From positions 1,240,001 to 1,304,000 of the forward strand of contig JAYWIR010000045.1 of NCBI GenBank assembly GCA_036172245.1: 64,000 nucleotides of DNA, given 5' to 3'. The translations under genes were made by a program, and so were the position numbers. Positions 1-64,000 of this stretch are shown here, piece by piece (position 1 is the first letter of the stretch; every line of letters begins with the position of its first letter). Origin of the DNA: Raillietiella orientalis (Eukaryota). A model generated the notes under the pieces. It was not told the origin of the DNA. It ran no database searches and saw only the letters and a program-made list of their open reading frames with translations.

Positions 1-5
1 AACAC

Positions 6-3000
6 CTAATCTAACTGCAAATGACGATGCACAGGTGTCCTGAAAGGCTTGTTTGTTGTGGGAGTTGAGGTTAAACTAACAGAACAAAGTGCTGGGGCAG
101 GGCCGTAACATGACAACTTTTCAAGCTTCTGCTTGATTGATGAGTTTTGAGAGACATGTTCAAGGGTTTGTGGGTAACGATGATGCCTTTGGAACACTGG
201 AGACGTATTCTTTGGAGACGAATTTATGTTTTCATCAATTGCTTTATTTGCCTCAAGTAACAGTGCTTGCAAATCCTGTATCAATATTAGTACTACGTAC
301 TTGACTTCCAACTCACCTGTATGTCATCCTCCATATGTTTTAGTGCTTCAATGAGTTGGCGTTGTTTTGGTTGCTGAGTAAATAGACTCAGATGTCCAGC
401 ATATAAACAAGCAATACACCCAATGGGGCCTGTTCTTCGTTGCAAACTTGTTGCTACTACACATTTGCCTACTTTGAGTACATTTGCCGCTCCATATATC
501 TGACGAAAAATTCACTACACGTTTTTTAAAGGGGGATTACTATTTCTTACTGATAAACCATTCCAGAATTTTATCGCTAAAAGATTTCCATTGCTATCTG
601 TTAAGTGAACTGTTTGGAAAGAACCAGGTTTAAAAGGTCCAACTCGTATTACTACTCCTACTAAATCCACTTCATCAAAGGGAGGCGAGAACAAAGGATT
701 ATACATTTCAGCAATGGGTGTGACTTTTCTTGTTAAATCCAGAGAGACTGAAGATTTCTTTAAAATTGTGTACCGTGACTGACATCTTGTTCCCAAAGTG
801 AGCTCAGTCCATTCTTTGCGTTTTCTAAATATTTAGGTTAGAATGAATAGTGTTTCAAATGCATTGAAATACAGACTTATGGGCTGTGCAAGAGATATAA
901 AATATTCTCACTTGAGTACCTTCACGAAATAATTGCAGTAATTCTTCTGTAGGTTTCCACACAGTTAAAATAGCACTTGTACAAGGTTTGTGGTCATGCA
1001 AGCAATTAAGCCGTACCTATCAGTTATTAACAATATATATCTGAAAAAATCTCACCTTCAAACATGGGATCACTGTGTTTGCACTGCTTTGCAAGTGTTC
1101 TTTCCAGCGACGATCTACTTCTTTCTGTAAGTGCAATTCCAGATCTTCCTGCTCATAAATAGCTTTCACTTCTCAACTAATACTGTTACCTTTGTAATTG
1201 GAGAGTTTATTGAAGAATCACAATCTAGTCTCTTTGACTGCATATCTTGAAGTACCTGTTTTTGTATATGTTCATACATTTCTTTGCTTGCTTCCTCCCG
1301 TTCTGACTGATTTGCTTGCCACACATGGTGACTATGGAAATCTAAAGGTGCATTAAATACTATTATTCACACTCCACACGCACATGTTTGTCCCTCATTA
1401 TTTTTTTCCATGCATTGTAGGGGATACACGTAGCAGACAATTACATCTAAACAACTAATAAGCCCACCATCAGGGAAGATGGAGTGCAAACAGCTGGAGA
1501 AAATCCGATTCTGTTTACAATAACCAAGTTTGGTCCACCAGCGTGCTCGTCTCAAAGAGTTGGTGTGCAATTTGATTTTGTATTTCAGTGCTTCTTCCTG
1601 ATCTTACTTCATGCAGTTATTCTTTAATGTATTCCAACCTCCAATGGTGATGCACCATCACTTGGTCCTATCAGTTCACTTCCATGTACCACAATTTTGC
1701 AACCTAGTGATAATTTTCTCTCTATTAGAAGGCGTTTAAATGCGGTATCTACTTCTGCAGCTATGCTATACCACCCATCACTAACTTGCACAGAATACTC
1801 GGATGGATTTTCACATGACTAAGGATCAAATTTTCTATTCTTACTTCTTACTCCAAATATTAAAATAATAACCTGAGCAATTCTTGAAATGAATAGTACC
1901 AGAGTTCTACTTGGAGAATCATCTTTCTCCAAAATTTTTCTTAAACAGGATCTTTTACTGCGAATGATTTCCGAGTCATAACGCAATTTTAATTGTTTCA
2001 AGATGTTGCAAGGAGTGAGGGCACTAGTGTAATGACATAGTGAACGAAGGCAGTCAGGGAGAATTTTGCTTGTACCTGCCAGCAAACATATTCGGAAAAC
2101 GATGCTCTAAGGATGCTAGTTTCCAAACAATCCATTCATAATGGTTTGTTATCCAAATTTCTGACAGAAGATTTGCATTTATCTGAGGCAAGGCCAAGAA
2201 AACTCTTAGAAATTCCGCTACACCTAACTAAAACAGAATATCCCAGCTGAATGAAACAACAACAACCTCAGAACTTCCAGCAGCCATGCTTAAGTGTTCA
2301 TAACAAGCTGTGTGTACCCTACATGTATGAAAGAAACACTACAATGTACAGAATGAATAAGAAATCAAATCTTACCCTGTGCAGTCATTTTTACTAAATA
2401 CAAAACGTTTGTAACTGCTTACCAACTGGACAACTGACATTGAAACTCCCAAAGCACACAACTGTGAAAAAAACAGCAATGATCACATAAGCAACTTTTT
2501 CTTACATCACTTTCTGAATAAAATTTGGGTTTACCAAGTTGCTGGAGATGTATTCTAGGCATCAATTTGTGATTTTCAATTTCTGATTGGTGGCTTGCTT
2601 TAGAAAAGCAGCTAATAAAAACAAAGTAATGTAATTTTTTAAAAGAGTTGAAACAACCTTATGCTATCCCAAGTGAATAAGGTTCTCACATCTCCCTGTG
2701 CTGTTGAAGGATCTAAGGAATCTATTGTCTTATGACAAAATTCGTGAAGACAACTCTGTGCTGCCGTAAAAATGGAGCATGAATTTTTGTTGTGCACACA
2801 TTAAAGAACTTACATAATTCAAATAATGCTGGTTTAAGTTTCTTCATCTGAATCTCAGAAGGCATTTGCTGACTGCTTTCTCCAGATGAAATACTTATTT
2901 CTGTATCTAAATCAAAACTGTTAACTTTAGAAAACTTTTCCCTGTTGTTTTCTTCAAGTTTATTCTGCAATATCAAGAATGACAATGAATTTCACCCCTT

Positions 3001-6000
3001 AGTGTCTCACCTGTAATGCATGAAAATTTCTATCACTGATACGTAGAGAATGATTGCCATCAGCAGGTGGCATTTCACAGTCACTTTTACCATCTCTTGT
3101 GTCAATATTTTTTGTATCTTTCAATGTATTTGTCTGATAAGCACAGGTATTTGATAATTCGACCTGCTCATTATACAAGAGAGCTTGTGCCTTTTCTAAA
3201 GATTTGGCTGAGATCTCAATAGATTTTCCAGATCCTGTTCTAAATACACACAGGTTCTGGTTTTCAGGGGGAAGTTCTATTTCACTTTGATTATGAACAT
3301 CGATAGTTGTTTCGGGCTGAAAATTTTTTGCATTTTTGAAAGATTCTTGAGCAGCTTGCACTGACTGCTGATTACAAAAGGGTGGTTCTCTGATCTTTTC
3401 TGTATTTAACAATATAGAATTTTCTCTACAGTTCATGTTTATTGGAAGCAAATGTTTAAATGGATCCATTTGAAATGAATCACTTGATTCCTCGCTGAAT
3501 TTTTCAGCCTTTGAAATGATTTTTGAATGCTGTGCCATTTCAATCTGCATAGCATCTGAATCAACACTTTGTTCTCCTAAAATAAATTCGTTTTTAGATT
3601 TTCCAATTTATTCTAAATATTCTTAATTTATTAATTTAAGGTGCTATTTGTTTTTGCTTTGAGTTAAATTCACTTTCATTCTCTCCTACTTTGCATACCT
3701 GATTTTTCAAATCCCTCTTGGAGAATAGACTGGGCAATTTCTAAAGCTTCAGGGGAAACAACGATAGGCTTTCCAGTTGCTGTACAGAAGCCTTTCCAAC
3801 TTGCACTTGACATAGGATTTGCATTCCCTTCATTAATAAAATCTTTATCATCATTCTTTTTAACTGATGACTGCGAATGTCCGCTGAACACTGTAGATTC
3901 ATGTTGTGCTGATTTCCACACTGGGCTGGAATCGCTTTCGCTTTCTGTACAAATCCTTTTGTTCGAATTTGGCTCATGAAGAATCGACTTTTCGTCGTCT
4001 AAAATAGTTTTGGCTTTTTTTAAGGATTCGTTGGATACATAAACTGGGTTTCCAGTAGCTGTGGTGAATGCAAATGAACTTCTGTCTTTTGGAAAAGCTG
4101 ACCAATTTTGTTTATGTTCCGTTCTGGGCGAAAGGTTCTGAACTGTTTGTAAAGGCTCATTTAAAACAGTAGGGCAAACAGTAGAGTTTCGTTCGGGCGA
4201 TGTTAACTGGAAATCTGCTTTACATTTTTTCTTATCAGGAGATTCTGAAGCACAGAGTTCGTCTCGGAAAAGAAAATGAGCATTTTGTAATGCTTTATGT
4301 GAAATCTGTATAGGTTTTCCATTCCCTGTAGAAAACTCTGAGAATATTACATTGTTTGGTTTATCATCAAAAACATCTTGGTTTTTAGAATAAAACCTAT
4401 CTGTAAGTACTCTAGAACTTTGTCCTGAAGCAGACTGTGTTGCTGTCATTTGTGGTTTTGTGTTCTCTGAAAGAACTAGGCTACAAACTGAGTATCCAGC
4501 TTTTAAATAGAGATCGCTATCCTTATTTTCTACCAAATATGCAAAGTTTGAACTCTTGGGGTAAACATCACTCATTTTTAGGGCATTACTTTCTGAGGTT
4601 TGTGTTTCTTCATTGTCCCTGTAATTCGAGAATCTTTGATTTCGATCCACAGTTTCTTCCTTTCTGAGCACTTTATCCAAAAATTTTCGTTTTCTATTTA
4701 TGTTACCAGTTACTGATGTAGAATCAGCAGAATTGTCTGGTTGAGAAAGAGCATTTTCTGAACTACAGTTGTTTCTCTGTTGCATTTCTTTACAGATGGT
4801 ATCACTGGATTCTTGCAACGTTCTTGAAAATTCATTCTGTTTTCCCATGTTGAAATGAATCTTTTTGTACCATGGAGATTTATTGTAAGTAACGTTAATG
4901 TTAATATTCTGATCTATATGCCTGGATGTGCTATGGAACCAACTAGTTTGCAAACTGATTTGATTCAGTGAGTCCACAGAATCACATGAACAAAGAACTT
5001 GCTTTGTAAAAGACGTTGACTTCAAAATATCGCCTCTGGAAGTGTTGCAAATGTCTACATTCTTTGCTCTCTGTAGAGGCAAATAATGATTGTACATGCA
5101 CGTTTGTTTTTTTTGTAGAAATGCAAGGGAAGTCTTCTGCATTCTCTTTATGTGATCTTGTTCAAGTAAACCACTTGATGTTAGAACAGGATTATTTCCT
5201 AATATTAAAATTTGAAACTCATTATTATGCATAACTGATAAACCAATTATATTTATAAAAAAGTGTATCATAGTTACCAATATAATTGATCGATGAAGAT
5301 GATGTACAAATATCATAATGGTGTTCAGATACAGCACTTACTTCTGAAACAACTTGTTCACTGTAAGTACTGCTTTTCATAGGGTAATCTGAGTTACTGC
5401 TTTCTAGCACTGTGATCAAAGGAAGTGAAATATTCTTACCCTGAATGCAAGTTTGAGAAGTAAACATATTTGGCAGTTCTTTTTTGGCAGAAGAATCAGA
5501 GTCATTTTCAGGAATGCAGGATGAACAGGAGACGTTATCTTTTGTCGGAAAAAAATCAATAGCATCAATGTGTCCATGCATCAATTTTTCTTGACTGATA
5601 ATCTCATCACAAATTTCTGATTCATTGTTTGTATCCATCACAAGATCAGCATTATGAAAACTAGACTGTTGGATGGATTCCATTGAACTAACTAAAAGAA
5701 ATAAATTTCTCCTTTCAGCAATGGGATTTGAACTGTACAAATTGTCTCATATATCTATCATATATCATGTCTCATATGTCCCATATAATATGTCTCATAT
5801 ATACTCTAGACCAAAAACTCAACAAATAAATTATCTTGAATCTGCAGTCAAAAGAAGTACCTCCCAATATTTCTGCATCTGTAGGATATATAAACTGTCT
5901 TCGCTGTGGTGTCAAAATCTGCATTTCATCACATACAGCTTGCATTTCAGTAATCTCAGTATCAATTTTCTACAAAACAAATCTTCAGTCATGATACTGT

Positions 6001-6440
6001 TTGTTATACATGCTTTTTCTTTATTTCTTTAAACTGATCCACTAACAATCACTCCAGGGAATAAAAATCAAATCTTAGTTTGAAAACTTGTTTTGAAGAA
6101 TCCAAACTCTCAAGCCTTCAAAACAATTACTTACCTCTGAATGCCTACAGTTCATGAAATTTGATAAAACATCATTATTGTCACTTTGGGGACTAAATAA
6201 TAAACGAGCTGCAATCTGTAGACAATGAATCAATAATGACAGATTCCTTATTACCTTTTTATTAGCCATACACTTGGGTAATAAAGTGTTTTTCTCCAAT
6301 GTGGTGGCTTCTTCATTGCTGACACCATGTTTCTGAGGAGTTATGTAATGAAAAATCTCTGTTTCCTCCTCATCATTCATCCATGAACTAAATTGAATAT
6401 TAGAGCATAATCTAGATGCAATTAGCAAAATCTTGTTCAA
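6..6440 (-). CDS. BRCA2: BRCA2 orthologue (multi-exon; stop at 6-8; 5' end uncertain, at or upstream of ~6440)
   Basis: Spliced minus-strand translation gives four BRC repeats; helical domain (EFLRVFLALPQINANLLSEIWITNHYEWIVWKLASLEHRFP...LKQLKLRYDSEI); OB1 (RKILEKDDSPSRTLVLFIS, VQVSDGWYSI, KIVVHGSELIG, HTNSLRRARWWTKLGY); OB2 (DGGLISCLDVIVCYVYPLQCMEK, LTVWKPTEELLQLFREG); OB3 (FDEVDLVGVVIRV, HLTDSNGNLLAIKFW); and a C-terminal KPFRTP motif. GT-AG introns restoring the frame were traced at 276-316, 1017-1055, 1149-1189, 1342-1383, 1598-1638, 2024-2075 and 5235-5277. Confidence 0.95.
317..2224 (-). CDS. BRCA2: BRCA2 DNA-binding domain exons (helical domain, OB1, OB2/Tower, OB3)
   Basis: Residue-level match to the remembered BRCA2 DBD motifs WxxNHYxWIxWKLA, QLKxRYDxEI, DGWY, RxARWxTKLG and EVDLVGxV across short exons. 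Confidence 0.93.
3176..3244 (-). repeat. BRC repeat 4 (FRTGSGKSIEISAKSLEKAQALL)
   Basis: Matches the BRC consensus FxTASGKxVxVSxxSLxKAxxLF in ORF 2999..3550. Confidence 0.85.
3721..3789 (-). repeat. BRC repeat 3 (FCTATGKPIVVSPEALEIAQSIL)
   Basis: BRC consensus in ORF 3676..5337. Confidence 0.85.
4000..4068 (-). repeat. BRC repeat 2 (FTTATGNPVYVSNESLKKAKTIL)
   Basis: BRC consensus in ORF 3676..5337. Confidence 0.88.
4267..4335 (-). repeat. BRC repeat 1 (FSTGNGKPIQISHKALQNAHFLF)
   Basis: BRC consensus in ORF 3676..5337. Confidence 0.85.
5743..5802. repeat. Short degenerate TGTC(T/C)CATAT repeat, probably intronic in BRCA2
   Basis: TGTCTCATAT occurs three times and TGTCCCATAT once within 60 bp. 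Confidence 0.6.
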
Positions 6441-6930
6441 TTCAGAGGAAATATGAAATATTAATCAATCATTCACTTTCTCATGCAAGTAAAGGAAACT
6501 GTTTGCAGTGCACAATGATTTACAACCAATTCATCATTTATGTACTGTTATGAATGTTTTTTATTTCTTCTAATAAATCAGTTTTTGAATATTTCCAAAC
6601 ACTTTTGGAAATGTATTTTCAAGAGCTTGTGCATCTTGTAAAACTTAATTTTTTTTTTTTAAAATTGTAAATATTTTAATTGTGTAAGAGTAGAATTCTA
6701 GGATATTCCCTTGTAACATTCTACAGAGAGTGCTACTTTCATTTATATGAATATCACAAAGTTCATGTTATCTCATAATTCAGAATTCTTTATTTTAAAA
6801 ATTTATTGAGTCAAATTTAAATTATTTTTAATGTTAACAGTACTAGACTCAATAGCTTCATGGCGTTTGGGTTTCCTCAAAAGTTTTTTGCCTCCTCAAA
6901 AGGGAAAAATCTCCCTTTTTGATTTATGGG

Positions 6931-7764
6931 TCAGAATTTTGTGTCAATTTTCATCAACTCCTGTTGATGAATTAATTTAAAAAAAAGGGTGTATGATTAA
7001 ATACGCAGGAACATGCCCAATTTTCAGCTTTTAAACTGAATAATTCTAATTTTTGATTCGTATTTTTGAGACTAATTTCTTTCAATGTTTAACTGTTTAA
7101 TTTCAAAATTTTTCATGTACTTCAACCTTTCTGATTATCAGGTACAAATCACAAGAAATAATATCTAAACATTTATTGCTTCCTTCAAGGGAACTGGAAG
7201 TATCTGTAGGAAGCATAAGTGATTGAATTAGTCCAACTAAACCCAGAGAAAAAACAGCAATTTTTCCATGCTGTTTTCATTACACCCAAACACACACTCT
7301 TACATAAGTAACAATTAAATATACCTGAGTGGTTTTTGTGTATCTTGATCAAAATGTAAATCCATTTTGCAAACATATCGAAATAATATCTAAATGGCGC
7401 AACTTGTGAAACAGAGGAAAAATTTAAAGCACAAGAATTCTCCTTCTGAATAATGAATTATTTTTATTAAACATTTCACAATTGGATAATGCAGGACCTG
7501 CAACCAAAATAACGAGCGTTATTTTCAGAACTGCTCAATGTTTCTAACCGGGCTTCATTTTTTTCAACCATTCTATACATTTTTCAACCATTCTATCAGC
7601 AATCAAACTAATCTACTTAACAAATCCATATCTGGTTCCTTTGTTAGCAATACAGAAAAGAAAATTGCAATGCACTTGTAGCATTGTCACTTACCATACG
7701 CGTTATTCCTTGTCACAATTGCAAATGAGGGGGAATCTTACCGAGTTTCTAAAAATGGCAACAT
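6931..7764 (-). other. Possible small spliced transcription unit, or BRCA2 5' leader exons; product unidentified
   Basis: Minus-strand ATG at 7762-7764 followed by a strong CG|GTAAGA donor at 7741. Several further donor/acceptor pairs are spaced like the BRCA2 micro-introns, and a final cag|GAG TTG ATG AAA ATT GAC ACA AAA TTC TGA ends near 6931. No single convincing reading frame was recognised. Confidence 0.3.
7561..7596. repeat. Tandem duplication with a 20-bp period (TTTTCAACCATTCTAT x2)
   Basis: Seen directly at 7561 and 7581. Confidence 0.8.
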
Positions 7765-8077
7765 AAGATTTAAAGTTTGCGCCCCAAGTCCTATCCGCAA
7801 GCCCACCACACCATAGTTATGGTACATAAGCAAAATATAAACAAGATATCGAAACAATTCCCATTTAAACCGAAGAGCAAAGAACTGACTTTCTTTTTTT
7901 TTTTTCATGTTTCTTGAATCTGAGAATGCAATTTGTTATACATTAAACACAACAAGTTGCTTTAACACTTTATTTGAGACTCTTTGTGTTTCATATACAT
8001 TTGTGTTTATACGAAAAAACTAGCTTAAAGTTCAAGGTATCAAGTTGTCATTAATGAGAATTAAAGTCATTAATTAC

Positions 8078-8146
8078 TTGAAACACCTCGATTCTCAGAG
8101 ATTAGCTTAATGTTTAGATGAGCGACCGCCTGGGAACCCCGGTTAC
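8078..8146 (+). pseudogene. Degenerate, internally deleted 5S rRNA relic (or 5S-derived SINE3 head)
   Basis: TTAATGTTTAGATGAGCGACCGCCTGGGAACCCCGGTT resembles the 5S 3' half (TTAGTACTTRGATGGGNGACCGCCTGGGAAYACCGGGT). The upstream TTGAAACACCTCGATTCTC resembles the 5S TTGAAAACACCGGTTCTC segment. The box A region is missing. Confidence 0.55.
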
Positions 8147-9845
8147 ATTTCTCTTAAGTGCTTTCCTTCTAAACTATTTTCAAACAATATTTCTTGTGAT
8201 TAAGTGATTTTAATTTTGCAATATAATAATAATTTTCATCAAAACTTTTCTGATGATATTATTTGTTACTTCACATTCTTTTTTGGTACCAATTTGAGCT
8301 TTAGGGTTTTCATAATCTTTTACAGCACACCAACATTCGTGTACTTGTTAAAGATCTGGAGCTCTCTTTGCTAGAAACACATCGCTATTTTATTTGTTTG
8401 TTAATTTTTTGTGTGGAATGGCGGCACAATTTAATCTAGTCAGTATCTAATTAGCTGCTTAGTCATGGATTTTAGTACCGTGATTTCATTGTGTTGGCAA
8501 TTTGACATTAAAAATCTCGAAGAATTAAGAAAAGAAAGTTGAGAGAGTGTCAGTATTCTGTATTTCTAGAAAATTAAAAATTAAAATAGCGTGAACAGAA
8601 CTCAAAAAACAAATGATTTCACAATGAACTATCAGTTTTCAGCTTCAGAACACATCAAACAATTAAACAAAACAAGTCGATGTAGCTTTATTTTTCTTTA
8701 TTAACAAAATAATTATCACTATGAGATACCTATCATCAAATGGTCACAGGTATCTCAGGTCACAGTTATACTTTTTTCCCAAAGAAGTTTTGAGAGAGTA
8801 AAACTTTTCACAATATAATCAGCTATAAACTCATCAAACTTTGGATGCTAATGATTTTTTTGTGTATGAGGTATTATCGTATATGTTGACAGATAATAAT
8901 TGTGCACGTGTGTGTGTGTTTTTAGCAAAGGCTGCACTAAACAGTTGTTAATACCTCAATAAAAATATCTTATCTGTCTATCTGATAGCCAATCTGATAT
9001 TTATGAATAACTGATCAGATTGCTATAATTGACAACGTTCTGCAAAATGTAGGATTACTTTGAATCTTCAACATACAAACTCATTTCAGTTCCCTGCACT
9101 TCATCAAGAGAGCTAGCGCATGATTAGTAATGATTGCCAACACTAAAATGATTGCTACGGAGTCTTTTTATGCAACCCACACAGAGCCTAAAAATGCAAT
9201 CATCCTACTTCCATCAATCTCGCTCTGCGGTGTAATAAGTGATAGTTTGGTGGTATTCAAATGTCACCTTCATAACCGGAAAACTGATGCTCTTTATCGA
9301 ACAGAGTGGACTCGAAAATTTACGGAGAGCTCATGAAAAATCTGTTGTTACGAGCTTTCCTACGAATGGATCCCTAATCTCAATGGGGCCTCAAACAAGG
9401 ATCACACAAGGATACGCTTATGTTTGAAACGAACGAATTTGACATGGCGGCTGAGGAGTTCTGCTTGTTCTGACTGCAGAGCTGAAGTCGGGCCGTGTGC
9501 CGCATTTAAGAGCTAAAGTGATCCGATGTCCTGAAAGAACGAGCATCTGAATAGAAAACTTGCTACTTTCCATCTCTCTAAATGGTCCGTAAGTGGTCTC
9601 AGAACATCATCGCCACAGGAAAGTTCTCGAATTTTCTTTTCCCGGATATGAAGTCGGTTCCCCTATGTTTGCGATACGTACAAAGGCTTTCCCTAGTAAT
9701 GTGAGACATTTTCACTGGAGAGGAAGGAACATTCTATCTCTTTGCGCTTTCGAACTCATAGCCAAGCAATTCTGAAAGAAAAGCTCGTCTTGCTCTTAGT
9801 ACTATCCGGTTCCAGAGCTTTCAGGATCTTCCTGATTATTTTCTC

Positions 9846-10871
9846 AGGGTTCTGGTGGATCCTATATTCCTAGTGGATGATGGAAATCCTTTTGGGTTCT
9901 TTTCCGTCTTCGCTGCTTTTCCTTTCAGCTTTTTTTTGGTTCTCTGAGTACCTCAAGAACCGTCGCGCGCCTGGAGGCCCACGCAGCTCTTTGATGCTGT
10001 TCCACGCCACCCGAGGGTGTTCATAATTCTTCGAGGTAGGAGGCATACCCTACCTTGAAGAACCCTATGAATACAGGAAGGACTCCGAAGAAGGGAGTCC
10101 GTTCGTCTCACTCCTGGGGAGAGATTCCCGAAAGGAACCTCCCCCCTCGTTGTCTCCGAAGGGAACCTCCTTTCTCATTCTTTGCGGAGAGACCCCCGAA
10201 GGGGTCCACTTCATTTTTTCTCCCCCTAAGGGAACCTGGAAAAGATCCGCTGTGAGGAATTTCTTCTCCAGAAGGAACCCGCAAGGGAACCGCTTCTGGT
10301 TTCCTCCTCCTTCTCTGACGAGAACCCCGAAGGGACGCTTCCAAAATTCAGAAGAGCGCTGCTTACCGAAGGGAACGTCCCGCTTCTCTGCACTCTCTGG
10401 AGAGGTGGCTACACATCTGCTCCATCAGTACGACTCAAGGTCCCCCCCCCGGAATGGGGGGTCCGCTCATACAACATCTGGAGAGGTGGTACACACCTAC
10501 TCCATCTGAACGAACCGGAGGGGTCTCCCACACTGGCGGGTCTGCTCTCCTTTGCGCAACCGGCAGGAAGGAACTCTCCACTCCTTGATTCCTGAAGGTC
10601 GACTCCCAATCCTGGCCACTCATCGGGGGCATCCGGTTTGAACCGCTACCTGCACCGCAACCGAGTGAATGTAGTTCAACTCGTGTCATCTTGAGGGAGG
10701 AACTCGAACCCGCGACGCACACGGACTCTGCATCGATTCTTTCCGACTTCTCGAACCCGCGACGCCTAATGTCACGCGCGGAGACCGTGACCACGTGGCC
10801 TCCGACGAGGGCCAAATAATGAATCGCGTCCTAATAAGAAATCTGTCATTTAGAGAGGGTTCTGGTGGATC
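9846..10871 (-). mobile_element. Candidate ~1 kb SINE-like insertion flanked by 16-bp direct repeats
   Basis: AGGGTTCTGGTGGATC occurs at 9846-9861 and 10856-10871. There is a minus-strand tRNA-like head near 10750-10810 (GGCCACGTGGTCAC ... GTCGCGGGTTCGAG), a duplicated B-box segment at 10703-10718, internal CCGAAGGGAAC-like repeats and a ~30-bp direct repeat at 10397 and 10478. Confidence 0.4.
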
Positions 10872-13800
10872 TTGCGTCACGAATTAATCGCAATCGAGGA
10901 AAACTCCCTGAAAGATCGTATCAGACGCGGAGACACTTCGAAGGAACTGTAAGGTGACGGAAGCCATTCCTCTGGCTCCAGCCAGAACCAGGATTGATTA
11001 AGCAAAGCTTCAAGTGCAGCCGCTGCCAGGTCATTTTGATCCGCATATGTTCAGATGAACTGCAGTCCCGGGAAGGCACACGCGGCGAATCCCAGTGGAG
11101 GGAAAAAAGATCGCCGCTTCTCCTGCGAGTCCTCTCTCGGTACCTCTGGCCAGCTAGCCGTCCGAGAGAGGAACTAGGAGGAGGGGAGGAACGCAGGGCA
11201 GCGCTTGCGAACGCCTCTCTGGTCCGGAGTTGCCTCTACTCGGGGGTCTTGACGGAGTCTCTCCCGTCCGCTCCGCGACCCGTCTTGGAAAGGCGCCCCA
11301 CGATGATTGGACGGCAGCTGGACACCGCGTCCTTCCGCCTCCCTTCACTTTCGGGGACTCTCATGGGCTCCCTGCTTTCTCCTGGCAGCGGGTTGGGGCC
11401 CGGAGGGAACTGCGGGAATGCCTTGGGAGCTCCTCTGGGAACGAGTGCGTCCGGCAGAGGATTCTGATGGAGGCTCATCCCTATCTTTTCCGGGGATTCT
11501 GGAAGAAGGAGGGCAGATCCCGTCAATGGAAGAAGACGTGAAAGCGAGGACGCGGTATCTCCTCCTCCTGGTTCCTGAGCATCCTGGAACTCCGAACGCC
11601 TCTCTGGTCCCTGCCTCCCTTTTTCCTCTGGGCTGAGGATAGGAGGGAGGGAAGATGCAAGAGGACATCGGGTTTGTGAATGGGGAGGAGGTCTTGGGCA
11701 GAGAGGCAGGAGGTGCACCGAAAGGAGGAGGAGTCGCGTGGCGGGAACGCGAGAGAGGAGGAAAGGTGCTCTCCTCCGAGAGCCCACCTTCCTGCTTGGC
11801 TTTCCGAGGGGAAGGGCGGGAGGGGAAGGTACTGCGCCCGCTCCTGCCGAGAACTGAAAGATCCGTCCTTCTGGAAGAGAGCTCTCCCTTTTCCTTTTCG
11901 GAAGCTCCTCCGCGGGTGCTCTCCAGAATCGGGCTCGCGAGTGAAGAAGGGGGGAGATGGGGTGAGGATAAGACATCAACGAAAGGGGAAAAAAAAGACT
12001 GTTCTTTCTGGATCATCTCCCCCATCTCCCCGTCTTCTTTTTTTTTCTCTCTCCGGGGAGGGAGGAAGATCGGAAGGGACTGTGGCACGTCCTCTGAAAG
12101 GGAGAGCACTGTCGATAGGTCCGATCAGCTCGTGGGGTCAGGAGAAAAGCAGGCCTGTGCAGGAACGGGAGGAAGGAAGAGGCCACTTCCCAAAGCTCCC
12201 CCGTTTTTTCCCTTCGGTTTCCCTGTTCCGCGGCGCCAGGAAGACCCGGGAATTTCCCGTTTTCTTGGCAAGGGAAGCGTCCCGCGTCGTTCAGTAGGAA
12301 AAAAGGAGGAGGAACATACCCGAGGGTGCCACCCCTTCTGGATGCCCACTTTCCTCTTCCGCAGCGCGGAAGGTGGCAGTTCCTCTTCCAGGTTGGCGAG
12401 AGAGGGGGAAGGGGATAGCAGGAGGAAGGAGGTCGTGCGTTCCGAAGGAGGTGGTCGGTAGGACAGGGGAGGTCAGGAAACCCTCACGGCTGGCAGCTCC
12501 CTGCTAGAGTTTTTCTTCTCAGGGAAGGGGGAGTACTGGGAGGAGAGGGAGGATGGGGTCGGAGGCAGTGAGCTGTTCTTCCGGGACGCCGAGGAGAGCC
12601 GGGAGAGTGGGGAAGGAAGGAAGTTCCCTGCGGAGACCGTCGTCGATCGTGCGAGCCGCTCTGGCCGCCGTCGGGAGAGGGAAAAGGGGAGGAGGGAGGG
12701 AGATGCGCGCGCGCGCGCGAGGGAGGAAGTGGAACAAAGGAGGGGAGGAAGAACAATGCAGCGGGCTGTTCCGACGTGGTTGCCGCGAAGCCCGACGCCT
12801 GACCTTTTCGAGGAGACCGGCCAGAGGATTTCCAGTTCACGGCTCGGAGCGCAGAGCAACCGTCGGGAGGAACTGCGGCGCCCCCTAGGAGGCCCTGGCC
12901 GCGCTCGTGCGAGCCCGGCCGGGGCTCCAGGAGGGCGGGAATGAGAAGCACAGAGGAAAGGGAAGGGTGGAGGGGTGGAGGGCAGGTAGAAGAAAAAAAG
13001 GAAGAAAAAAGCGGAGGGGAAAGAGAAGAAAGAAAAAAAAGAAGAGACAAACAAACAGAGGAGGGGAGAGAAAGGATGGTTGCCACGACGACGGAGAGGC
13101 GAGGTGGAGGAAGCCAAAGAGGGAAGACGTTCCTGTGCGGACCCGTTGATTCGCTCCTTCGGGACGCGTTCCAGGGAAAGGGCAGATCTAATTGGTTGCC
13201 GTGCGCGCCGTGCAGCGGCGGCTGGAGCCCAGTCAGCCTCGGGAGGAGACCTCGCGCGCTCCTGGAGCGCACCTGAGAGCGCGACAGGAGTCCTCGCAGG
13301 ATCTGCATGGGAGGAAGAGAAGGGGAGGGATGGAGAAGGAAGACATCCGGTCCAGTCGCAGCTTTCGCACGCGACTTGACCGAAACTTTTCTTTTTTCTT
13401 CTTCTCTTCTCTCTTTATCTTACTACCCCCTCGGACGGAACGTGCGGAGAGCCAAGGGAGTGAGGCAGAAGGGGGCAACTGGAAGCAGAAAATAGGAAAG
13501 GAGAAGGAAATCGGGAGAGCCTCCTCTCCTCTTCTCCCTTCCTTTCCTCCGAATCGTTGAGAGTTCCCTACGGGAGCGGTAGGGCTTGCGTACCTCCCTC
13601 TCGGCGTAGCCGTCGGCGTGGCCTTCTCCCTCTCCCCTTTTTCTCCCGTCGGAAGGACAGGGCAGCCGCACCGCCTTCCTCGCAAGTTTTCTAGGGATGG
13701 AGTGAGGGGGGAGAGGGAAGCGCCCTCTATCCGCCGTCCGGCCATCTCACCAGGGATGTACCTGTTCCTTCCTCGCCCATCTCCGCACCGCTTCCTCCCT

Positions 13801-15966
13801 CGGGAACGCTAGGAGCCCCTCAGGAGGGAGGAGATGGGGAGTAGGAGACGTAAGGAAAGGACCCTTCCCTTCGCCCCACTTCGGGGAAATCTGGAGTCGG
13901 AGGAACGTGGCGAGTGTGAGCAGGAGATTCCTGATCCCTTCCTACAGAAGGAGGGGGACATTCAAAGGAGCAACCCCCGTCCCGGAAGGATCATCCCTTC
14001 CTTCCTGGAACTCCAGATTGAAGGGGAGGGGACGAAGAGAGGAGGAGAAAAGGCCATGCTTTTCCCCTCCTCCCACGGAAATCTTCCCTGAAGCGGGACG
14101 GAAGCGCTCGTTCCCGGGAGACCTACTTCCTCCTCCCCCGCTCCGCACTTTGCAGAGGAGGGGGGGGAAGGAAATTGCGATTTTCCATCGCGGGAGTCCT
14201 CGAGTGCGCATGTTCCCGGAGAGTTGGCGGAGGGTCTCCCCCAGTTCAGTCCGTGCCCCTCCGCGGAAGGAGAAGACACAGGCGGACCGGGGAGCTCCAT
14301 TCCCGGGAAGAGACCCCTAGGAGATTCTCTCCCTTCTGGGCCGTCCGTTCCTTCGGGAAGAAAAGCTCCGAAGGTGGGATTCGTGGCATCCCCGAGGGAG
14401 CTGTTCCCGGAAACTCAGACAGGCTGTTCGGGGGGTCTCAGCGTCGCCTCTGGCTCTGGGCTTCTTCTCTAGCGCCTGTGGAAGGGCTGAAGGGAGGGGA
14501 AGCCGGACTTCCGCGCGCCACCCCGTCCCGTGAGGTCCAACCTCCGGGAACGAGAGGGTCGTCCTCGCTTCCCTTCCTTTGGCTCTCTCTCCTTTTCCTG
14601 GTGGCCGTTTTTGGAAAGACGCCCCAAAAAAGCCCAAAAGGGCGGGGAGGAGGAGGCAGGGGATGCCGGCGCGCTCGGTGGCGGGCTTATCACGTTCGGA
14701 GGACGCTCTCGCTATTCCCATTGGTATCCAGGAGGGACGCGGTAGTCTTCGACGGAGCTCGGTCCGACCGGAACGCTCCTTTCGGGAGGGAAACTCAAGG
14801 AGGCGCAGGAATGACGCCAGGATGTTCAGGAACCCTCGGGCGTCCCTGGAGCCTTGCCCTCCCCTCTGGTTCGTCGTGCTGGAGGTGGCCACGCTCCACC
14901 ACCCGAGGGTCTCCCTCCGTGTGGCTGTTCCCCCCCAACCCCGCCCTCCACATCTCCCCCCTTCTCCAGCGCTGCTAGGGCGGAGGAAAAGAGGCGGCGG
15001 CTTGGCGGGGGTCCCTTCCTCCTCTCCCGGAGGGTGGTCCGAGTTTCTTTCCGCGAGAGCTGCTTCCTGGGGGCGCGGGGGTTCTCCGACTCCACCCAGG
15101 AAAGGAGAGTCGGGAGTGGGGATGCGCGCGCTGCCTGCTCGCCCCTCAGCCATCCCTCGAGCACAGCGTCCGCTGGAGCCTTTGCGCGTCCTGCTCTCGC
15201 GCAAGGCGAAGCGACATTCCCTGAGGAAGGCAACAACCCTCTTTGTGTCTCCCAGTGCCGCCCTCCCGGGGGAACATGGACTTCCGTGGCGTGCGCCAGG
15301 GAGCCCTTCGATCCTCTCTGGGGACTTGCACCTTCCCTCTTTGCGTCCGGTAGGAGGGGGAGCGGAGGGCGAGTCGGATGACCGTCCCCAATACCCCCCC
15401 CTTCACCCCTCGTTTCTGGGCAACACGGACGAGGGGGAGGAAGGATGGGGTCGTGAGAGAGGTCGTGTTTCTCTGTGCTCAGGAGGTGAGCGGCACTCTG
15501 GGGATAGGGGGGCAGTCTCCGTATAGGGGAAGGAGCTAAACCATCGGGGGTGTGCCCGATCTCGAATCCGTGGGAGAGGGAGGGACGAACTGCAAAGAAG
15601 GGAAGGAATGGAGGAATCAGGGGCAGCGCACTTCCTCCTTCCCCCTCCTACAAGGAAGCAGGTGGCGGGATGGCAACCCTGTGCGATTTCTCTCATCCCC
15701 CCGCCCCTCACCCCCCTTCCTGAAGCGGCAGCTTTGGAGAAACAAAAACAAAAGCGGTGACTGAAAGCAGAGAAAGAAAAAAAGGAAGAGGGGGTGGGGA
15801 GAGAGGAAGGGGAAGAGGAAGGAGGAGGAGGAGGAGGAGCATGGCTGCTTTTCTCCGGTCGCCAGCCGAGGGGCATGCGGCGCGCGTGATCCGCACAGGC
15901 AGCTTCCGGGGAGAGGAGAGGAGATGCCGTGGCTCTCGGGTAGCGCTGTCTGCGCGCGCATAGACG

Positions 15967-15996
<30 letters not shown>
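15967..15996. repeat. (GA)n microsatellite about 0.85 kb upstream of the eyg-A ATG; possible GAGA element
   Basis: Continuous GA run seen directly. Confidence 0.8.
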
Positions 15997-15997
<1 letters not shown>

Positions 15998-16519
15998 GAG
16001 AAGAAGAGGGAAAGGGTGGAGGAGGATTAAAAGGGGGAGGCGGTGGGCTGACGGCGGAAGTCCGCCGCCCCGGCTACGAACGCGCGCGCGCAAACAAGGC
16101 GACGCCTCGCTCTCGGTGTCTCCTCCCCTCTCCCTCTCTCTGCTTCCCCTCCCCCTCCAGGCGGGGAGCGTCCCATGCTGCAGCAGCAGCAGCCGTAGCC
16201 TCCCTCTCCCCCTCCTCCTTCCCGGGAGTCCCTCTGCGCACGAGAGGAATAGTCTCTCGCCCGCAGGGGAAGGGGGAGAGAGGAGGCAAGGGAAGGAAGG
16301 CAAGGGACGACGCTCTTCCGGGTGCGCTCCCCATCCCCCTTCGTCTCTCTCTCTCCCAAGAGAGAGACGGAGGAAAGGGAAGGGAGTAGGAGGATTCCTG
16401 CCCTTCCCTTGCTACGGGCGGAGCGGGTGGGGAGCTGAGAAAAAGGGTGGAAGGGGTGGGTGGGTAGTCCTTGCTCTCAAGGGGGCGCGAGGAGTCCGGG
16501 GGTGGAAGGGGTGGGGGCT

Positions 16520-16822
16520 CTAGCGGTGCCCCACCGGTGCGCGCCCGCGCTCGCGTGTGCGCGCGCCAGGCGGCCGCCCGCCGAACGCGCCGCAGCAACC
16601 GGCGCGCGGAGCCTCCCGGCGGCAGCCAATCGCGAGCGAGCGGGCGAGGCGATCGCGGCGCGCTTCTCCGCTCTCTCCGTTCGCCCTGCGCAGTGATCGC
16701 GCGCGCACGTCGGTCCGCAGGAGGGGAAGGAGCGCGGCGGCATCGTCAGCATCGCCAGCAGCAGCAGCGGCAGCAACAGCGGCACCACCAAAAACAGCAC
16801 CGTCGCCAGCACAGCAGCAGAG
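16520..16822 (+). promoter_or_regulatory. Putative CpG-rich promoter/5' UTR of eyg-A with CCAAT box and CAG-rich leader
   Basis: Dense CGCG runs, AGCCAAT at 16624-16630 and a CAG/CAC triplet-rich stretch at 16741-16820 directly before ATG 16823. Confidence 0.45.
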
Positions 16823-19800
16823 ATGTCGCAGGTGCCGGCGCCCTCGGACCCGTTCCATCCAAGGGTTTTCCTCAGCGGATCGGAAGGTGCGTTTGGGCAA
16901 AATTTCCCCTCCCTCCCCGTCTTCACACAGGCATCCTCCCGCTCCTCTTCCCCCTTTTTTTCTCTCTCTCCCACCCCCCTCTTCCGTACGGAGCGCGCAG
17001 CAGTGCCTGGACCTGCCATTGTCCACCCTCTCTCCTGAAAGTGGGGAGGCGCCTTCCCGGGATGAAAGGGGTATGAGGGCAGAGAAAAGAAAGGGGATCG
17101 CGAAAAAGGGGGAGGGGATAGAGAAAAAAAAGCTCTGTGGGGGGCCGCGAAAAACGGAAAGCCGGTGTGTCTCACGGAACTTCTCCGCTCTCCAGGAGCT
17201 CATGCCCCCCCACCTATTTTCGCGGCGGCCACCTCCCCCAGGCAAGCCGTGCTGGACCTCTACCGGTGCGGCGTCCTCCAACAGCCCTACGACCTCACCG
17301 TGCAGCAGATGCTGACTCAGAAGAACGCCGTCAAGTTCCTGGGTGAGTACCGTGGGCGGGGTCAACGGGGAGGGAGGAGGAGAAAATGGGGAAGGGTCGA
17401 TCCCCGCGCTCCGGGCCCTTCAGGCACCAAGAACGAATTTTCCCTCGGGAGGGTCTGTGCTGGACCGCGGCTTACGGGAAGGAATGAGGTCAGAAGGGAC
17501 AGGGCCGTTCCGGGAGCCGCCCTGCGGCAGCCCGAAAGGGGAGGCGCAGGGCAGGAGTGCGCGTACAACCTTCCTCCCCCCTCCTTCGTCTCCCAGCAGC
17601 TCCAGGAACAGCGAGCAGGCTGCGGTATCTCTCCTCGTTTCTCGTTCCCGTCTTCCCGGATTCCCCCAGCGCCCAGACGGGAATACGGCGCAGGTTCCCG
17701 ACGCGGCGCGCAGACCGGGTCTCCAGGAAAAACTATCGGAACCACTCCCGCGGGGGGTCTGGGAGCGAATTCCGGACGCCACACCCGGGTGCCGAAGGTG
17801 CGTTGTCGTCGGTCGCGAACTGTCTCCAGGGAAACTGGCAGCTTGCTTTCTCCCGGGGGAACGCCCGCGCTCCCGAGGTCTGCCTCGTCGCGAGCGCTCC
17901 AGGAAGGGGGAGAGGAATGCCACTCCGACTCCCTCTCCAGTTCGACGCCACCTCCGGGATCCGAAGAGGGGATCCCGTCGGAGTGGTTTCCCGTAGTGAC
18001 CGCTCTGTGGTCCGGGGATCGCACGCTGGTATCCGGAGGGAACACAAGACAGGACCTTGCTGCTGTGGATCCCCTCCTGGGGGTTTCCGGGAATGGTTTC
18101 CGCTGGAGAGGAGGGGTAGCGTCCTGCAGGTGGGATCCGCCGCTGCCGTCGCGGTCAGCTCTGCTTGAGCTCCACCGGTTTGGGGTGAAGCGGGGAAGAG
18201 GGGGAAAGGGGAGGAAGAGGGAGGGAGGTAAAAGCAGCCGCTCCGTTTCCTTCGCCCTCTTCCTCAACGACCCTATTCCAGTTAAGCACCGCCCGCCCTC
18301 TCGCCTTTGGTCTAGGGCGAACTGCGATCTCCCCCCCCATTCCCCCCCCCCTTCCTCTATGTAGTGCCCCCTTCTCCGTGGACACACTTTCCGACCGATG
18401 CGTCTGCTCCCTCTTTTCTCACCCGCAGGCCGTTCCTCAAGCATCCATCGCCCTCCGCCCTAAGGCACCCCGTCGCGCTTCCTGGTTCCGGGCTTCTCTC
18501 GAACTGTTTTACTCCTGGGAAGAAGGAATCCCCAAGGATTTTCCCTGGAAGAGTCCCTCGGAGGGCGCCTCTTTCGCTCGCCGCTCCCTGGGAAGGAGAA
18601 GGCGAATTTCGGTCCGTTTGGTGGCGCTCGGCCACCGGGCGACCTCCGCACCTAGGGAAGGCGCCGCCCAGGTGGGAGCGCGGTAGTTCCCCGGTCCTCT
18701 CCCCTCCTCCTCGACTCTCTTCCATGACTCCTCGTTCCCTTCCCGGATGCGGAAAGAAGCGTCTCCGGCGAAGATCCTGACAGCCAGGGTGGCGTCTTCC
18801 GCTCTGCGGCCTACCCTGCCGAGTCTGCTGCGGTGCCAGCGCGACCACGGGGGTTCGGGCTGGGCGATGACTCGCATAGGTCCCCAGGAGGTCCCCACGT
18901 GTCAGCTCTCTACAGGCTTTTCGCGAGAGAAACGCGGAGACTCGTGTGGGGGAAGCGAGGAAGGGGGGCGCAGTGATGGAGGCGAAAGGGGCCCTCAGCA
19001 AAAGGCAGCAGCACATCCTCCTTTCATCTCCGCCACAGTGCAAAGCCCGGAAATGAGAGAAGAGTGTCTTCCGCTCCGAGTTCTTCTGGAGGGATGGTCT
19101 TGCTGTGTTTGCGCATGTGAGGGGGGGGGGGTAGGGGATTGCTAGTACCATTGTGGGCAGCTCCTGCATCCATGGGTGGAGGGCGACTTGACCCCTTCTC
19201 CCGGCTTTCTCGAGGGAGGATCGGCAAACAGCGGGGATCTGCGTAGAGAGAAAGAAAGGGAGTGAGGGGTTCCTCTCCTTTCCTTTTGTTGCTCTTCTGG
19301 AAGTCCTCGAGCACCCACCCGTTTGAGAGAGAGAACTTCCCCGAGCTCTCCTTGCTGAGAGAGGAGGAGGAAACAGGGAGTCGCCGATACCTCGTCGAAC
19401 GAATGGAGACGTAGGGTGCGAATTCCTTTCTAGATAGGGCCTTCCTCTCGCTCCACGAAAGTACCTGCCTCCACCTCCCGATTCACACACAGCTGAACCT
19501 TTACGTTCGCCTGCTTCGCGGGTTCCCGAGGGATAGGGTAGGGCTTCTCGCTGCGCTTAGTCGCGGAGGCGCATCCGGGAAAAGGGGAGAGGGGGAGCGC
19601 TCCGGCTTCCCGTTCGGATCCGTCGGAGCTTAGAAGAGTCCCCCCTGGATTAAGGAAGCGGGAAGAGAACGCTTTCCTGAAGCTCCAGGATCTCTTTAGG
19701 AGCTTGCCAGGCGGAGAGGAATGCCGGGACTGAGGGGCAAGCTTTTGGAGGCCGAGGCTCTCGGTGGTCGGCGGATGGCGCACCGCCGGTCCTAATTGCG

Positions 19801-22800
19801 AGGTGGAGGGTGGTGGAAGCTGGGGCCAAGGGTCTGCGCGGACTCTGCCGGCGAGCAGAAGAGTCGTCTGCTCCAGTGCAGTCCTTCTTCTATCCTGCCA
19901 GACGGGAACGGAGAAGGGAGGGGGGCGCCGCTACTTCTGCGGGAGACACAGGAACCAGGGAGAGTTGCGGCGGGATTGAGGAAGCGTCCTCTTCTCCTGA
20001 GATCTTTTCCTGGGTAGGATATGTTAGCAGCATCTTTCGTCTCTCGGCTCTCCTCGGAGAGTCTTCCTGCGTGTCCCGGAAACCACCGCGCGCTCTTTCC
20101 GCGCCGGCGATGGAAAAGGGCAGTCGTCCCGAAGTGCATGCATTCGCGCAGAGTTGCCCAAGGGCTCACTGAGTCCATTGGACCTTCCCCCTCCCTCTGC
20201 GCTCCTAGGCTCCGACATCTCAGGTTCCTGGAAGGTCCTCAAGCCCGTCGCGAGGCCTCCCTGTGCGAAGGGCGAGAAGAAACCCTTTTTTTCCCTCCCC
20301 ACCTCCACCTGGTGCCGCTCCTCCCTTCCTCTCTAAAAATACGCCGAGAGGCCCAGCATCAGTGGCGGGAGAAGTGATGTGGGAGGGAGGCTGGAAGAGT
20401 GGTGATCCCGCTGGACGTCATCGTCTCCCGATAGGTAGGCGTCCGAGGGGGATCATCGTCCTCTTGGATCAGCAGCGGTGACTGTATGCGTCGCCGAAGG
20501 GAGGCTCAGCAGAACCGGCAGCAAGGACGAGGGACGGGAAGAGGGGATTTCGAGAGAGGCAGTCGCCTCCCACCTCGGCTGGTAGCGTCGCGTGGGGCTG
20601 GAAAGTGCGGAAGTCAGCTGTCCCGCCATCAGTGTGCCAGCCGGCAGGATGCTCCCTCACCCTCCCGGAAAGGGGAACTCTCGAGGGAGCCCCTCCCCCC
20701 TCCCGAAGGAGGGTCGTTCCTCCTCTCGTGACGGAGTTTGGCTCCCTGCATTGTTACGGGACACCCGCTTTCCGGGGCTCTCCCTTCCGGCCCCGAGCCT
20801 TCCTCGATGATACGGCGACTGTCGATCTTGACCGCGGCCTCCTTCCCTCCGTCATTGTTGTCCGCGGCGCTCCCGTAATTGACGTTGCCTTGACGCGAGG
20901 GGAGGTGGGTGGGTCGCACGGGAGAGCCCGGATTGCCCTTCTCTCTCGGAATCTCGCCGGCGGAAGAGAAGACGGGGGCGACTGACAGGAAAATGAGATC
21001 AGCTGAGTCAGGCGGGACGGGAAGACACAAGAGGGAGGGAGGGAGGGAGAGGAACGGCGGCAGCTGCGCTGCTCGGCAGACAATTCGAGTCTCGAGAGCC
21101 GAGGACTCCCGTGCGCCGCATTCTTGCCGGACCTCTCCTCACCCCCTCCTTCCGCCCCGACCGCCGCCGCACGCTCGCTCCCGGAGATAACGCCATTTCG
21201 AGCGCCGGATTCCCCCCTGAACGGGGGTTCACGCCGCCGCCGCCCACGGGCACCCGCGCTCTTCGCTGAGAAGGCGCGCTGGGATGAGACTCATCGAGCC
21301 AGCGTCTCCAGTTGCCAGTGACCTTAGACCAGCGCCTCCGGGGTTCCCTTCGCTCTTGATCAGAGGAAATGTCCTTCCTTGAAGGGCCTCCCGGGAGAAG
21401 ATCTCAGGGATCACTCGGATAAGGTTTTCTGTTTTTTCTTTTCACTTTTTTTTGTTCTCTTCCTTTTGTGCCTGTAACTCGAATCTGCTTGAGGTGACTA
21501 GGAATGCCCGACTTTAGCGGGAATCCAGCAGGAAGAAGGCGGGAGGAATCTCCATTGGCCTTACCTCCATCTTTTCCCGTTTCCAGGAAGGACGCGTTGA
21601 GCGGCGACGCGTTTGGCGGAGCAGCGCGCAGCGCTTTTACAGGCACACACGAGTGAGACCACCGCCGCCTTCTCCAGGAAGGAGGCATGAGTGCGCTCTG
21701 AGGGGTGGATTTGGGACTTCCTGCAGGAGCTACGAGGGTTTTCGGCTCTCTCTTCCGGAGCAAGGCCAGAGGGGCGACTCTTCGTCGCACCCGGGAGGGG
21801 AACGGAACTCGGGATCAAGAACGCTTGGGAGATGGGATGGCCGACCGGCGTCTGTCGTGATGTCCCCGAACAGGCCGACCCGTGACGGAGAGAGGCATCT
21901 TCCCACCCTGCTTCACCCCCTGGCTCCCCTCCTTCTCTTCATCCGTCCCGTCGCGTTGGGGTCACATGGATTAAGAGTGCCAATCTTCCTCGCCAAGGCA
22001 AGGAGGAGGGGCAGGGGGGGAAGGGTGGAAGACGAGGCTGGTCCTGTTCCGGCTGAAGTGTGGCCAACGATCTCCAAGTCCAGGCTCCGTCGCTATGGGT
22101 TGCCGGCGAAGTCCGAGGCTCTTTGGAGGCAAAGTCGCGCGATCCTGGAAGTTGACCGGGACCATGTCCCGGTTTTGCCGTCGAAGGATTGGAGGTCTCG
22201 AAAGAAGACCCTTTTTCCGGGTGGCAGGGACTCCCTACTGTCCTCCACCACCCCTCCCTTCGCGGGTAGGGATTCCTGCTCCCCTTTCTCCCTCGATGTC
22301 TTGAAGAGTTCTCCGGATCACGCAGTTCCGGGAGGGAGGGGTCTCGATCTCATCTCTGCCCGCCGGGGCAAGGGTGACCAGGACGCACGCTGCTCCTCGC
22401 CTCCGCCGAACGGAAGAGCCTGCCCTCTGCTTCCATGAGGCGTGTGCAAAGTCGATGGGCCGCCGAGGATGCGGCTGGAATTCCCCCGGGGGGGAATGGA
22501 AGGGGCAGCCGTCCTCGGATGGCTCCGGTCACGACCAGCAGGCCGAATGGGTCTGGCCGACCTAAACGCGGAAGGGAGCGGACGGCGGACTCCGCTCGAT
22601 CTCCTGCAGTGTGGAACTGTCGGAAACGATCCAAGGGACACTCTCAGTGGCTTCCGGTGCACCCGGCGCCCTCCTTGCCCCCTGCGGGGACGGGGGAGGG
22701 GGGGGAGGCGCGTGTTTGTCGTGCAGTCGGCGAGCTTCTTCCCTCGACGGGGCCTCTTGCCCGGAGCAGCTCCCTGGTTTTCTTCGAGGCAGAGCTGGAA

Positions 22801-25800
22801 TCGGAAGGGCGAAGGCCCCCCTGCAGCACGGAGTTGAGGTCGATAGCTGCCGCTGTCGCCCGCGAACAGCCTCCGCTCCCACGGCGACGGGACGCTAGGT
22901 TCTCTAGACAGGGATCTTGCAGCAAACGGCGCTGCTGTCTCCCAGGTAGCAAGCACCCCACTTAAACTCCGACACCGGTACGCGTGAGATGCAGCTGGCC
23001 AAAGCACCAGAGAACGGAGCCACGTGCGCCATTTTGGATCCTCTTCACCAAGATCCAGTTGCGTTTATCCTAGTGAACCTTAGTGGTCTCTAAAAAATGG
23101 CCTATTCCCAGTAGGGACTGCTTCCTTTTTTTTGCTAGAAGCCTCCCCAGGTAAGTCCTCATCGACCTCCTCCCTCAACCTGAAAATGACGACGCAGGAG
23201 AGAAGCAGCGACTGGCCGGAGTGTTGCCAGCGACCACAAGCATCCTCCCGACCTCCCTCTTTCTGCTGACCTCTACCTCAGGTTTGATCCCTCCCTTAAG
23301 ACCGAGGGCCACTGCCCGGGGGAAGTTCTTGGAATTCCTTCCGCCCCGGGAAAGCCTCCGGTAATAATCTGGAGGCTTCGCTCCCACCTTCGCGCTCTCG
23401 AGGAGAACTGCTCCAGATCTCGCAGCCAGCCACCGAGGGGTCTGCCGGAACTCGCGGGTGTCCAGGAACGCACCACCCATCCGGTTCCCTTTCGAACGGG
23501 GAAGCCGGGGAAGAGAAAGGCTCCAGTGCATGCTCACGGGCGCACACCGGAAGCATCATCCCGAGGACGCACGTAGACATGCATGCAAATTTGCGGGGAG
23601 TGTTCCGGCACCCGCTCTATGGGGAGATGCCTGCGTGCAAGTCGGATGTCTTCCATGACGTTTTCCCAAGCACATGAGTGGGTGGATGCGCGCGCGCGCA
23701 CTGCGTTGGGTAATCACGGATGCGGGTCCATCGAAAAAGATTTTCGAATCGTAAACGTTCTGAAACTTCCCCAAAACAAAAGAGATAAATAAATGGAAAA
23801 GCAAACAAACAGACGAATACATAGACGAATAAATAAATGAAGGCAGGAGAGTCATCCGTCGTGGATAAATGCAGCCATCTCTTCTTGCCTCTCCTTTTGA
23901 ACGGAGGCTGGCGAATGCGTCCGCACATCCCGTGGCATGGCTGTGCAGGAGGTGAACCTCTCTCACCTATCCATTGTTTGTTTTCACGAAGACCACTCGC
24001 CATGGAAAACTGCGAATTGATTGTACTTGGATACGCGTCACTGATGGCAGCAAGAAGAATGGAGTGATTTGTTACGCTTCGAACGTGAATCAGTTATGCA
24101 CGGCGAAGAGGACGCGTAGAGTGAGACATCTCACTAAAAGGAGTAGGTCAACGGCTCAGAGGAGTTCTTAAGAGGCAGTAAAAATCACAAACAGAGAGGT
24201 CTCTCCTGCATCCGTTCCGTGCTTATCCGAGCCGAGCCGCGAGGCGGAGGTCGGCATAGCGACGCGCTGAACGCTCACTCACCGTTTATTCTCCTCCTCG
24301 CGTCCCATTTTTTTTTTTTTTTTTTTTCCCGGCCTTTCGGGTCCGACATTCGTCTGGCATTTGCGCGCGAATGTTAGCGAACGGTTCCTCCCGTGGGATT
24401 TCAGGGCTACTCGGGTGCGGCGGCTGTCTGACTGTGGCTTCCCCGCGCCACCCATTTCCTCTCCCTCTGGATTCGCGTCCAACCCCACTCGGAACGCTCG
24501 TGCGGAGCTCGTGGGGATTCCCTCCCCCTTTCCTCTGGAACCAGATCCGAGTGAATGCGGACCAATCAGATCGAAGTGGGGAGAGCAGGGGCAGATGCTC
24601 AAGGCATCCCAAGAACCCAACGCCGCTATTCCACAGCGGAGCCTCGCTGTTTTCAGCAACAGCCTGCCGCATCATTTTGACGCACATAACCTGTACAGAG
24701 CGCACGGTGTACACGTATGGCAGCCATTGCTTTTTCGAGGCTGCTCGGGTGGGTTATCGGGTAAGTTGACGCGTACACATGCATCGCATGCACGCCGCGA
24801 CACGTGCAGGTAAGTCCGTAGGTGCAGGAAAATTCTCTCTCCCAAGTAACAGATGCATGGATGCCATACATAAACATACGTCTATTTGTACACCCATGTA
24901 AGGGATAAGCGATATGTAAGTCTTACTCGTTACGTACGATAAACTGAAGGGCCCTGGGCCGAGACTAAATCACCACCAAATTCCCCCTCCTCCCTCCCCA
25001 ATTCCCCTCTCCTTCCCCCTGAGGGGTTCTGCCATCCTGTCAGCAGCGACTTCTCCGCTCCTGGAGGCTCCCCCTGTTTCGAGGTCCCATCTCGTTAGAA
25101 GTCTCGAGGGAAGACGTGCTAAGACGAGAGCGCGCGAGCAAGGATTTCTCCCTGCGTCGGGATGCGCACACGCGCGCGCGCCCAGAGGCGGCGACGAATC
25201 GTTGACTCGCGCTCACCACTCTTGTTTTGCAGAGAACCTTCGTCCTCAAGCCACTGTGGGAGGAAGCAAGCCGAAGGTGGCTACGCCCAGTGTTGTTGCC
25301 AAGATCGAGCAGTACAAGAGAGAGAATCCGACCATCTTTGCTTGGGAGATACGAGAGCGCCTCATTTCGGAAGGTAAGAGAGAAACATCCATTCCATCCG
25401 CGAACTTTCCGCCGCTCGCCGTCTGGAACGCCAGTCACTGCTGCATATCCATGTGAAAGGTCCCCTCATTCGATTCTTGTGCGAAGGCAAGAACCGACGA
25501 GGAGGTCGCTAAGTGATCGCTGAGGGCCAAGCACGTCTCCGGAAAGATGAATGCGGGGAATCACCTGCCGTTAGCGGATTTTGCTTTCCGAGCTCGTGTG
25601 CCTCCACTGCGCACCAATCCCGGCAGGGCAGCTCACCTCCCCGTTTCCCGAGGGACGGATGCGATACCGTCCCTCGACTTTCCTCTGCATCCGCAGAAAC
25701 CCACACAGTTATCCTTGCACAGTAATCCACTGCCGTCCTTGAAGCTCGATGGGTGAAGCAACAGATTCCGGGCGGCTGCTAGGGGAAACCGCGTCCATCT

Positions 25801-28800
25801 CTGGCAAGCGGAAACGCGTAGGTCGTATGTGGTGCACAGAATCCAACACTCGGTGACCTAGGATGGGGGCAAAGCGAGAAGCATATGAAAGTAGATGAAA
25901 CAGATCTGGTTGAGTGTTTATGCCGTTTCTCGTAACTCCAAGCAGAATCTAATCTTCTGCAAATAGGGTGGCGCAGTAATGACGCCGATGATAGATGATC
26001 GCAACACAGCGAGAATGATGGATGCTATTCTTATTGGTGGGAAAATTAATGGAGGAATGAGTTGATGGTTTGGTGAAAATGATGGTCAAATTACCAAGAG
26101 TCAGTGATCTTTCTTAAAGGCAAGTATTTTAGCGCTATCACTGAAGTCACCTAATATCGATGAGGACCGACCGATGGCAGTCGCATTGGCTCCTGAGAAT
26201 GCCTGCTGCTGTAACGGATCCGTGTAGGTGTCACCGTGGATACCATCCGAAACATAAATTGATTTCCCTTGAACCCGGTGATTAGAACTGGCTTCTCCCT
26301 AGAGAACCTGGTGAAAGGGCACGAGGCGAAGAGGATGAAGCTTACCCAAGGTCTCTCTGATCAACCGCTTTGAAGTGTGTGTTATCCAGCGTACTTGCCA
26401 GTTGAGTACCAGTCACTTACCCAGTTCACACGATGCGAGTGAGATCACTGCAGCAAATCAACGGGTGGCCCTGGGCCGAACCGTTCCTCTGTCGGAAAAC
26501 GACTCTTCCTGCTTTCTGTCAGCCTCGCCGGGGAGGAGTTGATCTCTACCTCCGGGGTAACTCGCCGATGCAGATCCCCTGCTCCTGTGAGGCTGGGAAC
26601 CCGAAACGCGCAAAATACGGGGCTGCTTTCCAGCGCGGACTCCAATCGCGCGGGGTTAACTGGGGGGGGGGGGCTCTCGGGGCAGCCCTTTGAGATCTCT
26701 TTAGGATGAGATTCTCCAGCCGCGCTTTCAACAATGCATGCTGTTGAGGAGCGTGGAGCAAAAACATGAGATACCACAACAAAATGCGTGAGAAATAACA
26801 ACACGAGTAAGGCTGGTTTCCCGGTGCCAGCGGTCTCTTAAGGTCGTGGTCCGTAGCTCGGAAGGCGTGCATCACGAAAACCCCCCAACTCGATAGCCAT
26901 AAGCATTGATTGTATTGCAGGAATCTGCTCAGGCAGCGCAGCTCCCAGCGTCAGCAGCATAAACAGAATCCTGCGCAACAGGGCGGCGGAGAGGGCTGCC
27001 ACTGAATTCGCCAAAGTGGCAGGATACACGTTCTACCACCCGTTCGCGCTGTCTTGGTCGACCCCACCTCCGTTCTGGAGCAACCTGGCCGTCCCGTTCT
27101 ATGGAGGCAACGCCGTGCTGCCGATGCACAACCGAGACAGCAAGAATGTGGTCTCGATGCAAGCGGAACTTCGGCAGGACAGGATGCACCCTGAAGGTTG
27201 CTCTCCGGGCTTCATCTTGCCGGGCGCACTGATCCATGGCTCATTCTTTCAGGGTTAGCAGAGCAGGCAGATAGGCACCAAGACACATCCAAAAGAAATC
27301 TAAATACGGATGTCGAGAAGGAGAAGAGAACGACAGAGAAAAATTCACCGGTAGGTCACGGTGCTTACTGCACAGTAAGTATGGATTGACCGACAGGACC
27401 TCCATGCTTCCAGAACGCTAAAAAAAAAAAAAAAAAAAAAGAAAGAAAGAAAGAAAAAGAGAACCAGTAAACTTGAGCGCGTGGGGGAACCGTCTTAAAG
27501 AACCGCACGTGTGACCTCAGGCAGTACCACAAGTGACCGGTTCCAACGCAGTTCTCGTACTTAACAATCACAAGGAAGTCGTTTTGCACATTCCATCTGA
27601 CTTCCGTTGCGCAGCTGAACTTCCGTTTAAGATTTCGCGCCTGCGTGGAGCCGAGTGATTTTGTTTCCGTTTCCCACGAGCGTCTTCCCAGAGTGCCATT
27701 GTCGAGTTCGGGGACTCCAGTATTTTCCGGGGTTTGCTGAGTGACCAACCGGTCTTCTTCAATAGAGCTGTGGAAGATGGGACGGACCCGTTCGCTCCTC
27801 CGCTAACAATCACCACCAAGAAGGATTCCCTTTTCTAGAAAAAATGCGCGTCGCCTAAGGAAAGCATCTTGAGTGACGCACCGAATGACCGAACGGATTC
27901 CAGTTCTGGAGAGGCGAAATCTCCTTCCTGATCCCTCTCTGGTTCTTTCCACACCTGGTGAGGTGGCGCGCGTTCACCAGGACTCTCCGGTTCGCCAAAA
28001 GGCGCCGGATGAATCTGATCCGTTCCCAGCGTTTCGGCAAGGCTGCGAGGGTTGCCAGGTGGTGGGAGACCTCAGGCCCGCGGAATCCGTTTTTCCCTTC
28101 CTGTGCGATGAGGGAATTGGGCCGGAGGAGAGGAGGGGTGGGGCGACTGCAAAGCCTTCCCTGTTTCGACGGCGAGCATGCTCCCTGCGTGGGAACCATT
28201 CGGAGCGTTTCAGGATGAGAGGTTCCGTTTGCTTGATGATTTCTGCGGAGGAGTAATGATGCAACCTGTACGGAGGTGGGAGTGGGGGCGTGGGAGAAGC
28301 GAGGTTTCCCTTGAGAGGGGTCACGCAGAACGGAGGAGGGAGGAAAGGGGGATGGGAAGAAACACCAGAACTCCCAGTTCGTTCGGTATTCGCCAGTTTC
28401 CAGGAGAGGGCGCGCGCACCTAGGTCGATTGCTCGACTCGCCAGGCCGCGGGAGAGCCCTGCCGTGGCAACCAAACGCTCCTCTCTTTGAGAGGACGGGC
28501 GAAATGTGGGGAAGAACGAAAAAGGAAATTTCGACGACCGAGAGGTCGCGGAAGGAAAACAAACCGATTGACGGTTGCCATCCTGGATGCACCAAACGGA
28601 GAGCCGTGCGCGACCGTCTTTCAGACCTGCAAAAGCCAGCAGCCCCTGCTGCCCTGCTGGAGGGATTCCTTTCCGAATCTCGGGTTCCCGCGTTCCGAGG
28701 AAAAGGGCTGCCAGGAAATCCGTCGATCGATCGGGCAAGCTGTGGAAAGAGATCGGGAGGAACTCGTCTCTAGCCGATAGGTCTTTCGGGGACTGGAAAA

Positions 28801-31083
28801 GAAAGGAGAAAAAAAAAAAAAGAGGCCCGGGATGAGAGAGATCTCCAGAGAAAACGACTCGCAATAGACAACTGGTGGATAAGTGGGCAGAGCTCTCCCC
28901 GCAGAAGGATTTCGCACGAGGTTCTTCATGCAAGAGTGCCGTTGATTTTTACACAATGAGAGATATTTGAATGCTCAACATTTCACGGCCGAGAGGAATT
29001 GAAAGAACATCTGAACCGACGCTTTGTGATTAGAGTTACGTCATCCATGCAAAAGGCTCACGTGCGTAGCGTCACCTCTACATTGTTTCTACGACGGCGA
29101 TGCTCGTATCGTTTCTATAGGGATTCTGGGAGAGGGAGAGAGAGAGAGCGAGAAAGAAGAGGAAGGAAAAAAAAAAAAAAAAAAGGACAAAAAAAAAAAA
29201 AAAAAGGTGATTATTTGCAGAGTTCAAGGATTTTCCTGTGAACAAATCGCTCGCGCAATGAGAACACTCAGCAGCAGACTTGGGGGAAGAATATCTACCT
29301 CCCCAAATCGGAGTTGCAGCGACAGCGTGCGTTTACGGAACAGCATCACCGGAGATGTTTGCGCACCGGCAGTCAGCAGGCCTCTTCGGGAGCGAGCCGC
29401 CGGCACGTTCTCTCCCGTCAACTCCTCCCGGCGAGCATGGCGCTTCCGAAAAATTTTCCCCTCCAAAAACTGCGGAAACTCCGCCGCCTGCTCCTGCGTG
29501 GGGAAGGGAGGGGTGGGGGAGGTACCGTGCTGCGTACTACCGAATGCGAGAGCGCGCGTGCGCGAGCGTGCGCATTGCGCGGTTTCGAATAAGGGATCGG
29601 GGCCGGATAGCACGCGACACGCATGGAACGGTTGCGAGGATGAGGAGAGACCCCATCTCTTTTCCATTCAGGAGAGACCTTCTCGACTACCCATGCCGAT
29701 TCCGATTTCGACCTCTCTGCGGATGCTCTCCTTTCTCGCGTGCAGTCAACGGCGACTAACCTCTTGCACGCCTCCTCGTCTGAGCCGAAGGAAAACAAAA
29801 AGAGATCTGATCGATTGGCAACTTCCGACTTGAAGCTGCTGCTGCTGCACACGCAACGCGAAGCTGGCTCGGCTGAGCTCACTGGAGCAGAAGACGTGGG
29901 GGGGAGGGGGAGGGTGTTGTTGTCTGAGAGCGTCTTCTTAGAGCCTAGGCAACAGGCAGTGCCGTGCGACTGGACCCCACGGATCCTTCACGCGCGTGCG
30001 CAGCGCCTGCACCTCGCAGTTGCGCGGGTTTCGAACGGCGCAGCTGAAGAGCAACAGGGGAAGCTCAAAGTCAAGATACGGGGGGCAGTCGGTTCTCAGA
30101 ACCGGGGTGGGAAGGACTTGCACTTCTTTCCCCGTCCTTCGGAAGAGTGGCAAACGACCTGCGAAAGAGTGGCCCTGTACCTCTCAGGATTTCAGAGACC
30201 ACGCTCTCCCCTTCCCCACCCTTCCTTCCCCCAGAGTCACAGGACCCTTTTCGGAGGATAGCCAGCTCCAACCCCGCAGTTTCTTTTTGCATCCAAATGA
30301 TTCAGCGAGTCATGGTACGAACTTTGCTGTTATCTTTTTCTTGCTTTTCTCTGCTGGACATTCCCGTTTCTGGACGCGCGGTCCTCAAAATTGTTGCGAC
30401 CCACTGGCGCGCCGATGCCAGAGCGCGAGAAACCGCCTATCCTGGTGTCCCCGCCCTCCTTGAAACGAACGAAGCCTTGATCGACGAGGAGGGTCGCCCC
30501 GTATTACGACGTCTTCCTCTTTGCAAAGAGGGCGGCGACAAAACACTCTCTTCCTTCCGTTTCAACATCGCCAGCCGCTCTCCGCGAAATTGCAAGCTGG
30601 GGGATGCTGAAGACGTAACAAAGGGATAAGGAAGGGAGGTGAAAAGCTGCTACAGATGACGTGTTCTGTTTCCCACGAGGGTCCTGGAGTGGAAACCGGG
30701 CACAATTGGGAGGATACCAACTGATGCAGCTCGTCAATAATTAGATAGTTTGGAACTCTTTTCTTTTTCTTTCCACCATCTCTGGGTTCTCATGCCCTCT
30801 TTCGTCTGGACGACTCCGTGTGAAAACTTTGAAAAATGAATGTGGGTCCCCTCCTCCTCCGGGAATTTTCTTGCAAAAACTTTCGATTGTTCTGTTTTTT
30901 CAGGTCGATCTTGTGGGAACCTCGTCGAAAGGGAGTCAGGATCTGCATAGCCCAACCGTGTGGAGACCGTACGTAATCAGTAATGACGTGAAAAGTGCCG
31001 ACAGGAAGAACCACAGCTTACGCTATCATCCTTGGCTGGTCGGAGCGAACAAGGATGGGGTCCCTTTCAAGAAGAAGATGTAA
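16823..31083 (+). CDS. eyg: Eyegone-class Pax transcription factor, copy A (divergent, apparently without homeodomain); ~301-309 aa
   Basis: Exons 16823-16886, 17196-17342, 25233-25373, 26921-27196, 27253-27350 (or 27374) and 30904-31083 join in frame through GT-AG introns (906 nt including stop for the shorter form). Protein: MSQVPAP...[114 protein letters not shown]...VWRPY...RYHPW...KKKM*. The [13 protein letters not shown] tail is characteristic of eyg/toe. Exons 1, 5 and 6 are inferred from phase only. Confidence 0.8.
17196..17342 (+). CDS. eyg: eyg-A exon 2 (degenerate PAI remnant)
   Basis: ctctccag acceptor and G|gtgagt donor. VLDLYRCG...YDL...[12 protein letters not shown] aligns with [29 protein letters not shown] of copy B. 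Confidence 0.8.
25233..25373 (+). CDS. eyg: eyg-A exon 3 (paired-domain linker and RED helices)
   Basis: ttttgcag acceptor and G|gtaaga donor; encodes [46 protein letters not shown]. Confidence 0.95.
26921..27196 (+). CDS. eyg: eyg-A exon 4 (end of RED subdomain and eyg-type tail)
   Basis: tattgcag acceptor; encodes [46 protein letters not shown]. The 3' donor (G|gttgct) is weak. Confidence 0.9.
30904..31083 (+). CDS. Predicted terminal exon of eyg-A (VWRPY and RYHPW motifs)
   Basis: Strong ttctgtttttttcag-type acceptor ending at 30903. Phase 0 matches the donors at 27351 and 27375. Encodes [59 protein letters not shown]. Confidence 0.6.
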   Translation, partial: VDLVGTSSKGSQDLHSPTVWRPYVISNDVKSADRKNHSLRYHPWLVGANKDGVPFKKKM

Positions 31084-31733
31084 CCTCTTGCCACGCTTTT
31101 TCTCCTTGGACAGTCTCTAGTCTCTGCCGACGGCTACCGATTTCCTTTCCGGCAGCGACGAGCTCGCAAGCCCCTGACTTCACAAAGCGGTCGCTCTTGT
31201 TCGACCACTTACTCGAAAAACTGGAAGCACTCCCTTTCTCTCTACTTACGCATGGGTAGTCCGCCTGTTCCCCCTATTGCGGCAGCAGACTTTCCAGCCA
31301 GCTCACGGTCCAATAAAAAGTACTGGATCCGAAAAAACCATCCCGTTTGTTCGTTGCAGTCACTGACGAAACGCGCGTCGCCACCATTTTATCTCTCCCG
31401 GCGATCATCTGCTGCGGAGCGAGTGTCTCTTGGAAGACTCCGTTTCGTATCCGCTGCGCACGTGCACGGCCGTGCACGCCACCTCTCTCCCCAATGGGAG
31501 TGTGGGCGAGTGCTGGGGGAGCGTGAGTTCCCCTTCACGTGTCGAAACGACCTGTGTGTGACAAGGAGAGGGGGGGGGGGGGAACGAAGGGGTCAAGTCG
31601 AATGGTTCGAAGAGAAAATAAAACAGAAGTGATGCTGGGGATGGATTCATCTGGCGCCCCCCTCCTTCCCTCTCTCTCTGACTGCCACTTTCCCTTCTCC
31701 AAGGAGGACCTTTCGTTGCTTCGGACAAGAAGA

Positions 31734-31779
31734 GGACAGCAGGGAAAAACTTTGGGGGACAGCAGGGAAAAACTTTGGG
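31734..31779. repeat. Perfect 23-bp tandem duplication (GGACAGCAGGGAAAAACTTTGGG x2)
   Basis: Seen directly. Confidence 0.9.
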
Positions 31780-34700
31780 GGGAAGGAGGGAAGGAGCGAA
31801 GGGATACATGCATTCTGGTGTGCTTTATTGTTTTCCTTGGGAAGTGGGCAAAGTCGGAAGCCGTTTCTCTTTTCCTTTTATTCCTTCGCCCCGCTCGCTG
31901 TTCTGAGAGGGAGGCTGCTAAGGAAACGCGCCACATTTTCCCACATTTCCTTTCCCTCCATCGGAGCGCAAAGCTTCCCCGTTCGGGGAGTGGCTGCTGG
32001 CGCCACAGAAGAACCTTCCAGACGCATCCTGGACGTGCCTTGCCGTTTTCCCTCTCGACCGGGGCGGGCGGGACGGGTGGTGGTAGCTACTCTTCGACTT
32101 GGTCTGAGGGTGGGGGGGCTGGATCTTCTGCCCGCGCCGGTCCTCTCGGCACGCGGAAGATCTGCAAGAACACACACGAGACAAAAAGGGGGGAAAAAAA
32201 GGAACAAAAGAGGCGCTTCCCGGTGTCTCCAGTCCCTTTGTGCGCCGGACCACCAAAGCGCTCTGACCGCCCGGGGCAGGGCGGATACGATAGCTTTTCT
32301 CGGAATGTGGTCCTTGAGAGATCGATCTTCCACTCCCACCTTCCTCCCGTATACCGCTCGAGTCTGCTCCTATGGAGCGCAGCGGAGAGCACCGTCTTCT
32401 GTTCCGTGTTGTGCCACTCTTCACCGACAGCGTGCGCGGAAGGAACTTGCAGCTTCTTCCGCCGCCTCCTGGGCCCTTCCGTTCGCGAGCCGCCGAGCAG
32501 CTCGTTCGCGCGTCCTTTTCAAGCCAGCCGGGAGTCTCCCGTTCGGGGAGGGCTGGACGCGTGCGCCTGCCAGCCAGAGGGATTGTCTCGCGGAGGCCGT
32601 CCATCTCCGACGCGCGCTCGCGGCGGAGTTCCCTCGGGTTCGGTCTCCAGGGCGACGCCCGGCCGGAGGGAAAGGGGAGGGAGGGATGAAAGGCGGAGGA
32701 GGGCCACATCCTTTCGAGCCAACCAGCTCTTTCCCTCCGCCTCTCGCGCGCTCACGGACTCGCTCCCCTATCCCGGGAACGAGACCGCTCCTGAACGCCG
32801 AGCGGCGCGCGCTCACCCTCTCTGGAAAAAGAGATGCCCGCGGTGGGCGACGCTAGCCGTTTCTCTCTCATGCTTGATCACAAGATCGGAAAAAGCGTGG
32901 GCGTTTCATGGGAAGCTGCGCCGGTGGCGACGACGGGGAAACGGTAGGGACAAAAGGCCGGCGAAACGCGTGGCTGCAGCTCGGGTATTCCTCGCTCGCG
33001 GGAGCAAAGGGGGGGGGGGGAGATGAGACAAAGATGAAACGCCCTCCGCCAACGCGCCCGCTTCGCCCATTCGATCAGAGACCCCCACCGGCGCTCGCGC
33101 CCTCAGAGGGCGGGAGCGGAAGGAGGAGGGATGGAGGATTCTCTCGGTTCGCTCCCGCGCCACGCAAACGCGGCCGGCCGGCCAGGTCCTGTTCCGGGAA
33201 GGTATCTCCCCCGCCGGCGGCTTCCCGAGGAACATGGGAGGGGGAAGGGAACCGAAGAGACGCCCCGCCTCCCCGCCGCTCCTGCTGGCGATTCCGGAAC
33301 GCGCGCAGCCAGTCACCCACTTACGCCAGCCGACAGCTAAGCGCCGAAGTCGTCAGCACCCTCGAAAATCCGAGTGGCTCTGAGTGACCCGGCCCTCGAC
33401 CGCTTCAAGCACGGGGCCACGTGCCCTCGAAAGAGGCGAGCGTGCCCCTCCTTCCCCTCCTCTCCCTCCGTTCGGGGAATCGGGTTGGTTCCACGTGAGA
33501 ATCGCGCGCGCACGCGCACGCAATGTCAACGAACCTTATGTGCGATCGGAGATGCACGCAAAATGGCGGTGCATTCACGCACGCACGCACGCGCGATCGC
33601 ACGCGCGATCGCTCGCGCGAATGGTGTTTCTAAAAGAGCACACACAGCGCGTGTACATTACACGCGGTTGCATCATCCGCTCCCGGTTCGCGCCACCCCC
33701 TAAGCTGCCAAAGGCGCGTACGCATGCACGTGCAAGAAGAGACCGTCATCACCACCGGCGGCGATTGCCACAGTGACCAGTTTATTGCCTTTCGAGAGAG
33801 GGGGGGGGATACCGCGTGCATCATACGAGCGTTCCCACGATGCACGCCACGATTGCGGCGGCGCGCGCCGTCGTGTGACGATGCACACAACACGCCTTCG
33901 GTACGCAGCGCCACGTCGCGCGCGCGGAGCGGCGCCGCCACGCCCGAGCCGAGAGGCTTCATCTACTCTCCCTCCTCCCCTTCCTCCCCCTTCGCACACA
34001 CTCAGCCCCACGTCCCACGTGATGAGTGACGCTGGTGGCACGGGAGATTAGCCGCGCGATTAACATTCTTCAGCAGAAAGTCCCGTCCTCGGTTCCTTTC
34101 GGGCGCGGCAGAGGGTCCGCGGGCGGTTCGTGCCCTCGGGGTCCCGGCGACCTGCTCGCGTGCCGGACGGTCGCGCCGAGGAGGAAGCAGTCCTCGGGGA
34201 AGGAAATCGGGAGGGTTCCGGCGGGGTCGTCCGCTTTTTCCTCTTCCAGCAGGCAGGGAAAATCGCGGAGGGAGGGTTGGGCCGGCGGGAAGACCGCGCT
34301 CCCCCGAGGAAACGAACGACTTCTGGGAAGAGGAAATGGTAAGGGATGAAGGCCCGTTCACCTCTCTGGATCCCCCCCTCCCCCTGCCTGGAGTTTCCCG
34401 TGGAAGTGCGTAACAGTCTCCGCTGCCGCCGCCGCCACACACATCCAGGCTGCGGGCGTGATCTTTTCCTGGCCTCTGCATGCTCGAGGCTGCTGGAGTG
34501 CGTGCGTCGTGCGTGCTCCCATGCATGCGTCCCCCCTATTCGATCTTCCTCCTCCCCATCCTCCTTCTCCTTTCTTCCTGCGGGAACGAGCGATGGCGTG
34601 TCCCGGCAGCCCTCCGCGCTCCGAGAGGAGCCCACCGCCGCCTGAGGGCGGAGTCAGGACGGCGGTCATCCCGGACGCCGCCCGTTAAAAAAGGCGTGTG

Positions 34701-37700
34701 TGACCGGCGTACGCGGGCGGGCTCCTCCCGAAAGAAGAAAGAGGGAAGCAGGGGAAGAGGAAGAAGGAGGAAACGGCCTTCTAATTGCTCCAGAGGATGG
34801 GGCGCGCTCTCTTCTCCACTCCTCCCCCCCTTCCATCTCGGCGGCAGCCTTCCTTCCGCCCTCACCTTCCGGTTCCACGAAGCGCGAACGAGAGACGGTG
34901 GGCTGCCAGAGGAGGGTGACCGGAGATGGGGGCGCAACTCAATTATCGCCTGCGCTTCCCTTCCCCCCCCTTCCCCGCCCCCACCCGCTCGCAGACGGCC
35001 CATGGTACACCTGCGCGTCCCTTCTCGCGGGCGCGGTCTTTTGATCGGCGTATCCTTGGAGACCATGCGCAGCGGGACGCGGAGGGCCGGTTGAGAGCGT
35101 GCACGCGTTCCGGGCCGCGAAATTACGGCTTCTCCGCGCGCCCCGCGGGGGCTGCTGTTCCGTTTCCGCCGGGGGGAGGGGGGGAGATCGTGCCCTTCCC
35201 CTGGAGGAGCGCGCACGAGTGAACGGCAGAGCATCTCCCCGCTCGCATCTCCACGGAGCCAGGGCTGTCCTTCTTCCTTCTGCCCCATTCTTGAGTTTCT
35301 TCCTTCTCCCCCCCTCCGCCCCTCTTTCCTTCCCTGTCGGCACGTGGCGCGCTGTCCGTCCTCGGGGAGGAGGCGCCCACACCCGCGCGCGCTAGCGGGT
35401 GGGCGGGCGGACGACATCCAAGCCTTCTGGAGGCAGACGAGGGCAGGTGACCATCAGGGAGGCTGCGTTGAAGGCGCACCCAGGAGAGTCCCGGTGGCTT
35501 CGGGGCAGCTGGTGCGGCTGCGGCGTCCAGGTAGAGACAAATGCCTCCTCCTTGGGATGACAGGAGGAATGCTGGAAGGCCCAAGGAGCCCAGGACGGGC
35601 GCACGCGCTCTCCCAAGCACCTGCTCGTCTCCAGAGCCGCCCCGAACGGGAGATTGATGACGCCATTGTCCACGCCGTCTCCAGGGAAACAAAGGAAGGC
35701 CCGAGATTAATAACGAGCGGCGTCTAATGCTGCGGCAGATGCAGCGTCCATCACTCCCCGGACGAGGAAGGAGGGGGTAGGCGGGTGCGGGGGAGGAGGA
35801 GGAGAAAAAAAGAAAAAAAAAGCCTGGGGCCCACCTGCGAGTCGGGAGGCTGTTGCCTGTTTCCTCCCTTCACGAAGTCGTCTTTTTGTTCACCCCCCTC
35901 CCCCCCACCGGGTAACGGGCGGCGCTCCTCCGAGATCGTTGTCGGCCGAGGAAAGCGTCTAGAGGGCAGATCTCTAGAGAGCGGGAGGAAGGAGCTTTCC
36001 CTCCCACTCCGGCCTACAGCGAAGGGTGAGGCCCTCGTCCCATCCCTCGGGAAGCAGGAGGCAAGAGAAGCATTCGTTCCCTCCTTCCTTTCTTCCCTTG
36101 TCTCCCCGAGGCTAGCCCAACTTCTCCATTCCCTACCCCGACCAGGTAAAGAGGGGCCCCGACACGGGAGGGAACACTCAAGGAGTTTTTTTTTTTCTCT
36201 CTGGAGGCGCTCCAGGCTTCTCTCGGGGGACTCCGCCTCTCCCCCATCCTTCTCTTTCCAGGGTGCCCCTGGTTCCGCGACCGTTCGCCGCCACCCACTT
36301 CCCCGGTTCCGGCAGGGCGACGGAGGGCATGCGGCCCGCATTCCTCTCCACTTCCCAAACGGGATGCTCCTCCTCCCTCCTCTCTTTGCTCCTGTTCTCA
36401 GTCTGTTCCTGCTTCCTGCTCTGCCATTCCCTTTCTCGCTCCCGCCAGTAGCTTCCGACGCACCCAGGAGCACTGCCGCGATCTCCTCTGGAAGCTCTTG
36501 GAGCCCGAAAGTCCCCCAGACAGGAACCTCCTCTTCCTCGGGAACCTACGGGCGAGAGAAGCTGCAGGGAGAAGGACCCAAGTATGTCCCTGCGGGAGGG
36601 CAGAAGGAAGACTCCTGGGACCTCCTGAGGATCCTGGAGAAGGGAGTAGAGACAGAGGTGGCTTCTGGCTTTCCCCCCTCCTCCCCAAAAGAGGGCGAGT
36701 GCCCCAACGAGGCCTCTCCGCAGTGTTTTGACCTCCCCCGCAGCAGGCTCTAAGGCCGTGTCCCCGCTCTCTCTAGGGGCCAAGGGAGCAGCAAAAGGAG
36801 AGGAAGGAGAGGGGAAGGGGAGCTTTCATCTGGGTCTCGCACCGCGAGATCGCCTGACCTACGGGAAGCCACCGGTGTTTCTGCGCTCTCTGCGGGAAGA
36901 TCCTATGAAGGGAGGGAGACGCCGGTGGAGCGTCTCCTTGGGAGCGTGCGCGCTCCTCCGCCCTCCGGGTCCGCCGTGAACGCGGTCGGGCGATACTCCT
37001 GCAGCGACAGCTGCCCGACTTCACTTCCAGGACGCGCCTGCTCTCTTCGGATGCTTTCCGGGGCTCACTGAACCACTGGATGGGCGGATGGGGTCTAGAG
37101 CGATCCCTCGGGGAACGGAACAAAGTTCATTCCGCTATCCTGCTGTGACAGGAGGAGGGAAAGGGAAGCGCGTATCTCCCCCTTTCGAGAAAAATTCCAT
37201 AAACGCCTCCGTCGGCTGCACCCGCGAACAACCCATTCCCAACCTCCGAGGACGAAGAAGGGTGAGCTGGAGAGGCCGTGGTGACCTCGGAGTCCCACAG
37301 GCAGGTAGGGTCTCGAAAGGCCCCCTTCCCCCAGGTGCGAGCTCCACAGAGTCTCTAACCTTCGCACCCCTTCGTCTTGTTCGTCTTCCGAACCGCAGCG
37401 TAAACCTAGCAGCAGCAGCCCGTCCTCTCTTCCTTCCTCGGGCCTCCACCCGTCCCAGCTCGGCCTCCTGGAGGTGAGAAGGCGTGGTCATCGGAAAAGC
37501 CCCCAGGGGAAATGCCCTTCCGCGACTTCTGGAATCATGAACGCCTCCCTTCACCACGTGGCGTCAGCGAGGACCTCCTCTGCGGGGGCGCGAAGCCGAG
37601 ATCCGTGGCGCAAGCTCCCCAAGAACGCGAGCGCGCGTTCTTGAGGCGGGAGCCGGAGGAGACGGGAAGGAAGTCTTCGCAGCCTCCTTCACTCCTTTCC

Positions 37701-40700
37701 CTTCCCTACCTACCACTTCCTCCCTTCCCTCCTCCTCTCCGTGTATCCTCTGCCCAGTTGCTGGCTAAGGCTCCTTGCGCGGAATGCAGGGGCAGCGACA
37801 GCAGCAGCAGGAATGCAGCGGCAACGGCAACGATGTCTCCTCTTCTTTTGCCTCTTCCGGTGCTGCCGCTGATGCCGAAGGCATCTTCCCCCCCCCCCTC
37901 TCCTCCTCATCGCCGCTAATTCCTCCCGGCAGAAGCGCGCGCGTGCCGGCTCAAGGTGCGGCGGACCGCCACGCGGCCATGCCAGATGGAACCGGAAGAA
38001 AGGATTCGCGTGGAGAACCCATCACCACCTTTGCAGCCGCCGCGCCTCCTCTTCCAAGCGGTCGCGGAAACGTACGGACTCTTCCCGTCCGTCTTTTCAG
38101 GCCCCGACGTGTTAATCGATTGGTAACGGTAATTTCCTCCTTCTTCTTGGAGCAGCGAGCCAGCGATTGGCGCCCAGAGGGCTCCTGCGGCATAAAGCGG
38201 TTACGAGTTGTTTGCCTTCGTGATCGCTTTGTCAGATGACTCCTCCGAGGAGACGCTTTTGCCTCGTGGTGACCCGTCACGTCCACTCGCAGCCCTGTCA
38301 ACCCCGCTGTGAGGAGATGTCGGTGACAATGCGGTAAATCACCGTGATGCTCACCACCAGACACGCGTTAGGAGAGCGCGGCACGCCGCTTAGGGTTTAA
38401 AGGACCGGGATGCGCCTCAAATTAGAAAGCGACGTTAAAGAATTGGCTTTACATCAGAGGGGAACCTGCTTGCACCAAGCATTTGCTCGAAGAACAAGCT
38501 GCAAAAAGAGAAGAGGGAAGGAAGGAGGAAGAGAAGAAGGGAAGGGAGGAAGAGGAGGAGGAGTTCCTCAAGAGCGTCTAGGGCTCCACGATGTGTCTGC
38601 GACTCGCTGGACGAACTTCTCTATTTAGAAATTCGTAAGTGCCATCTCAGTGATGTTCTGTGGCAGAGACGTGACCCTGGACCCCACGTTCCTCTGATGA
38701 CAATTTCATTTTACGTGCTTCATTGAGGTCTCTGTGCACACGATGCCGCGCTGACAGGCAGGTCCGGGTGAAGCGACACCCGTCGTGAATTCCCTTGCGT
38801 GAGGAAGGGGCGAGGCGAAGGTTGGAGGAGGAGCAGAAGGATGCCAGAGAGAGAGAGGGGGGGGGGGAGAGGAGAGGTAGGGAAGAAGATGAAAGAAGAG
38901 CAACAATCTGAAATCTTCCTGTCTCCCTGAGATGCTGTCCGGCTGAATGGACCGACCAGTCTCTCCAATCTGGATCGCGACAATCAGCCGCCACTCTCAG
39001 TTTTCATAAATCATTGCCCCTGCGGGTGCAGGAGACAATGCGCGGGCTTTCTCGAAGACCTGCTCCGTCCGTCCGGAGGCATCAGAAGCGCAAGCAGATG
39101 AATGCTAGGATGTCTTGGAGTGCAGGTGAGACGGGTGGCGTGGTGGCCAACCGACTTTCGTAGGGTGAAAAAAGAAAAAAAAAGAAACTAAAAAAAAGGA
39201 AACAAGGAAGAGAAACCGAAAGGGCATCGAAGATATCACCTTGAGAAGCTGCAAGAGCCAAAAGGGGGGGGGGAGCAGCTTTGTGAGTGCCCGAGAAAGC
39301 ACGTTACCTTGCCTGGGGAGAGGTGAGGGGGGGGGGGGAAATGTTGGTTCGAGTCGCCGTCGCTCCTTACGTCCATCCTCAACCGCCAAAAGTCCTCGTA
39401 AAGGGCAGACCGTGTCATGAAGCTTGCTTCTTGGGGTAGGAAGAGATTGGGACTGATGCGGATTCTGGATTCTGAGAGGTGCGACGGGGGAGATGATAGT
39501 GTCCTACCAGGTTTCTAAGAAAAACCCTTGAGGTGATGGGCTGGAGAGAAAATAAAAGAGAAGATCTCCGTTTCTACTGATCCAGAAATTGTCTTGCAAC
39601 AATCAGGGAATTCGTATTCCCTACCAGGCAGCGGTCTCTGCAGGACTCCTTCAAGAAGCTGCAGCCTTCTTCGTAGCCTCTCCCTTTGCTGCGGCTCCTG
39701 CGGCAGCAACAGAAAGCAGCGGAGTCCCGAAAGCTTCGCTCTCGAGAAGAGGGAGGGAAGGGTAAGGTCACGAAGATCACTATGAGGCGATGGGTCACGT
39801 AGGAAAGCATCCATTGAGCGATTCTTTCCCTTCCTGCACTCCCCGAGGTCTCTACCCACATCGGGGTGATCCTTAAAGGCCTCCAATTCCTCATCCCGGT
39901 CCTTCAGTCGTCTGAGCTCCTCGACAAAACAAGAAACTCCTTCCATGGGGCCAGTGAGTGCAAAGACATCTATGAAGGAGATCACCAGAGATCACCATCA
40001 GGCTTGCTTCCCTTGTCTGCGTACGCGGCTGCTCCTCTTCTTCCGGATGACGGCTCATGGGGCAAGGCAGCTTTGGCAGCCTCGGTGGTGGTTGTGGTTC
40101 TTCTGAGCCAGCTTTTCTTCCCCTGAGATTCTCAATAGCAGGGTAGGTACTGGAGCTGTCGCCGTTGCCGCTCACCGGGGCGTCCAAGGCCGGTCAGCCG
40201 CAACAGCAACATCCCGAGCCGTTCTTTGCCTCGAAGGGCGTTCGCCGCGAGAGTGCGCTTGAGGAAAGACCGAATCTCTCTGCCTCCGTGTCTCTCTCGC
40301 GCTCGCGCAGAGCAGCCGCAGCCGCAGCAGCCTTTTTGGAGTTCCGTTTGGATATCCCCGCCTTCTCCCGAGCCAGTTTTCCGGTGAGAGGGAAAACATC
40401 TGCAGTATCCACACGTGGATGCCTCTCGTGCAGATGTTCCGCTCGGCACCGTCGCTACCGGTTTTCAAAATTGGAGGAGGAATTTCAATTAGGTACTCCG
40501 ACGCAACTTGCATCCATCCGCTGGGGATGGCCGCTTCCACCTCGAGCATTTATTTCCGGGAGGCTTGGCTTGAGAGCGGACGTCTTTAAGTAGCTGACCG
40601 GATCGTTGCACCTGCCTCATTCGCCTCCACCGCCACTGCTCCGAAGTTTTTTCGAAGGAGAGAGCGAGAGAGAGAGGGAAGAGGGGGAGGAAAGGGCGCC

Positions 40701-43700
40701 CCTTTCGCCGCATTTGCTGGACGCGCTCGAGAACCGCCTGGTCGAAACCGCCGTCCCACCAGCTAGCTCCGTCGTTCTGGGAGCGAGTTTTTTCCTGCGC
40801 CGACGCGCGCGACTCTCTCCGAGCGCTTCCGCTTGCTTTCTCGTGGAGCTTCGCGACGCCCTAGGAGCATCCCGCGTGCGAGCCCGCGAGCAAGGCGTGA
40901 AGTTTTCAGCAAGGGCTTCTGCGACCAGACACTTCAGGTTCTTCCCTTCCCTACTCAGGGACGCTCGGCGTCGTCGAACGCGACTGGGAACGTGAACGTC
41001 GAGGCGTGCAGCGTTTACGGCGCCAACTGAAGCGCCATCGAAGAAACGCACGTTCGGGCTGCAATTTTTGCGCTGTCATCGCCTCCCCACCTCCCTTTCT
41101 GCCTCCTCCCTATCCTGGTGGACCGAGCACAGGGAGAGTCAGTTAGGGTGCACGCCCATGAGTTTCCTGTTTCCCTTTCTACTCAAAAATCACCTCGCAA
41201 GCGCGTCCTGGAGACTTCTGTCCTGGAGATGCTCCCGAGCAGACCTGAGCGAGCACCAGAAATCCCTCCCCTTTTTCCTTCCTCCCAACAATGAACTGAT
41301 ACGAGATGCAAGCACCTATCTGGTCCATCTGTGTGTCCTTGGAGCGCCGTCTGGTGGCTGGGATGGTGAGCAAATCTCATTTCCCAATTAGAGAGGTCAT
41401 GTCGGCATGTACAGTTACGTCGTCATGATATCAGAGGTACTCGCAGCGCTACCGCTACAAATACCACTGCTGATGGTGGTGGTGGTGGTGGTGGTGAGAA
41501 GGAGGAGGAGGAGGAAGAGGAAAGGATGGTGATGCGGTCGCTTCTCGGCCTTTTGGCTAAGATCGAAGTGGTCCTGGACAGCTGCTTCAAAGTATCACTG
41601 CACTGGAACTGGCTCAGGGAACTTTCCGAGAAGTGGTTTCGAAGATACTCACGCCACCATCGGATGATGATCCTGGAAAGTTCACGTCTGGCAATTCGTC
41701 TCGAAAGTTTCCAACAATCGGTGGAGACATCAGGAGCTCGTGGACCAAGGAAAGACAAGTCCTCCTTGAAATAAGAGCCCTTGGGTTTTGTTCCGGGGGA
41801 GAGCCCAAAATGCTCGTAGGCGACGTCACTTCCGATGGCAGAACGAGGAGAAAACATGGCCCTATGATAAGAGCTGCACAAAGAGGGCACGCATAGCAGT
41901 CTCTTGTTGGGAAGGGAGAGCCATGTAGCGAGCGGGGCTGCGTCGTTCGACCAGCCTTTTCGGTCATCAGGAGACTCCCTTGGATTCGCAGGTTATCGGT
42001 TCATCCACACAGCTCGGTTCTAATTCGCTTCCAATTAGGAGGTAGGTAGGTGTTGCTATAAGAAGGGAAGCAGATCGCATATGTCAGCGCAACACAATCT
42101 GGGATGAGATGTTGCCTCACGTCACGAATCACTGCATGAGACGCTCTCATCTCTACGCCACACGACATATTGCTGCATTCGAAAAAATTGAAAGCTTGGC
42201 GTCGGATGCAACAAAATGGAAGCTGGCGTCCAGCAACAGGAAGGTTCCTGGAGTGAGTTCCACTCTGCGACCTGATTCGTGCGGCAGAAGGGCGGCAGGA
42301 TGATGTCTTTGTACGCGGTGTCCACTTGAGAATGCAAGTGTCCAGCACAGACAGTGCAGAGAAGATCAGTAAGTTTCGAGATGTTGCCTCAGTTATCAGA
42401 GAATGGAATTCGACGCAGAGTGCATGCTTTTTTCGTCGGACCACTTGGAACTTGGGACTCTGGGAATGACGCTGCGCTATGTGATCTGGGGGTCCCTAAA
42501 AAGAATTCGGAGTAAATGAGGCATCTTAAGGTGGCCTCAAGTATCCAGCACACTAGGGATATCCACTGGACTCATGTGCTTGGACGTCTCCCGGATAATG
42601 CAAAAGCCACTCTCCAGTGAAAAGGTGGTGGTGATGAGGAAGAGCAGGAGGAGTAAAGGATGACGATGTGGTGAGAGCCGTGGTAAGGATCGTGATGAGG
42701 AGGAGGAGGAAGAGGAAAAGAAATCACCATCACTCTTGGCAGTGTGCAAGAACAGCAATCCAACAAAGTTTTCACATCTCCCAGACCTCTACAGATCACC
42801 TAACCGATCTTGCTCTGCTTCTCAACAGACTGTTCATCATCTTGATTCCTCATTACCCTTTCCCTCCCTTATCCCTCCTTCGCTCACTCCCCTCACCTCT
42901 TTGCTGCAGTCTGATCAGGTGCCTTGGCGACTTCCCCCGAAAGCCTTCTGCCCAAGATCTTTATCCCCGTTGGCATGCCAACCTGATCGTCGGGCTCCCA
43001 TGTGCTTCAGATCCAATTTTACAAAGCGAATCCGGTCGTTAATTACCTACGTGCGCATACGCAATCCTCTCGATACGCTCACACATGTGCGCGCGCCTCG
43101 TACATATATCGGAGCGGCCACTCTGTCGCCTCTGCACCTGCCCCAAGTGCGTCTCTGCCCACCTTCGGGACGATCGTCGCGGATGCTGATGCTGAGGGTG
43201 GGGGTCACCTCGGAACTCCTCTGCGTGAAGCTCCTCTGCAGTGAAAAGATGGTTCAGCGCCGTTCCCTGAGAACAGGAGAGCCGTTCGTTTTCCCTCCGC
43301 GCATGCGCGACGGGTATGTGTGCCCCACCCTACCCTTTCTTCTCCTGGAAGCGATGCGAGCGCGGCGGCGTATCGTCGCGACCCCCCCCCCCCCCTCGAG
43401 GTCCTCTTGGCCCTTCCGCACCCTCGCCGTCGACGGACCGCAGCCGTCGCCCGTCCCGGGCACGCCCTCCTCGCCTTCCCAGATCGGGCAGCTCGGCGGT
43501 AGCGTCGTGCGCGAGCACTCCGGCTGTCGTCGTCCGGACGAGTCGCGCCCTTCGAGCGGCTCCCTCCTTACGCGCGACGCGGGCGCATCCTCTTCGCCTT
43601 CCCTCCGCCTCCTGCTTCTCACCCTTTCCGTCCTCCTCCCCCACCTCCTTAATGGATCCTAATTCGGGGATTATGAACCGCCGGGGGGAAAGGAGGAGGA

Positions 43701-46700
43701 GGAGGAGAGGGGTGCGTGACGAGTCGTTCCTCAGTCTATGCCGGGCATGCTCTTTGCGGCGGGCGTTTCCGAGCAGGCTACTCGGAAAATGCGTACCGGC
43801 CTTTTGTCAACAAGGGAAGACCATTGTTCTCCTTCAAAGAGTTTAATTGGGGAACGCTGGCGCTAATCGCGGAGACTGCCGGATCCGCCGGTCTCGTGCG
43901 GTTCGCGTCGTCGTGCCTGGCGACGGAGGGGAGGGGAGGGAACCTCCATTGCCTGCCGCGCTCCATTGCAGGGGGTGCCGCGGAGCGCGACGGCGAGGGA
44001 AGCCAAAAAGGAGGGAGACATTCGCATGCTCCGTGCGCAACAGGGATGCCACCGCTCGAGATCCCCGCGGGGACACGAGAAGCTCGGACGGTGGCACGCC
44101 CCCGTGCCCGCTTTTCTTCCCTCAGGCGGCTCTCCACCCTTCGCGGAGGGGTCGGCGGTCTAGAAGGGAGGAGGCGGTGAGGGGCATCTCGACTCGGGGG
44201 TCTCCGCCGCCTCATGCGGTCTCGGCGGCCTCGAAGGGCATGGCGCACGGGCCCTCCCTCTCTCTGACAGGGAGGGCGCGGGGATACCAGGCAGGAGAGG
44301 TCCTGCGCCTCGGGACGCTCGCGGGAGAGCCAAGGGAGCTGCCGCAGGCTCCACCAGGGAAGTGGGAAATTGGCGCTTGCGTGCGTGCTTCGGGAGGCGC
44401 CTCAGTGGGAACGAGGAAAAAGGAGGGATACCCGATGTAGCACCGTAAAAGTTGGTAGTTCTCCGATTCCTAGGGAAGAGGGAGGGGAGGCTGGGTGAGC
44501 GATGGGAAGGGAAAAATACTCTCAGTCGCTTCTAATTTTTTTTGAAGGTAAGAGAATGTGAGGAGGGGAAGTAGCGCTTTGGGAAGTCCGTGGCGAACGT
44601 GGATGAATGGAGCACGGAATGAGACCGAAAGTGGGACCCGGACATCGGAAACCCGGGAAAGTCGCCTCTCCTACCCTTTCGATGGCGCAGAGTAGCATCT
44701 GAGGGATGCCTGGATGCCGGAGGGGGAGAATTCGCATCCCGTCCGGGAACCACGATCCAGAAAGAAGAATGCTCTGCGAGACTTGGGGGATTCCCGGTTT
44801 CTTCGGAGTCGACTAATGGAAATCCGAAAGCCGCCGCTGCTGGGTGCGTCGTCTGTTTGCGGCGCGCACATCAACCGCCCAGTCGCGGCATGCGCGCACC
44901 GAATCCGGGATGTCCGTAGACAGGAAGCGCATCCGCAGAAGGACGTCTGCCGAACTCTTGCAACCTACGGAGAGGAACGCACACCTGGCTGTGTTGCTGG
45001 CTGCAGTTCGTCTCCTAGCTGTAAGGGGGAGGACGCCGAGAGGGGAGAAGGCGAAGCGAACCCGGGGAAAACGGGATGGAGACATGAGCGCCCTGGCAGC
45101 GGAAGATGATGACGAAGCAGATGCCGGATCTTGGGGAACCAGCGAGACTGGTGGAGCCTGAAGGCGCTCGGCGCCCGACGGGAAAGAAAATGGAGGGCCG
45201 GACGGGAGGCGCAAACTTCGAGCCGGTCGTCCCCGAATGCGCTGCAACTGCGGAGGAGGAGTGGTCCGGCAGATGCAGGTGGCGGTGGCGGACGGAGAGC
45301 TGGGAGAAAAGCTGAGGCGGGAGACTGTCTCCGGCCCGAAAGAACTCGGGCAGATGTTCACCCGAGACGTTGGCCGGGTGAAGGCGCTCTCCAGGAGGAG
45401 CGCCCCGCAGGGAGCGGAGGAGGAGGCCGCGGCGTCTCTGCGGCAACCGCCTCCAGCGGTAGGGAAGGCGCGGAAGGAGCTCAAGGCGTCCAGGGTCGCA
45501 GTTCCTGCGACCCTGGACGCTCAGGAGAGTCGGGAGCTCCAGGAGAGTCGGGAAAGGAGGGACGGACAGGAATCCTCGAAGACTTGAGATCGGAGACCCA
45601 ACCCAGAGAGGCCCAAAAGACCGTTGTCACGGAACCTTCTCACACGCCAGACCTCGGGGATCCCTCTGGGGTGTCACCGCTACCAGGATCTGCGCCGACG
45701 GTGTCTCCAGGAGAACTAGAGTACCCGGAGTCTTATGAGTGCATCGTCGCGACCCTCTCGCTCGACCCCGGGACCTGTCGCTGTCCTACTCCCTCCGACG
45801 GGCGCCGAAAAACGGGAACGGCAGCCTCGGCTCTACGAGGCGAGGATTCCATTGGACACTTCTTGCGGATGTCCTTTCTGTTCCTTTTCAGGCCGACTGG
45901 CACCTCTGCCTGCAGCGATGGGTCGCAGAAAGGAAAGTGTTGGAAGGGAGAAAGGTCGCTCAGTCCGTTCCGCGCCTAGAACTGGGAGGGATGGTGGGAT
46001 GGATAGACGAAAGGAAGGAAGGGCAGAAGGACGAGAGTCCATGCTAAAAAAATGGGGTAGCTGAGGGTGAAGGGAGGAGGAGTTCTTCTTCAAGGACGCC
46101 GTCGAGACTTGGCTGATCTCATTCTTAAGGACTGCGTGAAAAAAAAAAAAGTCCCAAAGCGAAGTCCGAGGAGTGACCGAGCGTGTGGAGTAGCGCGGGA
46201 GAACGACGGGGGTCCGTGGCGCGCGACCCGCCAGTGTGGGACGGATCTCCGGGTGACTGAGGCCCAGCATCCAGGCGCGGACGGAACCTCTCGCTTCCCC
46301 TCCGGGTTTCGTCCCTCGCGACGTCAACCGAAAGGCCAACTGCAACAGCGGCAGCGAGGAGTGCGCAACAAGCGCCCCATCCCCCGTTCGGGAGCCGGGA
46401 GCGACTGCAGCTCCTTCAGGGTCGAGGGACGCCCTCCGCAGCCGTGCGAGACCGGAAGCGGAAGGTCGTGATCGCGGCACGCCCCATCCCTCCTCGAGAG
46501 GGGTGGAAAGGGACTCTCGCCCTGAGGGACATTTTAAAAACCCCTTAAAGGCAGTTAAAAGGGGTAAAGGACGAGAGAATGACTTAGTTAAAAGGGCGGG
46601 GCCAGCCCTCTCGAACCGAAAAAGGGTCGGAAAGCCGCCTCAAGAGCATGTCCCGCGCGTGTCTGCGGGAAGGTCGAAGCGGAAGGTGGCGGCCCCAAAC

Positions 46701-49700
46701 GAGATCGAGAGTTTCCTGCCGGGACTCGTGGACATCCAGGATAGGGTGGTTCCCTTCCCTCTTTCCGGAAGGCGTCTCGCACTGCGGATAGGCTCCTCCT
46801 TCTGAGCTTCGAGGAGATGTCAAGGAAACCCAGCGGCACCAGGGAGCCGTCGTTTGCCCTCTCCCTCCCTCCGGATCACTGGAGGAGGCTCTTCGGTGGG
46901 AGCTTGGTCCTCGCAGGGGCGTCCAGGGGACCGGGAGCGCTTCCTTGTTTCAATCCGACGCTACCTCAGTTTTCTATCTCTATAGTCCTGTGGAACGCTC
47001 GTTCGCTTCTGGGTTCTCTTCTCACCCTCCCTCTCCCACCTTTTCCCTAATCCACTCCTCTCCTGAAACTCTTTTGCTTTGCTTCCTGGAAGCCGCAGCC
47101 TTCGATCTCGAGAGGGCTGACGGGAAGGAAATACCCGTTCTCATTTGCCTGCATTCGCACTTCCCTCCAAGGAACTGCCTCATCCTCCCCTTCTGCACAG
47201 GGAAAGCTTGAACCACCCCTTTCGAATTCATGAGAGACACCCTCACCAACCTCTTTTCCCCAACTGCCGGTTGAGGTCTGCTTCCGTGGCGCCTCTCCAG
47301 GGAATCATGGAGGAGAGGAGAGAGTTAAGGAGCGAGATGGAAGAAGAAAGAGGAGCCAGAAGACTGTTGGGGATCTGCCTGCTTCGTTCCATCGCCGGTG
47401 ACGACGCTTCCATTCCACGGGAAAATGGGGTCAGTCCGTCGCTCGGGCCTTCCAAGTCTAACCGCTCTTCCTGGCAGCACCTCCTTTCCCTATTGTCGTG
47501 GTCGCCCTCAGGAGTCGAAGTGGGGTCCCTGGAAAGTCAAATCTCAACCCTGGGAAGCGCTCGCAGCTCCATCTTGCGCTGGGATCAGGCTTTCCCATTC
47601 CCTTTACCTTCCTCCTGTCTCTCGGGAGACCCTCCGAGGGAGACGTTTGGTGCCTCCTGGCATTCTCCTATTCCACTTCGGACCGCCCCCTTTGTCTGTG
47701 GTCCAGGCCCAGTCGCTCGAACCCAGATCGCGTGGTCCTCTCTCGTGTCCGCGCACTCAACGGTTACCGGGAACGCGGCCGTGGTCCCACGTCTCCCTCT
47801 CCTCCCTCCCCCAGGCCGGAAGGGCAAGCACAACTCTTCAAACATCGTGTTGTCAGGGAGATCCGCAACATGGGGTTCGCATGGGAAGGTAGGAGGGAGC
47901 GTGTTGCTCCCGAGACGGCAGCCAGGATGCTGCTGCCGCTCCTCGCTCCCTGAACGAGTCGCTGGCAGAAGGGTCCTCCTTCCCGTCCAGTCACTGCTTT
48001 CCTCTCTCCGCTCGATGCGTCTCGGATTGGAGAAGGAAGGGGGAAAGGGAGGGGACAGAACCTCTCGATATGTGAGAAAGGGAACAAGAAGGGGCATCCA
48101 CCAATGCATAGGGTGGGTTCGCTCCCGCCATCATTGTCTCTTCCAGGGTAGTCCCGCTTGCTTCTCAGCGCAAAACTCCGCCATCGCGGGCTGGTGGCGC
48201 TGACCAGATAAGTACACTCCACCGTCCTGCCAGAGGGCATCAGTGGAAGTCGAAACACCCTGTCTCTTGGGAGGGCAAGGTGCTCTTTCCTCTCCCGAGG
48301 AATCTCGTGGCTCCCGAGGAAGGGAAACGCAAGGGGGAAGGAGATCCGCAGGAGAAGAGCCGCGTGCTTGCCGTCGGGCCTTCCGGCCCGGTGAACAGCG
48401 TGACAGAGGAGGTCCGCGAGCTGCGACGAGTGCGCACGCGCGATCGCGGCCCTCCAGCCCCTCACGAGGAGGGCGATCTGGACTGAGCTCCAGGAAGCTT
48501 CTTTGACGCTGCGGAGCACCAGCCGGTTGTCCAGATCAGAGGACGAAGCATCCAGCATCCGCGCCACCTTCTTCCTGCGGTGCATCCGGCCTCCTGCCGC
48601 GGGACAAGGGAAGGAAACGACCCGGATTTCGGTTCTGGAGCGCATGGAATCCGAGGGAACCGTCGAGAGGAGATGAGGGTGAGGGTGAGAGAGAGAGGCG
48701 GCCTGTGGGAGGTTCCCGTCTCGAGGAAGGGTCCTACGAAGGGAGAGAAGGAAGGAGTGACTTACCTGAGGAGGCAGAGATGGGGCGATGCCCTCCTTTC
48801 TCCTTCTGCAAGCTGAAGAAGCGGTGGTACATCCCAGGAGGGGGGGAAGAGACCTCAGGGCCCGAGTCGCGCGTCGGAGGCTCAGGAGCGGCTTGGGAAT
48901 TCCACCTGGTATCTCCTCCGGGAAGGCGGCAGCGGCAGCAGTCAGTTGCCTTTCCAGAAAGGCGAAAAGACCCCCTGATGCTTCCAGCAGGCAACGACGT
49001 GATCTCCACCTCTTCCCCCACCCCAACCCATCATCCCGGGTGTCACGTGCATTCGGGTCCGCCGGCTGGTAGTTTGCGGAACCTCTCCATGGCGCACGAA
49101 AAGCCGAGCTCTGAGCACGCCTGAGGCTTCGACGGCACTCCCGGCGAAAAAAAAAAAAAAAAAAAGGAGGGGGAGGAGAAGGGGAAAGAAAGAGAGGATT
49201 TCCAGGCCTCCTTCCGTGCCGCGCGTGCGCGCCGCAAGTTCCCCCTCCCCTTTTCCCGCCTTTCAGGCAGCTCCCCGTCTTCCTCCGCCCTCCGGACGCG
49301 GCCGTTTTTTTCCTTTCGCCCCCCTCCCCCCCCTCCGCGAATCGGTCGGACGGGAGCGAGGGCTTCTGGGCAGGAAGGTGCCGGGTGAGTTCCCTAGATG
49401 CCCTCTCTCCAGGGACTTGCCTCTGCTGCAGGAGAAGAAGGCAAGTGGGAGTGGGGCAGAACGGGGGGGGGGGAGATTGAAACTCGGGAAGGGAGAAAGG
49501 CGAGTGAGTCGGCCGCGCGTCACGCGAGGAGCACTCGAATCCGCGCCCGGAGTGTTCCGGCGCGCGGGACACGCCGGAGGAGAAGCAAAACAGACTCGTA
49601 AAAAGCGGAAACCCGAATTAGGAGCGCAACACACGCACGCGTGCGCACGCTCGAGCGCAGGTGCACACGCGCACGCAGCAGCAGCAACAGCAGCAGAGGA

Positions 49701-51329
49701 TCGCGCTCGGCTCTTCGAAAGAGAAGCCGGGGGCCTCTAATTTACGACGGCGTCTTTTCGGCACGAGGCGCGCGTCCGCGCGTGGCCCTCGGTGCGTCCG
49801 GGCGGACGGAACGGACGGACGGACTGTGGTGGCGTCGCCGCTCCCCCGCCTCCCCCGTGACGAACGCGCCATTGCGTGGGGGTCTGGTCCGAGCAGCCGA
49901 CTCCTCCGCGAATATCGGCTGTTTTCTTCTTTTTTTTTACATTTTCACCCCAACCCCTCCCCCCTCTCCCCTCCTCCTCCCGTTTCGCCACAGCTGATCT
50001 GGCGGGCTCGGGTGGCAGGAAGGAAGGGGGAGGGGAGGGCCGGTGACGAGGGAAGAGGAGGAAGGGTGGAAAGCTCCATGGATGATCCGCTTGCTGGCTC
50101 GAACGCCATCATCCGGAGGCGTCTGCTGACGGACGATCATCGAGAAAGTCAAGGGGAGGGGAGGGAAGGAGGGAAGGCAAGTGAAACAGCGCACAACGCG
50201 CACGCCCGCGAACAGGTCTCCTTCCTACCCCCCCCCCTCCCCTTCCTACACGCCCGCACTTGCGCTCGCGTTCGTGTTCATGAGCGCCATCTGTCTGCCG
50301 TTCCGCTCCTGGCGCCGCCGCAACGGATGTCGCCGCTATGCGTTGCGCGCACACGCGCACTCTGCACCGAGAGAGGAGGGAGAGAGGGAGAGGTCGTGTG
50401 TCATCTTTTCTTGCAGGCGGAGTCGGAGTGAAGGGACAGCCGCCTCTGCATCCTCTGGAAGACCCACAGCAGCGCTCGGCAGCAGCAGCAGCAGCAGCAC
50501 CAGCTGGTCGGGGGAGCCAGCTGCTGCTGGCACGCTGGCAGGAGGTCAGCTTCCGCTAGGTTTTCTTAGCGTCCCCCCTGTCCTATTTGTGCCCCGCGTG
50601 AGAAGGCAGGAAGGGAAGCGTCTCCGTCGGCAGCCCTCGATAGCCATCCCCAACACGCGGTAAGAGACGTCCTGGGGCAGCTCCACCCCCTCTTACGATT
50701 GCCATTTCTGCCGAAGTCTCGTTTCGTCGCCTTCCCACGCGTTTCCGGGAGGATGTCCATCTCCTCATTCCTTCCTCTCCGGAGCCAGTACCTCACCTTC
50801 CTGTCCCCTGGCTAGCTCGACCGACCACTCGGCGTCTGGGAACGAACCGTCCTGCCGGAACGCATCTGGACAGGGGGATGGAAGACAGACGAAGGGAACG
50901 AAGCTACCCGCCCTCCGCTCGCGCCCTTCCCAGGGGAGTCCAGGAACGCGCTCGCTCCCGGTCGGACTGGCACTCGACGGCGGCAACCAGCGAGGGGCTG
51001 CGAGCTGCGAGGGAGTGAGAGAGAGGGAGGAGGGAACGCTGAAGGACGCTGAAGGGAGTGGGAATGGCAAGAGGGAGAGAGAAGGGGACGAGGATCTGGG
51101 GGTGGAGGTTTTGGGGAGGGGCAAGGGAGGAAGCGACGGCTGAAACAGAGATGGATGATGATGAAGAGGTCACAGCTCCATCTTGCCCAGGGATCGGGCT
51201 TTCCGGTAAGGTGGAAGGAAGGTGGGTAGGGAGGAGGAGAAGAGGCAACAGCCGCAGAAGCAACGGAAGGAGAAGGAAGAAGAGGAGGATATCAGCAGCA
51301 GAAGAAGAAGATGCAGGAGGAGGAGGGGA

Positions 51330-51640
51330 GGAGTTAATCAAGAATCCGATAATGGTCTGCCGGGCTGGATAAGTGGCTGATTTATCCCGCTCGTAAACGT
51401 CCGGCGACGAGCCGCGCGCCACAAAGTCGGCTGCCGGGGAATTAACGGTCGCCTTTGTGCGCCAGCTGTAAATGTCCGGGGTTGCAACATTGTAAGGATG
51501 TTTATGCGCCGCGGACGCGGGCGCGTAGACGCAAACCAATTTGCGCAGGGATCGAGCGCGCCTTTCTCGGCGAACATAAATAGAAACTCTGGAATGCCCG
51601 CGACTCCTCGCCGCGTGTTTACGCGGCGCTGCGGGCTCGC
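51330..51640. promoter_or_regulatory. Putative developmental enhancer upstream of eyg-B
   Basis: High-complexity island in low-complexity GA/CT-rich DNA. It contains TTAATCA, TGATTTAT (Exd/Hox-like), GTAAAC, TGTTTAT and TGTTTAC (Fox-like), CACAAAG and CTTTGTG (HMG/TCF/Sox-like), CAGCTG and TGGAATG (TEAD-like). Confidence 0.45.
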
Positions 51641-54600
51641 CCGCCCGTGATGTACGAGACGGAGCGGCCGCGATTTGCGTGCCACTCGCGCCCCCCTGCT
51701 TGGCGCGCCTCGGGAGAGGAGCCGTGCCCTCCCTCACTCTCCTTCCGTCTCTCCTGCTTTTCCTCCTCCTCCCTCCTTCCACGCTCGAGCAGGGGGGCTC
51801 AGTCCCGCCCTCCACGGGCGGCTGATGCAAGTCCCTGCCGACAGAAGGGCGAAGAGCCCGCCGCCGCTCTCGGGCAGCGAGGAAGGGCGGAAGGGGAGGT
51901 GGAGGGTAGTGGTCGGGGCCGTGCCTCGCTTTGTTTTTCACCCCCTCCTCGCTCCCGGTGCGGGGCGTGGAAGGGGCTCTCCCCACCGCTGTGCACCCGC
52001 CTTCTCTTCCCGGAACGGACAGGTGGAGGCGGCGTCGACCGCCGTCGGAGAAGCCCTCTCGCGCTCAGTCTCTCTCTCCTGGTTTAGCACCAGCCTAGGT
52101 TTGGGAACGCTGCAAAAACCGCTCTCCGCTCCACCGAGACTGCCCCTTTCCTGCCCTCTCTTCCTTCCCCTCAGAAATGATCTCACTGGAGCTGCTGTGG
52201 GTCGAGTGTTCACTCGACCCGCAGCCGCGCCAATCACGTGGTACGTCGGGATCTCCGCGGCTCCCACGTCGCTCCCGACTGCTCTCTCGAGCTCTCCCTT
52301 CTCTCTTTAGCGACAGACTCTCTCCCTCTCCCTCCTCCCCACCCGCTGCCTGGAACTGCTCCACCTCCCTTCCTCCGTCCTTCCTGGCTAGCTCCCTCCG
52401 AGCGCTTCCTTCCCGGGAGCTTCTTCGGTGGGCGAGGAGGAGAACAGAATCGGCCAAGAGTGGACGTAGGGAGGAAGCTGACGAAGATCCTTCCACTTCC
52501 TCGCGGAGGGAGGAAGAAGGAAGGAAGGAAAGCCGTCACGGTGGCACTCGCTTCGCCGTCGCCGGGTAACAGACAAACGGCAGCGCGTTGCTCCGCAACG
52601 GAGACGGAAGGATACGTCGGTCTCCCGCCATGGGACTGCTCCCGCGGGAGGAGTCCCTGCCACGCGCAAGGGAGGGGAGAAGCGGGGAGGAGGAGCACAT
52701 GCCCTTCGGACGTTCTCGGCGGCTGTTTGGAGGCATGAACGTGGTCTTACAGCAAGCCCCCTACGGCGCCTCTCCCGGGTCCGCCCTCAAGCGAACCGCG
52801 GGAGCGAAACCGAGCAACCGGCAGCTCAGAGGCGCAGGCGCAACCGACGGGCGTGGTTCCTCCGCGGTTCGACAGAAGAAAAGGAGGACGACAGAGGGAA
52901 AAGGGGAGCCAGCGGAGCGAGGAGGTGGGAGTGGTGAGGAGGGGAAGGAGTGGGAAAGAATGGGTGAGGAGGGGGAGGGGAGAGATGGCTTCCCGAGGTT
53001 CCCCCACCTTGGGCTCTGCTGCTCCTCCCTAGTTCCTCCTCTCTTCTCAGGGTTCCTGGGAGAGAAGGAATCCACACCTTTTCCTGGCGACAGTGAGGAA
53101 CTGCGTGCCTCCTTCTTCCTTCGTTCCATATCGAGGTCACCTAAAGGAGGTTCCTCGACCGGCTTCCTCCTTCGCTTCCTTCTTCTCCCCTCTTCCCCTT
53201 GTCAAGAGCGTGTCTCGTCCGGGAGGAAAGGCTTGTTTTTTGAGAACATCTCCATTCTCCACCTCGCTGCGCTGCAACGTCGCTTAGCCAATCCGGCCGC
53301 CGCGGACTTTCCCCTCCCAGAACTGGGAATTGCCTCAGGCCGGATCCAGTATCTGGGGAAGACGTCCGGGAAAGCGGTACCGGCGCGTCATTTGGTCCCT
53401 GCCTCCGGAAGCTCTCGTCGGCGGGCCACGGGAAGGCAATGAAGAAGACAGATCAGCGAAGGAGGCAGCGGCGACCTTTCGCAGCATCCAGAAATCTAGC
53501 TCGTTGGCTCGAGAGGAAGTTCCCTTCCCCTGCTTTGGACCTGGAAGCGGGTCCGCGGTGCATCCGAAAAACACAGAAGCACGCATGAGCGTTTCCGCAC
53601 AGAACTCGGGCCGTTCCTTTTCGCCTTCGCTCGTCTCCATCCTAGCGAGGAAAGTGCAGACAGCCGCATAGGAGGCCAGACTGTCGAGCAGTTGCATCAG
53701 GATCCGCGTGCGTATTCTCCTCCTCTCTCTCCAGGATCTGCCGATGGGACGCTTGCCGTTATCCCGTCCTCCCTGCAGCGCGCGTGTGCTTCTGGGAGGG
53801 CGGCTGGCCGCCGCGTGTTCGGGTGGTCTCTCCCGGCCTTCCCGAAAACATCTGGGAGTTTCGGGAGCGGACTGTTGGCCTGTCTCACTCTCTCTCCCTG
53901 GCTCCGACGGCAGCCCGAAGGTCGATGGTTCCGGGTCGCCGCTGCCTTCAGCCGGGATGCAGGGGGCCAAGGAGAAGAACGTCGCCGTAAGGAACACGCA
54001 CCCGAGGTCGCTCCTCCGAGGAAGCGCGTTCGACACTCTCGCGCTCTCCCTCCTCGCCCTTCCTGGAGTGCTCCTTTCCTCCGGCGGGCAGGAAGCGGTC
54101 GCTCCTGATGCCGCCGCTCCAGACCGGAACACTTGCTGTTTCCCCGACCGCCGCCTCGCGCCGTGGTCCGTGCGAGGGGGAAGGCGCTGGAGTCGCGGAG
54201 GGAAGCAACAGCGGGTGACCCAGCCTGCATCTGGCCCCGAGCAGCATGCACTGTATCCTCGTCCCAAATGATGGCGGTGTTGTCCTCATGGTTCCTAAGA
54301 GCAGGAGCAACCTGATCCCAGTATCCCTGGTCTTAGCCGTCAGACGAGCCCCATCCTCTTGATCCTCCCCCTTACTTCCCTTTTTCCTCCCGTGGAACGA
54401 GTACCTATCTCCTCGAGTGCCCTGATGCTTCCTGTCCTCCCCCACTCCGTCCTCATTCGCTGCGTCGATGCCTGGCTCATGAGACCACGCGACGCTGCCA
54501 GGAACTTCGAGGACTCCCGCCCCCGGTCGTGCTTACTAAGTCGCTCCTGTGACCCCCTTCTTCTCCCTGCGTCCCACTCGCTCGCAGCTAGGTCGGAGGG

Positions 54601-57600
54601 GAGATGCTTGGAGAGCGACTCGCCCTCGCTTCTTGCAGCCTCCTTGCCGGTGTCCCTGCGCACCACCCGCCGTTGTCACCCTCCCGGCTGCGCCCGATTC
54701 CCTCTCTGCTTCGCCCGGGGACCGGTGCGAAACGAGGCCTCGAGGCGCGCGCGCGCCCTTCCTGATGACCGTCGCCGCTTCCTGGAAACAGGGAACTTCC
54801 CCGCAGGCTCCCGCGGAAGGAAACGGCCCGCGAGAACAAGCATGTCCGGGACTCCCTCCCGTTCCCTCCTACCTCTCCTCCTGTTCTATAGGAACCAGCC
54901 CTCTCGTCACGACCCCGCCTCCCTCCTGCGATTAGGGTGGTCTCTCCCGGAGCAGCTGTTCCCGGGGATCGTCGCTTGGGCGCGCGGTGTCCTCACCTCC
55001 CCCCTCCCTTCCAGTTTCGACGCACTTGTGCGCGTCCAGCATCCGCGTGAGAGACTCTCAGGAGATGACGCTTCTCTTGAGAGTGCGCTGTGAGCCCGGC
55101 ACGGTGCTTCCGACTCCGGGGCGGGTGATGGAGACATCAGGGTGGTGTTGCCGTGGAGCGCCCTCCGCCGATTTATGACCTCGTGCGGGCAGGGCAAAGA
55201 CGTCCGCGCCGCACATTCTGTCGGGGGTGGGCGGGTTGCGCGGGGAGGCGCCGCGGGGACGCTGCCGGGAGAAAAAGAGGGAGGGCGGAGGGTGCGCTGC
55301 CGCGAGAGGCCATCCCGCCTCTCGGAGGCCCTGAAGGCCGGCGGCGCCTCCAGTATGAGTCCACGAGGGAACGCGGCTCGAAGCGCTGAATGTTCCTCTC
55401 CTCGTTCCCGGGACGTGAAAGGAGGGGGAAGGAGGGGGGAAGCGGACTCACGCGAACCGGATTCCTTCCAATCTCGACCTTTCTGGCGCTCGCCTACTTG
55501 GGGCTCTCTTCCGGCACGGAACGCCTCCGGTCAGAAGACTCTGCCGTCGTTGCCGTGCGGGCGGCGAGAGCGCCTGCGGCCGGCTCTGCCGCCACCGGGA
55601 GGAGCGTCGCGCCTGCCCGCGCCGGGCGAAATTTTTCCCAGCAAATGCCGGGGGCGACCGACCGGCGATCCCAAACAAACGGGTCGTCCGCCGATTCGCT
55701 GCTCAGCCGCGCGTTTTCTTTATACGCAGGGCGCGTCCTTGATTCCGGGAAATCGGCGGCGACGTGACCCATCCGCTTATTAGGGCTCCTCTGGTGGCAG
55801 GTGCCCCAAGGCTAGCCCGCAGAGCCTGAGCGGCAGGAGGAACCGCTCGCTCGACCTGCGCTCGAGCTGCCGGAATTCCACAGGCCTCTTGTGACGCGGC
55901 TGTCCCGAGCCTTGGTGCGCTAGGCGCATCCCGTTCCCTCCTTCCTCCTTCCTAGATCTCTCACCTCGAAGCGGCGCTGCTGCGATCAGGTTTCCTCTCT
56001 CCCCCGAGGGAGGCGGGGCCGCAGGGAAGATGGACTGGGCACTTCGCCGGCGCAGCACGAAGAGCGAACAATCCCCGAAGTGGCTCTCGGATTCTGAACG
56101 CACGTAGGGGATGCCAGGGGGGGGAGCGAAGGGCGCTGGACTCGACTCTTCCCCCGGGGCATTGGGGGGAGATCACGACTTGATCCGATCTCTCCGCTCC
56201 CGCAGTAGTGACCGCCGCACTGAGAAGGCGTGGGTAGGGGAGAAATTTTTCCTCCCTCTCTCTTCCGGGGCAACGGACAGGGCGCCATCCCCAGAGTCGC
56301 CCATCCGCAAGAGGTCACTTTGAAGACAACACGCCGGCAGAAGGTTGCGAGAGCCTGGCTGGTCTGTTCTCGCTTGTGAGCGCGTCTTCCCGCGGGAACG
56401 CATCCGGCTCGGTTGAAATCCCCACCCTATTCCCCCATGGAAGGCAGGACCGTAGGATGCGCTACCCAGTCTCCTTGGACACCCACGCGGCTTAACCCAC
56501 CACCTCATGCTGCTTCCTTTTCTCCCGAACCCAGCAGGAGGAGGACGACGACGCCTCTTGGATATCCAGCAGCTTCGATGCGTGCCTTCCGCGGATCTCA
56601 TCGTTCCTGCTGTGGGGTCTTGTGGAGTTTTGCACCGGCCGTTACTGAGAGGAACATCCCGACTCGTATCGAGTAGCGGGAGGATAGGTGCGCGTGTCCT
56701 TTTTTCCGGACGAGGCAACGTCGCTGTTCTTCTTCGGGTCATCTTTCTCTCCCCGCTTCTTCTCGCCCACCGTTCGGAGGTCCGGAAACCAGGATTCCGT
56801 GTCCGAGGCACCTCGGAGATTGCTGGAAACCCTTCCTCGTCAGCCCTACCAGCAGCAGGACTCTTCCAGGCAGAGAATTTCCATCACCTCACTCTTTTTT
56901 TTTGGGGGGGGGGGGGGGGTGAGAGAGAGAGAGAGAGAAAGCAAAAGGGCATCTGAAGAAGAAGTGGAAGAAGCAAACCGTGAGATGCTGGAGGCACCCT
57001 CCCCTGATCCTTCCAGAGACCTCACCGGAGGAAAAGCGACAGAGGAAGTGCGTTCTTTGCCCTGCGGGGAACGCCCAGCTCGGCTCCTGTCAGGAACGTC
57101 AGGCTACCGAGAGGGTTGTGCGAGATGCACAGGAGGATATTTGTGGGATGTTGAGCGAGGTCAGCGAAGTCCCTGAGGAGGACGAAAAAGCAGCGAGGTG
57201 CAGAGCACACACAAGATGCGCAGAAGTGGCTCACAATGTGGGATGGTGCTGGATGTGCGAAACGTGCACGAACGTGCGCGGGGCGCACAGGGAAGGAGTT
57301 CGCGAAAATTACAGGAAAACGCGCAGGGCGCGCAGTGAGGTGCGCAAGACGAGCGACCGCACCGCCTCCCTGCTGGGTGAACCTCACCTGCGTTCGTTCG
57401 CTCTTAACGGTCCCCCCGTCCGGAGAGTGGGGTCACTGCAGCTGCTGGAACTGACGCGAGCGAAGGATCGGTGAATCCTAAAACAGTGGCTGCCCACCAC
57501 CCGCGTCCGCCGCACCAAGGAGGTAGGGTCAAGGGAAATTTTCCCTCCTCTCTTTTTGCAGGGAAGCGGACTCGGGCGCCATCCTCTGGGTCGCCCGTGG

Positions 57601-60600
57601 CGTCTCCGCTCGCCACGCCTGCCTCGCCTGTCGGTGGCGGAAGCGCGCGAGGCAGTTTCCGCAGCAGGTCCGGCAGAAGGAGCCATCTTGGAAGGGCAGG
57701 GCTTGGACGAAGGGTGCCTCTCGATGCGGAACGTCGGGAATGAGTTTCCCGCCACTCAGGACGGAAGCAGGGCGCTTCCCCCCTCCCTGTTTCTCCCAAT
57801 ACAACGCGTGCGCGACGAACGTGACGGCCCCGCGCACCGAGGCATCGAGCGCTCGCTCGCCCATGCGTGGAGCTGCTTCGCGTGCATGCGGCCCCAGGCA
57901 GCGGCGAGCCGTGGAGGAAGCTTACCAATCCGGAGCGGCGCCAGTCGCCCCCTCCCTGTCGACGAGCTGAATTTCAGAGCTCCCCCCCGATCTTCCGCCC
58001 TGCAGCTTCCAGACTGATCCGGGAATCCTTTGAAAGGTGCATGCGAGGAGCGCGGTGCGCTCGTGTCGCCCTCTGAGCGACGAGAGATGAGGGCTGTCCT
58101 TCCCCTTCCTCCTTCTCCCTCATTTCTCGCCTCTTCCTGTTCCTTCCCCTTTGTCATTTTCCTCTTGCTCCCCTTTTACCTTTCTTTCCGGAGCCCCCCA
58201 GGGAAGGAGCATCCGGCGGATACATGCTCATATCTGGAGTTCGTTGCGGGACCTCCTGGCAGCAGCTGCCGCAGTTTCCCTCGAATCGAGGGCTTCTCCC
58301 TGCTCCCCCTTTCCCTCTCCGACCACCGCCAGTGTATCCTTTGCTCCGCGTGCCTGCGTCGCAGGTAGCCTCCCCTTATGACACCCACGCGCGCAGGCCG
58401 CTCTCTCTCCCTCAATGGCGGCGGTGGGACGTCCACTTCCGTTTTCTCTGCCCATGCAAGCTGGCGCTCTCTGAATCCCTCCGTCTCTCGGATCCCGGAT
58501 AAGGAAACGTCCGACGGAAACGGGGGAGGAGGGGAGACACCACGGGAATAGTCAGCTGGAGAACTTCCGCAGGCGTTCCCTTGCTCTGTGGACGCCACAC
58601 GAGTGCGCGTCTCCCCGGCAACCGCCGCCTCCAGTCCCCTACTTCCCCTTTCCCCTCTTCCTGATTGGCGCTTGCGAGGAGCTTCTTGAAAACAGAGGGA
58701 GGGAACAAGGAAAGATTCACACCCACAAAGAGGGTGTGTTCTTCCCTCTACCTCGTCCAGAAGCGCGTCCCTGCCCGTCCTTCTTCCTCCCTCCCGAGAG
58801 TTGGATGTTCGGCTCCAGGAAGCAGCGCGGGGGGGAGGAGGATGGACCGGGATAATCGCAAAGAACCGGCCTCTTCCGACTTACACATTCCTTCCAACCT
58901 CCCCTCCTGTCCTTCTCTCCGCTCCTCCCGTTCTCCGGTACGGGACTGGGCTCCGATCAGTTCGGGGAACCATCGTCGTGACGACCGCGGGGAGCTTTCG
59001 CTGGCGCGCGGGTGATGCGGCAGGCCTTCTCCCTTGTCGCCGTCTTGAGTCTCTGGAAGGGTTCTCGAGGGATCCCGCCCTCCTTCTCGGTGGGGGCATC
59101 CGGAGAGGTGGGTCATCCTCCCCCCCGCGTCTGTCCTCCCCGGGGCGAGAGGCCCAGCAGTCCCCCGCTCTCCCGCTTTCCAGGCTACCAGAAGGCACCT
59201 TCAAGCCGTTTCCAGATGGGATGTACCTTTCCCGATGCTCACCCATCCTTCTCCGCTCATTCTCATTCCGCAAGCTCCGGTCGCAGCCTCCGCGAGCGAG
59301 GAGAAGCGTCCATCACCGAGCAACTGCGGATGAGAGCGTCTGCTCTCTGCAGGGGTAAACGCCGAGGCCCCTTTGTCTGGGGCGGCTGTCGCGGGCGAGG
59401 AAGCCCTCGGCCGCGCCTCGTCGTGGGGATTGCATGTGGAGCTTGCTGGGAGGGAAGGAAGGAGGGAGTAGGAGGATGCGAGGAGAATACGGCTTACAGC
59501 ATAGTAAGTTCACTCTCCTACCCCCTTTTTATGTCTCTTGCCTACCTGTAGAAAGGGGCTATGGGTAGGCAGGTGGGGGAGGGGAGAAGGGAGTTAGAAC
59601 AGCAAGGTTTCGCTCCTCCGCCCCCTCGAGGCTGCGAAAACTCTCGGCGCTCCTTCCGTGAGAGCAGAAAAGGGGAACTTTAAGGGAGCTCCGGGGAGTT
59701 TCCGTTGGTCCTCCGATGGTGGAGGAGAGACCAGGAGGTTTTCGAGGAAGCTGCAGATGCTGCGTACCCCCTCTCGGAAGAGGAGAACCCCCCGGTGTCC
59801 ACGAGAGACTACCGGGACTGCCCTCTCCCGTGAAGAAGGAACCAAGAAGTGGAGTAGGGAGAAAAGGGAGAGAACTGCCTTCCTTCCACCCCTTCCTTCC
59901 ATGACCTCTCCCCCTACCCACCCTCTGGCTGTCGGAGTCGGGGATCTCGAGCGTCCCGAAAGATCTCATCAGTCCCCCCGACCTTGCCGTCTCTCTTTCC
60001 TCACCCCACTCCTCCTCTGAGCCGCGGGAGGGAGGGCCTTCCCTTGCCCTCAGCCCCCGAATGGAGACAGGGTCCTCCCTCCAGTAGCAGGCTTTGCACT
60101 CGCGATGTCGCCTCCTTGTGTCGATCGCTCTCGCAAAGCTCAGCGGCGGCTGCCGAGCGTCACTCCTCAGGGGAGGAAGAGGGGCTGCCGGAAAACGATC
60201 GGAGTGACTGCCCTGTCCTGGGCTTCTCCCCTTTCCGCGTGTGAGGTCGCCCCACGGCGGAGGGGAAAACACTTACTCTCTGGGATCCTCCTTCCCTCCG
60301 TGGGGCGGGGAAGAAGCCGTGGGCACTCGAGCTGGGGAGCACCACCAGCCTTGCAGACGCGTCGGCGGGCGAGGAAGAGATCGCATCAGGAAGCGAGAGC
60401 GCGAGCGCGCCTCGTTCTCCAGGCAACGGGCGGGTGGCGACGGGAGAGGAGCTAGCTGCCCTCGCTCGGTCGCGGTTGCTTTCCTCCACCACTCTTTCCT
60501 TGCTTTTTCATCTTCTTCCTCTCTCCCTTTTCGAAAGAGGGGGGGGGGGGGGGGGAAGCACGTGGGGCTGGGGCGCGCGCGAACGCCGCCTCCGCCTCCG

Positions 60601-60639
60601 AGTTCGTGCAAGCACAGAGAGGTTCTGAGGCGGTCCCGT

Positions 60640-60651
60640 TGCCCAGGCTGA

Positions 60652-60689
<38 letters not shown>

Positions 60690-61087
60690 TGGTGACGACG
60701 GGCGGGCGGTATTTCGCTTCCTCCCCCTCCTCCCCCTCCTCCTCCGCAGCCTCCGCCGCGAGCTGCGCTCTCGGAACGCGCTCGCCTGCTGCGTTCTCCG
60801 CGGAGAGGGTTCGTCCGCCAGCCCTGCCGCCGAAAAGAGCCTCTTCGGCGGCGGCGGCGGCGGGGAGAGCGGGAGTAGCCAATGGGAAGCGGGAGGTGGA
60901 GACGCGGCGCCAAATCACGAGCACCCGCGCGCGCTCGTCTTCCCCCGGCGGCCCCTCCGCCGCGCGATCTTCTCCGCACGCGGTCTGGAAATGCTCGCCG
61001 CTGCTCGCCGCCGCGGAGCAGTGTTGCCATAACAGCGGAACCGGGTGGATGCGGGGCGCTTCTGCTCTCCCTCCTCCTCCCCCTGCT
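60640..61087 (+). promoter_or_regulatory. Putative CpG-rich promoter/5' UTR of eyg-B with CCAAT box
   Basis: CpG-dense, with AGCCAAT at 60877-60883 about 210 bp before the proposed ATG at 61088. Confidence 0.4.
60652..60681. repeat. (GGC)n trinucleotide repeat upstream of eyg-B
   Basis: About 10 GGC units seen directly. Confidence 0.85.
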
Positions 61088-64000
61088 ATGTTAATTCTGG
61101 AGCAAGCGCCCTCCAAGATGGAAGTGCCAGGCATTCCCGGTCTCCCGTTCCTGTCCGCTGCCGCCGCTGCGTCCCTGCCTTCGAACCTGGAAACCATGGA
61201 AGCAAGTGAGTAGGGGGCGCTGTCGCACCCCTCCTCCTCTTCCCCTCCCCCCCATCCTCCTGGACGCGGCCCCGCACGCGCATGAGAAGGGTGGCCTTCC
61301 CGAACAGGAGTCAAGAGGGAATCCCTGCAGAGGAAGGTGGGACCTCCCCATCCTCCTCCTCCTCCTCCTCCCCTCCTCCAGGCAGGGACCCACGCTGCAA
61401 GAGGGCGGTAACCGCCACCCCTCCCCTCTTATTCTACAGGAGCGCCATCTTTTTCCGCCGGTTTTCCCCTCGCGCTCCAGTGCAGAGGCGTGGCCATTCA
61501 TCCCTTCTCTTCCCGTATTCTTCCTCTTCCCTGTGAACGATGAGAGTGGCGTCTTCCACCCCCTCCCTTCCCCTCCAACCTTGCAGGAGCAGTGGCCCTG
61601 CGCATGTCCACTCTTTCCTGCCCTTCTTCTTCCATTCCATCTCCCACCTCCTTCCCTCCCTCCCTCCTTACTCCTTCTCCTCTCCATCCTCCCGGTCGTG
61701 ACCTCCATCACGCCCTGCGGGAGGGAAGGAGAAGGAGAGGATGAGGCCTCCTCCGGGACTCCTGTCCCGGCACTCCCGGCTGCTTTCCAGGGATGCGTCT
61801 CCTTCTGGAAGCATCCCGTCGCCTTCCCGCGGATGACCACGCAAAGTGCCCGCACCGCCTCTTGGAACTGGAAGGGACTCTGGGAAAGGCAGGAGCGAGA
61901 ATCCTGGGCGCCCAGACTTCTCCTCCGACCCCGCCGAAGAGGCGGAGGGAGGGCCGTTTTCCCTTTCGAGACCGCTCCTCTCCTTCCCTTGCTCTTTCTT
62001 CTGTATCCATGGGATGATTCCTCTCTCCCCCGCCGCTGCCAGGAAGGTCAATCGGAAGTACACAAGAGAGGGGCTGCAACCGCAGCTGCTGAGTGCGGAG
62101 AAGTGCGGAGAAGGGGAGCGGGAAGGATTCCCGCTCCCCTTCTCCCTCGGCGGGAACATCTCCCGGTAGCCGCAGGGAAAGCGTCCCCAAGGCAGCGAGG
62201 CACCTCTGAAGTGGTGGCATTCCTACCTTCCTCTCCCTTCCAGCAGAGAGAAGGGGAAAAAAGTCCCGGAGGGAAATCTCGAGGGAGGGGAGAAATCCTG
62301 TCCCTGCCAGCGGAGGAGCGGAGAAAGCCGGGATGCCGGAGTTCATCCGTCACCGCCTGCTGTTCCCCTCATCTTCGGTGGGATTGCGAGTCGGGATCGA
62401 AGGATGGGGGGAAAGGGGAGAAGACTTCTCCTCCACCTCCCATCGCAGGGCCTCCGGGAACCCAGGTGCTCTCAGCCCATTCAATCCGTGAGGACCTCCT
62501 GCACTTCCCGGGAGGAATGCGGGAAAATCGGGAAGATCCGCGGAGTCCTCCCTCGACCGGATCGCTTCCCGGTCTGGTTCGAAGGCGCGTTTTGGAAGGG
62601 TGAGCGGTGAAGACTCGCAGCGGATTTAATGAAGGGCGGAGGCCGCGCAGGAGGATGCCACCACACAGGGACCCTCCGCAGGCCGAAGCAGGACCCGTGG
62701 GGGCCGGTAAGGGGGGAGGAGAAGTCACCCTGGAGGTGATGCAGAGATTGGGACGCCAGCGAGCGGGAGAGTCCGGTCTTCCTTGAGCCAGCTCCTTTCT
62801 CCTCCCACGAATATCCTCCCCTACCCTTGGCGCTCGTTCCCCTTTTCTCCCCCAAGTCCCCGCGATCATGACCCACGAAGGCCGCCTGGCGCCCTCCAGC
62901 GTTGCGCGTCGCCACCACCAGGAAGGGAGGAGGGACGTCAGCCCCCCGCGGCAGCCGGGCAGATCAGCCTGAGGTGCTAATCTGAGGAGATTGGGGAGCA
63001 TCCGGGAAGTACCGCCCGATCCCGATTTCCGGGTCGGGAGCCCGCTCCCCTCCCTTCCCTCCTCCCTTGGGAACCGGAGGGCCCTGTCCTTGAGCTTTCC
63101 GAGCGTGGTTCACCGCTCCCTCGTTTCCCCTGCGACCGCCCCTAGGGACTCTTCCACTTGCTCCCGGTCTCTCCCTCATCATCCTTTCCCTGGAAGGATG
63201 CCTGAGGTCCCGAAAGATGGGGAAGGAGGATGGGGGAAGCCTTCAGGCGGAAAGCGCCCGGGTCCCCTCTGGGCTCCCATTCGGACGGCTGCGCTTCCCG
63301 GCGGCATCGCCAGGCAACAGCGAGCGCTTGCTTCTCCCGTGCCTCTCCCTCCCTCTCTAACCCTCCCCATCCAGATAGGTTGATCTCTCCCGCCTTGCGC
63401 GGACTGTATGCCGGGACGCCCTTCAGCAGGATCCCCGCCCCTTCCCCTCTCCTGGACCTCGGCAGCTACGGGCTGCGGAGCTACGACCTGGCCCAGCACG
63501 TCCTTCGGCAGCAAGGAAGCGCCAGCAAGCTCTTCGGTATGGCACGAGTTCCTCTCTCCTCACTAAGCGAGTGGGTCCTTTCCCTCCGCCTTTCCGGGAG
63601 CAGGTTCCCTGCGCCCCCCAGGAATAGTTGGAGGGAGCAAGCCCAAGGTGGCCACCCCCACTGTGGTATCGAAAATCGAGCAGTACAAGCGGGAGAACCC
63701 GACCATCTTCGCCTGGGAGATCCGGGAGAAGCTGATCTCCGAGAGTAGGGAGCTGCAGATCCCCCTGTTTCCACACCTTCCCCCTCCACCTCGCTCCTCT
63801 AGGTGTGTGCACCAACAACACTGCACCCAGCGTCAGCAGTATCAATCGCATCCTGAGGAACAGGGCCGCCGAGAGGGCAGCCGCGGAGTTCGCCCGGGCC
63901 ACCGGTTACGGGTGGTACAACCCGTACCCCCTGGATTGGCCCACAAACAACCTCTGGCCCCCCCTGACGTCATTGCCGCCCAACCACTCGCTCCATGGAT
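61088..64000 (+). CDS. eyg: Eyegone-class Pax transcription factor, copy B (canonical-looking; 3' part beyond the window)
   Basis: Exons 61088-61205, 63375-63536, 63604-63744 and 63803->64000 are joined by phase-1 GT-AG introns. Protein: [13 protein letters not shown]...[118 protein letters not shown]. The first exon and start codon are inferred. Confidence 0.9.

Follow-up and report, generated by a model that had tools for sequence, protein, structure and literature searches.

A putative eyegone-type Pax gene of Raillietiella orientalis with WRPW-class motifs and no homeobox in its 64-kb surroundings

The window analyzed here, a 64-kb stretch of Raillietiella orientalis DNA, contains two eyegone (eyg)-type copies, and the upstream one, copy A, raises the question of whether an Eyg-like protein can be built without a homeodomain. 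A passage of PMC12486386 describes the Eyg family as having PRD and HOX but no octapeptide, and a passage of PMC3942700 describes Eyg as a dedicated repressor. Copy A, which extends over at least 17.2-31.3 kb of the plus strand, appears on balance to be a functional eyg-type Pax gene that lacks a homeodomain, is a duplicate of canonical eyg, and ends in a putative repressor tail. Its product would combine the N-terminal block conserved among eyg proteins with a RED-only paired domain and linker, a short charged segment, and a C-terminal exon carrying the motifs.

Four conserved coding blocks of copy A lie in order on a single strand. Using a profile HMM of the 70 residues preceding GGSKP, built from 89 relatives, we found an N-terminal conserved exon at 17196-17342 (acceptor ctctccag/GA and donor CTGG/gtgagt, both phase 1), which adds to the exons of the preliminary description. 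The profile matched residues 38-96 (17177-17353) of the open reading frame (ORF) at 17066-18361 with an E value of 1.5e-5, second only to copy B's own exon (4.2e-13), and the phases of the two exons are the same. Because this ORF has no in-frame ATG upstream, the start-codon exon of copy A is missing from our model. The RED subdomain was earlier called intact, and our searches agree: the ORF around RED exon 1 (25233-25373; acceptor ttgttttgcag/AG, donor GAAG/gtaaga) matched PF00292 (PAX) with E 2e-19, and the conserved recognition-helix sequence continues, in agreement with relatives, in the next exon, RED exon 2 plus linker (26921-27196; proposed donor CTGAAG/gttgct, phase 1 and weak). This region is 47-72% identical to its counterpart in eyg-type proteins.

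Copy A thereby resembles Eyegone and Twin of eyegone (Drosophila eyg and toe, Tribolium eyg) in several respects. It has a truncated PAI and an intact RED, as the PF00292 match covers positions 62-116 of 125 only; it belongs to a same-strand gene pair; and its N-terminal block, with the conserved pre-linker pattern ..Y-D-L-A-Q..L..Q....K-L-L-G, joins directly to linker sequence. Its best database matches as a whole are eyg-type "Pax-6-like" proteins. As in Pax6-like and Eyegone proteins, no octapeptide was found: the octapeptide/eh1 expression [FYH]S[IV].[NDSGE][ILM][LIM] had no match in the 276 whole codons of the five exons that we propose.

The terminal coding exon lies at 30904-31083 and comprises 59 codons followed by TAA (31081-31083). 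Its acceptor, ttctgttttttcag/G with the AG at 30902-30903, is the strongest polypyrimidine acceptor within its ORF. The preliminary description had placed VWRPY at 30958-30972 and RYHPW at 31021-31035, and both proved correctly located, in one 59-codon ORF segment between a strong acceptor and the TAA. The V codon starts at 30958 and is followed by WRPY (30961-30972), while the second motif, RYHPWL (31021-31038), has its R codon at 31021 and YHPW at 31024-31035; both tetrapeptides conform to aromatic-[RKH]-P-[WY]. The motifs are internal, with 37 residues after VWRPY and 15 after RYHPW before the stop. Across the six-frame translation of the window (127,996 codons), the pattern [WFY][RKH]P[WY] occurs three times, and since two of the three matches fall in this exon, the motifs are more than chance. 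Furthermore, when 25 relatives were used to build a motif HMM and the window was left out, the terminal-exon ORF ranked first among 1999 six-frame ORFs (E 0.0064; runner-up 0.29).

We compared the tail with those of relatives by local alignment, scored against 1000 shuffles. The score of copy A with the Palaemon alternative tail was reached by 1 shuffle, with Agrilus by 7, and with Periplaneta by 9; for the homeodomain-less proteins the counts were 4 (Eriocheir) and 29 (Hyalella). The canonical-frame control did not beat shuffles (776 of 1000 reached its score), and the alternative tail of Folsomia, which belongs to the nearest named group, showed no significant similarity (856 of 1000). A search with the terminal exon returned no close orthologue (two candidates, neither of which scored). 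Downstream of the exon, AATAAA is found at 31312-31317, 229 nt past the stop, with a second copy at 31617; a scan of 10-64 kb found only five plus-strand AATAAA, two of them within 540 nt after the terminal stop. A separate listing adds an overlapping AATAAA at 23832.

The connection between the RED exons and the motif exon is less direct. The unspliced frame of exon 26921 runs into a TAG at 27256-27258, 3.6 kb before the motif exon, so the donors at 27350 and 27374 need an extra 56-nt intron upstream. The junctions 27350/27374 to 30904, earlier described as phase-compatible, are so once this intron (27197-27252) is removed or a miscall in a G run is assumed; otherwise, the TAG interrupts the frame. 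The proposed intron begins at a phase-1 GT donor, with no other of that phase ahead of the 27253 acceptor, and has a CTGAT branch-like site ~20 nt before tttcag. It would be followed by an acidic/basic middle exon (27253-27350) with an open frame, a phase-0 donor CCG/gtaggt, and an alternative donor ACA/gtaagt after 27374, its phases being compatible with the 30904 acceptor. We infer that copy A is expressed and spliced by exactly this chain, 27196 to 27253 and 27350 or 27374 to 30904, which requires either the weak donor or a one-base miscall in the G run at 27252-27254. In each of the five acceptors used, cag follows a pyrimidine-rich tract, and four of the five donors begin with gta or gtg, the exception being the weak one at 27197 (gttgct).

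The same TAG could instead mark the end of the copy A ORF, which would then encode a RED-only product and leave 30904-31083 as a relic of an old eyg tail or as part of another transcript. The uninterrupted frame does end there, and the donor that avoids the TAG is weak. Still, we consider this rather unlikely, as the motif exon is the single significant match to the family motif HMM, holds two of the three WRPW-class tetrapeptides in the window, and combines the strongest polypyrimidine acceptor of its ORF with an AATAAA behind it, while neither AATAAA nor ATTAAA was found on the plus strand from 27258 to 31312. Moreover, given that synonymous sites are saturated between copies A and B, a relic would hardly have stayed open with two intact motifs.

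This saturation emerged from the comparison of copy A with copy B, its likely sister 32 kb downstream on the same strand. Copy A likely originated by duplication of canonical eyg. Copy B comprises an N-terminal conserved exon (63375-63536), RED exon 1 (63604-63744), and RED exon 2 plus linker (63803-64000, continuing past the window end), all on the plus strand and separated by introns of 67 and 58 nt. Over 87 aligned codons, 67 of the 87 amino acids are identical, compared with 72% nucleotide identity, and pN is 0.143 against a pS of 0.698. The resulting pN/pS of ~0.2 (Jukes-Cantor-corrected dN/dS ~0.08, the synonymous sites being close to saturation) is a signature of purifying selection, and no stop or frameshift interrupts the 87 codons. 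Copy A thus looks like a selected gene. That it might be a decaying duplicate, a pseudogene whose motifs are mere leftovers, could be argued from the missing start-codon exon, the in-frame stop at 27256, the long branch (1.57 changes per column versus 0.64 for copy B), and the divergent RED loop (ICSGSA versus VCTN[NS]T in relatives). We regard this as highly improbable in view of the low substitution ratios, the undisturbed codons, the intact splice sites (5/5 acceptors and 4/5 donors), and a RED recognition helix that agrees with relatives.

The selected gene we propose has no homeobox that could be detected anywhere in the 64-kb window by four approaches. The motif WFxNxR is absent from every frame of the whole window, and looser homeodomain motifs gave just scattered short matches without homeodomain context. 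When three eyg proteins that have a homeobox (two retaining the whole homeodomain, one lacking helix 3) served as tblastn queries, the best alignment overlapping the homeodomain within the window had an E value of 0.016. Last, none of the 291 plus-strand ORFs of at least 40 amino acids between 27.2 and 63.3 kb matched PF00046 (Homeodomain) at E ≤ 0.1. The tblastn alignment at 16735-16887 (E 0.016) was rejected as a homeobox, being a low-complexity R/H/Q run. The motif scans, tblastn, and the Homeodomain search therefore all bear out, for the window, the earlier statement that copy A lacks a homeobox. In contrast to Eyegone and Twin of eyegone, it has no prd-class homeodomain encoded downstream of its paired domain within the 64 kb, and its C terminus would be a short WRPY/YHPW exon instead of a long post-homeodomain tail.

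The homeobox might, however, lie farther away if copy A only supplied an alternative set of 5' exons to a single large eyg locus, with transcripts spliced from 27196 beyond the paired exons of copy B to homeobox exons outside the window. The donor at 27196 (phase 1) is located where a 12-residue insertion, suggestive of an intron, distinguishes the horseshoe-crab proteins P0005 and P0013, and it would be in frame with a canonical pre-homeodomain exon. In addition, any homeobox of copy B must be outside the window, because exon 63803 runs off its end. Such splicing would nevertheless need an intron of >37 kb in which another full set of N-terminal and RED exons is passed over, and it would not account for the conserved motif exon or the poly(A) signals that follow it. 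As separate homeodomain-less genes with such a tail also exist in Malacostraca, we find this arrangement distinctly unlikely and favor copy A as a gene of its own.

These malacostracan genes encode eyg-like predicted proteins of Eriocheir, Penaeus, Homarus, Procambarus, Meganyctiphanes, and Hyalella azteca (XP_018015569.1), automatically named Pax-2-like, Pax-9-like, Pax-1-like, or mucin-5AC. Five of them, from four decapods and one krill, have PF00292 as their sole Pfam domain, and all five terminate in ...VPGWRYPRYHPWLHNLTR; a sixth protein of this kind was also found. The homeodomain-less protein of the amphipod Hyalella ends in ...SRFHPWIGNQVSPR. Like copy A, the malacostracan proteins combine an eyg-type RED and no homeodomain with [FY]HPW near the C terminus, in their case 6-8 residues from it. 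The decapod and krill proteins share with copy A an identical RYHPWL and, just upstream, a W-R-[YP]-[PY] element; next to [FY]HPW, they read GWRYP, while the amphipod has nothing there. The conserved element is thus [FY]HPW (RYHPWL here) and not VWRPY, which more distant relatives do not keep as such. In Eriocheir and Procambarus, the homeodomain-less gene and canonical eyg probably share a contig, as their longest contigs agree in length.

We also considered copy A as a member of this malacostracan paralogue group. When seven malacostracan homeodomain-less members were divided into N- and C-terminal halves and profiled, copy A showed nothing specific for the MLIP..TAFSVPS start or the ISFSVES block; the matches were only generic linker or copy-B ones. 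In the tree, copy A falls inside a starred clade (96/93), which contains no malacostracan rows. Forcing it together with the seven homeodomain-less rows cost 15.1 lnL (p-AU 0.013), for a group defined only once the tree was known and a copy A that is long-branched, while A and B as sisters were not rejected (p 0.28). The tree, the AU test, and the block profiles together disfavor membership, so the homeodomain loss of copy A looks independent. Copy A and the malacostracan paralogue thus seem to have arisen in parallel and not to be orthologous.

Some eyg isoforms predicted in insects, decapods, and one copepod also contain an [FY]HPW-type motif. Predicted isoforms without helix 3 (X2/X3) occur in decapods, beetles, a cockroach, mosquitoes, brachyceran flies, and Tigriopus, and, like copy A, they carry R-[FY]-[HR]-P-[WY] in the tail (HRYHPWLAVGG in Palaemon). 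Among predicted eyg proteins with a homeodomain start and no helix 3, the motif was found downstream in 28 of 52; it was found in none of 103 full-homeodomain forms, apart from FRPY directly following the homeodomain. In all six pairs analyzed, five of them same-species, the isoform tail corresponds to the canonical post-homeodomain exon read in the +2 frame from a start 17 nt into it. The co-encoding runs cover 180/180, 179/179, 183/183, 182/182, 108/108, and 179/179 residues; among 200 shuffles, the longest run was 7. Use of an acceptor located 17 nt into the last homeobox exon would remove helix 3, and the +2-frame remainder would encode the motif. The isoforms differ from copy A in that they keep homeodomain residues 1-46 and use the canonical last exon in the +2 frame, while copy A has no homeodomain remnant and a free-standing motif exon. 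What arthropod eyg genes are predicted to make by alternative splicing would thus have become fixed in copy A as the architecture of a separate gene.

Other Pax families offer a further comparison. Pax1/9-Poxm, Poxn, and Pax2/5/8 (half homeodomain) are, like copy A, Pax proteins with whole or partial evolutionary loss of the homeodomain, but they retain a full PAI+RED paired domain, while copy A is of eyg descent, is RED-only, and has WRPW-class motifs instead. Internal WRPW-class motifs can also work in other proteins. Copy A resembles Hairy/Hes with its WRPW and Runt/Runx with its VWRPY in possessing WRPY, and YHPW fits the aromatic-basic-Pro-aromatic pattern; its VWRPY is identical to the Runx pentapeptide. 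In Hairy/Hes and Runt/Runx, however, the motif stands at the extreme C terminus, while those of copy A are internal, and the DNA-binding domain is unrelated. To our knowledge, YHPW and FHPW have never been tested for Groucho binding. Passages of PMC4287436 report that WRPW and eh1 motifs bind the Groucho beta-propeller pore and that WRPY binds Groucho only weakly, and mention the WRPY of Runx proteins. The passage of PMC4901127 on Pax proteins describes a homeodomain wholly or partly lost during evolution, and that of PMC12486386 states that the Pax octapeptide/EH-1 appears to repress via Groucho recruitment and lists it for Poxn and Sv but not for Poxm.

We infer from these motifs that the copy A protein would recruit Groucho/TLE through [FY]HPW and perhaps through WRPY too, while binding RED-type sites without a homeodomain contribution. 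With these two properties, copy A would be a dedicated repressor and a potential competitor of canonical Eyg wherever the two share RED sites. The remodelled Pax protein of the preliminary description, RED-only with a WRPY motif, holds as an architecture, seen both in the window and in relatives of the same layout, but not as a one-off. Judged by predicted proteins, copy A belongs to a wider class in Pancrustacea, which comprises eyg paralogues devoid of a homeodomain as well as eyg isoforms that lack helix 3. Such genes and splice forms are found in many crustaceans and insects and have apparently gone undescribed.

The preliminary description had proposed that copy A, the eyegone-type (eyg) Pax gene on the plus strand, lacks a homeobox, and our searches agreed with this. 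The pattern WFxNxR was encoded in no frame of the window, and looser homeodomain motifs gave only scattered, chance-like matches. When three homeobox-bearing eyg proteins from the database (P0003, P0010, and P0004, the last without helix 3) were used as tblastn queries, we obtained 202 weak alignments overlapping the homeodomain at E ≤ 100, the best of which (E 0.016) was an R/H/Q low-complexity run at 16735-16887. Between 27.2 and 63.3 kb, the plus strand contains 291 stop-to-stop ORFs that reach 40 aa or more, and none of them matched PF00046 at E ≤ 0.1, with the RED exon of copy A as the positive control of Pfam detection, and no homeodomain was found in the longest ORFs of the minus strand, to which the scan of that strand was confined. 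The five proposed exons of copy A (17196-17342, 25233-25373, 26921-27196, 27253-27350 or 27374, and 30904-31083) also contained no octapeptide or eh1-like motif.

The RED subdomain of the paired domain was found intact, as had been claimed: the ORF around 25233-25373 matched PF00292 with an E of 2e-19 over profile positions 62-116 of 125, and the conserved RED recognition-helix sequence continues in the exon starting at 26921. Of 905 candidates obtained with the translation of exon 2, 516 proteins scored at E ≤ 0.001; crustacean, chelicerate, and insect eyg-type proteins, automatically named "Pax-6-like," matched best, the top one showing 72% identity across 45% of the query. Using a profile of the 70 residues preceding GGSKP, drawn from 89 relatives, we located one more exon of copy A at 17196-17342; its E of 1.5e-5 was surpassed only by that of the exon of copy B, the tandem eyg-type gene downstream (4.2e-13). 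The copy A exon has a phase-1 acceptor and a phase-1 gtgagt donor, as does its copy B homolog. No in-frame ATG precedes it, and thus one or more 5' exons must be missing. In an alignment of 87 codons, the two copies have 67 residues and 72% of nucleotides in common, with pN of 0.143 and pS of 0.698. Thus, the duplication is old, with the RED region of copy A kept under purifying selection.

Both copies lie in the GC-richer 54 kb of the window (GC 0.52-0.66 versus 0.31-0.38 in 1-10 kb), the composition changing abruptly at about 10000. On the minus strand, an AT-rich segment at 3002-5746 carries long ORFs with BRCA2 (BRC) repeats, which matched PF00634 at 3679-5337 (E 8.3e-16) and 3002-3607 (1.2e-6); in a database search with the 553-aa BRCA2-like ORF, no protein scored at E ≤ 0.001.

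The terminal exon assigned to copy A was recovered on the plus strand at 30904-31083, where 59 open codons followed by TAA stand behind a strong acceptor, ttctgttttttcag/G. It encodes both reported motifs, VWRPY at 30958-30972 and RYHPW(L) at 31021-31038. The WRPW-class tetrapeptide pattern that both contain ([WFY][RKH]P[WY]) has three matches in the 127,996 codons of all six frames of the window, two of them in this exon. The third, WKPW on the plus strand at 61188-61199, lies within an open frame of 502 codons (61095-62600), which is located some 2 kb upstream of the first detected exon of copy B and had no Pfam match. Downstream of the terminal exon, the plus strand carries AATAAA at 31312 and 31617, while neither AATAAA nor ATTAAA was found between 27258 and 31312. 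A scan of the plus strand from 10 to 64 kb gave five AATAAA in total, and a separate listing gave one more, overlapping, at 23832.

We then considered how this exon could be joined to the RED exons. The donors previously proposed, at 27350 (CCG/gtaggt) and 27374 (ACA/gtaagt), are indeed in phase with 30904, but only in another frame, as the frame of the exon from 26921 onward meets a TAG at 27256-27258. The required frame is reached by removing a 56-nt intron with a donor at 27197 (CTGAAG/gttgct), which is weak and the only phase-1 GT available, and an acceptor at 27253 (ctcattctttcag/GG). Such short introns are normal here, because those of copy B measure 67 and 58 nt. At the corresponding position, an insertion of 12 residues distinguishes two horseshoe-crab proteins; this difference suggests an intron there and lends weak support to the one in copy A. 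If one base of the G run at 27252-27254 had been undercalled, the same downstream reading would result with no intron. Direct splicing from 27196 to 30904 was rejected, since the last exon would be read in another frame and reach a stop after about 15 codons; two phase-0 donors, at 27148 and 27151, are of poor quality and fell under the listing threshold. Judged from the sequence, the chain joining 26921-27196, 27253-27350 (or 27374), and 30904-31083 is somewhat more probable than not. The proposed 3.5-kb last intron contains long A runs and GA-rich low-complexity sequence at 27421-27445, 28810-28822, and 29140-29206.

A database search with the translation of the terminal exon found two candidates with shared words, neither of which scored. 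A 20-column profile of the motif region, built from 25 relatives with the window left out, ranked ORF 30745-31080 first among 1999 six-frame ORFs (E 0.0064; next, 0.29). The 59-residue exon was also locally aligned to each of several relatives, with 1000 shuffles per target. The observed score was reached by only 1 shuffle for the Palaemon alternative tail, 4 for the Eriocheir homeodomain-less C terminus, 7 and 9 for the alternative tails of Agrilus and Periplaneta, and 29 for the homeodomain-less C terminus of Hyalella; the control, the canonical tail of Folsomia, gave 776. A resemblance seen by eye between the Folsomia alternative tail (LWPY...RLHP) and VWRPY...RYHPW was rejected, as 856 of 1000 shuffles reached its score. 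The likeness of a 12-residue stretch in the window to SSKGSLDLSDTSP of the Macrobrachium and Palaemon alternative tails was not relied on, its order relative to the motif being opposite. These alignments identify [FY]HPW as the conserved element; for VWRPY, decapods and krill offer no more than an approximate equivalent, GWRYP, and Hyalella offers none. Thus, the preliminary description was largely right about the architecture of a homeodomain-less copy A, but the conserved element is [FY]HPW rather than VWRPY.

Proteins of similar architecture were found in malacostracans. Five predicted proteins of 386-392 aa, from Eriocheir, Penaeus japonicus, Homarus, Procambarus, and the krill Meganyctiphanes, contain no Pfam domain other than PF00292, and each of them has the C-terminal sequence ...VPGWRYPRYHPWLHNLTR. 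Through a representative search, we obtained a sixth such protein, and also that of the amphipod Hyalella azteca XP_018015569.1 (automatically named "mucin-5AC isoform X2"), which ends in ...SRFHPWIGNQVSPR. The malacostracan-specific blocks of these proteins were not found in the window. We sorted 230 RED-containing proteins from the exon-2 and representative searches by regular expression. A full homeodomain was present in 103, with FRPY directly after it in 8 and the motif elsewhere in none; 52 had a homeodomain start without helix 3, and 28 of these carried the motif; the remaining 75, many of them fragments, had no homeodomain, and the 7 with a C-terminal motif were the malacostracan paralogues. 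The FRPY after the full homeodomain (KWRRHHRM.[LI]FRPY), a WRPY-like motif in the canonical frame, occurs in P0163 from the copepod Lepeophtheirus and in P0041, P0048, P0079, P0121, P0164, P0165, and P0168 from metagenome sources; decapods have LRPY at this position.

Many predicted eyg isoforms labeled X2 or X3 follow the homeodomain up to ...ARVQ, continue with TGQVEAAP..., and then show R-[FY]-[HR]-P-[WY]. In a codon-compatibility test, these alternative tails proved to be the canonical last exon read in the +2 frame from the point after VWFSN, 17 nt in. Full-length co-encodable runs were obtained in all six pairs tested (Eriocheir, 180/180 residues; Palaemon, 179/179; Procambarus, 183/183; Macrobrachium, 182/182; Periplaneta, 108/108; and the cross-genus pair Portunus/Scylla, 179/179), while 200 shuffles produced no run longer than 7. 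In the decapod and cockroach predicted-isoform pairs P0010/P0020, P0015/P0012, P0021/P0023, P0007/P0004, and P0086/P0094, the overlap extends over 108-183 dual-coding codons. Among predicted isoforms, the +2-frame motif is present in copepods, malacostracans, and insects, reading [FY]HPY in brachyceran flies and FRPW plus FHPY in the copepod Tigriopus. Use of an internal acceptor, 17 nt into the homeobox, may remove helix 3, the remainder of the exon then being read in the +2 frame and encoding R-[FY]-[HR]-P-[WY]. In the chelicerate-type predicted isoforms P0005 and P0027, ...ARVQ is followed by a TSEV/TGEV... tail without [FY]HP[WY]; thus, the alternative acceptor may be older than the motif.

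To place copy A, we built a tree from 142 columns (N-terminal block, RED, and linker start) and 33 rows, namely, the two copies and 31 proteins hand-chosen from about 257 for group coverage. Both copies grouped with springtails, insects, myriapods, and chelicerates in a starred clade (96/93), with all malacostracan rows outside; the springtail Allacma showed the highest identity to both (67% to A and 77% to B). A constraint uniting copy A with the seven homeodomain-less rows of Malacostraca cost 15.1 lnL (p-AU 0.013), a result to be read with copy A on a long branch (1.57) and the grouping named after the tree had been seen. Copies A and B as sisters were not rejected (p 0.28). Together, these results favor a duplication and a homeodomain loss in this lineage separate from the malacostracan ones. 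The source of the window resembles a pancrustacean outside Malacostraca that has no near annotated relatives.

It is possible, if somewhat short of an even chance, that the arthropod eyg last exon is deeply conserved as dual-coding and that its repressor-type isoform was hard-wired at least twice independently as a homeodomain-less gene. The cases may be Malacostraca and the lineage of the window, with the motif doubled in the latter (VWRPY plus RYHPW).

Published work presents Eyg as a dedicated repressor (PMC3942700), Pax6-like/Eyg proteins as having PRD and HOX domains without an octapeptide (PMC12486386), and the pore of the Groucho beta-propeller as binding WRPW and eh1 peptides, with Runx WRPY binding weakly (PMC4287436). 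A RED-only copy A protein with YHPW plus WRPY at its end would plausibly recognize RED-type sites and bring in Groucho; it would then repress with no homeodomain involved and could be a competitor of canonical Eyg. The full-text literature searched included passages from PMC12486386, PMC4901127, PMC3082225, PMC5374408, PMC12303109, and PMC3942700, with Yao & Sun 2005 (EMBO J) outside its scope; neither homeodomain-less eyg paralogues nor frame-shifted eyg isoforms nor the [FY]HPW motif were found described there, and we found no statement of how Eyg recruits a co-repressor. The Tribolium eyg paper reports splice variants at the 5' end only. Copy A belongs to a wider pancrustacean pattern that is apparently new to this literature.

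The conserved WRPW-class motif, which the canonical gene conceals in an alternative frame and homeodomain-less paralogues display as their normal C terminus, offers a directly testable route from Eyg to Groucho. The locus is a natural experiment in which RED-dependent and homeodomain-dependent Eyg functions are split into two neighboring genes, and it may display the conversion of an alternative isoform into a paralogue, twice in Pancrustacea. If the dual-coding reading is true, the motif would supply a missing molecular connection from Eyg-type Pax proteins to Groucho-dependent repression, and the locus would be a clean natural case of a gene duplicate replacing an alternative isoform.
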